Below the pieces are notes generated by a model, which saw only the letters and a program-made list of their open reading frames with translations, did not search any database and was not told where the DNA came from. From positions 128,001 through 192,000 of the IMG/VR virus record IMGVR_UViG_3300012346_000380: a stretch of DNA of 64,000 bases; one strand, 5' to 3'. Source of the stretch: a virus (lineage: Duplodnaviria; Heunggongvirae; Uroviricota; Caudoviricetes). Below, in pieces: positions 1 through 64,000 of this stretch (position 1 is the stretch's first letter; every line of letters starts with the position of its first letter). Position numbers and translations under genes: made by a program.

Positions 1-1188
1 TCCTAAAAGTGATTCTGCAACTTGTCTAGTATTTAAACGCTGTACATTTGTTACATTGTCTATTTTATTGACTAAATTCATGTAAATACCCTCGGTTTCT
101 AATTTAGGTTTCATGCCGTCCATTGTAAAAGGAATTCCAGTTTTATCTTTAACTAGAGAAGATGCAGACGTAATAGCTTCCTGTTTTTTCTTCTCTGCCA
201 ATTTTTTCATATCTTCAGTAGCTCTCTTTTTAGCTTCTTCGAATTTACTCAATTTAGGAGACTCAATTATAGGAGCTGGAGCTTGAGCGCCAATAGATGC
301 TACTATAGCATCATCTATAATGCCATTCATTGCAATCATTTCAACAGCAGTTAATCTTTCATAATTAAAAGCTATAATCTGAGAAGCCATTTCTGGAGCA
401 TCATTTTTAAGATCTGTGAAAGAAGTAACACCGGTTTGGATATTCCATTCGCAATTAGTTAATTGGAATGCAAGATATGGTTTTTTATTAGAACCAACTA
501 GATCAACATCAACATCTTTAACTTCTAAAGTTTGCTGGTCTTCTATATTAGGATCTACATTAAAACTACTTACTTTACCAAGTTCAGCGGCCGGCGCTGC
601 AGCACTAGTATTAGTATCATCATTAAAAAGAGGTCTAATATCAGATACGTATATTTTAACAGAAAACTTTCTTAAATTAGGTGGTAAAACATAAGACCAT
701 GTTTCTTCATCGAATGTAGCTTCTCTGTAATTTCTCATTAAACCAGTTATTGCTAAATTAACAGATTCTAAACATCCTAATGCTATTTCATTTCCGTCTT
801 TTCCAATATATGGTTCATTTGTGTCGTATGCTTGTAATTTATCTAGGCCTGACATTGATTGCCAATACCATGGCATATCTTGGTTAATTTTTTGTAAACC
901 TGTTTTAAATGCTATTAGTGCATCTAATTTTCTTTTATATTTTGGATTAACTACTACTAATCTTTTTAAATATGCTTCAGCGCCAGAAGGATCAAACAAA
1001 GGTGAAGATATAATAGCATCGGGTGTTGATGTTCCTGTCGTGTTTGTGCTTAATTTAACATCGTTCCATTGAAATAACAATAAGAAGCCTAAATAAGTAG
1101 GGTCTTGATACGGTAATGCTTTAAGCTTAGTACCTTTTCTAAAAAGTCCTGCTTTTCTAAATGCTTCGTTTTGTATAAAAAATGCCAT
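1..1188 (-). CDS. Phage structural protein, probably baseplate/tail-tube related (3'-truncated by window edge)
   Basis: Absent from the ORF track. ATG at 1188 reads MAFFIQNEAF...YQDPTYLGFLLLF...PWYWQS...LPPNLRKF and appears open to the window edge; lies downstream of baseplate genes. Confidence 0.6.
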   Translation of the reverse strand, partial: MAFFIQNEAFRKAGLFRKGTKLKALPYQDPTYLGFLLLFQWNDVKLSTNTTGTSTPDAIISSPLFDPSGAEAYLKRLVVVNPKYKRKLDALIAFKTGLQKINQDMPWYWQSMSGLDKLQAYDTNEPYIGKDGNEIALGCLESVNLAITGLMRNYREATFDEETWSYVLPPNLRKFSVKIYVSDIRPLFNDDTNTSAAAPAAELGKVSSFNVDPNIEDQQTLEVKDVDVDLVGSNKKPYLAFQLTNCEWNIQTGVTSFTDLKNDAPEMASQIIAFNYERLTAVEMIAMNGIIDDAIVASIGAQAPAPIIESPKLSKFEEAKKRATEDMKKLAEKKKQEAITSASSLVKDKTGIPFTMDGMKPKLETEGIYMNLVNKIDNVTNVQRLNTRQVAESLLG

Positions 1189-1232
1189 TTATCGTTAATC
1201 TTTTTTGTATATATTAAAATTATTAAGTTATC

Positions 1233-2810
1233 TTACTTTTTAGCTGCTGCATCGGCATCTACATTTTCTTTGGTAAGTGCACTTAATTTAGTAGGCCATT
1301 CTCTTCTTAATAGAGTTAATTTTTGCAAAAATGGTTCATCTGCACCTGCAGTATATTCATATCGTATAGTGTCTATTACATAAAAGCCACTTACAAATTC
1401 ATCCAAAACTTGTTTATCTTCCAATGGATCAGTTTTAGATATGTCTTCTTTAATTAACTCTTCACCTAAAGTTTTAAAATTAGCATTTTTTAATTTGTCT
1501 TTAGTATTTTTAGCTGCGAAACCTTCTTGCATTTCTCTTGTAAAAATAAGAATTGGTATTTTCATACCTCTATAAAGACCATGATTTGGCGTTGATAGAG
1601 TTACATTTAATCCCATTTTATAAATCTCAGATTTATTAATATCGTTAATAAGCGATGAAGAATAATAATTTATGTGCGTATTACCATGATTTGGATCTAC
1701 GTCCATTCTGCCGGCATATTGTTGTCTAATCTCATCTTTATAATCTTGTTCACCTCTTCTACCCTTTAGAGGCTCTTCGTTATCTCTCATTTTTTCAGAT
1801 GCAATCGGCTCAATATCAAATGAAACTAATTTTTCATCTGAATCATTTTCAAAATATTGTAATTTTGTTTTGGTTCCTTTAGCAAATGAAATACCGCCTG
1901 CATTGTTTGAAATAGCATATCCACTAATATATTGAGAACTACCTCCAAAATTTAAATGGTTTGATAAAAGCAATTGACTTTTAAATGAATCAATTTCAGG
2001 CACTGAATTGGTAGCATCAGTATAACCTCTATTAAAAACATGCATCAAACTATCTTCAAATTCATTTTTAGAATTAAAAACTTTATTTAAATCTATAAAA
2101 TTAAGATAATAATATGGATCAATAAAACCTGTTTGAAACGATTTATCACTAATATATGAATGTTTGATTAATTTTTGTATGAAATTTAATCTGCTATCAA
2201 ATGGACAAAGTCTAGCCATTTTATCATTGGTTGCATCTATATTAGTTGCATAACCTAATTTTAAAGTACTTGCAATATCCTTTAAATGTTTATCAGTATT
2301 ATCACTTGGATAACCAACACTTTCATGCACATTTAATCCAGGCACTTTTAAAATGCCTGTCATGTGAAATGATCTTATAAGTAATGGATCTGCCATTGGA
2401 TCTTTTTCACTATTAAAAACATTAGTGATCAAAAAATCAGCTCTAATATCTTTAAAAGTTTTATCTTGTCTTGATGCTATTCTAACGCTAATTACATCAC
2501 CATCTCTTGGCAATGCATCGGCTGAAAATGTATGATCTGCATCTAAAAATGAAATACGAACCATTGGAATAAAACCAGATAAATCCAAACTAAATGAATC
2601 GATATTAATATCTCTAATGATAATATTATTGATTTTTACAAATGGAATCCATGAACCTATCTGCTTAGAGTTTTCACTTCTATCGCCGGCCTCTTCATTT
2701 AGCGAATCTATCTTAATCTCATCTAATTTAATAGTTGGTTCTAAGATAGCTAAAATATGTCTATTAAGACTTGTAGATCCAGTTGGCGTATTTTGATTTG
2801 CGTCTGCCAT
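1233..2810 (-). CDS. Putative baseplate hub protein (gp27/VgrG-like)
   Basis: 525 aa; C-terminal SGFYVIDTIRYEY...LLRREW is typical of hub proteins; next to gp53-like gene. Confidence 0.55.
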   Translation of the reverse strand: MADANQNTPTGSTSLNRHILAILEPTIKLDEIKIDSLNEEAGDRSENSKQIGSWIPFVKINNIIIRDINIDSFSLDLSGFIPMVRISFLDADHTFSADALPRDGDVISVRIASRQDKTFKDIRADFLITNVFNSEKDPMADPLLIRSFHMTGILKVPGLNVHESVGYPSDNTDKHLKDIASTLKLGYATNIDATNDKMARLCPFDSRLNFIQKLIKHSYISDKSFQTGFIDPYYYLNFIDLNKVFNSKNEFEDSLMHVFNRGYTDATNSVPEIDSFKSQLLLSNHLNFGGSSQYISGYAISNNAGGISFAKGTKTKLQYFENDSDEKLVSFDIEPIASEKMRDNEEPLKGRRGEQDYKDEIRQQYAGRMDVDPNHGNTHINYYSSSLINDINKSEIYKMGLNVTLSTPNHGLYRGMKIPILIFTREMQEGFAAKNTKDKLKNANFKTLGEELIKEDISKTDPLEDKQVLDEFVSGFYVIDTIRYEYTAGADEPFLQKLTLLRREWPTKLSALTKENVDADAAAKK

Positions 2811-2814
2811 AAAA

Positions 2815-3336
2815 TTATTTAGTTAAATCTATTGTACCATTAAGTTTAATGACACCATCTTTAATGGTAACATTTGCTCCTCCTGTTTTTAATACGTTCG
2901 GCGGTAATATTTCGCTTGCACCGTTTGGATATTGAGCAGCTTTTCTTTTCAAATATTCTATTCGTTTTTGATCTTCTATAGGTAAACGTTTGGTTTTTAA
3001 GAATTTATCTCTAATCACGTCTCCATCTTCTTCAGTTAATTTATCAACAGGCTTTTTAAAGTTAATTAAACCAGATTTTATAGATGGTATTAATAAAATA
3101 TCACCTTCACCGATTGTAAATGGATTTGAGATGTTGTTATATTTCAATAAATAATCTGCATAACTAGCATCCCCATAGTATCTTTTAGCTAAAAGATCTA
3201 TTCTACACGCATATTCTTTACCAACTATTATTTTATCTATGATTTCTGTGCTAGAAGACGAAAATAATAAAGTAGGTTCTGTCATTGCAACAACGCCATC
3301 AATTATTTTTTTATTTTCAAAGGTTTTTAAATTCAT
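2815..3336 (-). CDS. Baseplate wedge protein, T4 gp53-like (LysM-like)
   Basis: RIDLLAKRYYGD...LLKYNNISNPF...GDILLIP motif. Confidence 0.7.
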   Translation of the reverse strand: MNLKTFENKKIIDGVVAMTEPTLLFSSSSTEIIDKIIVGKEYACRIDLLAKRYYGDASYADYLLKYNNISNPFTIGEGDILLIPSIKSGLINFKKPVDKLTEEDGDVIRDKFLKTKRLPIEDQKRIEYLKRKAAQYPNGASEILPPNVLKTGGANVTIKDGVIKLNGTIDLTK

Positions 3337-5078
3337 TATCCGTTAGCTAATTTTTTGTATTCGTCAAATTCCGCCTCAGTCATTTGTATACTTGATTTAG
3401 ATGCATATAAATTAGGGGCTGAAGTATGTGTTCCATCACCTTTAGCAGTTCCCGCTATTTTTTCTTTATTAATATCTGGACCACCCTTTGGTGTTATATA
3501 GAATCTACCTTTACCTGAATTAAACATCGATTCAATTTCAGATTTATCTCTAGGTCTACCTGGTTTTAAAGTAATTGAAATTTCTAAATTTTCTGGAAAA
3601 TCTAAAGGTCCTAAAGGTCCTGTAAATTTTACTTCAGTCTTTTCGCATATTAAATTACCAATAACTGCGATAGGATTTAAAGGATTTCCAATAGTAACAT
3701 GCCAAGAACCGGTAGCTTCACCTGTTAAAAGAGCATTTGCAATTTGACCGCCTTGCGGTGTATTAAATAAATCCATCAAAGCACCTCCTAATAAATTATT
3801 AGCAGTTTTACCTAATAAATTTGTAATTCCCGCCATTGTTCCTCCTCCGGATAAACCCTTTAAATCACCTAAAACAGATTTAAAAAATCCACCATAATCT
3901 CCATTTTGTAATTTACTTATATCGCCTAAAGGTCTTCCTATAGATCCTTGACCTGAATTTAAATATCTAACTTCTCCACCCCAAAATGGTGCATTAGAAT
4001 ATGTTAATGCTAACATATTTGCAAATTGATCTAAAAATAAAGCCTTTGGATTTGTATCACCTATAGCTCTCATCTCATATTGAAAATTAAGCGTAAATGA
4101 TTGATTGAATTCCATACCGCCGTCTCTAACATTCATAGATCTAATAGAATTATATGGACCAAATACGTGGTTTGGATATGTTTCTTTAAAAGCATCATAA
4201 CCTGAACCTTGTGATTCTATTCTTCTTTTACCAGCGGCATCAACGCCATTAGCTGTTGCATTCAATGCACTTAATATTGTACTATTATCTATGAATGAAC
4301 CTAATTTACCTCTTCTAGCTTGATTTTGAGAATCTAAAGTTTGAACATCAGCTTCTACGGTTTTCCATTTATAATTGTAATCAAATTTTAATATTTCATC
4401 TAATTTATTACCAGTAACTTCTGACATCCACGTGATAGCTCTAGCAACGTCCGGTTGAGGTACGTCTTTAAGTTTACCATCTTTACCTGACATTTGCAAA
4501 TTCATAATATCATCACCAACTGGAAATGAAAATCTACGTAAAGTAATCATGTGATTATTTGGAATTTTACCTAAGTATTTACAAAGAGCAAAATCAGACC
4601 ATTCATATTTGTAACTTTTACCTGGGCCAGCATTACATCTTTCAATTATCTTTGATACAGTTGGGTTTTCGTATACACTACTATCACCAAAATCTACAGT
4701 ATTGTATGAATCTTCTGTAGTGTCTTTGAACGGAGTTCCATTAAATCTAAATAATGCAAAATTATTAAAAATAGATTGCTGTGTAGATTTACCATGAACA
4801 GTTTCGTTAGTGTCTTTTGTAGTATATGAAGTAGATAAAGCTTTATTGTTGTATAATTTAAGACCTTGTATATCTTCGCTAGGTTTTAGTTCATTTATTG
4901 GTGTTGCTAATGTTTGATCAGGAGAAATAACATCTTCATCTGCAATAGGCGGCGTTCCAAGTAAATCTTTTTTAGAAGCGTCTATCTTAGCTTGACTACC
5001 AGTCTTAAGGTTTACTTTAGCTTTTTTTGCTAATTCTGCATCTTTCGCTGCTTTAATCTGTTCTTTAGTTAATTCCAT
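3336..5078 (-). CDS. Putative baseplate/tail-tube-fold structural protein
   Basis: 580 aa; WHVTIGNPLNPIAVIGNL...FPENLEISITLKPGRPRD; late-promoter motif upstream. Confidence 0.5.
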   Translation of the reverse strand: MELTKEQIKAAKDAELAKKAKVNLKTGSQAKIDASKKDLLGTPPIADEDVISPDQTLATPINELKPSEDIQGLKLYNNKALSTSYTTKDTNETVHGKSTQQSIFNNFALFRFNGTPFKDTTEDSYNTVDFGDSSVYENPTVSKIIERCNAGPGKSYKYEWSDFALCKYLGKIPNNHMITLRRFSFPVGDDIMNLQMSGKDGKLKDVPQPDVARAITWMSEVTGNKLDEILKFDYNYKWKTVEADVQTLDSQNQARRGKLGSFIDNSTILSALNATANGVDAAGKRRIESQGSGYDAFKETYPNHVFGPYNSIRSMNVRDGGMEFNQSFTLNFQYEMRAIGDTNPKALFLDQFANMLALTYSNAPFWGGEVRYLNSGQGSIGRPLGDISKLQNGDYGGFFKSVLGDLKGLSGGGTMAGITNLLGKTANNLLGGALMDLFNTPQGGQIANALLTGEATGSWHVTIGNPLNPIAVIGNLICEKTEVKFTGPLGPLDFPENLEISITLKPGRPRDKSEIESMFNSGKGRFYITPKGGPDINKEKIAGTAKGDGTHTSAPNLYASKSSIQMTEAEFDEYKKLANG

Positions 5079-5119
5079 ATTAAATTATATATGTTAAGTG
5101 CCTAATCGGCCTTATTACA

Positions 5120-5127
5120 TATATATC
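5120..5127 (-). promoter_or_regulatory. Late promoter motif GATA[TA]ATA (also at 8952, 9651, 17905, 20676, 23715, 26442, 33226, 33925, 53392, 59375, 59758, 61740)
   Basis: Recurs shortly upstream of structural and head-cargo genes; resembles the T4 late promoter TATAAATA. Confidence 0.65.
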
Positions 5128-5137
5128 TTATTTAATA

Positions 5138-5725
5138 TTATTCTATGTTGTCTAATTCTTTATTATCAGCTCTATACAATAATTTATCGAAATAATCTTT
5201 TTCTGGTTTAACTCTATCAGCTAAGAATTTTTTAAGTGAGGCTTCGAATTCTCCACGAGCGTGGTAGTAGTATTGTCCCTTTGAATAAAAGGAGCGACTG
5301 GTTAGATCCCATAAATCTTTGATATTCTTCTCAACGAAGTGATCTTGAAGTGAGTTAAAGAGCTCTTTCAATTCACCTTGCGTCTTTACGCAATATACTG
5401 AATCTACTGCAATCATATAGCTTTCCCATTTTTCAGTGAACACTCGTTCTAGATCTTGTATTGTAGGATAAAGTGATCGCTTAAGATTGATCTTAGTTTG
5501 TTTAGCATCAAAGTCACGCTTGAACGTAAGACCAAAGAAATATCTTTTTAAGAATGCAACATCATCATAAAACTTACTTATTTTAAGTTGATATTGTGGC
5601 ATATCTGTATCAAACTTCACATCGTATATGACAGCTTGTACTGGGAATAAAACATTAGGGTATCTAAAATTAGAAAGTAAGGCGTATACTGTTTCGCCTT
5701 TTGAAAATAAACGATGACGTATCAT
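5138..5725 (-). CDS. Hypothetical protein
   Basis: 195 aa ORF in a tightly packed operon. Confidence 0.6.
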   Translation of the reverse strand: MIRHRLFSKGETVYALLSNFRYPNVLFPVQAVIYDVKFDTDMPQYQLKISKFYDDVAFLKRYFFGLTFKRDFDAKQTKINLKRSLYPTIQDLERVFTEKWESYMIAVDSVYCVKTQGELKELFNSLQDHFVEKNIKDLWDLTSRSFYSKGQYYYHARGEFEASLKKFLADRVKPEKDYFDKLLYRADNKELDNIE

Positions 5726-6123
5726 ACTTTTTCAATGAATTTAACAGAATCGAATTTAGATAGAACAGTTTTTCCAGGATAATCGTCTCTGTTAATAATG
5801 AATAGAGAAATGCTCATTTCATTTTCTTCTATTTCATATATTGAACAAAACATATCAGAAACTGTTTCGATGGTTTCTGCGTTTAGATTTTTAATTACGT
5901 AAAGTAATTTAGATTTGTTATTATTTTTGGCATCTTGAATACCTTTAACTAAATGTAATCCTATGATCGTGTCTGGTGGTTGAATTCCATCAGGATCAGA
6001 TTTTGACAACTTAACATTGATCGCATAGTAATCTATTACAGATTCGTAAGCATCCGCTGTTTTTAAAAATTTGACAAAATCTCTTCTGTTTGAACACCAA
6101 ACACAATCTATGATTAATTTCAT
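5722..6123 (-). CDS. Hypothetical protein
   Basis: 133 aa; ATGA overlap with the next gene. Confidence 0.6.
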   Translation of the reverse strand: MKLIIDCVWCSNRRDFVKFLKTADAYESVIDYYAINVKLSKSDPDGIQPPDTIIGLHLVKGIQDAKNNNKSKLLYVIKNLNAETIETVSDMFCSIYEIEENEMSISLFIINRDDYPGKTVLSKFDSVKFIEKV

Positions 6124-6441
6124 TTATAACATCTCTTCGAAGTGTTTAAGATCACTTTTAAGTGTCTTAATCTTTTCTTCGATTTCAGTTTTTGAAGGCT
6201 GATATTCATCACCCCAGTCCACTGATATTTTTATTTGGTTTTTATCTTTAGAGTTACCAAGCTCTAGACCTGAATCTAAGATTAAATCATTGATGAAATT
6301 AATCTTAGATTCAGTAGCATTAGAACTTTCAAAATCATATACAGTAACAGAAGTATACACTTCTCCTGCTGCATTGATGTTATCATCTTCGACTATCTTG
6401 ATAATACCATTATCTGCTAGTTCTAATCTTATGTTTTGCAT
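6124..6441 (-). CDS. Hypothetical protein
   Basis: 105 aa; abuts neighbouring genes. Confidence 0.6.
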   Translation of the reverse strand: MQNIRLELADNGIIKIVEDDNINAAGEVYTSVTVYDFESSNATESKINFINDLILDSGLELGNSKDKNQIKISVDWGDEYQPSKTEIEEKIKTLKSDLKHFEEML

Positions 6442-6824
6442 TATGCTCTAGATAGTTTTAATTTGTAAGCTTCTTTTTCTAATCTCTTAGCCTGCTTTCT
6501 GTCAGCTGTAAATGTTTCTCTGTTTTTAACATTTCTCAATGAGAATGCTTCTTCTAACATTTTGATTTCAGCGTCGTTATAACCTAATTCTGTCCAAGTT
6601 TCTTTAGACTTATTAAGTACCGTTTGTAATTTCTCTTCGATTTGAGTTTCTACCATTCTAGTATGCGCTTCGTGAATTTGTTTACCTTCTTCTCTAGTTT
6701 TAGCATACCAATTAGCCATCACTGGTCCTAATGGATTATAATCATTTTTGATTCTTAAGAATCCAGCTCTACGATACATTTCGCGTCTTTGGCGTCTACT
6801 GAAAGATGTTGTTTTTTTAGCCAT
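6441..6824 (-). CDS. Hypothetical basic protein
   Basis: 127 aa; Arg-rich N-terminus. Confidence 0.6.
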   Translation of the reverse strand: MAKKTTSFSRRQRREMYRRAGFLRIKNDYNPLGPVMANWYAKTREEGKQIHEAHTRMVETQIEEKLQTVLNKSKETWTELGYNDAEIKMLEEAFSLRNVKNRETFTADRKQAKRLEKEAYKLKLSRA

Positions 6825-7392
6825 TGTAATAATTGTTTATGTAAGTATTTAATTGTTCTTTTAAGTATTCCTTTAGACTATCTATTTCAATTTTGGAGGC
6901 TACTGATTCCGTGATAGTGTCTATTAATTCGTCTCGCTCTTCATCTGAGTTCTCTAATAAAATAGCAAAGACTTCTTTTTTAGGTAGATTAATTCCTAAA
7001 CTAAAATCTACAGTTTCCACATTCTTCTGAGATAGTTTGGCAATTAGAGATTGAAGTGGCGTTTCTGTAGGGATTGGTTGGGAAATTTGCTGGGGGATTT
7101 GCTGGGAAATTTGCGTGGGAGATTTATCTTCATACACATTTTCCGCTATAATACTGGTTCTAGAATTAACCTTAGACCCATTTCCTAAAGGCTTAGCATC
7201 TGGTAGAGGCATATCACCGTCTAATGATTCTAATAAGAATTCCTTAGCAACGGTCTTATAAATCTGAGAGCCGTCTGTGAAATATAAAAATTCACTATCC
7301 TCTTCCTTTAAGGTTACTACTTTTCCGAATGAATCCCCTTTGATCCATTGGAATACCCTTGTTTTTTCTAAATGTTCTGTATTATTACTCAT
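6817..7392 (-). CDS. Hypothetical protein
   Basis: Start moved to MSNNTEHL to avoid overlap with the upstream gene. Confidence 0.6.
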   Translation of the reverse strand: MSNNTEHLEKTRVFQWIKGDSFGKVVTLKEEDSEFLYFTDGSQIYKTVAKEFLLESLDGDMPLPDAKPLGNGSKVNSRTSIIAENVYEDKSPTQISQQIPQQISQPIPTETPLQSLIAKLSQKNVETVDFSLGINLPKKEVFAILLENSDEERDELIDTITESVASKIEIDSLKEYLKEQLNTYINNYYNG

Positions 7393-7402
7393 AATTGTCT
7401 GA

Positions 7403-7627
7403 TTACGCTTCTTGTGTCTCAGAGATGCTATGAAATTCAATATTTGTTTCATTATACTTCTCCATAAATTTATCTATAAATCGTTCTGATTCCTTTGTCT
7501 TATCTGAACCCATCCAACAGTCTACTCTCTTAAGGTACATATTGTAAAAATACTGAGAGCCTTCTTTGGCTAGTTTGTCTTTTAGTACTGTAACGTCCTC
7601 TGGATAATGTCTTACATTAAATCCCAT
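7403..7627 (-). CDS. Hypothetical protein
   Basis: 74 aa ORF, co-oriented with neighbours. Confidence 0.55.
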   Translation of the reverse strand: MGFNVRHYPEDVTVLKDKLAKEGSQYFYNMYLKRVDCWMGSDKTKESERFIDKFMEKYNETNIEFHSISETQEA

Positions 7628-7651
7628 ACTCTAGTTATTTATATAAATTAA

Positions 7652-8092
7652 TTAATCATTGTTCCAGACAATCACTTGATTGACCTCAATACCCGCGCGC
7701 TGTAATAACATAATACCTGACATGTCGCGATAGTCTTCACAATAATAAACTTCCTTTACCCCGGCTTGAATAATTAATTTAGCGCAATCAAAACAAGGCA
7801 GTGTAGTAGTGTAAAGAATAGTGTCTTTAGAAGTCAAGGTAGATTTTGCTAACTTAGTTAGCGCATTTGATTCAGCGTGTAGGACTTCTCTTTTAGTAGT
7901 GCATTCGCAACCATCATGTGAATACGTTTCACATTCATTGTCAAATCCATGAGGTGTTCCATTATAGCCAAATGAAACGATCTGTTCGTCTTTGACAATT
8001 ACACATCCGACCTTACGTCTTTCTGCATAAGATAGTTTAGCCACTTGATAGGCTATTTGCATGTATATCTTGTCTATTGGAATTCTAGGCAT
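7652..8092 (-). CDS. dCMP deaminase
   Basis: GYNG, HAE and PCFDC zinc-deaminase motifs. Confidence 0.93.
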   Translation of the reverse strand: MPRIPIDKIYMQIAYQVAKLSYAERRKVGCVIVKDEQIVSFGYNGTPHGFDNECETYSHDGCECTTKREVLHAESNALTKLAKSTLTSKDTILYTTTLPCFDCAKLIIQAGVKEVYYCEDYRDMSGIMLLQRAGIEVNQVIVWNND

Positions 8093-8140
8093 ATTTTAAA
8101 TCTTATTAGTTATTTATACTAATTTCCTGGGATTTGTTTA

Positions 8141-8172
8141 CAAAAAGAAAGGAGACCAATTGGTCTCCTTTC
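8141..8172 (-). terminator. Intrinsic terminator
   Basis: GAAAGGAGACC-AATT-GGTCTCCTTTC hairpin plus T-tract on the minus strand. Confidence 0.8.
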
Positions 8173-8197
8173 AAATATAAGATGATACGCTTATATA

Positions 8198-8917
8198 TTA
8201 TTGGTTAGCTGCTTCTTCTTCTCTTTCTCCTGGAGTCATATTAGAATCTTTAGCCTCATCAACTTTCTTACAAAAAGCCTCTTTGATTTGGTTACATGCA
8301 GCTTCGTATGCTTCTAATGCATAGTCTTCTCTCATTTCTTTTAAAGTATTAGCAGCGAATGCACCAACTAATGCAGCATTTTCAGTCATGTACGTTTCAA
8401 TAGTGTGTTCGTCATGCTCATCATTTGCCCAAGCAGCAGCTTCTTCTTTCATCATGCCATAACACTCTTTAAGAATTTCACTTACTGGTCTTTTAGGTTC
8501 GTCTTTACTTTTTTTTTCAGCGTCTTCAGCTTCTTCCTCCGCCGGAGTTTCTTCAGCTTCTTCTTTTTCTTCAGCCTCAGATACTTCTTTACCGATATCT
8601 TCACCTTCAGCTTGATCTTTTAAATCTTTGTTTACTTCAGCTGAATCGTCTTCTGCTCTATCTTCAGCTTTAGCGTATTTTTTACCATCAGCATCAATAA
8701 CTTCTGGAGTTTTGTCATTTAAGTCATTTTTTAACTCATCTGCTTCAGTTCCTGTTACGTCATTAGCTTCGTTAGCTTCTTGTTCTGGTGATTGTACTTT
8801 GTCTGCATCCTCTGGCGATTCCTCTTCTGGAGTACCTAAGTCTACGATTTCTTTTTCAATTTCTTCAGCTCTGTCCATTTCTGAAACATACTGTTCGAAT
8901 GTTTTTAATTTTGCCAT
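8198..8917 (-). CDS. Acidic putative internal head/scaffold protein with capsid-targeting-like N-terminus
   Basis: MAKLKTFEQYVSE; very Glu/Asp-rich; late motif at 8952-8959. Confidence 0.55.
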   Translation of the reverse strand: MAKLKTFEQYVSEMDRAEEIEKEIVDLGTPEEESPEDADKVQSPEQEANEANDVTGTEADELKNDLNDKTPEVIDADGKKYAKAEDRAEDDSAEVNKDLKDQAEGEDIGKEVSEAEEKEEAEETPAEEEAEDAEKKSKDEPKRPVSEILKECYGMMKEEAAAWANDEHDEHTIETYMTENAALVGAFAANTLKEMREDYALEAYEAACNQIKEAFCKKVDEAKDSNMTPGEREEEAANQ

Positions 8918-8950
8918 GATAATGATATTATTTTATTATGTTTTTAAAGA

Positions 8951-9643
8951 TTATATATCTAATTTTTTTAGTGATTCGTTAATAATTAGAAATTCGTTAA
9001 AAGTTAAGCCTTCTGTTACGTATCTCATTTTTAATTTATTTACAATATCTGCGATAGACAACATTTGAATTTTAAGATCATTTTTCTTAATGTTCAATTC
9101 TGCTATTTGAATTTTCCAAACATCAGCTTTTTTACTCTTTAGATCAGTTACTTTTTGTCTAAGCTCTCCAGTTTTTTGTCTGGCTTCTCCGAGTTTTTGT
9201 AATAACTCGCTGGATTGCATTTGTAAGTCTCTTAATTTGCCTTCATATAAAAAATCAAGTGAATATAAGTAAGACTCACAAGTATCAAGCCATTCAGATA
9301 CTTCTTTTTCTTTATTTATTTTGTCCATGGTTTCCATAGCCCAGTCGACACCTTCGTCTCCACCCCAAATAAGCCAAGCTACATAGCCTCTATCTTTCCA
9401 AGGTTCGTCTTTAAATTCTGGTGCAATCTTTGAATTTTTTCTGTGTCTGTTAAATTGAGCCATTCTGGAAACAACATCTTCAGATAAAGATTCTCCTTTG
9501 GCTAATTGATGGGCTCTTTGCCAACCAACTTCAGTACCCGCAGTTACAACATCGCGACCGTATTTTTCTTTCCAGTCAATTGCTTTTTGTGCATTTGCGG
9601 TTGCGGCTTTCGGATAATCATTATATGTTTGTTCTTTGCTCAT
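8951..9643 (-). CDS. Conserved phage domain protein (..AWLIWGGD..) with coiled-coil C-terminus
   Basis: GTEVGWQRAHQLA...YVAWLIWGGDEGVDWA; late motif at 9651-9658. Confidence 0.55.
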   Translation of the reverse strand: MSKEQTYNDYPKAATANAQKAIDWKEKYGRDVVTAGTEVGWQRAHQLAKGESLSEDVVSRMAQFNRHRKNSKIAPEFKDEPWKDRGYVAWLIWGGDEGVDWAMETMDKINKEKEVSEWLDTCESYLYSLDFLYEGKLRDLQMQSSELLQKLGEARQKTGELRQKVTDLKSKKADVWKIQIAELNIKKNDLKIQMLSIADIVNKLKMRYVTEGLTFNEFLIINESLKKLDI

Positions 9644-9693
9644 ATTAGATTATATATCTACGTAAAAAAAGAGGACTTTGTCCTCTTTTAATT

Positions 9694-9957
9694 TTAGTTT
9701 TCTGACTGTTTAGGCGCTTCGTTCTCACCGCTATACGTAGTTTCTTCTACTTCTTCTACTTTAAAAATAGAATTCAACGTTTTTAATAAACCATCAGCTT
9801 CATCAACCGATCTAACCAATTTATCAATCTCGTCGATGATTTGAGGATGTTCGCCAATTCCAACAGAATTTGACATATAAACTTCGATAGTAGCCAAAGC
9901 TTCTAATCTTTGTGCAGTGTAGCGTGCTTTTAACGCCTTTAATTTAAGTTCTGACAT
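9694..9957 (-). CDS. Small conserved T4-like phage protein
   Basis: VGIGEHPQII motif. Confidence 0.6.
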   Translation of the reverse strand: MSELKLKALKARYTAQRLEALATIEVYMSNSVGIGEHPQIIDEIDKLVRSVDEADGLLKTLNSIFKVEEVEETTYSGENEAPKQSEN

Positions 9958-9972
9958 ATTGTTTTTATCTTT

Positions 9973-10899
9973 TTATACCAATTGTAATTTATTTTGTTTC
10001 AAATATTGAAATACAGCTAATTCTTTGGCTTTGGCTTCTACTTCTACATCAATATCTAAGCCATAAGAATCTATTTTGTCATATAAGTAATCTGCATGTG
10101 CTCGCTTATTAGTTTGAGAAGCATCTTCGTGAATAGTTTTACATGAAGAAAAGTGTGTAAGCTGCTTAATATCTTTAGGCCAAGATTTTGCTGCTAATTT
10201 TAAAGAAGCCTCTTGATCTAATTCACCAGGATGACACCAATGATGATGGTAGTCAAAAGTTATAGGAATATGTATGTTACTGTACACAGAATCATATAAG
10301 TCCTGAACTGTGTATTGTGACTCCTTGTCATCGTTTTCTACCACAAGCCTGGATTTAACCGAATCGTCTAATCGTTTAAAGTTTTCGCAGAATCTTTGCA
10401 TAGCAGACGCTTTATCTGGCGCTGTTGTATTAACATGTATGTTGATAGCAGCATAAGGCGTTCTAGGCAAACCAATAAGATCCATGATTTCGCCGTGTGT
10501 ATTTAAATCTCGAATAGTTTTTGTAACCACGTCTGGATTTGCCGAAGCTAATACTGAAAATGGACCGGGATGAAAGGTTAGTCTTTGGTCGTATTGTTTA
10601 GCTAAAGTACCTGCACCTTTAAGAACATTACAAATCTTGTCATAATCTGGCAAATCTTTAAGTTCGTATTCGCTGCACCAAGGAAACATGTCAGAACTCA
10701 TACGATATAATGAAATTCCATTCTTATGATTCCATTTGATAATTTCTACCATATCTTTGACATTTGCCAAGGCTAATTCGCTTGCATAATTAATACCTTT
10801 TTCTGCAAATGTTTTTTTAATCATGCCACGACCAATAGTAACTTTACGTTCTTTTTGCAAAGTCATATTAATACAACAGTACCCTAAATTTATTTTCAT
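9973..10899 (-). CDS. uvsE: UV damage endonuclease UvsE/UVDE
   Basis: LGYCCIN, YRMSS, HPG, ENDD, FDYHH, HAD and EAKAKE motifs; start moved to MKINLG. Confidence 0.93.
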   Translation of the reverse strand: MKINLGYCCINMTLQKERKVTIGRGMIKKTFAEKGINYASELALANVKDMVEIIKWNHKNGISLYRMSSDMFPWCSEYELKDLPDYDKICNVLKGAGTLAKQYDQRLTFHPGPFSVLASANPDVVTKTIRDLNTHGEIMDLIGLPRTPYAAINIHVNTTAPDKASAMQRFCENFKRLDDSVKSRLVVENDDKESQYTVQDLYDSVYSNIHIPITFDYHHHWCHPGELDQEASLKLAAKSWPKDIKQLTHFSSCKTIHEDASQTNKRAHADYLYDKIDSYGLDIDVEVEAKAKELAVFQYLKQNKLQLV

Positions 10900-10915
10900 A
10901 TCTATTATATGTTGA

Positions 10916-11314
10916 TTAATTCCATTGTTTTTCGTAGGCATACCAATGATCAGCTGAAGCACAATCTCGCATACCTTCTAAAATAATTTGATCCATTTCT
11001 GAGCCACTTAAAGAATTTACTAATGCATCGATGTATTGTTCTACGATTAAAGATGGTGCGTATTGACCAGATTCTTTGTACAATTGTTTTTCTGCGTATT
11101 CTACTAAGCCCGAACATATACGACTAGCTACAGAATCATCATCATAAAATCTAGTACCTAAATGATAATCATCTCCTTTTGGAAAACTAGCAAATATCTC
11201 TTCGTTGGTTTTACGTAATCTAAATACTGAAATTGCGGTTTGAATAGTTGGTTTAACATTGTTGGCTTGTTGCGCATTGCTAAAACCGTTGCATTTGAAT
11301 TCTTGAATGTTCAT
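10916..11314 (-). CDS. Hypothetical protein
   Basis: 132 aa; early-type promoter upstream. Confidence 0.6.
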   Translation of the reverse strand: MNIQEFKCNGFSNAQQANNVKPTIQTAISVFRLRKTNEEIFASFPKGDDYHLGTRFYDDDSVASRICSGLVEYAEKQLYKESGQYAPSLIVEQYIDALVNSLSGSEMDQIILEGMRDCASADHWYAYEKQWN

Positions 11315-11371
11315 ATTTTTGTTTTTGTTTATACAGTAAATATACTAAAAAAAATTGAAATAAAAAAATAT

Positions 11372-11569
11372 TTAGTCATTTATTTTTTTATCAAGTGCGT
11401 AATAAACGCCAGCGTAAAATAAAGATAAAAGATCTGTACCATCTTTAATGGTAATTTGAATAGAGATTCCGCCCGACGGCGTAATATCTTCATTTAAAAT
11501 TTCAACTTCTAAATTTTGTTTTTTAACTTCTGTTATTTGATCTGCGCTTAAGACTAAAAAATATTTCAT
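11372..11569 (-). CDS. Hypothetical protein
   Basis: Start moved to MKYFLVL, downstream of the hairpin-promoter element. Confidence 0.55.
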   Translation of the reverse strand: MKYFLVLSADQITEVKKQNLEVEILNEDITPSGGISIQITIKDGTDLLSLFYAGVYYALDKKIND

Positions 11570-11593
11570 ATTGTATTTGTTTTTAATTACTCT

Positions 11594-11635
11594 GTAAATA
11601 TACAAAAAAAAGCCCAAACTAAAAAATTTGGGCTT
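11594..11635 (-). promoter_or_regulatory. Repeated stem-loop plus early promoter element, copy 1 of 4
   Basis: Minus strand AAGCCCAAA-TTTTTTAG-TTTGGGCTT, T-tract, then GTATATTTAC. Confidence 0.75.
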
Positions 11636-11660
11636 ACTTATTTTTAAAAGTTGTTAACAT

Positions 11661-12005
11661 TTATTTCCAGAATAACTGAACACCTAATAGAATTGCTGCT
11701 AAAATTAATGAAATACCTGTTTTTGTATTAATGCCTTCATTCATCATTAAATATGTTAAGGCTGAAAATGTAAACATACCAACTGTAAATCCAATAAATC
11801 TACCAGGCCAAAGAGCACCTTCATAATAAGTTGCTAATTCTTTGGTACCGAGAATAAATGTATATGAAACTATGCTACCGCCGATTAACGCTATTATTAA
11901 AGGATTTCTTTTAAAGAATGGCCATACAAATTGTCCATTAGTTTGAAACCAAACAATAGCTTGTCCGATCGTCAATAAAATAATTCCATTAAATAAATTT
12001 CTCAT
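11661..12005 (-). CDS. Small 4-TM membrane protein (DMT/EamA-like)
   Basis: Four hydrophobic segments in 114 aa. Confidence 0.55.
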   Translation of the reverse strand: MRNLFNGIILLTIGQAIVWFQTNGQFVWPFFKRNPLIIALIGGSIVSYTFILGTKELATYYEGALWPGRFIGFTVGMFTFSALTYLMMNEGINTKTGISLILAAILLGVQLFWK

Positions 12006-12637
12006 TAAAATAATTCTGCTGTTTTTGTAACAATATGTGAAATAAAACTTGTTCGGTGGTGTTCAGACGGACCATGTTCTTTGATAGCATCTAAATGTTG
12101 TTTAGTGCCATATCCTTTATTAGAAGCCCATCCGTATATTTTGCCTTCTTCACATTCTCTCATCCAATTGTCGTGTTTGATTTTTGCAATAATAGAAGCT
12201 GCAGCAATCGATGTATATTTATTATCTCCGCCGACGATCGTTACGTAATTTTTACCATTATAGCCATGGAATTGATCTCCATCGACTAAGATAAAATCAA
12301 AATCTGTAGTTTCTTCAACACCACTTAATGCTAGCATCATACCGTGTAAAGTAGCTTTTAGAATATTCTGCTCTTCTATTAATTTGGCATCTACATGTAC
12401 ACAATACCAAGCGATTGCATTTGCCATTACGATCTTATATGCTTCTTCCTTTTGTTTTTCAGAAAGAAGCTTTGAATCTTTAACTAATGGATGTGAAAAA
12501 TTAACTGGCATTATACATGCAGCTACTGTGACTGGACCAGCGAGAGATCCTCGGCCAGCTTCGTCTACGCCAACTTCTATGATTGATTGGTCTTCGTTAT
12601 AATGTGATTTGAGTGTTACGTATCTAGTGTCAGACAT
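12005..12637 (-). CDS. rnhB: Ribonuclease HII
   Basis: GVDEAGRGSLAGPV, DSK, DG, AAASIIAK and NKGYGT motifs; start moved to MSDTRY. Confidence 0.95.
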   Translation of the reverse strand: MSDTRYVTLKSHYNEDQSIIEVGVDEAGRGSLAGPVTVAACIMPVNFSHPLVKDSKLLSEKQKEEAYKIVMANAIAWYCVHVDAKLIEEQNILKATLHGMMLALSGVEETTDFDFILVDGDQFHGYNGKNYVTIVGGDNKYTSIAAASIIAKIKHDNWMRECEEGKIYGWASNKGYGTKQHLDAIKEHGPSEHHRTSFISHIVTKTAELF

Positions 12638-12688
12638 GTGTATATTATTAAAAGTTATAATAGTTATACACATGTCCTTTACTTTGTT

Positions 12689-13426
12689 TTATTTCTCTGG
12701 ATTGTCTACTCTCCATTTGTCGTATCTGTCTACGACATCTTGTAAAATCTTAGCTCTTACAATATCTTTGTTGGTAAAGATATGTTCGCCTACACCTTTA
12801 ACACCTTTCATTAAGGCTGTAAATCCAGGAAGACCCGCGCTTGCTTTAGGAATATCATATTGACTAACGTCACCTGTTACTAAAACTTTAGAGTTTTTAC
12901 CCATACGAGTTACGAATAACATAAGTTGTTTAAAGGTTGCATTTTGAGCTTCATCTAAAATCATGAAAGCATCGTCAAAGGTATCACCTCTCATAAATGC
13001 AAGTGGTTTGAATTCTATTGCTCCAGAAGAAATTAATCCTTCTGTTAATTCATCACCTACAATCTTCTTGAAGTTTGAAATATAAGATTGCATGTATGGA
13101 TCAATTTTGTCTGCAATATCTCCGGGTAAGAATCCTAACTTTTCTCCAGATTCTTGAATTGGTTTACATAAAATAATTTTGGAAACTTGTTTTGTGGCTA
13201 ATAAATGTAATGACGTAAAACACGCTGTAAATGTTTTTGACGTACCTGCTGGTCCAGAACAAAATGTAATTTCGTTCTTTTGGATCTGCTGAAAATAATC
13301 TTGTTGACTTGGTTTTAATTGTACTCCTACTAAATCTAATTCTTTAACTGTTGTCTTTTTTGGTTTGGCAGCTGTTGGTCTGCTGCTAGTTGATTTTGTT
13401 TTACTTTCTGCTGATCTTTTTTGCAT
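12689..13426 (-). CDS. phoH: PhoH-family ATPase
   Basis: GPAGTSKT, LGFLPG, MRGDTF, LDEAQN, GDVSQ. Confidence 0.95.
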   Translation of the reverse strand: MQKRSAESKTKSTSSRPTAAKPKKTTVKELDLVGVQLKPSQQDYFQQIQKNEITFCSGPAGTSKTFTACFTSLHLLATKQVSKIILCKPIQESGEKLGFLPGDIADKIDPYMQSYISNFKKIVGDELTEGLISSGAIEFKPLAFMRGDTFDDAFMILDEAQNATFKQLMLFVTRMGKNSKVLVTGDVSQYDIPKASAGLPGFTALMKGVKGVGEHIFTNKDIVRAKILQDVVDRYDKWRVDNPEK

Positions 13427-13451
13427 AATTTAGTTTTTGTTTAATTTGTGG

Positions 13452-13709
13452 TTAATCACCTGCATCCACGACTAACTCTTTCAGCTTCACGAGTTTGTCG
13501 CACTTCTCATACTCTTCGACTTCTTCGAAGTATTTAATTAATAAATCTATAAATTTGGATCTTTGGCCTATACCGTGCGGTATTTCAATAGAATTACTTC
13601 CATCTTGGAACGCAATGAAACGATTTACCGTTTTAGTAAAGTTTCGTGTTATTATATAGTAACTAGATCTCATGAGTTGATCTTTCTCCTCATTTGATAT
13701 GTAGCTCAT
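13452..13709 (-). CDS. Small protein with C-terminal UVR-like motif
   Basis: YFEEVEEYEKCDKL. Confidence 0.6.
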   Translation of the reverse strand: MSYISNEEKDQLMRSSYYIITRNFTKTVNRFIAFQDGSNSIEIPHGIGQRSKFIDLLIKYFEEVEEYEKCDKLVKLKELVVDAGD

Positions 13710-13797
13710 GTGTACTTGTGGTATTTTTATCTTATGCTATATATTTACATAGCGTTTACCGAGTGGATTATTGCAGAATTTTATTATGTTAATAAAA

Positions 13798-13989
13798 TTA
13801 ATCTTGGTCCGCTTGAGATTTAATAGCCTGAACGTACTTGGCCTTGGTTATTTCTGTTCTTCTAGTTACAGATGGTTTTTTAAATTCTTGATTATTTCTA
13901 AGTTGCTGGTTTTGTTTAACTTTAGCAACTTTTCTTTTATATTCTTTTAGAGCTTTTTCTATATTACCGTTTACATCTATGATAATCAT
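13798..13989 (-). CDS. rpsU: Ribosomal protein bS21 (Bacteroidetes type)
   Basis: NIEKALKEYKRK...F.KPSVTRR...KAKYVQ. Confidence 0.88.
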   Translation of the reverse strand: MIIIDVNGNIEKALKEYKRKVAKVKQNQQLRNNQEFKKPSVTRRTEITKAKYVQAIKSQADQD

Positions 13990-14011
13990 AACTGTTTGTT
14001 GTGTTTTTAAA

Positions 14012-14821
14012 TTAATCTAATTCTTTAACTCTATTTATTAAAGATAATTGCTCTGAATTTAAATTTTGAAAATTAGTATTGATTTTTATTAATAGTGCAC
14101 CTGACATTTCTGTACCTGCGATTGGCAAGCCTTTTCCAGGCACTCTTAATATTTTACCCGGAGATGTATTTTCTGGAATTTTTATAGAGATTTTACCGCT
14201 TGGTATTCTAATCTCTAAATTAGTACCTAAAATCATGTCATAGAATTTGACAAAGCTTTCAATCATGACGTCATCACCTTGTATAATATAATTTTCATCG
14301 TATTGTACATTGATATTAATGATTAGATCTCCAGCGGGCGCATTAGAATTAAAAGGATTAGGTTGACCTTTGCCTGCCATTTTATATTTAGAACCTTCTC
14401 TGGCACCTTTAGGTATATTAGCATTAATTCTGCCAGTACCGATGTCGATCGATCTAGAAAATCCATTATAGATTTCACTTACAGTTATAGGAATTGTAAC
14501 TCTAATATCTTGACCTTTGGCATTTGGATTATTTCTATATCCACCAAAGTGCATATTAAAATCATCTGCGAAATTATTACCAAATCCCCAGTTTCTTAAT
14601 AAGTCTTCCAGATTAGGTTGACTATTTCTAGAATCATACTCTTGTTTTTTGTTTTTATCACCTAAAACGGAGTAAGCTTCTTGTATTTGTTGAAATTTTT
14701 GTTTAGTATCTTCACCTGTGTTTTTATCTGGGTGATATTCTTTTGCAAGTTTACGATACGCAGATTTAATCTCTTCCTGACTTGCTGTCTTGGGAACTTT
14801 CAATGTTTCGTAATAATTCAT
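14012..14821 (-). CDS. DnaJ/CbpA-type co-chaperone
   Basis: J domain with HPD; DnaJ C-terminal domain; no zinc finger. Confidence 0.92.
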   Translation of the reverse strand: MNYYETLKVPKTASQEEIKSAYRKLAKEYHPDKNTGEDTKQKFQQIQEAYSVLGDKNKKQEYDSRNSQPNLEDLLRNWGFGNNFADDFNMHFGGYRNNPNAKGQDIRVTIPITVSEIYNGFSRSIDIGTGRINANIPKGAREGSKYKMAGKGQPNPFNSNAPAGDLIININVQYDENYIIQGDDVMIESFVKFYDMILGTNLEIRIPSGKISIKIPENTSPGKILRVPGKGLPIAGTEMSGALLIKINTNFQNLNSEQLSLINRVKELD

Positions 14822-14957
14822 TCTTGCGTTTTTTAATTGCCTCTTTAACTTTTTCTATACCGTCATTTTTAATAAGGTTACGCTTTTCATTACGTTCCAT
14901 CATATCGGCAATTCTTTTAAGTTGAGTTGCAATGTCTGTTAATGCTTTTGGTTCCAT
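14766..14957 (-). CDS. Hypothetical protein
   Basis: 63 aa; LKRIAD coiled coil. Confidence 0.45.
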   Translation of the reverse strand: MEPKALTDIATQLKRIADMMERNEKRNLIKNDGIEKVKEAIKKRKNELLRNIESSQDSKSGRD

Positions 14958-15044
14958 AGTTATTATTTTAATATTGTATTATATATTTCGATTAAAAAAC
15001 AAAGGGCACTTAAGTGCCCTAAATTTTATATTTACCTCCAAAAA

Positions 15045-15341
15045 TTATTGATTGAGCTCTTCGACGTATTTGTGTAAAACTGCGCATTTTTCATACTCTT
15101 CTAATTCTGTAAAATACACAATCATAAAATCCAAAGTGCCTCTTAATTGTTCTATTTGTTTTGGCTCGAGATTATGAATTTTAGTATTTACAATATCGAT
15201 ACCATTTTTAGCAATAGATTCATAATTTTCGCGGACTAATCTATCCACTAAACTATTGTATAATTGCTTTGCGTTAATAATTTCTTCTTGTGACATTTCG
15301 TCATCCATTTCAAATTCGTCGTTTTCGTAGTCTGCAAACAT
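15045..15341 (-). CDS. Small protein with C-terminal UVR-like motif
   Basis: YFTELEEYEKCAVL. Confidence 0.6.
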   Translation of the reverse strand: MFADYENDEFEMDDEMSQEEIINAKQLYNSLVDRLVRENYESIAKNGIDIVNTKIHNLEPKQIEQLRGTLDFMIVYFTELEEYEKCAVLHKYVEELNQ

Positions 15342-15396
15342 ATCTTATAGTTTTATACTGTAAATATAATAAAAAGATTTGACATAAAAAAATAAT

Positions 15397-15771
15397 TTAA
15401 GATATTTTTATTTCTTTTGTCACATTTTTTCTCTCAAATGTAATGTATAGAATACCATTTTCCATTGATGCTTTAATAGTATCGACATTTATGTCTTTAA
15501 TTAATCTAAATGATCTTGTAAAAGATTTTTTAAATTTTGTTTCATCAGCTTCTTCAACCTTACTAGAAACAACAAGTAAATCTCCATCGACATCAATCTT
15601 AATGTCTTTTTTAGAAAATCCAGGTAATGCGATACTTAGTGTATTATCCTCTAAACTAGTATCATTAAACGGATTTGCAAATCTGAATTCTTGTTTCCAT
15701 GTCGGTTCAATACTATCAAACATTTTTTCAGCTAATTTTTCAAATGAACTTTTTCCCGTGTGTCCAAACAT
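15397..15771 (-). CDS. Small heat-shock protein (Hsp20)
   Basis: LPGF.K.DI.I, FTRSFRL, A.MENGIL. Confidence 0.9.
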   Translation of the reverse strand: MFGHTGKSSFEKLAEKMFDSIEPTWKQEFRFANPFNDTSLEDNTLSIALPGFSKKDIKIDVDGDLLVVSSKVEEADETKFKKSFTRSFRLIKDINVDTIKASMENGILYITFERKNVTKEIKIS

Positions 15772-15867
15772 AATTTTTATAGTTTATAGTTTCTGGCTTT
15801 ATTGCCATTAATTAATATCCTTCAATTTTTATACCAAGCTAAATAATTTGACATATTGTCATTTATT

Positions 15868-16611
15868 TTAAGAATCTAGTGTCAAAGTGTCAAAGCCACT
15901 CATTTTTAACAGAACATTCGCTGTAGCTTTAACATCTCTTTCGCAATATTCGGTAATAAGTTTTAAATCACCTCTCCAAAATGTAGCGCTAACTTCTCCA
16001 CCGGCTAATTGTTCTTTTGGACTTGGAATTCCCATTACTTCACACACAACACCTAATTTTGCACCGTTCCAACCACCAAATTTCCAAATATCTGAAATAT
16101 CTAAAAGGCAATTGTCCCATGGCTTTACGTTTTGCAAATGAAACTGATATGGTAATTTAACGCCATGGATCATAGCTTTTTTACAGATATAAGGAATATC
16201 AAAGCCTTTGATATTGAAACCGACGATTCGAATAGAAGGTGCTTTTGAAAAAATAGCAGAGAGTGTTGGCAAGAATTCTTCTAAAATAGCCTTCTCATCT
16301 TCACCTGCAAATGATCTCATTTTAAAATCATTAGGAATTCCATCTGAATCTATTTTAACTTGGCCTATAGTTATACAAACAATGCGACCCCATTCTGGAA
16401 ATATAGCAGCTTGTGTATTGTACATTTCAGCATTAGACAATTGGCTTAATTCTACTCGATCTTTTTTAAGATACTGTGCTTTATCAGCCCACCATTCTTC
16501 CATACTTGAGTTAGGCCCTAATGAATCTACAAATGATTCATAATTTTCATGAGAAGATGCTGTTTCGATATCTACGAAAAGCATATTTTTAAGTTCTTCT
16601 GCTTTATACAT
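15868..16611 (-). CDS. DEDDy 3'-5' exonuclease (PolB-exo-like, stand-alone)
   Basis: DIET, GFNIKGFDIPY, YCERDV. Confidence 0.85.
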   Translation of the reverse strand: MYKAEELKNMLFVDIETASSHENYESFVDSLGPNSSMEEWWADKAQYLKKDRVELSQLSNAEMYNTQAAIFPEWGRIVCITIGQVKIDSDGIPNDFKMRSFAGEDEKAILEEFLPTLSAIFSKAPSIRIVGFNIKGFDIPYICKKAMIHGVKLPYQFHLQNVKPWDNCLLDISDIWKFGGWNGAKLGVVCEVMGIPSPKEQLAGGEVSATFWRGDLKLITEYCERDVKATANVLLKMSGFDTLTLDS

Positions 16612-16636
16612 TATTTCTTTGTTTAGTTATTATACA

Positions 16637-16677
16637 GCTAATATACACAAAAAAGCCCAAATAAAAAAATTTGGGCT
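16637..16677 (-). promoter_or_regulatory. Repeated stem-loop plus early promoter element, copy 2 of 4
   Basis: AGCCCAAA...TTTGGGCT hairpin, T-tract, GTATATTAGC. Confidence 0.75.
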
Positions 16678-16698
16678 AACTTATTTTCAAAAAAGTTT

Positions 16699-16908
16699 TT
16701 AAATATTTAAGGGACTGTCCCATGTTCTCTCAGTTCTGATCTTTTGATAATTATGATAATCTACATTAACAGCAGCATAACCCCCTGAGATTGAATATGG
16801 TGCGTCTTCGTGATGGTACCAATAAGGTGGTGGAGTGTCGATTCTATCGTTTAAAAAATCAAACAGTTCGTCAATTTGCATGTGATGCACATATATCGTG
16901 ATGTGCAT
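16699..16908 (-). CDS. Hypothetical protein
   Basis: About 69 aa; start uncertain (16908 or 16932). Confidence 0.5.
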   Translation of the reverse strand: MHITIYVHHMQIDELFDFLNDRIDTPPPYWYHHEDAPYSISGGYAAVNVDYHNYQKIRTERTWDSPLNI

Positions 16909-16949
16909 ACATGTGTTGTTAGGATAACCCATAAAAAAATCTTTTGTTC

Positions 16950-17900
16950 TTATTCTTTTACCTTCCAGTTAGGATTTTGTTTCTTATTAGCTTCAATATC
17001 CTTTTGTCTAAAATCTTTTAGTAATTGAACAGTATCATCGCTTATGGTTTTTTCATACCAGTCTTGGTAGATGCGTTGATATACGAGAGCCATAACTCCA
17101 AATAGTGCTCCGGGTTCTGAATTCATTTCGAAGACGTAAATTTTACCGTCTTTTGTTTCTGCTAAATCAATAGCATAAAAATCCAAATCGTCGTGTGCTT
17201 CTGAGAAATAAGCTATTACCTTTTTAACATCATCACTAGGTTGCTCATTTCTTAAAATATATGAAAAGTTTGTTTCTTGATCTGGATTTTTCTTAGCAAT
17301 ATCTGCAGTTTCATCATCCATTGGTTTTCTTTGAGTCCACTGAATCATTTCTCCACGCCAAACAAAAAATCTATGTTCTTCTTTGATGTCTATTTTTTCT
17401 GAGAATGATGAAAATTTACTTAGATCTGCGTCATCTAATTCTTCTTTAGATTTAAAAACTTGAATACCTAAGCCGCTATGTTCATTATCTGGCTTTGCAA
17501 CTATAGGAAACTTAAGATCTTTGATTCCATTTTTATCTAAAACAGTTGGCATAATATAACCGCTGTCTATGTGTAACTTATAGAATTCTGCTTTTGAACT
17601 TACTTTTTTACGAGCTTCTAATTTATTATAAACCTGATCATTTTGAATGATACCTTCGTCTAGTAATTTTTCTAAAGTCTTTTTATCATAACACAAAACT
17701 GGCAAATCCTTAGGTACACTTTCTAATTCAGTATCTCTAGTAACTACAACCCAATAATCTTTGGGTGTATATTTTGGTCCAGTAATAAATGAATCTTTTA
17801 ATTCGGCTCTACGCGTGATTATAACTTTTTGAAACTCATCTCTTTTATAAGACTCATTTAAAAATTGCTCGAATAACATGATTTTATTTTTACCTTTCAT
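16950..17900 (-). CDS. ATP-grasp (RimK-like) ligase with capsid-targeting-like N-terminus
   Basis: PIVAKP...SGLGI, EHRFFV, AID, EMNSEPG; N-terminal IMLFEQFLNES. Confidence 0.75.
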   Translation of the reverse strand: MKGKNKIMLFEQFLNESYKRDEFQKVIITRRAELKDSFITGPKYTPKDYWVVVTRDTELESVPKDLPVLCYDKKTLEKLLDEGIIQNDQVYNKLEARKKVSSKAEFYKLHIDSGYIMPTVLDKNGIKDLKFPIVAKPDNEHSGLGIQVFKSKEELDDADLSKFSSFSEKIDIKEEHRFFVWRGEMIQWTQRKPMDDETADIAKKNPDQETNFSYILRNEQPSDDVKKVIAYFSEAHDDLDFYAIDLAETKDGKIYVFEMNSEPGALFGVMALVYQRIYQDWYEKTISDDTVQLLKDFRQKDIEANKKQNPNWKVKE

Positions 17901-17913
17901 GTGCTATATATCA

Positions 17914-19728
17914 TTATTCTATAACAAACGTTTCGTTAACATGTTGTTCAGCATCACCAAATCTAGAAGGCACGTCTAAAGCTTTTTCTGCAAAATCTGG
18001 ATCAAATGCCCAATCTTCTTTACCTAATTGTTCAAATCTTTGTTTGATTGCATTGTTATAAATTCTGGCAATTGTTTTAACACGTCTTTGTATATCACCT
18101 CTTGTTAAATCTTGAGTATTCATTTCATTACCGTCATTGTAAAAATACTGAACATATAACAATTTTGGAATTCTTAACATTTTAGTTGTCAAAAATGTTC
18201 TAATAATTAATTCATAATCATCGGCAATAGTTAAGCCTCTGCAATGACCACCTGCTAAAAAATAAGCATCTCGCCTCCAAGCTCTGATATGATTAGGAAT
18301 TCCAACAATGTGTCTAATGGTTTTAGGATTAATATTGGGTGCAATACTCACGTCATATATTCTGCCTAAAGCTTCTTCTTTTTTGTAAGCGCCATAACCG
18401 CAAGCAAAACCTTCTCCATAAATAAGAGATGTATGATCTTCTCTAGACTCAACACAGTCTGAATAAAAGAATCCAACATCTGTGTGTTTTTCTGCAGCTC
18501 TTATTAAATATTCTGCACAATCTGGAGTTAAATAATCATCATGATCAAATTCGGCTAAGATTTCACCCTTTGCCATACAAGCTGCTCTCCATTTAACTTC
18601 TCCTATCAATCCACCTGATTTTTCTCTAAAATCATAAACTTTAACTCTAGGATCTAATGACGCAATATGCTCTGCTATTTTTAATGTTAATCCTCCATCT
18701 GTAGAATCATTAACTATAACCCATTCCCAATTATCATAAGTTTGATTTCTTAAAGATTCATACGTCTTATAAAGTTTGTGTTTGGTATTGTAAATTGGTG
18801 TAAAAAAAGAAACTAAATATCTTTTTGTATTTTGCAACATGTTAAACATAGCCGCGTAATACACTTTTTCTCCAGCACCATCTTCTAATTTTTCTAAATT
18901 AATCCAAGATTTTCTAATTTCTAAAGGAGCATTATATACGTTATTGAATAAACTCTCTTCGCCGATCGTCAAGATTGCGTCTGGTTTAAATTCCATGTAT
19001 TCTTTGATGAATTCAGAATCATTTTCTAAATATCTAACATCTAGCTCATCAGATTCCCAAGAAACTGGATTATTGGTTTTTAAAACTGGGGTTCCTTCTC
19101 CTATATAGAGTATTCTGGGATGTCTGGCTTTGTTTACTTTTTCTAGAGCATTACCATAAGCTAAGATGTCTTGTGTGATCTCCGTTAAATCTGGGTATCT
19201 CTGGTAAAGATTCTGTATAAACATACCATCCGCTAAATAATTATCAACGAACTTGTTATCTTTGAAGTACTGTAATTTAACTGCGTATTGTTGTGCATCT
19301 ATTTTTGTAGGAGCTATATTTTCAGGCATTGCAATTCTATTAAAAAAAGAATTACTCTCTAATGAACCAACACATTGCGAAAATACAAAAATATCTTTTT
19401 CTGCCGGTACTTTTTTTAATCTATTGTACAAATCTTCTTGTAATAGATTATTATCATTTAAAAGATACACAAAACCTTCTTCGTCAATGTCTTTTATAAT
19501 TGAATTTAAACACGTATAATTACCAGCATCTGGTCGAAATAACATCTTAATCCATTTGACATTAAGTTGTTCTAAAATTTCAGCGTCAATATCCTTTAAA
19601 ACATCAGTACTAAATACAACATGCCAAACGATGTTAGCGCTGTCATTATTTATAACTTCTGTGATAGATTGTTTGATTCTTAAAAGATTTGTAGGTTTAC
19701 TACAACGTGTAATTATATGTAATATCAT
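17914..19728 (-). CDS. Multi-domain glycosyltransferase (C-terminal GT2)
   Basis: FTPIYNT, WEWVIVND, DHDD, DDYEL; degenerate GT-A-like N-terminal domain. Confidence 0.85.
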   Translation of the reverse strand: MILHIITRCSKPTNLLRIKQSITEVINNDSANIVWHVVFSTDVLKDIDAEILEQLNVKWIKMLFRPDAGNYTCLNSIIKDIDEEGFVYLLNDNNLLQEDLYNRLKKVPAEKDIFVFSQCVGSLESNSFFNRIAMPENIAPTKIDAQQYAVKLQYFKDNKFVDNYLADGMFIQNLYQRYPDLTEITQDILAYGNALEKVNKARHPRILYIGEGTPVLKTNNPVSWESDELDVRYLENDSEFIKEYMEFKPDAILTIGEESLFNNVYNAPLEIRKSWINLEKLEDGAGEKVYYAAMFNMLQNTKRYLVSFFTPIYNTKHKLYKTYESLRNQTYDNWEWVIVNDSTDGGLTLKIAEHIASLDPRVKVYDFREKSGGLIGEVKWRAACMAKGEILAEFDHDDYLTPDCAEYLIRAAEKHTDVGFFYSDCVESREDHTSLIYGEGFACGYGAYKKEEALGRIYDVSIAPNINPKTIRHIVGIPNHIRAWRRDAYFLAGGHCRGLTIADDYELIIRTFLTTKMLRIPKLLYVQYFYNDGNEMNTQDLTRGDIQRRVKTIARIYNNAIKQRFEQLGKEDWAFDPDFAEKALDVPSRFGDAEQHVNETFVIE

Positions 19729-19734
19729 AATATG

Positions 19735-20655
19735 TTATTCTACATCAAAGAAAAATAATTGAAAAAATCTAGCATTCTCTATTTCATCGCCAAAATATTT
19801 AGTAGCTGCATGAATTCTTTTTGCATTAAAAAGAACTAATCTGTTATAGACATTGGCAACTTCATCCATCAATTCGTACTGTGTGCTATCATAAAAATTT
19901 AAATTAGTGCTAAGACCTTTAAATGTTTTATTAAATTCTTCTTGATCGTGCGTACCATCAAATATAGTAGCTCCTGTAAATTTTGATTTGTAAAATGCTG
20001 TACCTGTTTCTAACGGAGCATCTGGAGTTAAAAAAACCATAGCAGCGTAAGTTTGAGTATCTACGTGATAAACAATAGGATCTTGGGCTGTTGTGAATTG
20101 AAAAACACCATTTGCATAATTAGGATTATCCCAATTTATAATTTTACGACCTATTATCTTTTCGAACATTTCTTTCGTATCATGAAGATAGAATTTTTCT
20201 TTAGATCTTTGACCTTTATGATAATCAGATGGTTGAAACCCTAAAGAATTCATAGCAAATGATCTAATTAAATCTGGATTTTCATAAAAGTTGTCAACCA
20301 CTATAAGATCTTTGTGATCTCTGTTAAATTTAGAATAATAAACAATCCATTTTAAAATAGAACCTAAGACTATAATTTCTCCATTAACTTCTATAGATAA
20401 AATCGTTTCTTTTAAGTCAGTTGATATTCTAAATGAAATACCTAATTTAGAAGGATTATTGTATATGCCAAAATGATTATTTACGTCTGGTCTATTTGTT
20501 CTAATCACTGATAATTTTTCACCATCTAAATAATAATCTGTAATATCTGATTGTGAATTATAGATCCAGCCATTTATTTTGTATTCATCTCCAATTTTAT
20601 AAATTGAATCAAAATACCATCTAGTATCTGCATTTTGTGTAAGTTGATCGATCAT
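19735..20655 (-). CDS. 2OG-Fe(II) oxygenase-like protein (DUF6445-like C-terminal domain)
   Basis: IVVDNFYENPD, HVD, NRLVLF...H, R..Q.FF. Confidence 0.75.
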   Translation of the reverse strand: MIDQLTQNADTRWYFDSIYKIGDEYKINGWIYNSQSDITDYYLDGEKLSVIRTNRPDVNNHFGIYNNPSKLGISFRISTDLKETILSIEVNGEIIVLGSILKWIVYYSKFNRDHKDLIVVDNFYENPDLIRSFAMNSLGFQPSDYHKGQRSKEKFYLHDTKEMFEKIIGRKIINWDNPNYANGVFQFTTAQDPIVYHVDTQTYAAMVFLTPDAPLETGTAFYKSKFTGATIFDGTHDQEEFNKTFKGLSTNLNFYDSTQYELMDEVANVYNRLVLFNAKRIHAATKYFGDEIENARFFQLFFFDVE

Positions 20656-20689
20656 AGTTGTGTTATTTAATATCTTATTTATCTAAAAT

Positions 20690-20720
20690 AAAAAAGCTCG
20701 ACCTTTCGATCGAGCTTTTT
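20690..20720 (-). terminator. Intrinsic terminator (possibly bidirectional)
   Basis: AAAAAGCTCGA...TCGAGCTTTTT. Confidence 0.75.
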
Positions 20721-20758
20721 GAAAGGATTAAGCTTTATACTTAATCTATTCTGTTTGT

Positions 20759-22867
20759 TTATTTCTGTAATGAATCTACTTTAGCGTTTAAGTCTTTGAT
20801 AGCTTCAATTAATAAACCTACTAAGTTTCCGTAAGAAACACCTAACATTCCGTCAGCTTGTTCGTGAACAACTTCTGGAATAACTTCTTGCATTTCTTGT
20901 GCGATTACACCTATTTTTTTAGAATCGTCATCAGAATCTGTTCTATTGTAAGAAACACCTCTTAAAGCTAAAACTTTATTTAATGCATCTGCAATAGTTT
21001 CTACATTTTCTTTAACTCTTGCATCAGAATATGCTGTAATATCGCCGGACATAGTAAGGTTACCTGACATGTCGATTTGCAATCTATTTGCAGAAGCTGA
21101 CCAACCACCTAATCTAAGTACGTTGTCAGAATCTAAACCAAAGTTTACTGCATAATAACCTCCTCTGTGGAATGCCATCATAGCACCTGCGTTAGTTCCG
21201 TATGCTTGTAAAGCTGGGTTTGATCCAGAACCAGTTGCTTGATTACCACTGAATTGGTTAACACCAGTCCAAGTTTGTGAACTACCTAAAATAGTAGCTC
21301 CACTTGCACCTTGAGAACCTGTGTTACCTTGAGCACCAGTAGGTCCTTGTGGTCCTACTGCACCTTGAGCACCTTGAGAACCTGTGTTACCTTGAGCACC
21401 AGTAGCGCCTTGAGCACCTTGAGCACCCGTAGCACCTTGAGCACCTTGGAAACCTTGGAAACCTCTAGCACCTTGAGCACCATTTACGCCTGAAGTTCCT
21501 GAAGAACCACTTGAACCAGAAGTTCCTGCAGCACCTTGAGCTCCATTTACACCTGAAGTTCCTGAAGAACCGCTTGAACCAGAAGTTCCTGATACGCCTG
21601 AAGTTCCTGAAGAACCACTTGAACCAGAAGTTCCTGCAGCACCTTGAGCTCCATTTACACCTGAAGTTCCTGAAGAACCGCTTGAACCAGAAGTTCCTGA
21701 TACGCCTGAAGTTCCTGAAGAACCACTTGAACCAGAAGTTCCTGCAGCACCTTGAGCTCCATTTACACCTGAAGTTCCTGAAGAACCGCTTGAACCAGAA
21801 GTTCCTGATACGCCTGAAGTACCAGCTGTTCCGCTTGAGCCTGAAGAACCATTAGAACCTGAAGTTCCTGAAGTACCTGCAGTTCCTGAAGTACCTGCTG
21901 TACCGCTTGAACCTGATGTTCCAGCAGATCCTGAAGTACCTGCTGTTCCTGAAGTTCCAGCTGTTCCGCTTGAACCTGAAGAACCATTTGTTCCTGAAGA
22001 ACCATTAGTACCAGAAGTACCTGCTGTTCCTGAAGTACCAGCTGTACCAGAAGTACCTGCTGTTCCGCTTGAACCTGAAGAACCATTAGAACCTGAAGTT
22101 CCAGAAGTTCCTGCTGTTCCTGAAGTTCCAGCTGTTCCGCTTGAACCTGAAGAACCGTCTGTTCCTGAAGTTCCAGCTGTTCCGCTTGAACCAGAAGTTC
22201 CTGCTGTTCCTGAAGTTCCAGCTGTTCCGCTTGAACCTGAAGAACCGTCTGTTCCTGAAGTTCCAGCTGTTCCGCTTGAACCAGAAGTTCCTGCTGTTCC
22301 TGAAGTTCCAGCTGTTCCGCTTGAACCTGAAGAACCGTCTGTTCCTGAAGTTCCAGCTGTTCCGCTTGAACCAGAAGTTCCTGCTGTTCCTGAAGTTCCA
22401 GCTGTTCCGCTTGAACCTGAAGAACCATTTGTACCTGAAGTACCGTCTATACCTGAAGTTCCTGAAGTACCTGCAGTTCCTGAAGAACCATCAGTACCTG
22501 AAGTACCTGCTGTTCCTGAAGTTCCTGATGTACCAGCAGTTCCTGATGAACCGCTTGAACCGTTTGTTCCTGATGAACCTGATGTTCCTGATGAACCGTT
22601 TGAACCTGAAGTACCTGAAGTACCAGCAGTACCTGAAGTACCAGCCGTACCAGAAGAACCACTAGAACCGTTACTTCCATCAGTTCCACTAGAACCTGAA
22701 GTTCCAGCAGTACCTGAAGTACCGTTGATACCAGAAGAACCGTTAGAACCTGAAGTTCCTGCTGTTCCTGAAGTACCGTCCAAACCGTCAAAACCAGAAG
22801 TACCGTTTAAGCCATTACTACCTGAAGTTCCAGATGATCCGGCTGCTTTAATAATTGGTGTTGCCAT
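20759..22867 (-). CDS. Gly-X-Y (GTS/GSS/GAQ) repeat fibre with C-terminal peptidase-S74 chaperone
   Basis: About 500 aa of Gly-triplet repeats; [10 protein letters not shown]...IGVIAQE...LIEAIKDL. Confidence 0.85.
21490..22430. repeat. Near-perfect internal tandem repeats in the fibre gene (about 3 x 108 bp and 3 x 90 bp)
   Basis: Identical 36-codon and 30-codon units, also visible in the alternative-frame ORFs. Confidence 0.85.
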
Positions 22868-22894
22868 TTTTTAATGTTTGTTTTTATTTTTTGA

Positions 22895-23647
22895 TTAAGC
22901 GTTTGTTGTTCTTTGATATTCAACGTCAATTTGATCTGTACCAGATAAATCAAAACCTGCAATATCACCATTCCAGTAAATTTCATCACCAGCTTCAATA
23001 TCTGCAGAAGCTTTAGCTGTTAAACCACCATCATTTGAGAAGTAAGCTTCAGCTGTTCTAACACCGTCACCTTCTAATACAGCAATACCGTTAATTAATA
23101 CGTTTACTGAACCATCTTTAAACGGTGTAAATTGCATTGATAAACCAGTAGGTTGATAATTACCAGAAGTTGGTAATGCAAGGATTGATTGTGTGATTGA
23201 AACGGGTACTTCGATAATTTGTTTTCCGATAGAAGGTCTCCAAGGAAGTACGTGAGCAATCGATGATGTTAATGCCTGTAAAACAGGGTTGCTTACATTG
23301 TAAGCATCGTTAGTTGTAAATTCAGCTGGAATACCTGTTCCTGATTCGTCTACTACGTAGTACGAACCTGGTGTTAAATCCCATGATGGAATTGTGATAG
23401 TACCAACTTGAACTCCAACAAATGTGTTTGTTGTTACACTCTCTACAACGATTCTACCTAAGGTCTCTTCTGTTGTAGCATCTGCTGGAACCCAAGAACC
23501 ATCAACATACGAAAGAATCATACCAGCTGTAAAGCCGTGAGAATTTTGTGTGTAAGACGATTTCAAAGAACCAGATGTAACAGCGACAGTTAATGCATCT
23601 AATATAGACTGTAAACCATCAACTTGTTTGATTTTAATCTGTGCCAT
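22895..23647 (-). CDS. Virion structural protein (fibre/head-decoration associated)
   Basis: MAQIKIKQV N-terminus; C-terminal domain shared with 29243..30094. Confidence 0.6.
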   Translation of the reverse strand: MAQIKIKQVDGLQSILDALTVAVTSGSLKSSYTQNSHGFTAGMILSYVDGSWVPADATTEETLGRIVVESVTTNTFVGVQVGTITIPSWDLTPGSYYVVDESGTGIPAEFTTNDAYNVSNPVLQALTSSIAHVLPWRPSIGKQIIEVPVSITQSILALPTSGNYQPTGLSMQFTPFKDGSVNVLINGIAVLEGDGVRTAEAYFSNDGGLTAKASADIEAGDEIYWNGDIAGFDLSGTDQIDVEYQRTTNA

Positions 23648-23751
23648 GAATTGTTTTTTATTTTTTGTTTTTGTTTACAAGACAGAGGTAATTACCTCTA
23701 TTTTTTTGTTAAAATATATATCATAAATATAAACGCTAATAGTGCAAATAC

Positions 23752-24345
23752 ATGAATAATAGTGCTACATTAAAAAAAATATTACGAGATTACAATTATC
23801 TATACGAATCTCTAATTGATGTCAAGGACATATCGTCTATTGCAGAAAGTGAATTTAGAAATGCAATGGTTGAGTCTGGTGACAACGAAGCTATGAAAGC
23901 ACTTATGCCTTCTAATAATCCTAGTGTTGAAACCCCAGAAATTAAAGAAGAAGAGCCAATTGAAAATCACAACGATGCTGTATTTAAAAAATTATTTAGA
24001 AAAATAGTTTTAAAGTGTCATCCTGATAAAATAAAAAGTGCTTCTGAAAAAGAAGCACAATTTTTAAAAGAATGTTATGAGAATGCTACAACAGCAAATA
24101 ACTCTTATGATTGGGGTTTATTGTTAAGAACTGCTAGTAACTTAGACTTGGACTTACAAGATATTAGTGAAGAGCAAATTCAAAATATAAAACTCAAAAA
24201 TGAAGATCTTAAAAAAGAAATTCAAAAGTACGAGTCATCTATGGCGTATCAGTGGTATACCAAAGATGATGAAAAAGCTAGACAGAAATTTTTAAGTATA
24301 TGTTTAGGCGTTTTTAAAAACAGTTTAAAAGATAAAAATTCTTAA
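23752..24345 (+). CDS. J-domain protein
   Basis: FKKLFRKIVLKCHPDK; the only plus-strand gene in this region. Confidence 0.75.
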   Translation: MNNSATLKKILRDYNYLYESLIDVKDISSIAESEFRNAMVESGDNEAMKALMPSNNPSVETPEIKEEEPIENHNDAVFKKLFRKIVLKCHPDKIKSASEKEAQFLKECYENATTANNSYDWGLLLRTASNLDLDLQDISEEQIQNIKLKNEDLKKEIQKYESSMAYQWYTKDDEKARQKFLSICLGVFKNSLKDKNS

Positions 24346-25229
24346 TAATCCCATTGACCAGTATAGTGACATCTCACGTAAGCTGGTACTGCATATACGA
24401 AACCGTTTTTATAGTCCATTCGTAATCTAGTGTTAAAATCCACGTCTTCACTGTGACCGACAGTATCTCTCCATTTTATATTAACGCTTTTCTTATGAGC
24501 TAATAACCATGGGCTTAAAACTATTAAATTGTCTTTTAATTTAGTTGCGGCCCATTTACTAGGTATACCTTCTATTCGTATAGCGCCTGATCTATCAAAA
24601 GAATCGAACACTGTTTCTTTCTCCCAATCAGCTTCTATGTTATCATACCAACTTCTGTTGATAAACCAGTCTGCGTCAGGCTTCATGTTATACGACGATA
24701 AAATACCTAAAGTGAATGTTGGTAATAAAAAATCGTCTGAATCCATATATGATACTACTTCACCTGTGGCCATTTCCAAACCTATTTGTCTTGGTAAACC
24801 TCTGTAGAATTTTTTATCTTCGCTGACATTGTCATACATTTTACCCACGCCTTTTTTATCAACGTAAGCTATTTTAATATTAGCATCGTGTTGATATTTT
24901 GCCAAGTATGTGTTAAATGTTAACATACATCCATCAGCTACTATAATCAATTCACAATTTTTGTAAATTTGATTTTTAAAACTTTCAATAGCTCTATTGA
25001 ATTTTTTAATAGAGTCTTCCCTAGATCCATTATATTCACCTAAATACGACTGCATCACTATTGAAATTTTAGGTTTTAAAATTTCAGATAATTCTCTTGG
25101 TGTATATGCTTCTATTGATGTAACTAAAGGTATCTTTTTGTTTTCACCATCCTTTTTTATGTTAGGTTTTGGAGAAGAACCATCTGAACCGTTGTTAAAT
25201 TGATTTAAAATATTAAGTATATCTGACAT
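24342..25229 (-). CDS. GT2 glycosyltransferase
   Basis: ELIIVADG, YMDSDD, SEDVDF. Confidence 0.85.
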   Translation of the reverse strand: MSDILNILNQFNNGSDGSSPKPNIKKDGENKKIPLVTSIEAYTPRELSEILKPKISIVMQSYLGEYNGSREDSIKKFNRAIESFKNQIYKNCELIIVADGCMLTFNTYLAKYQHDANIKIAYVDKKGVGKMYDNVSEDKKFYRGLPRQIGLEMATGEVVSYMDSDDFLLPTFTLGILSSYNMKPDADWFINRSWYDNIEADWEKETVFDSFDRSGAIRIEGIPSKWAATKLKDNLIVLSPWLLAHKKSVNIKWRDTVGHSEDVDFNTRLRMDYKNGFVYAVPAYVRCHYTGQWDY

Positions 25230-25231
25230 TA

Positions 25232-26416
25232 TTAAAAATATGTGTTTGTTTGCCAATCATATTTATGAGATAGATTGTGTTTGTTTGGTTCATATAAATT
25301 CTCTAAAAGCATTTTATACGTTTCTATTAACTTTTTATTTTCTATTGTATATCTCTTAAGTAATTCGTGATGTTTTTTATTATATTCAGCAGCATTTTGA
25401 TCATGATCTTCGATTGCAGTTTTAAGCATTTGTGAACCTATTTCTGCATTAAAATCTGGATAATAATAACCCATATCTTTTATCATGTCGGCATTATGTA
25501 CTAATGGAAAATTCAAATACAATGCGTCTAAATATGAATAATTAAGTGGATTTTCCCATTGATGTGATAATACTACTTCTGCACTTTCTGCCAAGTAATG
25601 AGAAACTGGGTATCTAGGCGTAAATTTAACTTTAGGCGTTCCATTTTTTACTATATCTAAATTAACAATCATAGATTTAAAGTAATCATTCTTCAATAAC
25701 TTTTCTCCACTAGCAATAAATAAAGTATCGAACTCTACATTATTTCTATAAGCTCTTTCAGTTATTAATATCGGTAACATTGCAAATTTAAGAACATTTA
25801 AATTTGGTTCAAATACTGAAATTCTTTTCTTAGCATTTTCAACACCTTCTTTATAAATAGGTGTTTTCTTTCCGTGTTTTATTTTATGTGCTATGTCTGA
25901 TTCTAAAAACATTGGATCCCAAACAAAAGGTACAGGAAATGTTTCAGCTTTAAAAATAGTTTCATAATAATAATGATTTTGATATTCTTGTTGAGGTACA
26001 TACCAAACTTGATCGGCACCTATATCCCACGCTGCTTTACCTAAATTTTTACCGTCTGTGAATAATGATCTTTCCATGTCTACTGTGTAATTATTTCCAC
26101 ACATGTATTTTACAACTCTTTTATTTGGTGAAATTGATTTAAAAGCTTTTAAAGATTCTTCTGGAAAAGAAGTTCCTAAAGTTATTAAAACATCAACTTC
26201 ATTGTGTGCTTTGTAAAAATCTTTAACTGGAAATTTATTAATATCCCACATTACTTTGGTTAAATCTTCTACCTTTCTAGAAGTATCTAAAATCCAAACG
26301 GTATTTCCTTCTATTTGACTTAACGCATTTGCTAAAAACAATGCATTTAATTTAATACCATTAACCCACAGAGATTCATACTCTTTGGTTAATCCGATAG
26401 TAATTCCTATAGTCAT
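25232..26416 (-). CDS. DUF2827-family protein (putative GT-B glycosyltransferase)
   Basis: IGITI...W.NGI..N, FEPN, SHQWENPLNY...PLVHN...GYYY. Confidence 0.75.
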   Translation of the reverse strand: MTIGITIGLTKEYESLWVNGIKLNALFLANALSQIEGNTVWILDTSRKVEDLTKVMWDINKFPVKDFYKAHNEVDVLITLGTSFPEESLKAFKSISPNKRVVKYMCGNNYTVDMERSLFTDGKNLGKAAWDIGADQVWYVPQQEYQNHYYYETIFKAETFPVPFVWDPMFLESDIAHKIKHGKKTPIYKEGVENAKKRISVFEPNLNVLKFAMLPILITERAYRNNVEFDTLFIASGEKLLKNDYFKSMIVNLDIVKNGTPKVKFTPRYPVSHYLAESAEVVLSHQWENPLNYSYLDALYLNFPLVHNADMIKDMGYYYPDFNAEIGSQMLKTAIEDHDQNAAEYNKKHHELLKRYTIENKKLIETYKMLLENLYEPNKHNLSHKYDWQTNTYF

Positions 26417-26450
26417 ATTTTAAATATTATTTTTCTTTCTGTATTTATCA

Positions 26451-26483
26451 AAAAAAGAAAGGAGACCTTGTGGGTCTCCTTTC
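26451..26483 (-). terminator. Intrinsic terminator
   Basis: Same GAAAGGAGACC/GGTCTCCTTTC stem as at 8141. Confidence 0.8.
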
Positions 26484-26507
26484 AGTATTATAACTAATAA
26501 GTTAAGA

Positions 26508-29111
26508 TTAAGCTTGAATACCTAATACTGTAACTTTATCAGTAGCTTCTAATTCGTAAGAAGAAACGATCTCGAAAGAGATACCGTCTGTAGTTGTAAA
26601 TTCAACTTTCAAACCGTTAACGAATACTTCTAAGTCGTTAGTTGAAGCGAATTTAACTCCTGCAGATAAAACGAAAGCTTTACCAGATACAATACCTGTA
26701 ACAGTTTGCTCTTTGTAAGTATCGCCAGCGATTCTTGCAGCTTCTTCATCACCTAAAGCAACTTCTAATGAATCGATAGAAGAATTGATTTCGATAACGT
26801 CAGCGTTAGTAGCAGAGATTTCTGCAGCTAAAGCAGTTTCTAATGAATCGATTGATCCGTTGATTGCAGTTACATCTGAGTTAGTTGCAACGATTTCAGC
26901 AGATAATGCTAATTCGATAGAATCGATAGAAGAATCAGTAGCTAAAGCGTAAGATGCGAATGCATTGTCGTTAGTTGTATCAACAGCGTTGATCAATGAA
27001 ACAACTTCAGCAAAAGTATCAGTGTCTGCAGATGCAGCTAATAAGATAGCGTCAATTCTACCTTTTTCAGTAGAGATTTTACCGTCTAATACACCTTCAG
27101 CAGCTTCAGCTCTAGAAGTTTCAGTAGAAACTTTAGTATCTAATGAACCTTCAGCAGCAATAGCTCTAGCTTTTTCAACTGAATCAGCAGCAGAAACAAC
27201 ACCTTCTAATGAAGTGAAGTCTGCGTTAGTAGCTGAGATTTCAGCAGTTAAAGCAACTTCTAATGAATCGATAGATGCATTTTGTGCAGTGTTTAACGCC
27301 TCGATTTGACCAGCTCTAGTATCAACTGATGCGAAATCAACATTAGTAGCAGAGATTTCTGCAGCTAAAGCAACTTCTAATGAATCAACAGAATCAACTA
27401 AGTTTCCAGATACAGCGCCTAATCTTGTGTCGATAGATGCAACTTCATTAACAACTTCAGTAGATAATGCAGATAAATCATTAGTTAATACTAATTCAGC
27501 ATCCATAGCTCTAGTTTCTTCGTCTGAAATTAAACCAGATAAAGTGTTGTAGTTGTTGTTAACTGTGATGTCTAAGTTAGAAATTTCAGTTGATAATTGA
27601 CCTTCAGCTAATTCAGCTCTGTTTTGCTCATCTGTTACTAAATCGTTAGCATAAGTTCTAGCGCTAGTGATTTCATTTGATAAATAATCGTAGTTATCAC
27701 CAACAACAGTGTTTACTGAACCAATTTTAGAATCTAAAGATCCTTCAGCATCTAATGCTCTTGTTTCTTCAGCATCTACGTCAGCTATTCTGTTTGTGAT
27801 TTCGGCAGCTAAAGCAACTTCTAATGAATCAACAGAATCAACTAAAGTACTACCAACTTGACCTAATCTTGTGTCAATAGATGATACATTACCTTCTAAT
27901 GAATCGATTGAACCGTTGATTACACCTTCAGCAGCTAATGCTCTAGAAGTTTCAGCAGAAACTTTAGTATCTAATGAACCTTCTGCAGCGATAGCTCTAG
28001 CTTTCTCGATAGAATCTTCAGCAGAAACTTTACCTTCTAATGAAGTAAAATCAGCGTTAGTAGCAGAGATTTCTGCAGCTAAAGCTGTTTCTAATGAATC
28101 AACTGAACCATTTAATACTGTAAATTTACCATCAGCAGTAGACATGTAGTTAACTAAATCTAAATCGTTAACAGAGTCAACAGAATTTAAATAAGTAATA
28201 ACTTCAGCGAACTGATCTAAATCAGCAGCAGAACCAGCTAAGATAGCGTCGATTCTTCCTTTTTCAGTGTTGATTTTACCGTCTAATAATCCTTCAGCAG
28301 CAGTAGCTCTAGAAGTTTCAGCAGAAACTTTAGTGTCTAAAGATGTTTCAGCAGCTGTGTGATGAGAATGCTCAGCAGCAATAGCTAAATCAACTGAAAC
28401 GAAATCAGCGTTAGTAGCAGAGATTTCAGCGGCTAAAGCAACTTCTAATGAATCAACAGAAGAAACTAAATCACCAGATACAGAACCTAATCTTGTATCG
28501 ATAGAAGATACGTTACCTTCTAATGAATCAATTGAATTGTTGATTGCACCTTCAGCAGCGAATGCTCTGTCGTATTCAGCAACGATTTCAGCAGATAAGT
28601 CACCTTCTACACCAGTAGCTCTAGTTACTTCAGCTTCGATGTTACCTTGTAAAGTACCTTCAGCAGCGAATGCTCTGTCGTATTCAGCAACGATTTCAGC
28701 AGATAATGCAGAGTCAACTGATTGAACTCTAGATTTCTCAGTAGAGAATTTACCTTCGATTGAAGTTACATCACCGTTTGTAGCAGAGATTTCAGCAGAT
28801 AAAGCTGCTTCTAATGAATCAATAGAGTTATTGATTACACCTTCAGCTTCAGAAGCTCTTTGCATTTCGTCAGAAGTGTACAACCTAGCATCATAGATTT
28901 CAGCAGACAATTGAATCTCTAATGAGTCAACTGAAGCAGTTAAATCAGTTGTACCAGCAGCTACTAATGATTCTAATGAATCGATAGAACCTTCAGCTAA
29001 ATCAAATCTAGCGTCAACGTCGAATGCGTTTACAATTTGTTTGTTTGTTACAGAATTCCAGTTAACAGTAGTTAAGAAATCCTGAATTTGTTTTGAACGA
29101 ATTTGTGCCAT
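26508..29111 (-). CDS. Long coiled-coil fibre protein with S[IV]DSLE repeats
   Basis: 867 aa Ala/Ser/Glu-rich repeats; strongly biased codon usage; small C-terminal beta domain (LEVFVNG). Confidence 0.7.
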   Translation of the reverse strand: MAQIRSKQIQDFLTTVNWNSVTNKQIVNAFDVDARFDLAEGSIDSLESLVAAGTTDLTASVDSLEIQLSAEIYDARLYTSDEMQRASEAEGVINNSIDSLEAALSAEISATNGDVTSIEGKFSTEKSRVQSVDSALSAEIVAEYDRAFAAEGTLQGNIEAEVTRATGVEGDLSAEIVAEYDRAFAAEGAINNSIDSLEGNVSSIDTRLGSVSGDLVSSVDSLEVALAAEISATNADFVSVDLAIAAEHSHHTAAETSLDTKVSAETSRATAAEGLLDGKINTEKGRIDAILAGSAADLDQFAEVITYLNSVDSVNDLDLVNYMSTADGKFTVLNGSVDSLETALAAEISATNADFTSLEGKVSAEDSIEKARAIAAEGSLDTKVSAETSRALAAEGVINGSIDSLEGNVSSIDTRLGQVGSTLVDSVDSLEVALAAEITNRIADVDAEETRALDAEGSLDSKIGSVNTVVGDNYDYLSNEITSARTYANDLVTDEQNRAELAEGQLSTEISNLDITVNNNYNTLSGLISDEETRAMDAELVLTNDLSALSTEVVNEVASIDTRLGAVSGNLVDSVDSLEVALAAEISATNVDFASVDTRAGQIEALNTAQNASIDSLEVALTAEISATNADFTSLEGVVSAADSVEKARAIAAEGSLDTKVSTETSRAEAAEGVLDGKISTEKGRIDAILLAASADTDTFAEVVSLINAVDTTNDNAFASYALATDSSIDSIELALSAEIVATNSDVTAINGSIDSLETALAAEISATNADVIEINSSIDSLEVALGDEEAARIAGDTYKEQTVTGIVSGKAFVLSAGVKFASTNDLEVFVNGLKVEFTTTDGISFEIVSSYELEATDKVTVLGIQA

Positions 29112-29242
29112 TTGATATGTTTTTTTTTATGGCAGATAAACTTTAGTGTCTATCAGTTATGTATATATTAAGGAAGGCTATCGAAATTGATAGCCTTTTA
29201 TATATTTTTTGAATAAAAATACAATATTATATTAGTAATAAA

Positions 29243-30094
29243 TTATAAGTCTAGATTAGATGCTTCATATTCGAAATCTATGTCATCTAATGGATCCAAT
29301 TCGTATCCTGCGTTAGCTCCATTCCAATATAAAATATCTCCAGCTTCAATATCTTTTGTTAATTTTGGTGTGATTCCACCGTCATTTGAAAAGTAACAAT
29401 CTTTAGTTAAAACACCATTACCTAAATTGACGCCAATTCCATTAATTTTAACTTCAACATTTGAATCTGCAAACGGTGTATATTCGATAGTAATTCCTGT
29501 AGATGATCCATTTCCATTAGTTCCTTCTGCGAAAACTTCAGCATCTAAATTTTGATCAAAATCAATATCTGTTTCGATACCTTCTTCATCGACTGAATAA
29601 TATTCAAATCTAGCTTTTATATCTTCGACCCAATAAGTTAATCCTGGAAATTGAGCCGATTGATTTGTGATACCTGCTAAAATTGGATTTCCGTCTTCAT
29701 CTAATTCAAAAATAGCGCCAGGTTGTTCTTCATCCGGATAATTGTTACCACTTTGAGAAGGATCTGATTTTAAATTATATAAATTTTCATCTTTTAATTT
29801 TAAAATAATATTACCATCATCAATAATTGCAACTATTTCCTCTATTAAAAAAGTTTTACCAGTTGGTTGAGCAAGCCAGTCGCCTACTTTAATATCATTA
29901 GCACTGTATATAAATGGCTCTCTTGTGTTTGCACCAGAGTGTGTTTGTATTTCTATAACAGCTTCTACTTGAAATGAAGTTGGATAACCAAAAAACACGT
30001 CAGTTTCATCGGTAATTGTATCTAATACTATTGATGTACCTGAAACTATTCTGGTTACTAAAAATCTAGTAGGTACTCTTGTTAAATGATTCAT
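29243..30094 (-). CDS. Virion structural protein
   Basis: C-terminal YFSNDGG...DIEAGD..YWNG domain shared with 22895..23647. Confidence 0.6.
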   Translation of the reverse strand: MNHLTRVPTRFLVTRIVSGTSIVLDTITDETDVFFGYPTSFQVEAVIEIQTHSGANTREPFIYSANDIKVGDWLAQPTGKTFLIEEIVAIIDDGNIILKLKDENLYNLKSDPSQSGNNYPDEEQPGAIFELDEDGNPILAGITNQSAQFPGLTYWVEDIKARFEYYSVDEEGIETDIDFDQNLDAEVFAEGTNGNGSSTGITIEYTPFADSNVEVKINGIGVNLGNGVLTKDCYFSNDGGITPKLTKDIEAGDILYWNGANAGYELDPLDDIDFEYEASNLDL

Positions 30095-30109
30095 TGTGTA
30101 ATTATTTTT

Positions 30110-33100
30110 TTATGACTCTGATTGAAACGTAATATCTAATGTTCCTGTTCCACTTGTTACACCACCTGTATTAATACCTGTTACTGCATTAAAAGTAACT
30201 GTTGCAAAACTAGCAGGCTGAACACACGAAAATGTAGATGCCGTTTTACCAGTAAATGGTATTGAAAATGTGTTTGCTCCATTCACAGCGTGCGTTTGCG
30301 GATTTAAAATTCTTTTACCTAACGGATGCGTGATAGTGATATTATTTCCAGAAATACTTGATCCCCAGCCTGAATTCCATGATGTTCCATTGTATAAAAC
30401 TCCAGTTGGTCCTGAAGCCGAAGCAATGCCTACAACACTACCTGCATTCATGTTCACTGTCATTTTATAAGATACTATAGTTCCAGTTGGCGCAGCGCCT
30501 GATACACCTGAAGAACCTGAAGTTCCATCAACACCAGATGTTCCGTTTTGTCCTGCAGCACCTTGAGCACCGTTAACACCTGAAGAACCAGATGTTCCAT
30601 TTTGACCGCTTGATCCAGAAGTTCCACTTAAACCTGAAGTTCCTGCAGCACCTTGAGCACCGTTAATACCAGATGTTCCATTAGCGCCTGCAGCGCCTTG
30701 AGCACCGTTAATACCAGATGTTCCATTTTGACCGCTTGATCCAGATGTTCCACTTAAACCTGAAGTTCCTGCAGCGCCTTGAGCTCCATTAATACCAGAT
30801 GTTCCATTTTGACCACTTGATCCAGAAGTTCCTGCAGCACCTTGAGCACCTACAGATCCTTGAGCTCCATTAATACCTGAAGTTCCGTTAGCACCTTGAG
30901 CACCTACAGCGCCTTGCGCTCCATTAATACCAGATGTTCCATTTTGACCAGATGCACCTTGAGCACCTGTGGCACCTTGAGCGCCATTAACGCCAGATGT
31001 TCCGTTTTGGCCAGATGCACCCTGTGCACCCACAGATCCTTGAGCACCGTTAATACCAGATGTTCCATCGATACCAGAAATACCACTTGTTCCATTTTCA
31101 CCTGCAGCACCTTGAGCACCGTCTTGACCATTAATACCAGATGTTCCATTTTCACCTGCAGCACCTTGTGCTCCATCAATACCAGAAGTTCCACTAATAC
31201 CAGAAGTTCCATTTTCACCTGAAGCACCTTGAGCTCCATCTAAACCAGAAGTTCCGCTAATTCCAGATGTTCCATCAATACCTGAAGTTCCATTTTCACC
31301 CGAAGCACCTTGCGCGCCATCTATACCTGAAGTTCCATCAATACCTGAAGTACCGCTAATTCCAGATGTTCCATTTTCACCCGCAGCACCTTGAGCGCCG
31401 TCTTGTCCATTAACACCCGAAGTTCCATTTTCACCTGAAGCACCTTGCGCACCATCTAAACCAGATGTTCCACTAATTCCAGATGTTCCATCGATACCCG
31501 AAGTTCCGTTTAAACCATCGATACCTGAAGTACCATTTATACCATCAATTCCAGATGTTCCATTTTCACCTGCAGCACCTTGAGCACCGTCTTGACCATT
31601 AATACCAGATGTTCCGTTTTCACCTGCAGCACCTTGAGCTCCATTAATACCAGAAGTTCCATCGATACCCGATGTTCCATTTTCACCTGCAGCACCTTGA
31701 GCACCGTCTTGACCATTAATACCAGATGTTCCATCGATACCTGATGTTCCGTTTTCACCTGCAGCGCCTTGAGCTCCATTAATTCCAGAAGTTCCATCGA
31801 TACCTGATGTTCCGTTTTCACCTGCAGCGCCTTGAGCTCCATTAATTCCAGAAGTTCCATCGATACCCGATGTTCCATTTTCACCTGAAGCACCTTGAGC
31901 TCCATCTAAACCAGAAGTTCCATTAATTCCAGAAGTTCCGTCGATACCAGAAGTTCCATTTTCACCTGCAGCACCTTGAGCACCGTCTTGTCCATTAATA
32001 CCTGATGTTCCATCAATTCCAGAAGTTCCGTTTTCACCTGAAGCTCCTTGTGCTCCATCAATACCTGAAGTTCCATCTTGACCATCAATTCCAGAAGTAC
32101 CATCTAAACCATCGATTCCAGATGTTCCATTTTGACCATCAATTCCAGATGTTCCATTTAAACCGTCAATACCTGAAGTACCACTAATTCCAGAAGTTCC
32201 ATCTAAACCATCAATGCCTGAAGTTCCTGTTAAACCAGAAGAACCTGAAGTTCCACTAGTTCCATTTATATTTCCAGTATTTGCAGATCCGTATGCATCT
32301 AAATTATAACTTATAGTTTGACCTATAGTCCAATTTGGAAATGTTAAAACTGGACTTTGCGATTTTGTTTCATATATTACATTAACTGCAATACCATCAC
32401 TGTCATTGTCTATACCACCGCCTGAAGTAATGTCTAATCTTTCCCAACTGTCTATTTTATAAACAGCATAATGATATGGCGTATTTACATTTACTAACGT
32501 GATTGTTCCAATAGCTCCGTCAGTATCAATTCTATTAATTAAGAAATTTTCTAAGATACCGTCTCTAACTTTATCAATATCTAAATTTCTAAATTTGATT
32601 GTAGTTACTAATTCTGGTTGTGCATTATCAAATGACATTTTACCAAAATTAGTTGGATTTGCACCATTTATATTTTCTACAGAATATCTAGAAACTGGTT
32701 GATCTTGTTTGCCATAAGTTGTTGTAGGTGTTCCACCTGTGCCACCAGTACCACCAGTACCGCCTGTTCCACCAGTACCACCTGTTCCATTTCCAGCACT
32801 TAAAGATGCAATTGCAAGTCTAGGTAAAATATAAGTTTTAGCTGTAGGATAATAATTGGTAAAAGTTAAAGCTACTTCAACAAACAAATCACCCGTTAAA
32901 ATAGTAGATGATTGGCTTTCAGTGATTGTAAAATTTAAATATCCGTGTGTTCCTTCGGCTGTAGTTCCAATAACTAATGGACTTGTAGTTCCAATAGATT
33001 GTGGATGTGAATACTGATATGTTTTTCTACCGACTGAATCGAATAGTGTGACTGTGATTGAGTCTGCTGTTGATAGATTTAATTGATTATTGATATAATC

Positions 33101-33199
33101 TTTAAAAACTACCAATTGAACGTCTTGCGCAGTGCCCTGTGAAAAATCTAACGGAGCGTCTATATACAATAAAACGTCATCTTTTGATACGTATGGCAT
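30110..33199 (-). CDS. Gly-X-Y (GTSGIDG/GAQGAAGENG) repeat fibre protein
   Basis: About 600 aa of Gly-triplet repeats between globular N- and C-terminal domains; late motif at 33226. Confidence 0.8.
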   Translation of the reverse strand: MPYVSKDDVLLYIDAPLDFSQGTAQDVQLVVFKDYINNQLNLSTADSITVTLFDSVGRKTYQYSHPQSIGTTSPLVIGTTAEGTHGYLNFTITESQSSTILTGDLFVEVALTFTNYYPTAKTYILPRLAIASLSAGNGTGGTGGTGGTGGTGGTGGTPTTTYGKQDQPVSRYSVENINGANPTNFGKMSFDNAQPELVTTIKFRNLDIDKVRDGILENFLINRIDTDGAIGTITLVNVNTPYHYAVYKIDSWERLDITSGGGIDNDSDGIAVNVIYETKSQSPVLTFPNWTIGQTISYNLDAYGSANTGNINGTSGTSGSSGLTGTSGIDGLDGTSGISGTSGIDGLNGTSGIDGQNGTSGIDGLDGTSGIDGQDGTSGIDGAQGASGENGTSGIDGTSGINGQDGAQGAAGENGTSGIDGTSGINGTSGLDGAQGASGENGTSGIDGTSGINGAQGAAGENGTSGIDGTSGINGAQGAAGENGTSGIDGTSGINGQDGAQGAAGENGTSGIDGTSGINGAQGAAGENGTSGINGQDGAQGAAGENGTSGIDGINGTSGIDGLNGTSGIDGTSGISGTSGLDGAQGASGENGTSGVNGQDGAQGAAGENGTSGISGTSGIDGTSGIDGAQGASGENGTSGIDGTSGISGTSGLDGAQGASGENGTSGISGTSGIDGAQGAAGENGTSGINGQDGAQGAAGENGTSGISGIDGTSGINGAQGSVGAQGASGQNGTSGVNGAQGATGAQGASGQNGTSGINGAQGAVGAQGANGTSGINGAQGSVGAQGAAGTSGSSGQNGTSGINGAQGAAGTSGLSGTSGSSGQNGTSGINGAQGAAGANGTSGINGAQGAAGTSGLSGTSGSSGQNGTSGSSGVNGAQGAAGQNGTSGVDGTSGSSGVSGAAPTGTIVSYKMTVNMNAGSVVGIASASGPTGVLYNGTSWNSGWGSSISGNNITITHPLGKRILNPQTHAVNGANTFSIPFTGKTASTFSCVQPASFATVTFNAVTGINTGGVTSGTGTLDITFQSES

Positions 33200-33224
33200 T
33201 ATGTGGATTTATTTTTTATTTGTT

Positions 33225-33920
33225 TTATATATCACCTTTTCTGATAGCATTAAAAACAACATACTTTAAAATAGGTAAAAGACAATTTTCAAGAGGCATT
33301 TCTCTTTTAACGTCGGCTCTAATACATTGAGTACCAGGATTTAAAACTGTAACCAGGCTTACGTTTTCGCTTAAAGTATGAAGATCATAATTTTCATTTA
33401 AATCATCAAATTCAAATTTTAAATTTTTCCAGTCTTCTTCTATTTTTGAAGGTCGGTTAAAATGGTATGTTAATACTTTTTTATCGTGAGTTATTACGTA
33501 TAAAATAGCGTCTGACCAAATTATTTTTTTAGTAGGAATTGCAGTTAAACTTATAGCGTTTGAGTTAATACGCCATTTATCTCTTAGAAATCGATATAAT
33601 TTTTCTAAGAGTTCAACACTTTCGTCTGAAAGATTTTCTATGATTTGTAGATATTCTGAATTTTCTGGATATTCATATAACAATGACATGTTATCCAAGT
33701 CTAGACCCTTCAAAACTTTCATTCTGTCGTCTAGTATGTTTTTTTCGTATTTGTATTTATATAAATCCTCTAATCTATTTTCTATTTCTATCAAAACATC
33801 ATACAGCTCGTCAGATTTTATCAACGCACTATATTTCTTAAGTGCTGATAAAAGCTTATACTTTTTGTGTTCGTAATCTATAGGTTCTGAGAATAACCAA
33901 TTTGAGTCTAATACATCCAT
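33225..33920 (-). CDS. Hypothetical protein
   Basis: NWL...IDYEHKKYKLL; start placed at the ATG after the late motif. Confidence 0.6.
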   Translation of the reverse strand: MDVLDSNWLFSEPIDYEHKKYKLLSALKKYSALIKSDELYDVLIEIENRLEDLYKYKYEKNILDDRMKVLKGLDLDNMSLLYEYPENSEYLQIIENLSDESVELLEKLYRFLRDKWRINSNAISLTAIPTKKIIWSDAILYVITHDKKVLTYHFNRPSKIEEDWKNLKFEFDDLNENYDLHTLSENVSLVTVLNPGTQCIRADVKREMPLENCLLPILKYVVFNAIRKGDI

Positions 33921-33945
33921 GTGGTATTTATCCACTCACGATCCA

Positions 33946-34551
33946 TTAAATAACTCTACTATAACCTATTTGTTGTTTTTCATAGTTATAATTTGACATA
34001 ATTTTATCCCAGTATTTTTGATATTTTGAATTTTCTGGTTTTAAAATATGTTTAGGTATTTCTACAAAGTATCTGCGAATAGCATCTACTTTTTCAAAGC
34101 TAAATTCTTCACCTTTGTTTTTGAATGCGAAATAAAAATATAATTGTCTTGTGGTACCTTCGAAAGAATCCATAACATTATTAACTTCGTCTAATTCTAT
34201 TTCGAATTCTTCAGACAAAGCTTTAGCTAGTTCAGATAAACAACTTAATTCTTCGCTTAAATGGTGTGATAAAATCTTCTCTCTGCGTTTATTATATTTT
34301 TTACGAACATAATTCAACATATCTTGTTGTGTTTCTTCAGAACATCTATTAAAATTAGGAGTAGCTTTAACTTCTTCCAATTCTGCTTCGTATACAACTT
34401 CTTCTAATTTACATTCTAAATGTAAATGGTTGAATTCAAAATCTCCAGCTTCTATGCGCTGAAGTAATGGGCTTAAACCCTTAAAATAGTATTGTTTCGG
34501 TAATTTGATAGGTGCATAAAAGCGTCTCCACCATGTAAAAGCTCTACTCAT
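33946..34551 (-). CDS. Hypothetical protein
   Basis: 201 aa ORF. Confidence 0.6.
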   Translation of the reverse strand: MSRAFTWWRRFYAPIKLPKQYYFKGLSPLLQRIEAGDFEFNHLHLECKLEEVVYEAELEEVKATPNFNRCSEETQQDMLNYVRKKYNKRREKILSHHLSEELSCLSELAKALSEEFEIELDEVNNVMDSFEGTTRQLYFYFAFKNKGEEFSFEKVDAIRRYFVEIPKHILKPENSKYQKYWDKIMSNYNYEKQQIGYSRVI

Positions 34552-34586
34552 ATTATTATATTATAATGTTATGTTATTATGTTATT

Positions 34587-34628
34587 ACAAATATACACAA
34601 AAAAGCCCAAACTAAAAAATCTGGGCTT
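34587..34628 (-). promoter_or_regulatory. Repeated stem-loop plus early promoter element, copy 3 of 4
   Basis: AAGCCCAGA-TTTTTTAG-TTTGGGCTT, T-tract, GTATATTTG. Confidence 0.75.
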
Positions 34629-34632
34629 ACTT

Positions 34633-34953
34633 TTATTTTCGTACTTTAACCTTTTCTTTATTAGGTTGAAATATTTTTAATTCGTTTCCTGTGTATTCTA
34701 ATGGATCTACTGTTAATCCCCATTGTAAAATAAACCAGCTTACTTCATTTTCCGCATTTTTAGAACTTAGTTTTAATTCTTGCATAATTCTACGTTTAGC
34801 ATATTCTGCAAATTCTGATTCAGCTGCTTTAGATGTTTTAAATTTAGTAAACCATTTAGGATCATCTATTACATCTTCGTATTTTTTACCGAATGGTTCT
34901 AATTGTTTATTGATGAGCTCTACGAAAAGCTCTCTTTGTTTATCTCTTCTCAT
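34633..34953 (-). CDS. Hypothetical protein
   Basis: 106 aa ORF. Confidence 0.6.
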   Translation of the reverse strand: MRRDKQRELFVELINKQLEPFGKKYEDVIDDPKWFTKFKTSKAAESEFAEYAKRRIMQELKLSSKNAENEVSWFILQWGLTVDPLEYTGNELKIFQPNKEKVKVRK

Positions 34954-34954
34954 T

Positions 34955-35164
34955 TTAGTTATTTAATAATTCAACTGGTTTAAGAATATCTGAATCTGTG
35001 AGATGGATAAATTTATTAATTTCTAAACTTACCATAACAGTATTGTGTTCTTGATTATTATAATATAATAATACAGTGTCTGGTTTAATTTCACTGTACC
35101 ATTCTAATTTTAGAATATTGTGATACTTTACAACATCTTCTGTATTAATATAAATATAAATCAT
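34955..35164 (-). CDS. Hypothetical protein
   Basis: 69 aa; translationally coupled to clpP. Confidence 0.5.
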   Translation of the reverse strand: MIYIYINTEDVVKYHNILKLEWYSEIKPDTVLLYYNNQEHNTVMVSLEINKFIHLTDSDILKPVELLNN

Positions 35165-35850
35165 TATTTTCTAGATTTTGGTTTAACTACTTTGTCAATA
35201 ATACCATATTTAACTGCATCTTCTGCGCTTAACCAAAAATCTCTAGTAGCGTCTTTCATTACAGTATCAGCTGTCTTACCACAATAAGATCCTAAAAGTT
35301 CAAATAGAATTTTGTTAACTTTTTGCCATTCTTTCCAGTCGATTTCTGCGTCTTGAATATTTCCGCTAAATCCACCTGAAGATTGGTGTAACATTGTTGT
35401 TGAAAATCTTAATGAACTTCTTTTACCTTTTGTTCCAGCACCCAATAAAACTGATCCCATTGAAGCTGCCATACCTGTATTTACAGTTGCAATATCAGCA
35501 TTGATATAATCCATAACATCAACCATTGATAGACCTGACTTAACAGAACCACCGGGGGAGTCAATGTGCATCGTAATATCTTCTTTACCTACAGAATCTA
35601 AAAACATTAATTGAGCTTGAACTACAGTTGACATATTGTCATTTACTGGACCAGCAACCCATAAAACTCTTTCCATCATTAATCTAGAAAAAATATCCAT
35701 TTGTACTGCACGTAGTTCACGTTCTTCTAAAATATATGGAGTCATCGATGCATTAACACCTTTTTGGAATGAATCTAAATTTGATGAAGATAATCCAAAT
35801 TCTGATTTAGCGTATCTTTGAAATTCTTGTTCTTTTGGAATGTATATCAT
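35164..35850 (-). CDS. clpP: ClpP protease proteolytic subunit (Bacteroidetes-like N-terminal extension)
   Basis: DIFSRL, SPGG, AASMG (Ser), MLHQ (His), RDFW (Asp). Confidence 0.95.
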   Translation of the reverse strand: MIYIPKEQEFQRYAKSEFGLSSSNLDSFQKGVNASMTPYILEERELRAVQMDIFSRLMMERVLWVAGPVNDNMSTVVQAQLMFLDSVGKEDITMHIDSPGGSVKSGLSMVDVMDYINADIATVNTGMAASMGSVLLGAGTKGKRSSLRFSTTMLHQSSGGFSGNIQDAEIDWKEWQKVNKILFELLGSYCGKTADTVMKDATRDFWLSAEDAVKYGIIDKVVKPKSRK

Positions 35851-35851
35851 T

Positions 35852-36160
35852 TTAAATATTTTGTTTAATTTGTTTAATCATGTCGCAAGTTTCATATTCT
35901 TCTAATCCTTCGAAATATTCCATTGCTTTACCTAGAGATTTTGACCAATTGTCACCTATATTCTCTAGTATTAAAGTACTTTTGTTATTATAATCATCTA
36001 TAATATAACACAGTACACTTTCTGTTTCAATCAACTCAATACGATTTAAAATATATTGAACTATTCTTCTATAAAACAGATCTACATCGTGCATGGCGTC
36101 GTGTACGTCTTCTATAGAATCATTAGATTGCTTGACCCTGAGAGTTGGTATGTTTGCCAT
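35852..36160 (-). CDS. Small protein with C-terminal UVR-like motif
   Basis: YFEGLEEYETCDMI; immediately upstream of clpP. Confidence 0.6.
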   Translation of the reverse strand: MANIPTLRVKQSNDSIEDVHDAMHDVDLFYRRIVQYILNRIELIETESVLCYIIDDYNNKSTLILENIGDNWSKSLGKAMEYFEGLEEYETCDMIKQIKQNI

Positions 36161-37028
36161 ATACTTTTATATTAAGATATTCTGATAATAACTCTCTGTA
36201 TTGTTCTTGCGTAGCATCTGATTCAACTAGAGTATTTACATTTTTAATAAAATCTAAACCTTTAACGCATGTTACTTGTTCTAATTTATTATTAACATGT
36301 TGGTGATAGTAGAATAATGGTTTTTTCAAGATCATTTCATATTGAATAGGTGCAGATCCATTAGATTTAATTTTGTCTGCTAATTCAAAATGATGTTGGT
36401 AGAAATGAATATTATCGGCGAAATGTGTGTATGTGCCTAATTCTAAATTTGTGTATGCTTCTTCTTTTAACCAAAGATACATGTGTTGGTGCACGAATGC
36501 AAAGAATGGTGCATCGAATGTAAGACCATAGAAAATATCGTTTGATCTCATTTGAACTTTCATATTCAATTTGTTATCTCTGATAAAGAAATTTAAGTAC
36601 ATTGTACAAACAAAATCTTTATTACCTTCAAATTGATATTTAGGTTGATTTAAGAATGCAATAGCCTGTCTTGTATTTTTATCTTTCTTTAAAGAATCCA
36701 AACACCATGCTAATTGATCATTGAATAATAAGGCACCGTAATTTGAATTGATTTCATTAGTACCTGGATTTGTAATGTTTTTCCAAAAATTAGAAAACTT
36801 ATTGATGTAATCGATATTGGTATCTTTTTGTAAGTACCAAGCTAATTCGCCAGCAAAATATTTAAAGTTAAATTTACGATCTTCGAAATTTGCAATAGGT
36901 CTAGTCGAATCTACGTCTATTTGGCCATAAATTAATTCTTTGACTTTAAGATCTCTAGGTTGTGATATCGAACCTTTGCGTTCGATATCACGTATTAAAG
37001 ATATAAATGTTTCTGAGAAGTTATTCAT
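36123..37028 (-). CDS. Thymidylate-synthase-fold enzyme, most similar to T4 gp42 dCMP hydroxymethylase
   Basis: ELAWY, EINSNYG, DFVCT, IRDNKLN, MRSND..GLTFD (Asp at the specificity position), HFYQHHF. Confidence 0.75.
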   Translation of the reverse strand: MNNFSETFISLIRDIERKGSISQPRDLKVKELIYGQIDVDSTRPIANFEDRKFNFKYFAGELAWYLQKDTNIDYINKFSNFWKNITNPGTNEINSNYGALLFNDQLAWCLDSLKKDKNTRQAIAFLNQPKYQFEGNKDFVCTMYLNFFIRDNKLNMKVQMRSNDIFYGLTFDAPFFAFVHQHMYLWLKEEAYTNLELGTYTHFADNIHFYQHHFELADKIKSNGSAPIQYEMILKKPLFYYHQHVNNKLEQVTCVKGLDFIKNVNTLVESDATQEQYRELLSEYLNIKVYGKHTNSQGQAI

Positions 37029-37066
37029 ATAATATTGTATTAATAATGTATTTTAATCTTATACTA

Positions 37067-39076
37067 CTATTTTAGAGAAAGTTTATCAGATCCTTTAATA
37101 TGATTGATTGTATAAACTTTATCTCCAACTTTCATTGTATTATCTAAAATATTATCTGACAATAAATCTTCTACATAATTTTGAATTGCTCTTTTAATTG
37201 GTCTAGCACCAAATTGTTGATCGTAACCGGCTTGAGCTAAAAACACTTTTGATTGCTTTGTAAATTTGATGTTATATCCTTGATCGTACATTCTTTCGAT
37301 AACATCCATCAATTCTAAATCTACGATTGCAATAACGTCCTCTTCTTTTAAATGATCGAATAGAATAATATCATCCATTCTATTTAAAAATTCAGGTGCA
37401 AATTTATTCTTAAGTTCTTTTCTAACGATAGCTTCAACTTTGGCTTTGTTTGTACCAATATTTGTATCACTATCAAATCCAATGCCTGTTCCAAATTCTG
37501 CCACTTTACGTGCACCAATATTAGACGTCATGATTATAATTGTATTAGTAAAATCTACAGTACGTCCTAAAGAATCTGTTAATCTACCATCGTCTAAAAC
37601 TTGCAATAAAGTATTAAATGTATCTGGGTGTGCTTTTTCAATTTCATCAAATAAAACAACAGAATATGGTTTACGTCTTACTGCTTCAGTTAATTGTCCA
37701 CCTTCTTCATAACCAACATAACCTGGAGGTGGTCCGACTAAACGAGATACGTTGAATTTTTCTTGGTATTCACTCATATCTAATCTGATCATAGCATCTT
37801 CAGAGCCATAATAATATCTTGCAAGAGCTTTAACTGTTTCAGTTTTACCAACACCAGTAGGTCCTAAAAACATGAATGACCCGATTGGTTTTCTAGAGCT
37901 AGAAACTCCAGTTCTAGATCTTCTAACAACTCTACATAAAGCATCTACAGCTTCGTCTTGTCCAATAATAAGTTTCTTTAATTCGTCTGCCATTTTCATG
38001 ATGATTTTCTTTTCATCACCATTTAATCTTGTTACAGGAATTCCAGTTATATCAGCTATAACTCCGGCTACATCTTCTTCAGTTACCTTTGTTTTTTTGT
38101 CTCTGATGTTTTGTTCCCACTCTTTGATTTTTGCATCAATTTCATTTTTCTTATTGATTTCAGCATCTCTGTAGAATGCAGCCTGTTCATAATCTTGTTT
38201 GGTTACAGCTTCTACTTTAGCTAATCTAGCATCATCAACTTCTTTTTCTAATTTCTTAACGAATTCAGGAACTTTGATTTCTTGCATGTGAATTTTTGCA
38301 CCAGCTTCATCCATAACATCGATAGCTTTGTCCGGTAATTCTCTTTGAGTAATATAACGTTCACTTAAATTAACACATGCATATAAAGCATCTTCTGTAT
38401 AAACTACAGCATGATGATCTTCATATTTGTCTTTGATTCTTTTTAAGATCTCAACAGTATCTTCACATGACGGTGGATCGATGAAAACTTCTTGGAAACG
38501 ACGCGTTAATGCTCCATCGCTTTCAATATTTTCTCTATATTCGTCTAGTGTAGTTGCACCGATACATTGTACTTGTCCACGTGCCAATGCTGGCTTAAGA
38601 ATATTAGAAGCATCTAAAGATCCTCCAGCTCCACCTGCACCAACTAAAGTATGAATCTCATCGATGAATAGAATAATATCAGTGTTGTCTTTTAATTCCT
38701 CAACAATATTTTTCATTCTCTCTTCAAATTCACCTCTGTATTTTGTACCTGCTACAATATTATTGATATTAAGTGAAATGATTCTTTTATTAAAAAGAGT
38801 TCTAGCTACTTTTTTATCTATAATTCTCTGAGCGATAGCTTCTACTAATGCGGTTTTACCAACACCCGGGTCCCCTAAAATAATAGGATTGTTTTTCTTT
38901 CTACGAGAAAGAATTTGACATATACGGTGTACTTCTTTTTCACGACCAATAATAGCATCTAATTTACCTTCTGATGCCATTTGTGTTAAGTCTTCGCCAA
39001 ATTGATCCAACAACGTAGTTGACTTTGGTTTCTTTTTATTGCCGCCTCTACCGAAACTTTCTTCAATGTTATCCAT
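37067..39076 (-). CDS. clpC: ClpC-type AAA+ unfoldase lacking the Clp_N domain
   Basis: GDPGVGKT and GPTGVGKT Walker A motifs, KYRG and GYVG pore loops, UVR M-domain QDYEQAA.YRD, IGF loop; start moved to MDNIEES. Confidence 0.92.
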   Translation of the reverse strand: MDNIEESFGRGGNKKKPKSTTLLDQFGEDLTQMASEGKLDAIIGREKEVHRICQILSRRKKNNPIILGDPGVGKTALVEAIAQRIIDKKVARTLFNKRIISLNINNIVAGTKYRGEFEERMKNIVEELKDNTDIILFIDEIHTLVGAGGAGGSLDASNILKPALARGQVQCIGATTLDEYRENIESDGALTRRFQEVFIDPPSCEDTVEILKRIKDKYEDHHAVVYTEDALYACVNLSERYITQRELPDKAIDVMDEAGAKIHMQEIKVPEFVKKLEKEVDDARLAKVEAVTKQDYEQAAFYRDAEINKKNEIDAKIKEWEQNIRDKKTKVTEEDVAGVIADITGIPVTRLNGDEKKIIMKMADELKKLIIGQDEAVDALCRVVRRSRTGVSSSRKPIGSFMFLGPTGVGKTETVKALARYYYGSEDAMIRLDMSEYQEKFNVSRLVGPPPGYVGYEEGGQLTEAVRRKPYSVVLFDEIEKAHPDTFNTLLQVLDDGRLTDSLGRTVDFTNTIIIMTSNIGARKVAEFGTGIGFDSDTNIGTNKAKVEAIVRKELKNKFAPEFLNRMDDIILFDHLKEEDVIAIVDLELMDVIERMYDQGYNIKFTKQSKVFLAQAGYDQQFGARPIKRAIQNYVEDLLSDNILDNTMKVGDKVYTINHIKGSDKLSLK

Positions 39077-39089
39077 TCTTATTTGTTTA

Positions 39090-39545
39090 TTATTTTGATA
39101 AATTATCTGCCGCATTCACAGCAGGCAAAAGGTCTGGTTTAATTCTTGGTTTTATTCCCATAGATTGTACATATCCAGTAGCTGCGGCAACTAATTTATT
39201 AGAAGCATGCTTTTCATTGCTATTTAGATCAAGATCTATGTTATGTATATTTATACCATTTTCGCGGAGATACATTGCTAGAGAAACTGATTTTTCAACT
39301 TCATTCCACAATTTTGTCCACATATCATTAATTCTGTCAATCTTTTCTCTTTGAAACAAGACATGACATCCAGCTTCTCCGATATGGATCACTACTGTTG
39401 TAACATAAGTTGTATATACGCCTTTATTATGAGAATCACATCCGATATAAATTCTTAAATTTGAATTTTTATTGTTCTTGATGTATTCTTTTAAATATGA
39501 TGCGATTTCAACTTTTTCATACCCTGTTAATTTTTGAAATAGCAT
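39090..39545 (-). CDS. RNase H-like YkuK/DUF458 protein
   Basis: IYIGCDS, EVEKS, DLD, AAD. Confidence 0.8.
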   Translation of the reverse strand: MLFQKLTGYEKVEIASYLKEYIKNNKNSNLRIYIGCDSHNKGVYTTYVTTVVIHIGEAGCHVLFQREKIDRINDMWTKLWNEVEKSVSLAMYLRENGINIHNIDLDLNSNEKHASNKLVAAATGYVQSMGIKPRIKPDLLPAVNAADNLSK

Positions 39546-39546
39546 C

Positions 39547-40215
39547 TTAGAAATTTGTTGATTGATCTGTTTTATATTTTTCCGTGAATTCACGAATTTT
39601 GTCTCTAGCTTCTTCTGCTGTATCAACGATTCTAAAAAGGTTTAAATCTTTATCGCTAATCATTCCATTTTCAACAGCAACTTCTTTTAACCATTCGATT
39701 AGGCCTGTCCAATATTCTTTACCAACTAAAACGATTGGATATTTTATATTGTGACCGCATTGAGCAAGAGTAACTGCTTCAAAGAATTCATCTAAAGTTC
39801 CAAGACCACCTGGAAATACTGCAAATCCTTGTGAATATTTAAGGAACATTACCTTTCTTGTAAAGAAATATCTACATTCAACACCAAGATCTACATATTG
39901 GTTCATACCAGCTTCAAATGGTAATTCAATTCCAATTCCAATAGATTTACCACCAACTTCATTTGCGCCCTGATTAGCAGCTTGCATGATTCCAGGACCA
40001 CCTCCAGTAATTACGCCAAATCCTTCTCTACTTATAAGAGCTCCGAATTTTCTGGCTTCTTCATACCATTTACTACCAACTTTAGTTCTAGCACTACCGA
40101 AAACCGAAACACAAGATCCTAATTCATTAAATGTATCAAATCCTTTTGTGAATTCCCCTTGAATCCTCAAGATTTGCCATGCATCTTCTGCTTTTTGTTC
40201 ATTTTTACTTATCAT
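39547..40215 (-). CDS. LOG-family nucleotide monophosphate nucleosidase (TIGR00730-like)
   Basis: VFGSAR, TGGGPGIM, PGGLGTLDE. Confidence 0.92.
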   Translation of the reverse strand: MISKNEQKAEDAWQILRIQGEFTKGFDTFNELGSCVSVFGSARTKVGSKWYEEARKFGALISREGFGVITGGGPGIMQAANQGANEVGGKSIGIGIELPFEAGMNQYVDLGVECRYFFTRKVMFLKYSQGFAVFPGGLGTLDEFFEAVTLAQCGHNIKYPIVLVGKEYWTGLIEWLKEVAVENGMISDKDLNLFRIVDTAEEARDKIREFTEKYKTDQSTNF

Positions 40216-40436
40216 TATTCTTGTGTTACTTTACCTAAGTTAGTAAGAGACCTTTGCACGCATGCATTACACAAAACTCTTACAGAATTTTCACTACATT
40301 TTACATAAACATCACAAGCCCCATTTTCTGGCGCAAAAGCTGCATATTTACTAGTAGCTGGATTTGAATTTTGACAAAGCATCGCATGTTGTCCATCGAT
40401 TTTCTTAGTCTTATAATTGTATGTTAACTCTGCCAT
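40215..40436 (-). CDS. Small Cys-containing hypothetical protein
   Basis: Several Cys, including CNAC. Confidence 0.55.
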   Translation of the reverse strand: MAELTYNYKTKKIDGQHAMLCQNSNPATSKYAAFAPENGACDVYVKCSENSVRVLCNACVQRSLTNLGKVTQE

Positions 40437-40437
40437 T

Positions 40438-40698
40438 TTATTTTTTTATTTTAGTAGTTTCGAATTTGTTTTTAATTAATTTGTTTAGAGCAGATCCATG
40501 AGATTCTGATAAAACAAACTCAGTGTAAGTTTCAGCGTCTACGTCTTTATATGAATAGTTGGTACCATTCTTAAAAGTTACTATTAGTATTTTCGAATCT
40601 ACGATATACATAGTCGAGTCTAACGTAGAACTATCATACTCATTTAATTTAACTAGACCCATTATAGGATCGTGATTTACATTTGCATTTTTAATCAT
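40438..40698 (-). CDS. KTSC-domain protein
   Basis: SS.L...Y....L.V.FKNG..Y.Y.DV......F..SESHG. Confidence 0.8.
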   Translation of the reverse strand: MIKNANVNHDPIMGLVKLNEYDSSTLDSTMYIVDSKILIVTFKNGTNYSYKDVDAETYTEFVLSESHGSALNKLIKNKFETTKIKK

Positions 40699-40761
40699 AG
40701 TACATTTATTTTAAGGTTATATTTAAAGATTCGCATTTTGTTTCTTGTTTTTAATCTGGGT

Positions 40762-40794
40762 GCTAATATAAAACAAATCTTTGACACTAAAAAA
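40762..40794 (-). promoter_or_regulatory. Early-type promoter
   Basis: Minus strand TTTTTAGTGTCAAAG...TATATTAGC; same family as the island promoters. Confidence 0.6.
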
Positions 40795-41150
40795 TCTTTT
40801 AGCAATTATTTTACTATTTATGGGGAAAAATCTTAGCTGGGGGATTTAATTCGCAGGGTTTCAAGCCCTTAGGAAAATTACAGTACTTTCTTTTTTATAC
40901 CATTATAATATATTAGGTCTCTGTCTACTCAGGAAGCCCTTGCAGACCCACATACTTTATTAAATAACGGTGATTTCGCGGCCCTACTCAAATGAGTCTA
41001 AGGACACATATACTTTTTAAAATTGAATGAGAATGAGATTTGGCGCAATGCAACCCCCTTAATAGACCTTACCTTTAGAAGAAACCCATACTTATACAAT
41101 CTGGGCCCAGAAAGGTTTCAAAAAGTTTCAATTATTTTATACTCTTTTTT

Positions 41151-41702
41151 CTAACGCTTAAAGTTTGGTAGAGTAAATTTAGGTATCTGAATACTTGGAG
41201 TAGGCTTAAAGGCCGGCGCGCTTTGCTTTGGCATGTCTGAGACGTTCATGTTGGGCTTAGTCATTTTGGTTTCCGGTCTTTCAGGTCCTTTGGTCCCATC
41301 AGCCACCTTTGGGTTTATACTACTCTGTTTATCTGTAGGGCTTGGCGTTTCTCCTGCGGGTGTTTGACTACTCGAGCCCTTCACTTTGTCCGACATATAA
41401 CTCTGAGCCTTTTTTGATAAAATATCAGAGAAGCCGGTGGTTTCCCGGTTGCCTTCTGGCATACTAACAGGCTCAGGCCCTTTGGCTCCTTTGAGTCCTT
41501 CGGCGCCTTTAGTAACCGGCGGAGTTTTGATCGAGTCAGTTTGGGTACTGATAGGTTTGGCGGCGCCTTTAAGCTCAGAGGACTGTTTACCCACATTTGC
41601 GTTAAAACCTTTAGACGTACCAGATTGGGTTAGTCCTGACGCATCGATTGCGTTGGCGTTCTGATTGGTACCTTTGGCGGCGTTTTGAGCTAAATCTTCC
41701 AT
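41151..41702 (-). CDS. Low-complexity, probably disordered Pro/Ser/Lys-rich protein
   Basis: 183 aa; AATATATA late-like motif just upstream; GC-richer DNA than neighbours. Confidence 0.55.
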   Translation of the reverse strand: MEDLAQNAAKGTNQNANAIDASGLTQSGTSKGFNANVGKQSSELKGAAKPISTQTDSIKTPPVTKGAEGLKGAKGPEPVSMPEGNRETTGFSDILSKKAQSYMSDKVKGSSSQTPAGETPSPTDKQSSINPKVADGTKGPERPETKMTKPNMNVSDMPKQSAPAFKPTPSIQIPKFTLPNFKR

Positions 41703-41709
41703 GGTCTAT

Positions 41710-42420
41710 ATATTAGGGCCCGGAGGCGCGTATTTCCCGGGCCCCAGTTTTTTGGGCCCGGGTTAGTTCGTGTTTTTAGATTTATTTCGGTGGTCTTTTT
41801 CAGGGTACTGAGAGGACCTCGGAGTGACTCTAAGGGCCCTGTCAGGCCCAAAAAGCCGCTTTGACCCAGCTGTGGCACTCAATGCGCTTTGGCTAAAGTC
41901 GAAATTCACTATTACTAATTATTAATTAAGCCATGACCTTTACATATCATCATATAAAAAAGTGGTCTTAATCGCGAATTCCCGTAAAACTCGCAATGTC
42001 CCCGGGCGCATGCGTACCCAGAGCACTTTAAGTCCCAAAGTGCTAATTCGCGTTTTGCGCTAGGCTTCATATTACACTTATGAGCCTCAGAGCCCGTGTC
42101 TACTCTAGCTCGGGTGTGCATGCACTTGCAGGTGTTTACTGTAGCCCTAGACAGTAAATTGCGAAATAGGCTTGCAGGTACGCCGGCTGCGCTGCTGGTA
42201 AGCCTAGAGCCTGTTTAGCGCCGGAGCTACTGGTAGTACTGCTAGATGGCTAGTAGCGCTAGTTAGCTAGTTTAACCCAGTAAGCTTTATGCTAATTAGC
42301 TCCGCAGAGCTGTTTGGCGCCTATAGCTCCCAAGAGCTTGCCAGTAAGCTCTCCAGGAAGCTTGCCAGGAGTTAGTCCCCAGAGCTTACCTGGAGAAGCT
42401 TCCTGGAGCTAAAAATAGTT
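41710..42420. other. GC-rich, palindrome- and inverted-repeat-dense non-coding region at the divergent strand switch (candidate origin or genome end)
   Basis: Inverted repeats 41716-23/41737-44 and 42351-63/42396-408; repeated AGCT, CTAG and GGGCCC. Confidence 0.5.
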
Positions 42421-42440
42421 TGAAAATAAAGGCTTAAATA

Positions 42441-42499
42441 TTTTTTATTGTCAACTATTTGTGGTATATTTACATATAACATTAAAACAAACATCCATT
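42441..42499 (+). promoter_or_regulatory. Early promoter plus leader repeat (related copies at about 43280, 43487, 44325, 44532, 44780, 45208, 46936, 47190)
   Basis: TTT[TG]..TTGTCAA-N10-TATATT[TA][AG]C, often followed by ATTAAAACAAACATCCATT-ATG; TTTG-N19-TATATTTA spacing matches the Bacteroidetes -33/-7 promoter. Confidence 0.8.
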
Positions 42500-42943
42500 A
42501 TGAAAAACTCATTTTTTAACTCAGAGAGAATTAGCGCAGTAGACTTTATCCAAGGTCGTCAAGGTCAGTATAGAGCTATTGTTAAAGTGCAAGCTGGATT
42601 TATGACTACTGTAGATGATTTAGGTATCGCTAGTAATTGGGAGTCAGGTGCTCGTTGGAAGACGGCTCTATCTGTATTTAAGTCATTTAAAAAAGGTGCC
42701 TTACAGACTATTGAATTTAAAGCTGATGGTACTAATACTTGGTTAACTGTCTTTGCTAGAGTTGGTAATAAAGTTAAATTAATGGATGAGTCTATGTTTA
42801 TGACTATGTGTGTTGGCGATATTAACCAAGATTGGTCTAATACTAACTTATATAGTCAAACTAATTATTCTTTGGCTGGCGCGAAAACTTGGGCTGATCT
42901 TGCCTTTGTAGCAAATGAAACAAAGGAGCTTGAGTTGGTATAA
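42500..42943 (+). CDS. Early hypothetical protein, copy 1
   Basis: ATG after the promoter/leader repeat (MKNSFFNS). Confidence 0.75.
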   Translation: MKNSFFNSERISAVDFIQGRQGQYRAIVKVQAGFMTTVDDLGIASNWESGARWKTALSVFKSFKKGALQTIEFKADGTNTWLTVFARVGNKVKLMDESMFMTMCVGDINQDWSNTNLYSQTNYSLAGAKTWADLAFVANETKELELV

Positions 42944-42966
42944 TATCTACAACAAAACACAAATAT

Positions 42967-43200
42967 ATGAACAAAAGTTCAAATCGTGGTAGCTATAATA
43001 AATTAAGCTACATCCAAAAGGTCTCTATTATAAATCGCAAATTGCGTATTGGAGATATCGCTAATGTATCAGTAGCCACTGGTTACTCCGCCACTCACGT
43101 CTCAGACGTTGTTGCTGGTAAATACTTTAACGACCGCATCATTAACGAAGCTTATGATGTTACCAGAGGTCGTATTAGCAATGCAGTCAAATTAGGCTAG
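42967..43200 (+). CDS. Small HTH-like DNA-binding protein, copy 1
   Basis: IANVSVATGYSATHVSDVVAG helix-turn-helix pattern. Confidence 0.65.
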   Translation: MNKSSNRGSYNKLSYIQKVSIINRKLRIGDIANVSVATGYSATHVSDVVAGKYFNDRIINEAYDVTRGRISNAVKLG

Positions 43201-43223
43201 ACCTAGACTGTTCTTAGATTTCT

Positions 43224-43260
43224 TATAGGGGTACTCTTTTAGAGTGCTCCTATTTTTTTT
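43224..43260 (+). terminator. Intrinsic terminator (duplicated at 44269-44305)
   Basis: ATAGGGGTACTCT-TTT-AGAGTGCTCCTAT plus T-tract. Confidence 0.8.
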
Positions 43261-43544
43261 GAAAATAAGTGCTTAAAAGTTTTTTATTGTCAAAAGATTG
43301 TCGTATATTAGCTTATGAAACAAAAAACAACAGGTATGACTTAGATGACTGACATTCAAAACAGAGGTAAGACCTCAACAGGGGCGGTCCTTTCAAAAGA
43401 AGGAGGAAGAGTAGACTCCAACCTGCTTTTTATTTTTTTTAAAAAGGAATTGTTCGTAACTTTATGAAAAATAATTGATAAAAGGCTTTGGGTTGTCAAC
43501 TATTTGTGGTATATTTACATATAACATTAAAACAAACATCCATT

Positions 43545-43988
43545 ATGAAAAACTCATTTTTTAACTCAGAGAGAATTAGCGCAGTAGACTTTATCCAAGG
43601 TCGTCAAGGTCAGTATAGAGCTATTGTTAAAGTGCAAGCTGGATTTATGACTACTGTAGATGATTTAGGTATCGCTAGTAATTGGGAGTCAGGTGCTCGT
43701 TGGAAGACGGCTCTATCTGTATTTAAGTCATTTAAAAAAGGTGCCTTACAGACTATTGAATTTAAAGCTGATGGTACTAATACTTGGTTAACTGTCTTTG
43801 CTAGAGTTGGTAATAAAGTTAAATTAATGGATGAGTCTATGTTTATGACTATGTGTGTTGGCGATATTAACCAAGATTGGTCTAATACTAACTTATATAG
43901 TCAAACTAATTATTCTTTGGCTGGCGCGAAAACTTGGGCTGATCTTGCCTTTGTAGCAAATGAAACAAAGGAGCTTGAGTTGGTATAA
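43545..43988 (+). CDS. Early hypothetical protein, copy 2
   Basis: Identical to 42500..42943. Confidence 0.7.
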   Translation: MKNSFFNSERISAVDFIQGRQGQYRAIVKVQAGFMTTVDDLGIASNWESGARWKTALSVFKSFKKGALQTIEFKADGTNTWLTVFARVGNKVKLMDESMFMTMCVGDINQDWSNTNLYSQTNYSLAGAKTWADLAFVANETKELELV

Positions 43989-44011
43989 TATCTACAACAA
44001 AACACAAATAT

Positions 44012-44245
44012 ATGAACAAAAGTTCAAATCGTGGTAGCTATAATAAATTAAGCTACATCCAAAAGGTCTCTATTATAAATCGCAAATTGCGTATTGGAGA
44101 TATCGCTAATGTATCAGTAGCCACTGGTTACTCCGCCACTCACGTCTCAGACGTTGTTGCTGGTAAATACTTTAACGACCGCATCATTAACGAAGCTTAT
44201 GATGTTACCAGAGGTCGTATTAGCAATGCAGTCAAATTAGGCTAG
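44012..44245 (+). CDS. Small HTH-like protein, copy 2
   Basis: Identical to 42967..43200. Confidence 0.62.
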   Translation: MNKSSNRGSYNKLSYIQKVSIINRKLRIGDIANVSVATGYSATHVSDVVAGKYFNDRIINEAYDVTRGRISNAVKLG

Positions 44246-44589
44246 ACCTAGACTGTTCTTAGATTTCTTATAGGGGTACTCTTTTAGAGTGCTCCTATTT
44301 TTTTTGAAAATAAGTGCTTAAAAGTTTTTTATTGTCAAAAGATTGTCGTATATTAGCTTATGAAACAAAAAACAACAGGTATGACTTAGATGACTGACAT
44401 TCAAAACAGAGGTAAGACCTCAACAGGGGCGGTCCTTTCAAAAGAAGGAGGAAGAGTAGACTCCAACCTGCTTTTTATTTTTTTTAAAAAGGAATTGTTC
44501 GTAACTTTATGAAAAATAATTGATAAAAGGCTTTGGGTTGTCAACTATTTGTGGTATATTTACATATAACATTAAAACAAACACCTATT

Positions 44590-44742
44590 ATGAAAAAAGA
44601 GTTATTAGAATATTGTTACAAAAATCAAAAGGAATATGTTTACGAAACAAACCAAAGAGCATTTGATTGCTTAATTGAGTTAGTAGAGAGTGGTACAGTA
44701 TCTTCTTTTAAAGAGTTGTCAGAGTACGGAATGGAGTACTAA
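44590..44742 (+). CDS. Early hypothetical protein (50 aa)
   Basis: ATG after the promoter repeat (MKKELLEY). Confidence 0.65.
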   Translation: MKKELLEYCYKNQKEYVYETNQRAFDCLIELVESGTVSSFKELSEYGMEY

Positions 44743-44815
44743 AAACTTAATCAAAAGTTACTATTCCCAGACAAGGTTCTTATATTTACATATAACATTA
44801 AAACAAACATCCATT

Positions 44816-45169
44816 ATGAACATATCTCTTTCTCCTTCTGAAATTCAAGTTATTAAAAATGCATTAGTTGACTATAAAGAGGCTCTGGTAGGTCAAGGTA
44901 CTCAATACTCAGTTATCTCTGCCCTTCTTATTACTATTGCAGAAAAAGAGGCTAAGGAATCTAATAAGGCGCCTAAGGTTATTGCTAATAAAGAATGGAT
45001 GTTTAACTTCACTACGGGAGGTTGGAATACAGTATGGGCTAAGACTAAGCGTGGAGCTATAGCTCAAGCTGCTAAGGAATATAAAAACTCAAACTTAGTC
45101 CCTAATCCTAATTCATTTAGAGCATCTACTCCATCTGATATGAAAGCGGCATTAAGTTCTTTCTATTAA
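44816..45169 (+). CDS. Early hypothetical protein
   Basis: ATG after the leader repeat (MNISLSPSE). Confidence 0.7.
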   Translation: MNISLSPSEIQVIKNALVDYKEALVGQGTQYSVISALLITIAEKEAKESNKAPKVIANKEWMFNFTTGGWNTVWAKTKRGAIAQAAKEYKNSNLVPNPNSFRASTPSDMKAALSSFY

Positions 45170-45268
45170 TAAATTGTTCGTAAGTTTGCGAAAATAATTA
45201 CTTAAATATTTTTTATTGTCAACTATTATACGTATATTTACATATACAAATTAAAACAAACATCCATT

Positions 45269-45649
45269 ATGAAAATTACATCTTTTGACCGCAACACAGT
45301 AAAAAATCTTCGTTCAGATATCGATTCAGCTTTGGCTATCTTATCTAAAAAATACGGTATTGAAATCTCTGCAGGTAATGCATCTTTCACTGCTTCTAAT
45401 GTTACTTATAAAGTGCAAGCTGCAGTTAAAGCTTCTAACGGTGTTACTATGACCAAAGAGGCTACTGATTTTGGTCTTTATGCTAGTCGCACTTTACCTG
45501 GTTTTAAAGTTGGTCAAAGCATTGATCTTCAAGGTAAGCAATACATTATCACTGGTTGGAAAGCCAGAGCTCAGAAAAATCCAGTACAAGTATCACGCGA
45601 TGGTAGATCTTATAGAGTATCTGCTGAGATGATCAAAATGTACAACTAA
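45269..45649 (+). CDS. Early hypothetical protein
   Basis: 126 aa; preceded by the promoter repeat. Confidence 0.7.
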   Translation: MKITSFDRNTVKNLRSDIDSALAILSKKYGIEISAGNASFTASNVTYKVQAAVKASNGVTMTKEATDFGLYASRTLPGFKVGQSIDLQGKQYIITGWKARAQKNPVQVSRDGRSYRVSAEMIKMYN

Positions 45650-45698
45650 TTGAAACAAAATAAATAAATCTTATATAAATCTTATAAATCTAGATATT

Positions 45699-46832
45699 AT
45701 GGCATTAATTACAACTTTAGGAGCTCCTTTAATCGAACAAAAACGTTCAGAAACCCTTAACTCTCAAGCTATTCGTAGAACTGTAGCTTTTGCAGACATC
45801 AATATTGTTGATGATAAAACTATCGAGTATAAAGGCTCTCGTTTATCAGTTTCAACTGACTTTTTCAAGCAATTACTAAAAATGATTGGTATGAGCCAAA
45901 CATTTGCTGGTAAGTTTGAATCTCTTTTTAATACAGAGACTAAAACAGCTTTTATTAACCGTATCAAAGATGCAATGGCTTCTAATGCTGGTGGTCTTTC
46001 TGAGGTTACATTAATTGTTAATCCTAATACCAAATCAGTTATTGGTCTTGCTAAGAATGCAACTGATATGATTTCAAACGATCGCTTCTTAAATGTAGTT
46101 GACCGTATCTTAGATCAAAATGGTTTAGAAATTTCTAACTGGTCTATTGATCCTATGAAAGGTATGGTTAACATCAACACATTTAATCCTAAAGCGGAAT
46201 TCCAAGTAGCTGGATTAAATGATGAGGTTTTCAAAGGTGGTGTTACTTTTCAAAATTCACCAAACGGAGGCTTTCAAGTTCTTCCTTATGTAAACCGTAT
46301 GTGGTGTACTAATGGCTTAACTACTGCTTTCGCTCAAGAGGCTTACACATTACAGTCTTTAGATGCTGGTACAATGGAGAAGTTCTTCGAGCAATTAAAT
46401 GATCTTCGTAAACGTAACTTTGCACCTTCAATGTTCTCTGACCAAGTTAAGCAAGCTATTGCTACTCCAGCGTCAATCTCTGAATTGCAAAATGGTTACT
46501 ATATGATTGAGAAATTTGCTGGTGAGCGTACAGACAACTGGATTCCTTTAAAAGAAAACATGAATGCATACGCTAAGAATGGTTTTGAGTTTATGTCAGC
46601 TGCTCAAATGAAAGGAGCTAGATCTAATACATCTATTTGGGACTTAGTTAACGGTGTTAACCACTTCGCTTCTCACGGTAACTCTATTATCGATACTAAC
46701 ATGCAAGACTATGATGCTACTCGCTTAATGGTTCAAGCTGGAAATATCTTCGGTAAACAATATGATCACGCTAACCAAATGCCAGACATCTTTAAAGGTG
46801 AATTGGTTCAACACGGTTCATTATTGAATTAA
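45699..46832 (+). CDS. DUF932-like protein
   Basis: NS..G...R..CTNG motif; C-terminal WDLVNGV. Confidence 0.55.
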   Translation: MALITTLGAPLIEQKRSETLNSQAIRRTVAFADINIVDDKTIEYKGSRLSVSTDFFKQLLKMIGMSQTFAGKFESLFNTETKTAFINRIKDAMASNAGGLSEVTLIVNPNTKSVIGLAKNATDMISNDRFLNVVDRILDQNGLEISNWSIDPMKGMVNINTFNPKAEFQVAGLNDEVFKGGVTFQNSPNGGFQVLPYVNRMWCTNGLTTAFAQEAYTLQSLDAGTMEKFFEQLNDLRKRNFAPSMFSDQVKQAIATPASISELQNGYYMIEKFAGERTDNWIPLKENMNAYAKNGFEFMSAAQMKGARSNTSIWDLVNGVNHFASHGNSIIDTNMQDYDATRLMVQAGNIFGKQYDHANQMPDIFKGELVQHGSLLN

Positions 46833-46873
46833 TATAAATCTGAGTTCAGGCCGCTTCGAAGTTAAGGCTCAGT

Positions 46874-46903
46874 AAAAAGATCAGCGAAAGTTGATCTTTT
46901 TTT
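46874..46903 (+). terminator. Intrinsic terminator
   Basis: AAAAAGATCAGC-GAAA-GTTGATCTTTTTTT. Confidence 0.8.
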
Positions 46904-46991
46904 TCGCTTTTTTGTGAAAATAATTGCTTAAATATTTTGGGTTGTCAACTATTATGTGTATATTTACTCTATAATTAAAACACTAACAGAT

Positions 46992-47189
46992 ATGAAAGTA
47001 CAATTAAACATCGGTCCCTTATTATTAGCATTAGTATCAGGTTTTGTAGCCTTAAACATCTTAAATGGCAATGCTCTTAACTATGTTAAATTCGAGGCTG
47101 TAGAGAATGAATTAGGTTGCGCAGTTATAGCTTTAACAATGTGTGTCCTTTCATTGTTCGTAACTTTTGAAAAAATAACTGACAAATAA
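46992..47189 (+). CDS. Small 2-TM membrane protein
   Basis: Two hydrophobic segments; own promoter. Confidence 0.6.
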   Translation: MKVQLNIGPLLLALVSGFVALNILNGNALNYVKFEAVENELGCAVIALTMCVLSLFVTFEKITDK

Positions 47190-47246
47190 TTTTTTATTGT
47201 CAACTAAAAGCAGTATATTAGCTCTATAATCATTAAAACATCCACA

Positions 47247-48383
47247 ATGACTAAGCAATCTTACACAGTACACATCTTAGAGGCAGTTCCTAACAGAGAG
47301 CCTAATTTTAATCTTAAATCTATTACCGACCCGGCGGAGCAAGTGTTAATTACACCTGAAAATGCCAAGTATAGTTACGTTGCTCAAAACCAAGGTCGTA
47401 TCATAAATATAAACGGAGTAATGGCTAATGGAGTCTTAAAGATGACCTCATCAGCAGATTACTATGACGCTTATGGTTTAAAAGCCAAAGCCATCAAGGC
47501 TGAACCAACAGCCATCAAGGCTCCTCAGACTATTAACTTAACTAGACTAGATGATCTAAACATTAACCCGGATTTATTCCAACCAATGTTAACAGGAACA
47601 GTAGTAGACAAGTTTGTTAGTCAAGACGGAGGTTTCTTACCAGGTTCTATGATCATGGCAGCTGGATCACCAGGTGTTGGTAAAACCACAGTTCTTTTAG
47701 AACTTATAGTTGCGCTTCACTCCGCCGGGAAAAGAGCACTTTTCATCTCAGCTGAAATGAACCAGATAGACATGGCTCGCTACTTGAAACGTTTCCCAAA
47801 TTGGGGTCAGTTACCAATCTTATTCTTAGCAGACTATGAAGATCCTAAGACAGTAATTGAGCAAACCTTAAACCAAGGTTGGGACATAGTCTTAACTGAC
47901 TCTTACACAGAGGTTAATGACACGGTTAAAGAGGAATCTAACATGTCCCGCGGAGCTACAGAGAAATGGTTCTTAGACCTAATGTCGGCCAATAACAAAG
48001 GCCAAAATGAAAAAGCAATCTATACAACCTTTATCACCATCTTGCAAATGAGCAAAGGCGGAGTCTTTGTAGGTAGTAACAAACTAAAACACATGACTAC
48101 TGCCATGATGGATATTGCCTTTGAAGGAGACAGACGCTATATGGAATTCACCAAAAACAGACTAGGTCAAGTAGGTAAGAAACTTTACTTTGAGATTGGC
48201 AACGGTATCAAATTTGATGAAGCCAGATACACACGAGACCTATTCAATGACGAGCTTGTATCAGAGGAGAAGAAGAGACTAGCTGAGGAAGAAGACGCCT
48301 TTGACAAACTATTTGGCTTTAACACGCCGGAGCCAGAAGCAGATGCAGAACTTGCAACTGATCTGGTAGTCACCCAAGCATAA
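47247..48383 (+). CDS. RecA-superfamily ATPase (RadA/Sms-like core)
   Basis: GSPGVGKTT, ISAEM, LTDS, K.G.F.G...LKH, KNR. Confidence 0.8.
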   Translation: MTKQSYTVHILEAVPNREPNFNLKSITDPAEQVLITPENAKYSYVAQNQGRIININGVMANGVLKMTSSADYYDAYGLKAKAIKAEPTAIKAPQTINLTRLDDLNINPDLFQPMLTGTVVDKFVSQDGGFLPGSMIMAAGSPGVGKTTVLLELIVALHSAGKRALFISAEMNQIDMARYLKRFPNWGQLPILFLADYEDPKTVIEQTLNQGWDIVLTDSYTEVNDTVKEESNMSRGATEKWFLDLMSANNKGQNEKAIYTTFITILQMSKGGVFVGSNKLKHMTTAMMDIAFEGDRRYMEFTKNRLGQVGKKLYFEIGNGIKFDEARYTRDLFNDELVSEEKKRLAEEEDAFDKLFGFNTPEPEADAELATDLVVTQA

Positions 48384-48694
48384 TTTTGTTTTAATTATCT
48401 CTTTCACCCCGCCGGGATGGAAGAACCAAAGAACTCGGAGTGGATGCCGGGTTTTTGTGGTGTTTGGAGGCCTCGCTAAGCAGGGGTAGTGAACTGCGCC
48501 AGGTGTGAGCGTTGATAGATAGCTACCTAACGTCTGGGATGCGTAAGGGCGGCTTTCTTGAACAAACGCGTATATATTCTAGTTAGTGGGCTTACAGCCT
48601 GACCTGACAGCTTATAATAATTGGTTTTGATAATATTGGATAACATTATCATAAAGACATGTGAGGGCTTGATGTCTTTAAGGGCTTAAAACCC

Positions 48695-48886
48695 TTACTT
48701 TTGAAATTTGTGTGTTTTAGACGGTCTGGATGGTAGAAAGATAATTACTCTGATACCTTGGTTCTCTATATCTGGGTAGATCCTAAAGTCTTGTCTTTGG
48801 TAGTCTCTTTGGATTGGTTTGTATACTGTACATCCTTGTAAGATTAGGATTGCTAGTATGGTTATTAGGTATCTGGTTGGTTTCAA
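48695..48886 (-). CDS. Possible small lipoprotein
   Basis: Signal-like N-terminus ending LQGC. Confidence 0.4.
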   Translation of the reverse strand: MKPTRYLITILAILILQGCTVYKPIQRDYQRQDFRIYPDIENQGIRVIIFLPSRPSKTHKFQK

Positions 48887-49065
48887 GGTTTAAACTTTTG
48901 GGTTAATAACAGTTCTATTATAGAATGATGTACTGCATAGATGGCTATCTCTTGGTCTGATAGAGATTTTTGGGTTTTTATCTTGTTTGCTATTAAGACT
49001 AAGGTTTCTCTGGTTATACTACCTGTATCTATGAAATTGTTCCATTCTTCTTTTTCTATTCCCAT
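48883..49065 (-). CDS. Hypothetical protein
   Basis: 60 aa ORF. Confidence 0.5.
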   Translation of the reverse strand: MGIEKEEWNNFIDTGSITRETLVLIANKIKTQKSLSDQEIAIYAVHHSIIELLLTQKFKP

Positions 49066-49147
49066 AATATATGTATTTGTCTTTGGGTTGCGTGCGTGAA
49101 AAAGGTCAGCTTTTTGGGCTGACCTTTAAGATTTATTGGGATTTTGG

Positions 49148-49696
49148 TTACTTTGCGTCGATTGTTAAAAGTAATTGTGCTCTGATCTCTATATTGTTAT
49201 CTAGAACATCTGTGTCGAATTCACCTAAGACTGCTGTCTCTTGTTTAGTGATAATGGCTGAGTTTTGCATGCCTTCTAGTTTTCTTGTGTATTTACTAGC
49301 GTCTGTATCATCTGCGAAACCAACGTTGATTACTAAATCTGCTGGGTATCTTACTAGTAATTCTGCTCTGCCTGGTTCGTTAATACCATTTACTTCATCT
49401 TTGATCCATGGTTTGCCCGATAAAGTGGCCATAATATAAACTACTGACTCTTTGTCTTTGATTTGTTTTAAGACTTCTTGCTCTATGATTTTAGCTCCGT
49501 CTTTGTCCGCCCATTTAGACCAAACTTTGTTGATTTCTTCTAAGGTAGCTGCTTCGTCTCCTTCGTATTTGATACGTTCGATTTGTTTTTTAAATGCAAA
49601 TAAGACTTTACCTGCGATACCTTTGGCTCCATAAGAACCTGTCATTTGGTATACCTTTTCATTTACGAATTGTTCGAATAATTGAATATGTTTCAT
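49148..49696 (-). CDS. Putative internal head protein
   Basis: MKHIQLFEQFVNE N-terminus. Confidence 0.6.
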   Translation of the reverse strand: MKHIQLFEQFVNEKVYQMTGSYGAKGIAGKVLFAFKKQIERIKYEGDEAATLEEINKVWSKWADKDGAKIIEQEVLKQIKDKESVVYIMATLSGKPWIKDEVNGINEPGRAELLVRYPADLVINVGFADDTDASKYTRKLEGMQNSAIITKQETAVLGEFDTDVLDNNIEIRAQLLLTIDAK

Positions 49697-49712
49697 ATAT
49701 GTTAGTTTTTAT

Positions 49713-50054
49713 TTAATATTCAAATGGTGGTGTTTGATAACTTGATTGCTTAACTGCATACCAAGTTTTATCTACTCTAAAATACCAGAAAGTATCTCCT
49801 TCAATAATATAGTGATCGCCTTTGATTTTTACATCTTTGTAACCACCTCTTGTAAAGTTTTTAGTCACTGGAACGCCGTCATCAAACGTTTTATCAGTAG
49901 ATTGCGCTTTAAATGATTTACCATCAAATTTAGCTAAGTAAATATCTGCTTTCTTACCTTCTTCTTTTTCATCCTTTTGAAATTGCTCCATACCTTCTGG
50001 TAAATTAAGTGCGCTTTCATTTAAGAAATCTTCAAAAAGTTTAATATATTTCAT
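49713..50054 (-). CDS. Putative internal head protein
   Basis: MKYIKLFEDFLNES N-terminus; late motif upstream. Confidence 0.6.
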   Translation of the reverse strand: MKYIKLFEDFLNESALNLPEGMEQFQKDEKEEGKKADIYLAKFDGKSFKAQSTDKTFDDGVPVTKNFTRGGYKDVKIKGDHYIIEGDTFWYFRVDKTWYAVKQSSYQTPPFEY

Positions 50055-50141
50055 AATTTAATTTGTTTTTACGTATGCTTTATATATTAAAATAAAAAAG
50101 GACCATTTAGGTCCTTTTGATTTATATGTGTTTGTTTAGAT

Positions 50142-50351
50142 CTAAACAAAAAGAGCTTTAACTGCATACATACATGCAGTTTCAATATTTGTTTGAGCGA
50201 TTGAGATTTCTCTAGCATTTTTATCGTCTTTCATGATTTCTAATTTATCGATTAGATTTGCATGTTGTTCTTTTAGGTCTTCGATAATTGGGTTAGCCGA
50301 AGGGTTAAAGTTTCTTTGGACTCTTTTTTGTCCTAATGTTATATTTTCCAT
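50142..50351 (-). CDS. Acb2/Tad1-like helical hairpin protein (candidate immune-signal sponge)
   Basis: LG..RV...FNPS...REISIAQTNIETACMYAVKA. Confidence 0.55.
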   Translation of the reverse strand: MENITLGQKRVQRNFNPSANPIIEDLKEQHANLIDKLEIMKDDKNAREISIAQTNIETACMYAVKALFV

Positions 50352-50363
50352 AGTTTAGTTTGT

Positions 50364-50789
50364 TTAGTCTTCGAAGACTTCTATTGTTTTTTGCTTCTCT
50401 GTTAAGTTTGACCATTTACCGACGAATTGTGTAGCTTTAACTACTCTATCATCAATCCAATGATAATTTCCACCTCGAGGTTTACCCATTAAAAGTCCAT
50501 GGTATATAAAACCATGTCTTTCCAACCAATCCATTGTGATTTTTCTATGTTCTTCAGTACGCGACGTGAAAAAGGTAATGATGTGTCCTTCTTTAGCCCA
50601 ACCGTTTAAGATTTGTCTTGCGTCTGGGTAAGGTAAAACCATTTTCATTCTTTCTGGCTCTTCATTAGGTACATCATCTGTGATGGTACCATCAATATCA
50701 ATTAAATAATTTCTAATACCTTCTGGTAATGCCGGTGACACTAATTGACCTTCATCTCCAAATTGAGATTGTAAATTTATTGTTTTCAT
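50364..50789 (-). CDS. HAD-family phosphatase
   Basis: DIDGT, FTSR, GKP, IDD. Confidence 0.85.
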   Translation of the reverse strand: MKTINLQSQFGDEGQLVSPALPEGIRNYLIDIDGTITDDVPNEEPERMKMVLPYPDARQILNGWAKEGHIITFFTSRTEEHRKITMDWLERHGFIYHGLLMGKPRGGNYHWIDDRVVKATQFVGKWSNLTEKQKTIEVFED

Positions 50790-50805
50790 TTATATAGTGA
50801 TTAGA

Positions 50806-51348
50806 TTAATGCTTTGCTAAGTGAGTTTTGATGTCCACATCCAAATCCTTTGCTAATTGTTTGATCAATTGAATATTTCGTGTATCATCATCAAAGAATG
50901 AAATATCGGTGTAGCCTTGTTCTATGAACCATTGCATGGCTTGTTGTTTTTTACTAGCTATATCACCTTTGAGTTTTCTTTTAGGATCATTTACGCACCA
51001 AATCAATTCTGGATGGATATGAAAACCAACATGATCCTTCATCCAATCATAAATCATTTTTTCATCATCTCGAGCAGTGATAATACCGATTGCATTTCCA
51101 GCTTTGTAGTTTTTGGCTAAAATGTCTAAGTATTTCTTAATCATTTTACCAGCTTTCATAACTTCTAAAGATTTGAAATCATCAAAGTCTAAAACTTGAC
51201 CTTTTTTACTCTCATATTTGTTGAATTCTTCGGGTGTTAATTCGTAACAAGTTCCTGTTTTTTGATCGCAAACACGAATTTTTGCATCTGTAATGACAAG
51301 TGTATCATCGAGATCAAATATCAAAATCTTTTCGGTTGAAAATGCCAT
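50806..51348 (-). CDS. HAD-family phosphatase
   Basis: FDLDDT, ITAR, K, FFDDD. Confidence 0.82.
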   Translation of the reverse strand: MAFSTEKILIFDLDDTLVITDAKIRVCDQKTGTCYELTPEEFNKYESKKGQVLDFDDFKSLEVMKAGKMIKKYLDILAKNYKAGNAIGIITARDDEKMIYDWMKDHVGFHIHPELIWCVNDPKRKLKGDIASKKQQAMQWFIEQGYTDISFFDDDTRNIQLIKQLAKDLDVDIKTHLAKH

Positions 51349-51406
51349 AATCTACATATTTTTAACTATCTATTATATCAAAGTAATGATAATAGTTTCA
51401 TAAAAT

Positions 51407-51531
51407 AGATCTATAAATGGTATTTGAACCTTTGATTATATCCAGTCACATCCCAATTTTATCAGGATGCGACCAAAAATATTTTACAATAGCAAACATG
51501 GTTTGAAGCTATAAATCAAGGGTGAAGATCT
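51407..51531 (-). ncRNA. Candidate structured RNA (intergenic or 5' UTR)
   Basis: 11 bp hairpin with three G-U pairs that form only on the minus strand, inside a longer closing stem. Confidence 0.35.
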
Positions 51532-51541
51532 GGTGTGTTGC

Positions 51542-52372
51542 TTATTTTGTGATAATAAACATTTGTTGGTCGAAAACGTCTTGATCAAATAGAGCCATTC
51601 TCTTATTATCACCTAAATGGTGAAAGTCTTGTCTGTATTTTAAACCTAATTCAGTCCAATTTGGTGGATAATTAAAATAAGATTTTTCAGATTCATGTAG
51701 TTCATTAGTCAATGACGCTATTCGATTGCCAGTATTTGTACAAAGTTGAGTTAATAAAGATTGCTCAACAAATGTCATTTCAGCAGTAGAATGCTTTTTG
51801 TGTCTAAATGAATATGTTAAAACTTCTTCCCATAATCTAGATACATTTGTAAATTCCTTTCTCATTTCTTCATCACCTAAATAAATAAAAGACATATTCA
51901 TTACGTGATCGTTGTTCCATAGAATATCGAACATTTGAATTAGACCGCTGTATGGCATTTTGTTAGGATCAGCGTACATCTTATTAGATTCAGCTTGAGT
52001 ACCTGCAAATATAAAATGTTTTAATTCAGAAAGTTTTAATTTATCAGTTAAGACTAAAAAATCAATGTCCATCATGATAAATGGTGCTTTGATCTCATTC
52101 ATCACTTTTAATTTTGATGCCGTCCAAAAGATAGTTCTGTTAATATCATCTTGTTTTGACAAGACTTCAGTATTAACTACATGCCATTCTTTTAACAAAT
52201 CAACGCTTTCCAAATAGGATTTAGTGGTTGCATCGCAATAAATGTGAGTCAATGTATCAGGATAAAACTTCTTCCAATTTTTGATTGAGTTCTCCATGCA
52301 CTTTAATTCAAGCGGACTCAAATAAAATGGATCTAGTTTCTTAGAATTTTCTAAAACCCAATATACATTCAT
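51542..52372 (-). CDS. Putative GT-A glycosyltransferase-like protein
   Basis: FW..SKL...PFIMMDID (DxD), EQ and H-LG motifs. Confidence 0.55.
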   Translation of the reverse strand: MNVYWVLENSKKLDPFYLSPLELKCMENSIKNWKKFYPDTLTHIYCDATTKSYLESVDLLKEWHVVNTEVLSKQDDINRTIFWTASKLKVMNEIKAPFIMMDIDFLVLTDKLKLSELKHFIFAGTQAESNKMYADPNKMPYSGLIQMFDILWNNDHVMNMSFIYLGDEEMRKEFTNVSRLWEEVLTYSFRHKKHSTAEMTFVEQSLLTQLCTNTGNRIASLTNELHESEKSYFNYPPNWTELGLKYRQDFHHLGDNKRMALFDQDVFDQQMFIITK

Positions 52373-53340
52373 TACTCTTCATCTTTTTTTACAAAAAGTC
52401 TAAAATTATCTTGAATTTGTTTGATAAATGTAACCATATCATCGTTAATTCTATATGTGCCAACTAGTGGATGAATTAACAACAATTTACCAGGCTCGTT
52501 ATTCTCAACAATACTCATTTCAAAAGGAACGCTAATTACAACTTCATATCCTAAATCATCAGTCACGTCTAAAGTTGTTAAACCGTGCATAGCAGTCCAT
52601 CCTAACCAAACTGTTTCATCACAATATTGTTTAGCGTATGTGTTTATTAATGCGTGTTTATAATATTTAGCATCTTCGAAGAATTTAGTTTTATAAATGA
52701 ATATGCAACTTAAAGACCATTGTGTATTTACCAGCCAATCTTTTACATATTCAGAATCTACTGATAAAGAATCAGCCATGAAATCAATATACTCGTCTTG
52801 TGGTATAGAAGTACATAAATTATCTCTTCTTCCAAAGAAAACTGAAGCCGAATTGTTTTCAACGTTGATAGCAATAGGTCTATCAGATTTTGCAGTATGT
52901 GTTAACACATTTTTGTAAAAATCTATTTTGGTATCACTATAGAAAAACATATCACCATCTACTACTGAAACTACTTCATATTTTTTCAACATTGGATTAG
53001 TAGTAATCATGTATTTAACAGCAAATTGCTTCTGAACTTTGATTATCTGTTCTTTCGCTATCAAGTTTCTAAATAAATGAATAGCAAAATCATAACGCTC
53101 TTCGTCTACAAATAAGTAAATATCAGCCATTTCTAGAACGTCTGTATACATTATTTGACTACACAATGAATGATATATGTATGGTAAATACCACTCGGTT
53201 GACCAAGTTTGATAAACCACTGCAATTTTTTTATCACCTGTGTTTGTGTAAAACTTGCCTTCACCTAAGTCAGGCCAATGTTCAAAACTTATTTTACTAG
53301 ATACGTAAAACTTAGGATCATCTGGTATTATTCTTTCCAT
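52372..53340 (-). CDS. Putative GT-A glycosyltransferase-like protein
   Basis: VVDGD (DxD), DETV. Confidence 0.45.
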   Translation of the reverse strand: MERIIPDDPKFYVSSKISFEHWPDLGEGKFYTNTGDKKIAVVYQTWSTEWYLPYIYHSLCSQIMYTDVLEMADIYLFVDEERYDFAIHLFRNLIAKEQIIKVQKQFAVKYMITTNPMLKKYEVVSVVDGDMFFYSDTKIDFYKNVLTHTAKSDRPIAINVENNSASVFFGRRDNLCTSIPQDEYIDFMADSLSVDSEYVKDWLVNTQWSLSCIFIYKTKFFEDAKYYKHALINTYAKQYCDETVWLGWTAMHGLTTLDVTDDLGYEVVISVPFEMSIVENNEPGKLLLIHPLVGTYRINDDMVTFIKQIQDNFRLFVKKDEE

Positions 53341-53452
53341 TATTAAAAATTATTTAAAATTTATATGTGTATATTTGTTAATGTTTCAGAATATTTATCT
53401 AAATAAAAAAGGTCTCCTTTTGAGAGACCTTTTAAAATTCTATATTAATTTT

Positions 53453-54178
53453 TTACAATGATGGAATGATAGTTTTAGTTGATGTATTAGCATCAGTATA
53501 AACTAATTGTATTTGACCACTACCACCCATGGTTACACTAAATTGTGAATTTAAAGTATTTGCTGGTATAGTAATATAAGATCCAGAATTGAATGTTTGA
53601 CCACTAGCTGTAATACTATTACTCATTGAAATTGGGCTTCCTGATAAACCAGTTGAAGATGCCGAACCTGAATTTGTACCAGAATTATAATACGATGAAC
53701 TACCTCTAAGCCAGATATATTTGTCATAAGCTGTTGGATTATCGATGATAATTACCGCTGTACCAGGTGAAGATATTGGGAATGAAGATCCTGAGATCCA
53801 AGTATATCCAAATGTTGTTCCAACCGGAACTTCAAATGTTGTATGATAATCGTTAGAAGATAACCAAGCCATTGCGTTTGTTGTATTAACAAAAGATTGA
53901 CCGGCTAATTGTGCAACTAAATCTATAAAAGATTGATCTGTTAAATCCACAGATCTTACAAAGTTTAAAGTTGAATATGTACCATCTGGTGTAATTCTAC
54001 TTGCACCTTCAAAGCTTATGATATGTCCAGTTTCTTCTGGTCCATTATACCATTTTAATTCTGTTGATGCAAAATCAAATCCATTTACATTAGATGGTAT
54101 TACTGCTGATATACTTCCAGATTTTTTAGTTCCTGAAATTTCTGAACCAGTATGTTTTGCGAAAGGTCTTGTTGCCAT
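53453..54178 (-). CDS. Ser/Thr/Gly-rich putative virion protein
   Basis: 241 aa; beta-rich composition; late-like motif upstream. Confidence 0.5.
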   Translation of the reverse strand: MATRPFAKHTGSEISGTKKSGSISAVIPSNVNGFDFASTELKWYNGPEETGHIISFEGASRITPDGTYSTLNFVRSVDLTDQSFIDLVAQLAGQSFVNTTNAMAWLSSNDYHTTFEVPVGTTFGYTWISGSSFPISSPGTAVIIIDNPTAYDKYIWLRGSSSYYNSGTNSGSASSTGLSGSPISMSNSITASGQTFNSGSYITIPANTLNSQFSVTMGGSGQIQLVYTDANTSTKTIIPSL

Positions 54179-54222
54179 TTTATTTAAGTATTTTTATATG
54201 TTATATATTTGCTAGTAAGCTA

Positions 54223-54465
54223 TTATTCTTCTGTGATTTCTAATTTATCTCTGTCTTTTTTCTTTAATCTATTTCGTAAAAAGAAATACAAGCCAAAGAA
54301 TACAGCTGATAGGCAATAAAAAATTAAATCCGTAACCCAAAAAGATCCCGTCCACTTCATTACTAAAGCGAATGCTGCGTCGAATCCAAGCGGATTGAAG
54401 AAGGTTGCTATGATCAAACAGATCGAAGCTATGTTCTTGTGTAGTGTTATTTTCCAAGTTGTCAT
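54223..54465 (-). CDS. Small 2-TM membrane protein
   Basis: Two hydrophobic helices and a basic C-terminal tail. Confidence 0.55.
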   Translation of the reverse strand: MTTWKITLHKNIASICLIIATFFNPLGFDAAFALVMKWTGSFWVTDLIFYCLSAVFFGLYFFLRNRLKKKDRDKLEITEE

Positions 54466-54501
54466 GTTTTAAACTATCGGGGTCCATATTATAGGTTATT
54501 T

Positions 54502-55122
54502 TTAAAACTTAGGAATTCCACCAATCTGAATTGCTCGCTTTCTCCAAACTGCAATAACAGATTCTTTTCTTTCTTCATCAATTTCTTCAGAATCTAAGTA
54601 TTGTTCAATTGTATTTATCAACGGTTCTTTCTTTTTTCTAGACTTTAAAGCCAATCCTTGTAAATTAGCATCAATTTCTTTAGGTAATAAAAGATATAAG
54701 TAAGCTTCTAAGATACCTTGATTTATTAAATTTCTTTCAAGACTATCATCTTCAAGCCATTTACCGTGTTTTTCATTCCAACCATTTTGTGTTAGATGCT
54801 CCATTTCATGACGCATAACATCTATTAAATCAAAATAAATTTCAGACCATTTGTTTGGTAAATCAATTGGATCAATCGTAAAATCAATCCATATTTTACC
54901 ACAAATATCTTTATCGCCTTCATCTGAAAAACCTTGAATATGATAACTAAATCCTTTTTTAAATCTAAGTTTAGCTGTTAATTCAAACTCTAAAAAATCA
55001 AAATCAAATTCTCTTTCAAGTGTTGATGTTTTACGATCTTTTGAAAAAGAATAGATCCATCGCTTCATTATCTGTTTTACACAAATAGAAACAATGGATC
55101 TGTATTTTAAATTAGAGTTCAA
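54502..55122 (-). CDS. Putative zinc metallopeptidase-like protein
   Basis: HEMEH (HExxH) plus downstream EIDA. Confidence 0.55.
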   Translation of the reverse strand: MNSNLKYRSIVSICVKQIMKRWIYSFSKDRKTSTLEREFDFDFLEFELTAKLRFKKGFSYHIQGFSDEGDKDICGKIWIDFTIDPIDLPNKWSEIYFDLIDVMRHEMEHLTQNGWNEKHGKWLEDDSLERNLINQGILEAYLYLLLPKEIDANLQGLALKSRKKKEPLINTIEQYLDSEEIDEERKESVIAVWRKRAIQIGGIPKF

Positions 55123-55128
55123 CGACTC

Positions 55129-58100
55129 TTATTTGTTTTTTAAGATTTCAATCTCAGCTTTTAATTCTTGTATAGCTTGAACCAAATAAACTGAAAGTCT
55201 AGCATAATCAACTGTTAAATACTCAGTATCATCGCCAACACCATTCATTTTTAAGATTTCACTTTTGTGAATTAAATGTGGGAATTGAGCTTGTATATCT
55301 TGAGCTATAAAACCAACATCGTGGCCTCTACCCATTTCTTTGATCCAATCAAATTCTACAGGCGTGATATTCATTATTTTATCAAGCGCGTAACCATCAA
55401 TTGGTGTTACATTTTCTTTTAATCTATTATCAGACGTTATACTTGAGAAACCTATAATATTTCCAGAAGCTTCGAATGCACCATTAGTATTCCAAGCAAA
55501 TTGTGTACCTACAAATCTTTTAACAGATATTGGAGTTTGACCAACCGTAGGTGAACCTAATTGAACTGTAGTTCCAGACACATATCCACCTTCGTTATAT
55601 CCAGTTAATCCACTGGCACCTTGAGCTCCTGTAGCGCCTTGAGCTCCTGTAGCGCCTTGAGCTCCTGTAGCACCTTGAGCTCCTGTTGCACCTTGAGCTC
55701 CTGTTGCACCTTGAGCACCTTGAACAGAAACACCTGAAGTACCGCTAGCGCCTTGAGCACCTGTAGCACCTTGCGCTCCCGTTGCACCTTGCGCTCCTTG
55801 AAGTCCAGAAGTTCCAGCTACACCTTGAGCACCATTTACACCTGATATACCTGAAGTTCCTGAAGTTCCTGAAGTACCATTTACGCCTTGAGCACCTGTA
55901 GCACCTTGTGCTCCATTCACACCGGAAGTTCCACTAGCACCTTGTGCTCCTGTAGCACCTTGAGCACCATTTACACCAGAAGTTCCAGCAGCTCCTTGAG
56001 CACCCGTGGCACCTTGAGCACCTGTTGCGCCTTGAGCACCTGTTGCGCCTTGAGCACCTTGTGCTCCATTAATACCTGAAGTTCCACTAGCTCCTTGAGC
56101 ACCTTGTGCTCCATTAACACCAGATATACCAGAAGTTCCGTTAGCACCTTGCGCTCCATTAACACCAGAAGATCCAGAAGTTCCGCTTGTTCCTGAAGAA
56201 CCATTAGTTCCTGAAGTTCCAGCAGTTCCACTCGAACCAGATGTTCCAGCAGTTCCACTTGAACCACTCGAACCAGAAGAACCAGAAGTTCCTGAAGTTC
56301 CACTAGAACCCGAAGCTCCTTGTGCTCCATTTATACCCGATATACCAGAAGTTCCTGAAGATCCAGACGTTCCACTTGAACCCGAAGTCCCTGCACTACC
56401 AGAAGTTCCGCTTGAACCAGAAGTTCCAGCAGTTCCACTTGAACCAGAAGTTCCTGAAGATCCAGATGTTCCACTTGAACCATTAACACCTTGTGCTCCC
56501 TGTGCACCTGTTGGACCTTCGGTAGCTCCTAATGATGAGATCACGTATGAATAATCAGAAATACCTTCAGTGTAAAATTTAATAGTTCTATTAGTGCTAT
56601 TGTCGTTAGTTGCATAAATTTGTACAAGAACTCTATCCGTTGGATCAACATAATGAGACGGTATGAATATATCTTGATACATGTCAACTGGAATTGTATC
56701 ATCAGTGTCCCACCCGATTAACGCCGGTGTTGTTGTTCCCCATACTGCAATCGGTGTTCCACTTGAATCTGTATGTGTTATTTTTAAATATATTTGAATA
56801 TCATGACCTACCGCTCCTTTAGTAAAGTGCATTTTAAATTGTTGAATTCCGCCGGGCACAACAGCAACGCCTAATCCAGATGGTGTAATAAATTGTGTGA
56901 CTAATACATCACTTTGAAGAGAAGTTAAATTTGTAGTTACTACTTGTTGTGCAGCAGCCGTCGGCATCGTTGCTAACTCGTTAAGATCATTTACTCCACC
57001 ACCATTATTAACGACAATAACAGATTCATTCATATAGAATATTTGACCTACACTAGATCCAGCTTCTCCTGTTGCACCTTGTGCTCCATTTACACCAGAA
57101 GATCCAGAAGTTCCAGATGATCCAGAAGAACCAGAAGTTCCATCTTGTCCTGCAGCACCTTGCGCTCCATTAATACCAGATATTCCCGATGTTCCACTTA
57201 ATCCTGAAGACCCTGATGTTCCATTTAAACCATCAACGCCTGAACTTCCATTTGAACCTGAAGTTCCGGCAGTTCCACTAGAACCATCTGTTCCTGCAGT
57301 TCCACTTGAACCTGAAGATCCAGAAGTTCCATCTTGTCCTGCAGCACCTTGTGCTCCATTAATACCAGATATTCCTGATGTTCCACTCGTTCCTGCTATT
57401 CCACTTGAACCTGAAGTTCCAGCTGTTCCACTAGAACCATCTGTTCCTGCAGTTCCACTTGAACCTGAAGTTCCATCAGTTCCACTTGAACCAGAAGTTC
57501 CTGAAGTTCCAGAAGTTCCAGCTGCACCTTGTGCTCCATTTATACCAGATATTCCCGATGTTCCAGAAGTTCCAGCTGCGCCTTGTGCTCCATCAATACC
57601 TGAAGTTCCAGTAGCTCCTTGAGCTCCGTTTATACCAGAAGTTCCCGCTGCACCTTGTGCTCCATCAATTCCGCTTGTTCCATTTTGACCAGCTGCACCT
57701 TGTGCTCCATCAATTCCGCTTGTTCCATCTTGACCTGCAGCACCTTGTGCTCCATCAACACCTATAGTTCCACTAATACCACTAGAACCTGAAGATCCAT
57801 CAGTACCTGAGGTTCCGTTAGTTAAACCAGAAGAACCGCTTGTTCCTGTAGTTCCACTTGTTCCAGCTGCACCTTGTGCACCTTGTAAACCAGGAGAACC
57901 TGCAAAACCTTGTGCTCCTCTAGCACCTGATGTTCCACTTGTTCCAGAAAGACCAATGCCACCTTGAGCACCTTGAGATCCTGTTGCACCTTGAGATCCT
58001 GTTGCACCTACTGCGCCTTGTGCTCCTTGAGCACCTCCACCTCCACCACCGCCAGTAGCTTCACTTAAATCCCAATAGTATTCTGTACCATTTACAGTTT

Positions 58101-58338
58101 GACGACTACTTAAAACAGGTGTTTTACCTAAATCAATATTAGGATCAATAATACCTTGATCTCCATGACCTAGAATTTCATAATTTTTAATAATCTCACC
58201 AGTTAAGGCTAAATTATAATTCATTTCTTCATGAGTCAATGCTCTACCTAATAATTCCTTAGATAATTGAATATATGAACCATTAGCACCTCTGTGCAAT
58301 CCATGTGAGAATGTATATTCGCTAATTTTTTTAGACAT
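55129..58338 (-). CDS. Gly-X-Y repeat fibre with central globular domain and C-terminal peptidase-S74 chaperone
   Basis: GTS/GAQ repeats; SDNRLKENV...GFIAQD...LVQAIQEL. Confidence 0.85.
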
Positions 58339-58365
58339 TTTATATGTTACTGTTTTTTATATTTA

Positions 58366-58953
58366 TTATAAATTATCGAACAAATCTATCAACGCATCTT
58401 TTGCATTTTTAGTATGTGTTGAACCGTTCTTAATATACGTTACGTTATTACTTCCAAAAAGACCTTGAATATAACCGCAATCAATGTATTGCATAGTTAA
58501 ATTACCATTAGCATCTTCTTCAACTTGAATGTAAACGTCTGTATATAATTTATCCCAAATGTTTACCAACTCGTTGTATTTTGGTAAATACATTTGATTT
58601 AAAGTATCTAAGATAGCTTGCATTTCATTAGGATATTTCTCACTATTAGGCGCTTTGTATCTTTTAAGAGTATCGTCAAATGAAATTATAAAATTAGAAC
58701 CGTTTATATCTGTAACAATACTCGATATTTGATATAATTTCATGTTTGAACATTCTGCTGCATTTTTAAATTGAGCAGGTGTTAAACCAGACAAAGACAC
58801 TGAGTTTAAATTAACACCAATGCTTGAATTCTTATTAGAAAATTCTTTGTAAATTAATCTAGCGTCAACTACTTTAATAATACCAGACGAATTGTTTGGA
58901 ATATTATTAACTGCTTCACGTGCATAGATTAAAGAAATTTTATCACTTACCAT
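58366..58953 (-). CDS. Hypothetical protein
   Basis: 195 aa ORF. Confidence 0.6.
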   Translation of the reverse strand: MVSDKISLIYAREAVNNIPNNSSGIIKVVDARLIYKEFSNKNSSIGVNLNSVSLSGLTPAQFKNAAECSNMKLYQISSIVTDINGSNFIISFDDTLKRYKAPNSEKYPNEMQAILDTLNQMYLPKYNELVNIWDKLYTDVYIQVEEDANGNLTMQYIDCGYIQGLFGSNNVTYIKNGSTHTKNAKDALIDLFDNL

Positions 58954-59347
58954 TGTTTAAGAAATTTGTTACGATATATGTTACAAGACCACCTAAACCT
59001 GTTAAAAGAGCCCAAAAAACTTTAGTGATTGAAGTTTTCCATTTAACTAAATCATTATGCTCTTCAATAATTTTATCCATTTTGGTTTCTAATTCTTCTT
59101 GAGATTCTCTGAATTCAGTATTTTTCTTAGTTTCAACTACAATACCATCATAAGGATTCAGCAATTTCTGCTTTAGATCTGAAATGCTAGCTTTCATTTC
59201 ATTTTGATTTTCCATTAATTGTTTAATGGCACCTTCAATTTGGATATAAGATGGATCCTCCATTTTACGACGAAATGATTCAAAAGCTTTGTATAAGCCT
59301 TCAATTAATTCTTTAGGAGTTTGGTCTGGGTTTTGATTTTCAAACAT
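58943..59347 (-). CDS. Coiled-coil protein with C-terminal TM helix
   Basis: VFWALLTGLGGLVTYIV. Confidence 0.6.
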   Translation of the reverse strand: MFENQNPDQTPKELIEGLYKAFESFRRKMEDPSYIQIEGAIKQLMENQNEMKASISDLKQKLLNPYDGIVVETKKNTEFRESQEELETKMDKIIEEHNDLVKWKTSITKVFWALLTGLGGLVTYIVTNFLNNGK

Positions 59348-59356
59348 AAATAAAAA

Positions 59357-59396
59357 CGGTCTTTTTAGTCATATTATATATCGACTAAAAAGACCG
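59357..59396 (-). promoter_or_regulatory. 14 bp hairpin/terminator with the late-promoter motif in its loop
   Basis: CGGTCTTTTTAGTC-GATATATAATAT-GACTAAAAAGACCG-TTTTT. Confidence 0.7.
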
Positions 59397-59417
59397 CTTA
59401 ATTATGTAAGTGTAAAT

Positions 59418-59753
59418 TTATTTATCTTGTCCTTCGGTAGAGTGACCGTAGTGTGCTAAGTATTCAGCTGGCGACATGCCATGTAAAGCAGCTTGTGCTA
59501 ATAAAATATCTGGATATGTTCCATTTAGGCGTCGTACACCTGTTGCAGTTTGTGACCAAGTTCCGTATTGTAAAACAGGATCTTGTTGTGTAAGTGGTAT
59601 AATGCTTCCTTCAGACTCAGCGCCTGTGCTTGTAGTTGGTACTTTACCAGCTCCTTGTATAGTTCCTACAACAATATTTGCCATTGAAGATGGATTGAAA
59701 GGAGTTTGATACTCAGCGATAAAGTCTTCTAAGTTTTTAACGTGTGTTTTCAT
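59418..59753 (-). CDS. Putative internal head protein
   Basis: MKTHVKNLEDFIAE; late motif at 59758. Confidence 0.55.
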   Translation of the reverse strand: MKTHVKNLEDFIAEYQTPFNPSSMANIVVGTIQGAGKVPTTSTGAESEGSIIPLTQQDPVLQYGTWSQTATGVRRLNGTYPDILLAQAALHGMSPAEYLAHYGHSTEGQDK

Positions 59754-59768
59754 GTTCTATATATCTGA

Positions 59769-60323
59769 TTAAAGTCCTTTAAATTCTGGAAAACTCTTAG
59801 TACTTTGGTTGTCTCTTTCAGTATAAATCTTATAAGCTTTCTTTTTATCAGAAGCACTTAATTTATCATATAAAGCTACAATGTTTTTCTCACTAGCAAC
59901 ACCTGATTTCCAAACGTCATGTGAATCAGAATAATTGTAATAAGTATCGTGTGATTTCCAAGCCAATTCCCATTGTTCTAATGGACTCAAAGACTTTTTA
60001 ATTAACTCAGTTCTAATCTCTTGTTGAGATTTCTTTTTCTTGTTCAAATACAATTCCCAACTGCCTCTCATTGAACCTATTTTAAAAGCATGTAAAATAT
60101 CTCCAGTTGATAATTTAATTTCAAACTTAATACCTTTGGCATCATCAGATTGGTCTGCAATGGACCTAATCCATTTATCATCAAATGTCGGTGTAGCGTG
60201 TTTAACTGTAAGTTTTACATCAGCCACAAGATCTTCGGGTGAACCCCAATTACCTTTCTTTGGATTTTGATAATCACTATATGTTTGATATGCTTCAAAC
60301 GTCATTACTATTTTATTGCTCAT
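59769..60323 (-). CDS. Hypothetical protein
   Basis: 184 aa; HD.YYNYSD motif. Confidence 0.6.
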   Translation of the reverse strand: MSNKIVMTFEAYQTYSDYQNPKKGNWGSPEDLVADVKLTVKHATPTFDDKWIRSIADQSDDAKGIKFEIKLSTGDILHAFKIGSMRGSWELYLNKKKKSQQEIRTELIKKSLSPLEQWELAWKSHDTYYNYSDSHDVWKSGVASEKNIVALYDKLSASDKKKAYKIYTERDNQSTKSFPEFKGL

Positions 60324-60345
60324 AATTGTTTATTTTAATTACAGT

Positions 60346-60387
60346 ACAAATATACTAAAAAAAGCCCAAACTAAAAAATTTGGGCTT
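60346..60387 (-). promoter_or_regulatory. Repeated stem-loop plus early promoter element, copy 4 of 4
   Basis: AAGCCCAAA-TTTTTTAG-TTTGGGCTT, T-tract, GTATATTTG. Confidence 0.75.
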
Positions 60388-60395
60388 AATTATTT

Positions 60396-60941
60396 TTATC
60401 CTAAATATAATTCTTCAAAGTGTAAAAGATCTAATCTCTTATCGATGTCAATTAATTGTAAAGCATTTAATAAATCTGAGTATTCCGCTACAGATTCAGT
60501 TTGAATACCTCTAAATTCTTGTAAGAAATCAAATGTGGCTAAGTCACTTGTAAATAAAACTTGAGAATCAGCTATGTATTTTTTATATAAATCATACTCT
60601 AGATTATATGATCTTTCGATGATTTCTGGTAAATTACCAAAATCTGTATGCGTTTCTACTTTAGGTACAACTGGTAAAACATTCCAGTCCACTAAATATT
60701 TTTGTAATTTTAAAGCGTGTTCTAATTCATTAGCAGATTCTTTTGTAAAGAATACAGCAGCTTTCTTGTAACCTGCACCTAAACACCAATTTGCAGCGGC
60801 ATTGTAGAAATAATGTGCGGTGTATTCGTCACCTAATCTTTCTGTTAGTAATTTAACTGAATCTCCGGATAAAACAACAGGTTGTCTCAAGCCGTTGTTT
60901 ACGTTTGGCGCAACAGCATTTTCATTAATTGATTTAATCAT
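60396..60941 (-). CDS. Ferritin-like protein
   Basis: DE..A..FY, E..NE.EH, E and Q..S..E ferroxidase-like pattern. Confidence 0.85.
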   Translation of the reverse strand: MIKSINENAVAPNVNNGLRQPVVLSGDSVKLLTERLGDEYTAHYFYNAAANWCLGAGYKKAAVFFTKESANELEHALKLQKYLVDWNVLPVVPKVETHTDFGNLPEIIERSYNLEYDLYKKYIADSQVLFTSDLATFDFLQEFRGIQTESVAEYSDLLNALQLIDIDKRLDLLHFEELYLG

Positions 60942-60945
60942 GTCT

Positions 60946-61698
60946 TTATTTTAAATTTTTAATAACTGCATCGTCTGCTTTAATTTCACCCATTGGTATT
61001 TGTAAATTTTTAACCAACATTTGTACGAAATCAACAGCTGCATCTTTTTCTTTAAATGAGAATACATCAGTCGACGGTCTTTTACCGTATTTGATAAACA
61101 TGTCATTGAAAAGTGCAATAGCATCTTTAGCATGTCTAAGGCTTACTGTAACCTCAAAAGCTTCATTAACTAATGATTCTTTAACACCTACTTCTTTTAA
61201 AGATTTAACTTGTTTACCTTTCTGCTCACCACTATCCGCAGCAAACCATAATAAACCGTCTTTGATTAATCTTTTGTAAAGTTCAGCTTTAACAATTTCA
61301 AAATTGATAGTGTCAGATGAATTCTCCCAAGTTTCTTCTACATAGTCTGGATCAATCCAACCAAATCCTGATTTAATGTTTTTAACCATTGTTTTGTAAT
61401 CAGTTTCAAATTGTTTTACGGCAGCTTCAGTAACAACAGCTTCATATACAGTACCTTGCACCTCTTCAGCCTTATTAAATTTCTTAGCAGATTTTTTAAT
61501 CTCATTTAATTTTTTAATAATACTATCAAGTACACCAGGATCTACGTCATTACCTGCCTTTGCGCTATCATAAAAATTCATTAGATTTTTAGATACTAGA
61601 TATAAATCATTTCCAATCACATCAGATGGTAATCTGTAAAATGATTCTTGTATAGATTCTTCACCATTGAATTCTTCGAATAGTTTAATTTTCTTCAT
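60946..61698 (-). CDS. Putative internal head (poly)protein
   Basis: MKKIKLFEEF; internal IQES, VYEAVVTEA and VKESLVNEA. Confidence 0.55.
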   Translation of the reverse strand: MKKIKLFEEFNGEESIQESFYRLPSDVIGNDLYLVSKNLMNFYDSAKAGNDVDPGVLDSIIKKLNEIKKSAKKFNKAEEVQGTVYEAVVTEAAVKQFETDYKTMVKNIKSGFGWIDPDYVEETWENSSDTINFEIVKAELYKRLIKDGLLWFAADSGEQKGKQVKSLKEVGVKESLVNEAFEVTVSLRHAKDAIALFNDMFIKYGKRPSTDVFSFKEKDAAVDFVQMLVKNLQIPMGEIKADDAVIKNLK

Positions 61699-61749
61699 GT
61701 TTTAGTAAATCTTTTTCTTTTATTTAAATAAATATAAACTATATATCTC

Positions 61750-62319
61750 TTATTTGAATTGTTCTTTTAATTTGTACTTTTCGATAGTTGCTTTTAAAAC
61801 TCGAATATAATTAGGATCTTCTGCATAACTTGCTGACAAATATTCAAAATATTCTTGTTCAGATTTAATAGAACCTAAGTATCTTGATTGATAAAATGCA
61901 TAATCATACACAGATTCTTTCCACGATTCATAATATGCATGGTTATTTTGAGTTCCATCTGCTGTCGTAACTCTTTGCTTAGCTTCTTTCATACCAAACA
62001 AATTATTATTCTCAACAAAGATGTTAGATTTCCAGTGACCTGTCTCAACAATCGATTGAGCCATTGGAATCCAAGCAAATTTAATGTTCAAACCTTTCAT
62101 CATAGCCACTAATTTTTGGCTATTAAAGCTATCTGATTTTTTAATCAAGACTACTTTTTCATATTCTGTCAAACCATTAACAGCCTTATCGATACCTAAT
62201 CTGTAACTGTAAAATGAGGTTAAACTTATGGCTAAAACACCTAGCGATGCTGCTTTAATATATGATTTTAATTTTAAAGACTTGAAAACTAATTGATTTT
62301 TATCGTACTTATATAACAT
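61750..62319 (-). CDS. GH73 glucosaminidase (peptidoglycan hydrolase) with N-terminal hydrophobic segment
   Basis: AQSIVETG, NNLFGMK, YAEDPNY. Confidence 0.85.
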   Translation of the reverse strand: MLYKYDKNQLVFKSLKLKSYIKAASLGVLAISLTSFYSYRLGIDKAVNGLTEYEKVVLIKKSDSFNSQKLVAMMKGLNIKFAWIPMAQSIVETGHWKSNIFVENNNLFGMKEAKQRVTTADGTQNNHAYYESWKESVYDYAFYQSRYLGSIKSEQEYFEYLSASYAEDPNYIRVLKATIEKYKLKEQFK

Positions 62320-62339
62320 AATTTAAGATTTCGTTAAAC

Positions 62340-62510
62340 TTATTTTATCATTTGCTGTGCAAATCTGGCTTCTTGTAGCCTTTTGATAAATTCTTTTTTC
62401 TCAGGCGTATCTTCAGTCCATAGAGAAGATACTTTGAATTTTTTAGCCCACTTATTAAACTCTTTGGATTCTTGTGGTTGCTTTGCTTTTTTAATTAGAG
62501 TCTTTTCCAT
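62340..62510 (-). CDS. Hypothetical protein
   Basis: Start moved to MEKTLIKK. Confidence 0.5.
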   Translation of the reverse strand: MEKTLIKKAKQPQESKEFNKWAKKFKVSSLWTEDTPEKKEFIKRLQEARFAQQMIK

Positions 62511-62655
62511 TTTCTTCTGATTTAGATTCAATTACTAAATATTTAATACCACTTTCGGTTTGTTTAATGGTTCCGATTTTAAATAGTGCTTCTACTATTC
62601 CTGGTCCATTTGTCATTCCTTGTTGTTGAGCCATTAAAAGTAATGTTTGCTCCAT
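62491..62655 (-). CDS. Hypothetical protein (54 aa, below the ORF-track cutoff)
   Basis: MEQTLLLMAQQQGMTNGPG...; fills the gap between co-oriented genes. Confidence 0.5.
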   Translation of the reverse strand: MEQTLLLMAQQQGMTNGPGIVEALFKIGTIKQTESGIKYLVIESKSEENGKDSN

Positions 62656-62671
62656 ATAAATTTCTTTCATA

Positions 62672-63019
62672 TTAACAGTATTCTAAAGATTCTTCACCAA
62701 TCATATTCCACAATTCTAAATCATAACGACTATTTTTCTTACAAGCTGCGCTACAAGCTCTTTTAAGTACTTCGTAAGTTTCGCTTTTAATTTCAGTAAA
62801 ACCAAAACCAGCAACCATAAAATATCTGCGATCATAGTTAATTACATCACCAACAGAAACTGAAGGTGCATTCTGTGGTTGAAACATATTCTGACCGTAG
62901 TGAAATACTAAGTCTAATACACTAAACACATCGCCTGTAATTTCTGAAGTAGGAACTTCTACGTTACGATATTGGCCATCGTTAAATCTGAATTGTTGAA
63001 CTTGGATGATTGTATTCAT
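62672..63019 (-). CDS. YodL-like domain protein
   Basis: SVSVGDVI...YFMVAGFGF; early-type promoter upstream. Confidence 0.55.
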   Translation of the reverse strand: MNTIIQVQQFRFNDGQYRNVEVPTSEITGDVFSVLDLVFHYGQNMFQPQNAPSVSVGDVINYDRRYFMVAGFGFTEIKSETYEVLKRACSAACKKNSRYDLELWNMIGEESLEYC

Positions 63020-63125
63020 TTTGTTTATCTTTTAATTACATAGTAAATATACCACTAATTATTCAAATAAAAAAATTATTTAGCGTTTATTTTTCAATTA
63101 TTTTTCAATTGATTGATAACCAATA

Positions 63126-64000
63126 CTAAACTGCCTTAATTCGACTCTTAATATCTTTAGGAATACATCCAGGTTTGCTAATTAAGCTTCTAAAACAAGC
63201 ATCTAGCACATAAGTTACAGCCCAATCTTCTTTACTTCTCACAGAACGACCAACACCTTGTAAAAAACTTACACTAGTTTTCCAATCATACCAATCTGGC
63301 ATGTATTGCATCTTAGCTTTGATATGAGGACTATTCAAAGATGGATATGGTACCTTAAAGAAGACTTGGAACCTACTTGTATCATCTTTTAAGTCTAACC
63401 CTTCTAAGATAGATGGCCCAATAAGTATTCCATCGGTTGATTTTTTAAACGTCTCTAATGCGCTTGCTTTTGATTTGGAGTCATCATAAGCTATTAATCT
63501 TGAACTAATTGCGCTGTTTTCTAATATTTTTTGCGTGAATTCATAAGAACCTGAGTGGATAACGCCTCTTTGTCCAATATGTTTAGAAGCTATTTTGTCC
63601 ATGATGGCTAAAACCTTGTCAAAGTTTTGATCCTTTTCTTTCATAGACATTTTATGACGGTTAACAAAAACAATTGGTGACTTTTCATAACTAAAATCAT
63701 TAGTCAATCTAATAAACCTTGCGTTTTCAATGCCCATAATTCTCATATAAGAAGCCGGATCACCAATAGTAGCACTCATAAAGACTTTAAATTCTGCCTT
63801 TGCATGTAAGTGCTTTCTAATCATCCATTGTTCTTCAATACATGTAAATTTAGCCTCTTCTCTGTTTTGATCTATAACCATTTTATCTAGACCAACTTCA
63901 GCTATAATGTCTATGTAATCATCAAATTTGCAGTAAACATCTTTGATTCTATCAAGAGCCGTCATTGCATTTTGCCAATCTTTAGGCACTGCATTACTAT
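63126..64000 (-). CDS. DinG/XPD-like helicase, C-terminal part (5'-truncated by window edge)
   Basis: MSATI, EGLDL, KVPYP, QGVGRSVRS..D. Confidence 0.88.
   Translation of the reverse strand, partial: SNAVPKDWQNAMTALDRIKDVYCKFDDYIDIIAEVGLDKMVIDQNREEAKFTCIEEQWMIRKHLHAKAEFKVFMSATIGDPASYMRIMGIENARFIRLTNDFSYEKSPIVFVNRHKMSMKEKDQNFDKVLAIMDKIASKHIGQRGVIHSGSYEFTQKILENSAISSRLIAYDDSKSKASALETFKKSTDGILIGPSILEGLDLKDDTSRFQVFFKVPYPSLNSPHIKAKMQYMPDWYDWKTSVSFLQGVGRSVRSKEDWAVTYVLDACFRSLISKPGCIPKDIKSRIKAV

Follow-up and report, generated by a model that had tools for sequence, protein, structure and literature searches.

ClpC is normally kept inactive, and its activation goes via the N-terminal domain. In the Firmicutes, the ClpC-ClpP protease is subjected to control by the N-terminal domain (NTD) and the M-domain (Carroni et al. 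2017, PMC5699869; Jenne et al. 2025, PMC12583610). The substitution F436A in ClpC leads to the loss of the resting state (PMC12583610). It has been reported that ΔN-ClpC alone shows a raised ATPase and no proteolysis, and that the combination of ΔN with F436A yields full activity on a substrate recognised by the pore (PMC12583610); these ΔN data come from the S. aureus ClpC, a different protein from the phage ClpC described here. An adaptor-like protein made by a phage, Gp53 of SPO1, has been shown to bind ClpC and to modulate ClpCP (PMC6873191). A literature search on ClpC or ClpP in jumbo phages gave nothing relevant.

The window analysed here is a stretch of 64,000 nucleotides (positions 128,001 to 192,000 of the IMG/VR record IMGVR_UViG_3300012346_000380) from the complete genome, 256,444 bp, of a marine phage that encodes both ClpC and ClpP. 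The genes pointed out in a first-pass annotation of this DNA, namely those for ClpP, ClpC and three small ORFs, are all present at the coordinates listed in this text. The clp block comprises the following features:

35164..35850, (-) strand: ClpP peptidase, 228 aa (PF00574, E 4.6e-56)
35852..36160, (-) strand: clpP-adjacent paralogue of the EEYE.C family, 102 aa, candidate ClpC partner (synteny, AF2, weak docking pass)
36123..37028, (-) strand: gene of the thymidylate-synthase family, thy-like (PF00303, E 4.2e-21)
37067..39076, (-) strand: ClpC-type double-ring AAA+ unfoldase without Clp_N, 669 aa (domain profiles)

The order clpC, thy-like gene, small gene, clpP is tightly packed and is kept in about 12 related genomes, with the thy-like gene in the same position, between clpC and the small gene. 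The small gene stops 1 nt before the ATG of clpP, and its first 38 nt are shared with the end of the thy-like gene; the clpC ORF is open to 39115, with Met14, at 39076, as its likely start. Synteny of the block within one T4-like clade may reflect inherited order, and the unrelated thy-like gene is also part of it. A scan of the block for sigma-70 promoters found sites no commoner than in shuffled sequences, Bacteroidota and T4-type promoters lying outside the models of the scan.

A ClpCP pair with an N-domain-less ClpC

The phage proteins and the Firmicutes ClpC-ClpP have in common a pair of AAA modules, an M-domain that is a short coiled coil bearing a UVR motif, a tip whose position 436 is aromatic, an IGF-type loop and the ClpP triad. 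In ClpC, domain profiles recognise AAA (PF00004), AAA_lid_9 (PF17871), AAA_2 (PF07724) and ClpB_D2-small (PF10431), together with UVR (PF02151) at residues 290-320 (23 bits against a cut-off of 21.5). Both GVGKT/DE boxes are found and are invariant in 12 phage ClpC sequences, as are G544, G546 and F547 of a GTGIGF loop in D2, whose GIGF we take to be the ClpP-binding loop ([IVL]GF), as in ClpX, ClpA and ClpC. Profiles and motifs hence confirm the two AAA modules, the UVR M-domain and the IGF loop that had been read from the sequence. The catalytic triad claimed for ClpP is likewise intact, since the corresponding columns of an alignment to solved ClpPs, which starts at residue ~32 (E 1e-44), hold Ser (AASMG), His (MLHQ) and Asp (TRDFW). 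The phage ClpP adds an N-terminal extension of about 35 residues that has no counterpart in the solved ClpPs.

Unlike the Firmicutes enzyme, the phage ClpC has no N-terminal domain. Its first 60 residues match no profile, PF02861 (Clp_N) has no match anywhere in the protein, and the alignment to phrog_4871 (E 2e-244) begins only at profile position 155, which bears out the absence of Clp_N noted at first sight. A separate Clp_N gene is not found either: a search with PF02861 gave no match across the whole 256,444-bp genome, and the same search detects Clp_N in 10 control genomes, so that the claim is not refuted. The phage also differs from the Firmicutes in encoding neither MecA (PF05389) nor ClpS (PF02617), for which the genome gave no match at E<=0.1. 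Clp-type unfoldases are already annotated in phages (PHROG 4871) and in metagenomes of huge phages; the phage ClpC is 53-54% identical to genes in two uncultured phages of ~640 kb, and it differs from the PHROG profile in missing ~150 N-terminal positions. Twelve relatives with 66-74% identity, and a further one with 50%, measure 659-695 aa and are also N-less, while another phage ClpC of 836 aa, 50% identical, keeps Clp_N (E 9.6e-18); sequence comparison indicates that the loss of the N-domain is derived and has been retained in a clade of marine jumbo phages. The evidence supports a ClpCP pair in this phage whose ClpC is naturally without the N-domain.

The M-domain of this ClpC aligns gaplessly to those of 3pxi and 6em8, and Tyr309 falls, with no gaps, on residue 436 of the B. 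subtilis and S. aureus ClpC, so that the tip is Tyr in the phage and Phe in the Firmicutes. Tyr309, Glu310, Ala312, Arg316 and Asp317 of the tip are invariant in the 12 phage ClpCs. By analogy with the published ΔN-ClpC data, it is plausible that an N-less ClpC with an intact tip would need a factor that releases the M-domain.

The EEYE.C family of small phage proteins

Three small ORFs carry the motif YF-x3-EEYE[KT]C, with no others in the genome. One is the clpP-adjacent gene, and the other two lie away from the clp genes, in a dnaJ/bS21/hsp20/phoH cluster that is laid out as follows:

12689..13426, (-) strand: PhoH-like ATPase, context gene (PF02562, E 2.3e-63)
13452..13709, (-) strand: 85-aa paralogue, bS21/phoH-adjacent orthogroup, the most conserved branch of the family (AF2 pLDDT 86.7)
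13798..13989, (-) strand: phage ribosomal protein bS21, context gene (PF01165, E 8.2e-10)
14012..14821, (-) strand: phage DnaJ with J-domain and DnaJ_C, context gene (PF00226, E 3.5e-25; PF01556, E 2.5e-30)
15045..15341, (-) strand: 98-aa paralogue, orthogroup between hsp20/exonuclease and dnaJ (alignment, synteny)
15397..15771, (-) strand: small heat-shock protein Hsp20, context gene (PF00011, E 1.3e-15)

The three proteins are paralogues within a large unnamed phage family (722 matches), which spans hundreds of clusters and whose matches are viral only. All three align across a core of ~75 residues, and matches to the family profile span positions ~27-103 of 105. AF2 predicts for this core a helix, a beta-hairpin and two helices, the same in the 85-aa and the 102-aa paralogues (pLDDT 86.7 and 88.0, respectively). 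The first-pass annotation was right that the three share the YF...EEYE[KT]C stretch; the unrelated N-termini that it ascribed to them do not hold, given the homologous core and the common predicted fold. The models place the EEYE.C motif where an internal hairpin of helices, packed within a larger globular domain, makes its turn, with a near-invariant [YF]-E-x-C, including a near-invariant single Cys, at the hairpin tip. YE.C is present in 229 of the 240 proteins retrieved, the remainder being fragments, variants or false hits, a frequency that is partly an ascertainment effect, as retrieval by word index and by short profile is in both cases dominated by this motif; for this reason the invariance alone is not taken to prove a catalytic or metal-binding function. 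Most members are acidic (median pI 5.4). In six fusion proteins of 203-235 aa the family domain stands C-terminal behind another N-domain; DUF3846 was considered for the latter, its similarity being sub-threshold (E 0.003-0.02) and uninformative on function.

Relatives outside the family were sought by sequence and by structure. Pfam and PHROGs gave only chance-level matches for the three proteins, homology to MecA or ClpS was not found, a profile search of PDB sequences with the family gave nothing below E 0.2, and tblastn of two paralogues against 50,697 GenBank phage records gave no match at 1e-3. The predicted fold had no Foldseek match in the PDB at E<=0.001, and a wide VIA-align search reached a best Z of 6.8 with generic helical bundles, within its stated noise; UvrB and ClpC are absent among the fold matches listed. 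The BAG domain, considered for the dnaJ context, scored Z 5.5-5.9, within the helical-bundle noise. Searches of BFVD and the Atlas returned uncharacterised viral proteins only. The nearest Atlas cluster bearing a Pfam domain is viral, 63 aa long, with UVR in 32% of its members, at a score of 0.83, in the range described as 'often chance'.

What resembles the UVR motif (PF02151; UvrB, UvrC, McsA and the ClpC M-domain) is a predicted hairpin of helices whose tip reads acidic-aromatic-acidic, [DE][YF]E-x-small. The family differs in having a near-invariant Cys where UVR has Ala-Ala, in missing the RD, and in that its hairpin is predicted to pack with another helix and a beta-hairpin as part of a globular domain. 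PF02151 matches the M-domain of ClpC, the only match of a six-frame search of the genome, but neither the three small proteins at E<=1 nor any of 28 family members at E<=10, and hhalign of the family against the UVR block of the phage ClpC gives a probability of 0.5% (E 0.11, 10 columns). The resemblance noted earlier holds over about 10 residues only, and homology to UVR is not borne out.

The jumbo clade has four orthogroups, each tied to its own position, next to dnaJ, bS21, phoH, hsp20 and clpP. The one between the thy-like gene and clpP is conserved in ~12 related phages, and its gene order is kept even though the protein has diverged to 23-55% identity. The EEYE.C family is virus-specific and single-domain, of ~75 residues, and in this clade it is split into position-specific orthogroups beside proteostasis genes.

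Candidate partners of the small proteins

Docking of the 102-aa paralogue on ClpC residues 1-400 gave an ipSAE of 0.46, the best of 3 controls reaching 0.01. All three controls lie 0.45 or more lower, the contacts are 100% the same in the three runs, and the partner has a pLDDT of at least 80. Of 80 solved complexes, 58 attain the mark for a pass, as do 2 of 110 mismatched pairs; these counts are only rough here, as own alignments were used. Scores above the mark and at or below 0.60 were obtained for only 7 of the 80 solved complexes and for both passing mismatches, which is why the pass is called weak: most passes in this band are wrong if the prior was not good.

The reading that we favour, tentatively and at a probability somewhat short of even, is that the phage has a working N-less ClpCP and that, within the one family which the small proteins form, the clpP-adjacent orthogroup is a likely partner or activator of ClpC. 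Only this orthogroup is likely to be the ClpC partner; the 85-aa and 98-aa paralogues probably bind something else. ClpC and ClpP would form a working protease in which ClpC has lost its N-terminal domain. We infer, from docking and by analogy, that the clpP-adjacent protein may dock on the N-terminal half of ClpC, and that the docked protein would break the repressive M-domain contacts, replacing what adaptors do via the NTD. Active ClpC hexamers would then form on ClpP. Like Gp53, the candidate is a small phage protein, ClpC binding being shown for Gp53 and proposed for the candidate. On the other hand, Gp53 is a 25-kDa protein that acts on the full-length ClpC of the host, whereas the 12-kDa candidate would serve the N-less ClpC of the phage itself; the candidate belongs to an unnamed and apparently different family.

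A realistic alternative, only a little less probable, is that the small proteins are unrelated to Clp, belonging to a widespread family with another role, regulatory or as an assembly or packaging accessory; the copy beside clpP would reflect inherited order and the N-less ClpC would need no dedicated partner. Most members in the fetched loci belong to the dnaJ/bS21/phoH cluster, in a distant pair of N-less ClpC and ClpP genes the intervening gene is MGS-like and no family member is a neighbour, and in smaller phages (~27 loci) the family gene precedes terL in the conserved order DUF6171, p171, family member, TerL, portal. Members in phages that lack Clp had been named in the first-pass annotation as evidence that would refute the adaptor idea, and such members are found: five phage records, at least 90% complete, carry one while ClpC, ClpP and DnaJ are all absent, and a whole clade has the gene next to terL. 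The weak docking pass also suits this alternative. Against it stand the margin of that pass over the controls with its identical contacts in three runs, the retention of the clpP-adjacent orthogroup despite rapid divergence, and the published lack of proteolysis by ΔN-ClpC alone (PMC12583610). As far as sequence evidence goes, the EEYE.C family as such is not supported as a Clp adaptor family; what survives of the proposed ClpC binding is the weak docking pass of the clpP-adjacent paralogue on ClpC 1-400.

It is unlikely, though conceivable, that the family is a new and widespread phage class that mimics the tip of the Hsp100 M-domain and would cap M-domains, those of the N-less ClpC where the phage makes one and those of the host ClpC or ClpB where it does not, to release the unfoldase from rest, with position-specific paralogues coupling this to different clients or chaperone partners. 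Also unlikely is an action of the family on chaperones of the host, by binding Hsp100 M-domains or the DnaK system, and not on the phage ClpC; this would explain both the placement beside phage dnaJ, hsp20 and clpP and the presence in clp-less phages. Members flank dnaJ in the jumbo clade, and in a distant group (L074, L095, L097) a member directly follows and overlaps dnaJ. The phage encodes DnaJ and no Hsp70, so the host DnaK must be used, and the acidity of the members suits protein binding; however, the terL-adjacent clade has no chaperone context and the BAG-like fold matches are noise. Least probable is the model of the first-pass annotation, three modular adaptors whose UVR coiled-coil tail docks on ClpC while unrelated N-termini choose the substrates: YE.C..L resembles YE.AA..RD over 10 residues, where hhalign places it, and the UVR-bearing Atlas cluster points the same way, but the UVR profile misses the family, homology and the predicted fold extend over the entire core, the motif is predicted to form an internal hairpin turn and no free tail, and members occur in Clp-less phages, so that its architecture and homology are largely refuted.

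Implications

Whatever its partner, the EEYE.C family is worth characterising, being large, with a near-invariant single Cys, and lacking both a name and a known fold. A natural ClpC that has lost its N-domain and retains the M-domain tip shows a virus rewiring the control of a dangerous unfoldase. If it is true that the clpP-adjacent protein, our preferred candidate, activates ClpC, it would represent a new adaptor fold and a compact switch tool for ClpC-type proteases.

Clp genes and the loss of Clp_N

The window spans bases 128001-192000 of an IMG/VR phage record that comprises 256,444 bp with direct terminal repeats, is rated 100% complete and has a G+C content of 32%. The minus strand of the window carries all the genes discussed here, including those of the clp block.

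Main features of the clp block
35164-35850, minus strand: ClpP, 228 aa (PF00574, E 4.6e-56)
36123-37028, minus strand: thymidylate-synthase-family (thy-like) gene between clpC and the gene for a 102-aa protein (PF00303, E 4e-21, 220/266 positions matched)
37067-39115, minus strand: ClpC, 682-aa ORF, probable start at 39076 (Met14); AAA, AAA_lid_9, AAA_2 and ClpB_D2-small

ClpP aligns to solved ClpPs (E 1e-44) with its catalytic Ser (AASMG), His (MLHQ) and Asp (TRDFW) all present, in keeping with the intact triad reported by the first-pass annotation. Residues 1 to ~35 (window 35746-35850) form an N-terminal extension that has no counterpart in solved ClpPs and may act as a propeptide or gate modification; it is also kept in a distant phage ClpP (locus L113). 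The start of ClpC is probably Met14, as in the earlier annotation, since 12 homologues share a consensus that begins at this residue. The described architecture of both AAA modules, a UVR-positive middle domain (M-domain) and an IGF-type loop was borne out by the domain matches, by two GVGKT/DE pairs and one GIGF loop, and by the match of residues 290-320 to Pfam UVR (23 bits, cut-off 21.5 bits). Immediately upstream of clpC (window 39090-40215) are genes for an RNaseH_like protein (PF04308) and for a 'lysine decarboxylase-like' LOG/SLOG protein (PF03641, PF18306).

The reported lack of Clp_N was likewise confirmed, as residues 1-60 of ClpC match nothing and the phrog_4871 profile aligns only from position 155 of 764 onward. 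Nor is the domain encoded separately: a six-frame search of the entire genome with PF02861, positive in 10 control genomes, found none. Neither MecA nor ClpS was found in the genome. ClpC homologues from 13 phages (50-74% identity) measure 659-695 aa, and another phage ClpC, at 50% identity, has 836 aa and retains Clp_N (E 9.6e-18). The loss of the N-domain is conserved and derived.

In a related phage (locus L115, G024:C1:62800-67400), clpC is broken exactly in the second Walker A into two ORFs (465-1760 and 2968-4080), separated by ~1.2 kb that includes a 96-aa ORF. The first piece runs to GPTGVGK, followed by C and ~31 residues, while the second starts with ~113 residues ending in SHN before TETVKAL. 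Pfam Intein_splicing matches weakly (E 8e-4) just ahead of the junction. The arrangement resembles a naturally split intein whose N-fragment is very short.

The EEYE.C family: fold, kinship and gene context

Three small proteins of 85 aa (13452-13709), 98 aa (15045-15341) and 102 aa (35852-36160), all located by the first-pass annotation, share the motif YF-x3-EEYE[KT]C, and a motif scan and profile search of all 927 ORFs found exactly these three in the genome. A profile built from them retrieved 722 proteins at E<=0.01 from a 90%-clustered collection, or 94 representatives at 50% clustering, most of them matched across profile positions ~27-103 of 105. AlphaFold2 confidently models the 85-aa paralogue as a helix, a short helix, a beta-hairpin and helices 49-63 and 67-82 (pLDDT 86.7), and its model of the 102-aa paralogue adds an N-terminal strand to this core (pLDDT 88.0); the motif therefore forms the turn of an internal helical hairpin and the first turn-and-a-half of the last helix. 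These matching models, together with a common core of ~75 residues in a 28-sequence alignment, refute the view that unrelated N-termini share a common tail. The majority of members are acidic with the motif Cys as their only one, a figure subject to ascertainment bias. They are 'hypothetical' in every named source, and fold and feature searches returned only uncharacterised viral proteins. In six longer members of 203-235 aa (P0174, P0180, P0192, P0198, P0225 and P0227), the domain is C-terminal to a conserved N-domain of ~100 residues whose similarity to DUF3846 is only sub-threshold.

The first-pass annotation had also likened the motif helix to UVR (PF02151). Its observation holds for the Clp genes and the motif, and fails for small-protein architecture and UVR kinship. 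Pfam UVR gave no match to the three proteins at E<=1 or to any of 28 members at E<=10. When the family was compared by hhalign with the aligned UVR segments of 12 phage ClpCs, YEKC..L did fall on YE.AA..RD, but over 10 columns and with a probability of 0.5%, and a PDB sequence search with the family returned no UvrB, McsA or ClpC. None of these searches places the family in UVR, and the resemblance is an analogy of shape only, a helical hairpin whose tip is acidic-aromatic.

In the window's clade, members occupy fixed slots in the order exonuclease/hsp20, member, dnaJ, member, bS21, member, phoH, and in a separate second block of clpC, thy-like, member, clpP; the dnaJ-bS21 copy is missing from the window. 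Window 12689-15771 is a phage proteostasis and translation cluster of PhoH, bS21, DnaJ (J-domain and DnaJ_C) and Hsp20 interspersed with the small family; no Hsp70 was found in the genome. The genes group by slot in a quick ML tree (14 label changes vs 104.6 in shuffles), which marks the orthogroups as old. Conservation is very strong in the orthogroup next to phoH; the one next to clpP evolves fast (23-55% identity, vs 66-74% for ClpC).

Other contexts include ~27 loci of 60-93-kb phages with DUF6171, a 171-aa protein, a member, TerL (phrog_6681) and portal (phrog_6547), and three loci with dnaJ, a member and DUF6445 as overlapping genes. At L061-L100 (e.g. L065:4857-10519), loci of 60-93-kb phages, the member lies immediately upstream of the large terminase gene, often overlapping it, and follows genes for a DUF6171 protein and for a conserved protein of 171-180 aa (phrog_16390); this is the slot expected for a small terminase or late regulator. 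Five records of 58-166 kb, each at least 90% complete, contain a member without ClpC, ClpP or DnaJ, and in a distant jumbo phage whose ClpC is N-less the gene between clpC and clpP is MGS-like and not a member. For the family as a whole, this distribution therefore agrees with the pattern that had been named in advance as evidence against the adaptor reading, members equally common in phages lacking Clp. The EEYE.C family as such is an uncharacterised phage domain with a broad distribution, and it occurs in other contexts too.

A candidate ClpC partner beside clpP

The 102-aa gene overlaps its preceding gene, and its stop lies 1 nt upstream of the clpP start codon. At the M-domain tip of the phage ClpC, Tyr309-Glu-x-Ala...Arg-Asp is invariant, and Tyr309 falls, in a gapless alignment, on position 436 of the B. 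subtilis and S. aureus ClpCs. According to Jenne et al. (2025, PMC12583610), F436A abolishes the ClpC resting state. A natural ΔN ClpC whose tip is intact would, by analogy, be expected to depend on some factor to break its M-domain contacts.

The complex of ClpC residues 1-400 (12-row alignment) with the 102-aa protein (15-row alignment) was predicted with ipSAE values of 0.46, 0.48 and 0.46, against 0.01 for the best of three controls. The runs showed 100% contact agreement and a partner pLDDT of at least 80, and the result was graded as weak support. In the docking calibration, the mark was reached by 58/80 solved complexes and 2/110 mismatches, and passes at <=0.60 comprised only 7 of the 80 solved complexes and both passing mismatches, the counts being rough because custom alignments were used. 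A precedent for a phage-made ClpC adaptor-like protein is SPO1 Gp53 (PMC6873191).

The adaptor reading, not supported for the family as such, is reduced to one orthogroup, the clpP-adjacent one, which could tentatively be regarded as partnering or activating the N-less ClpC.
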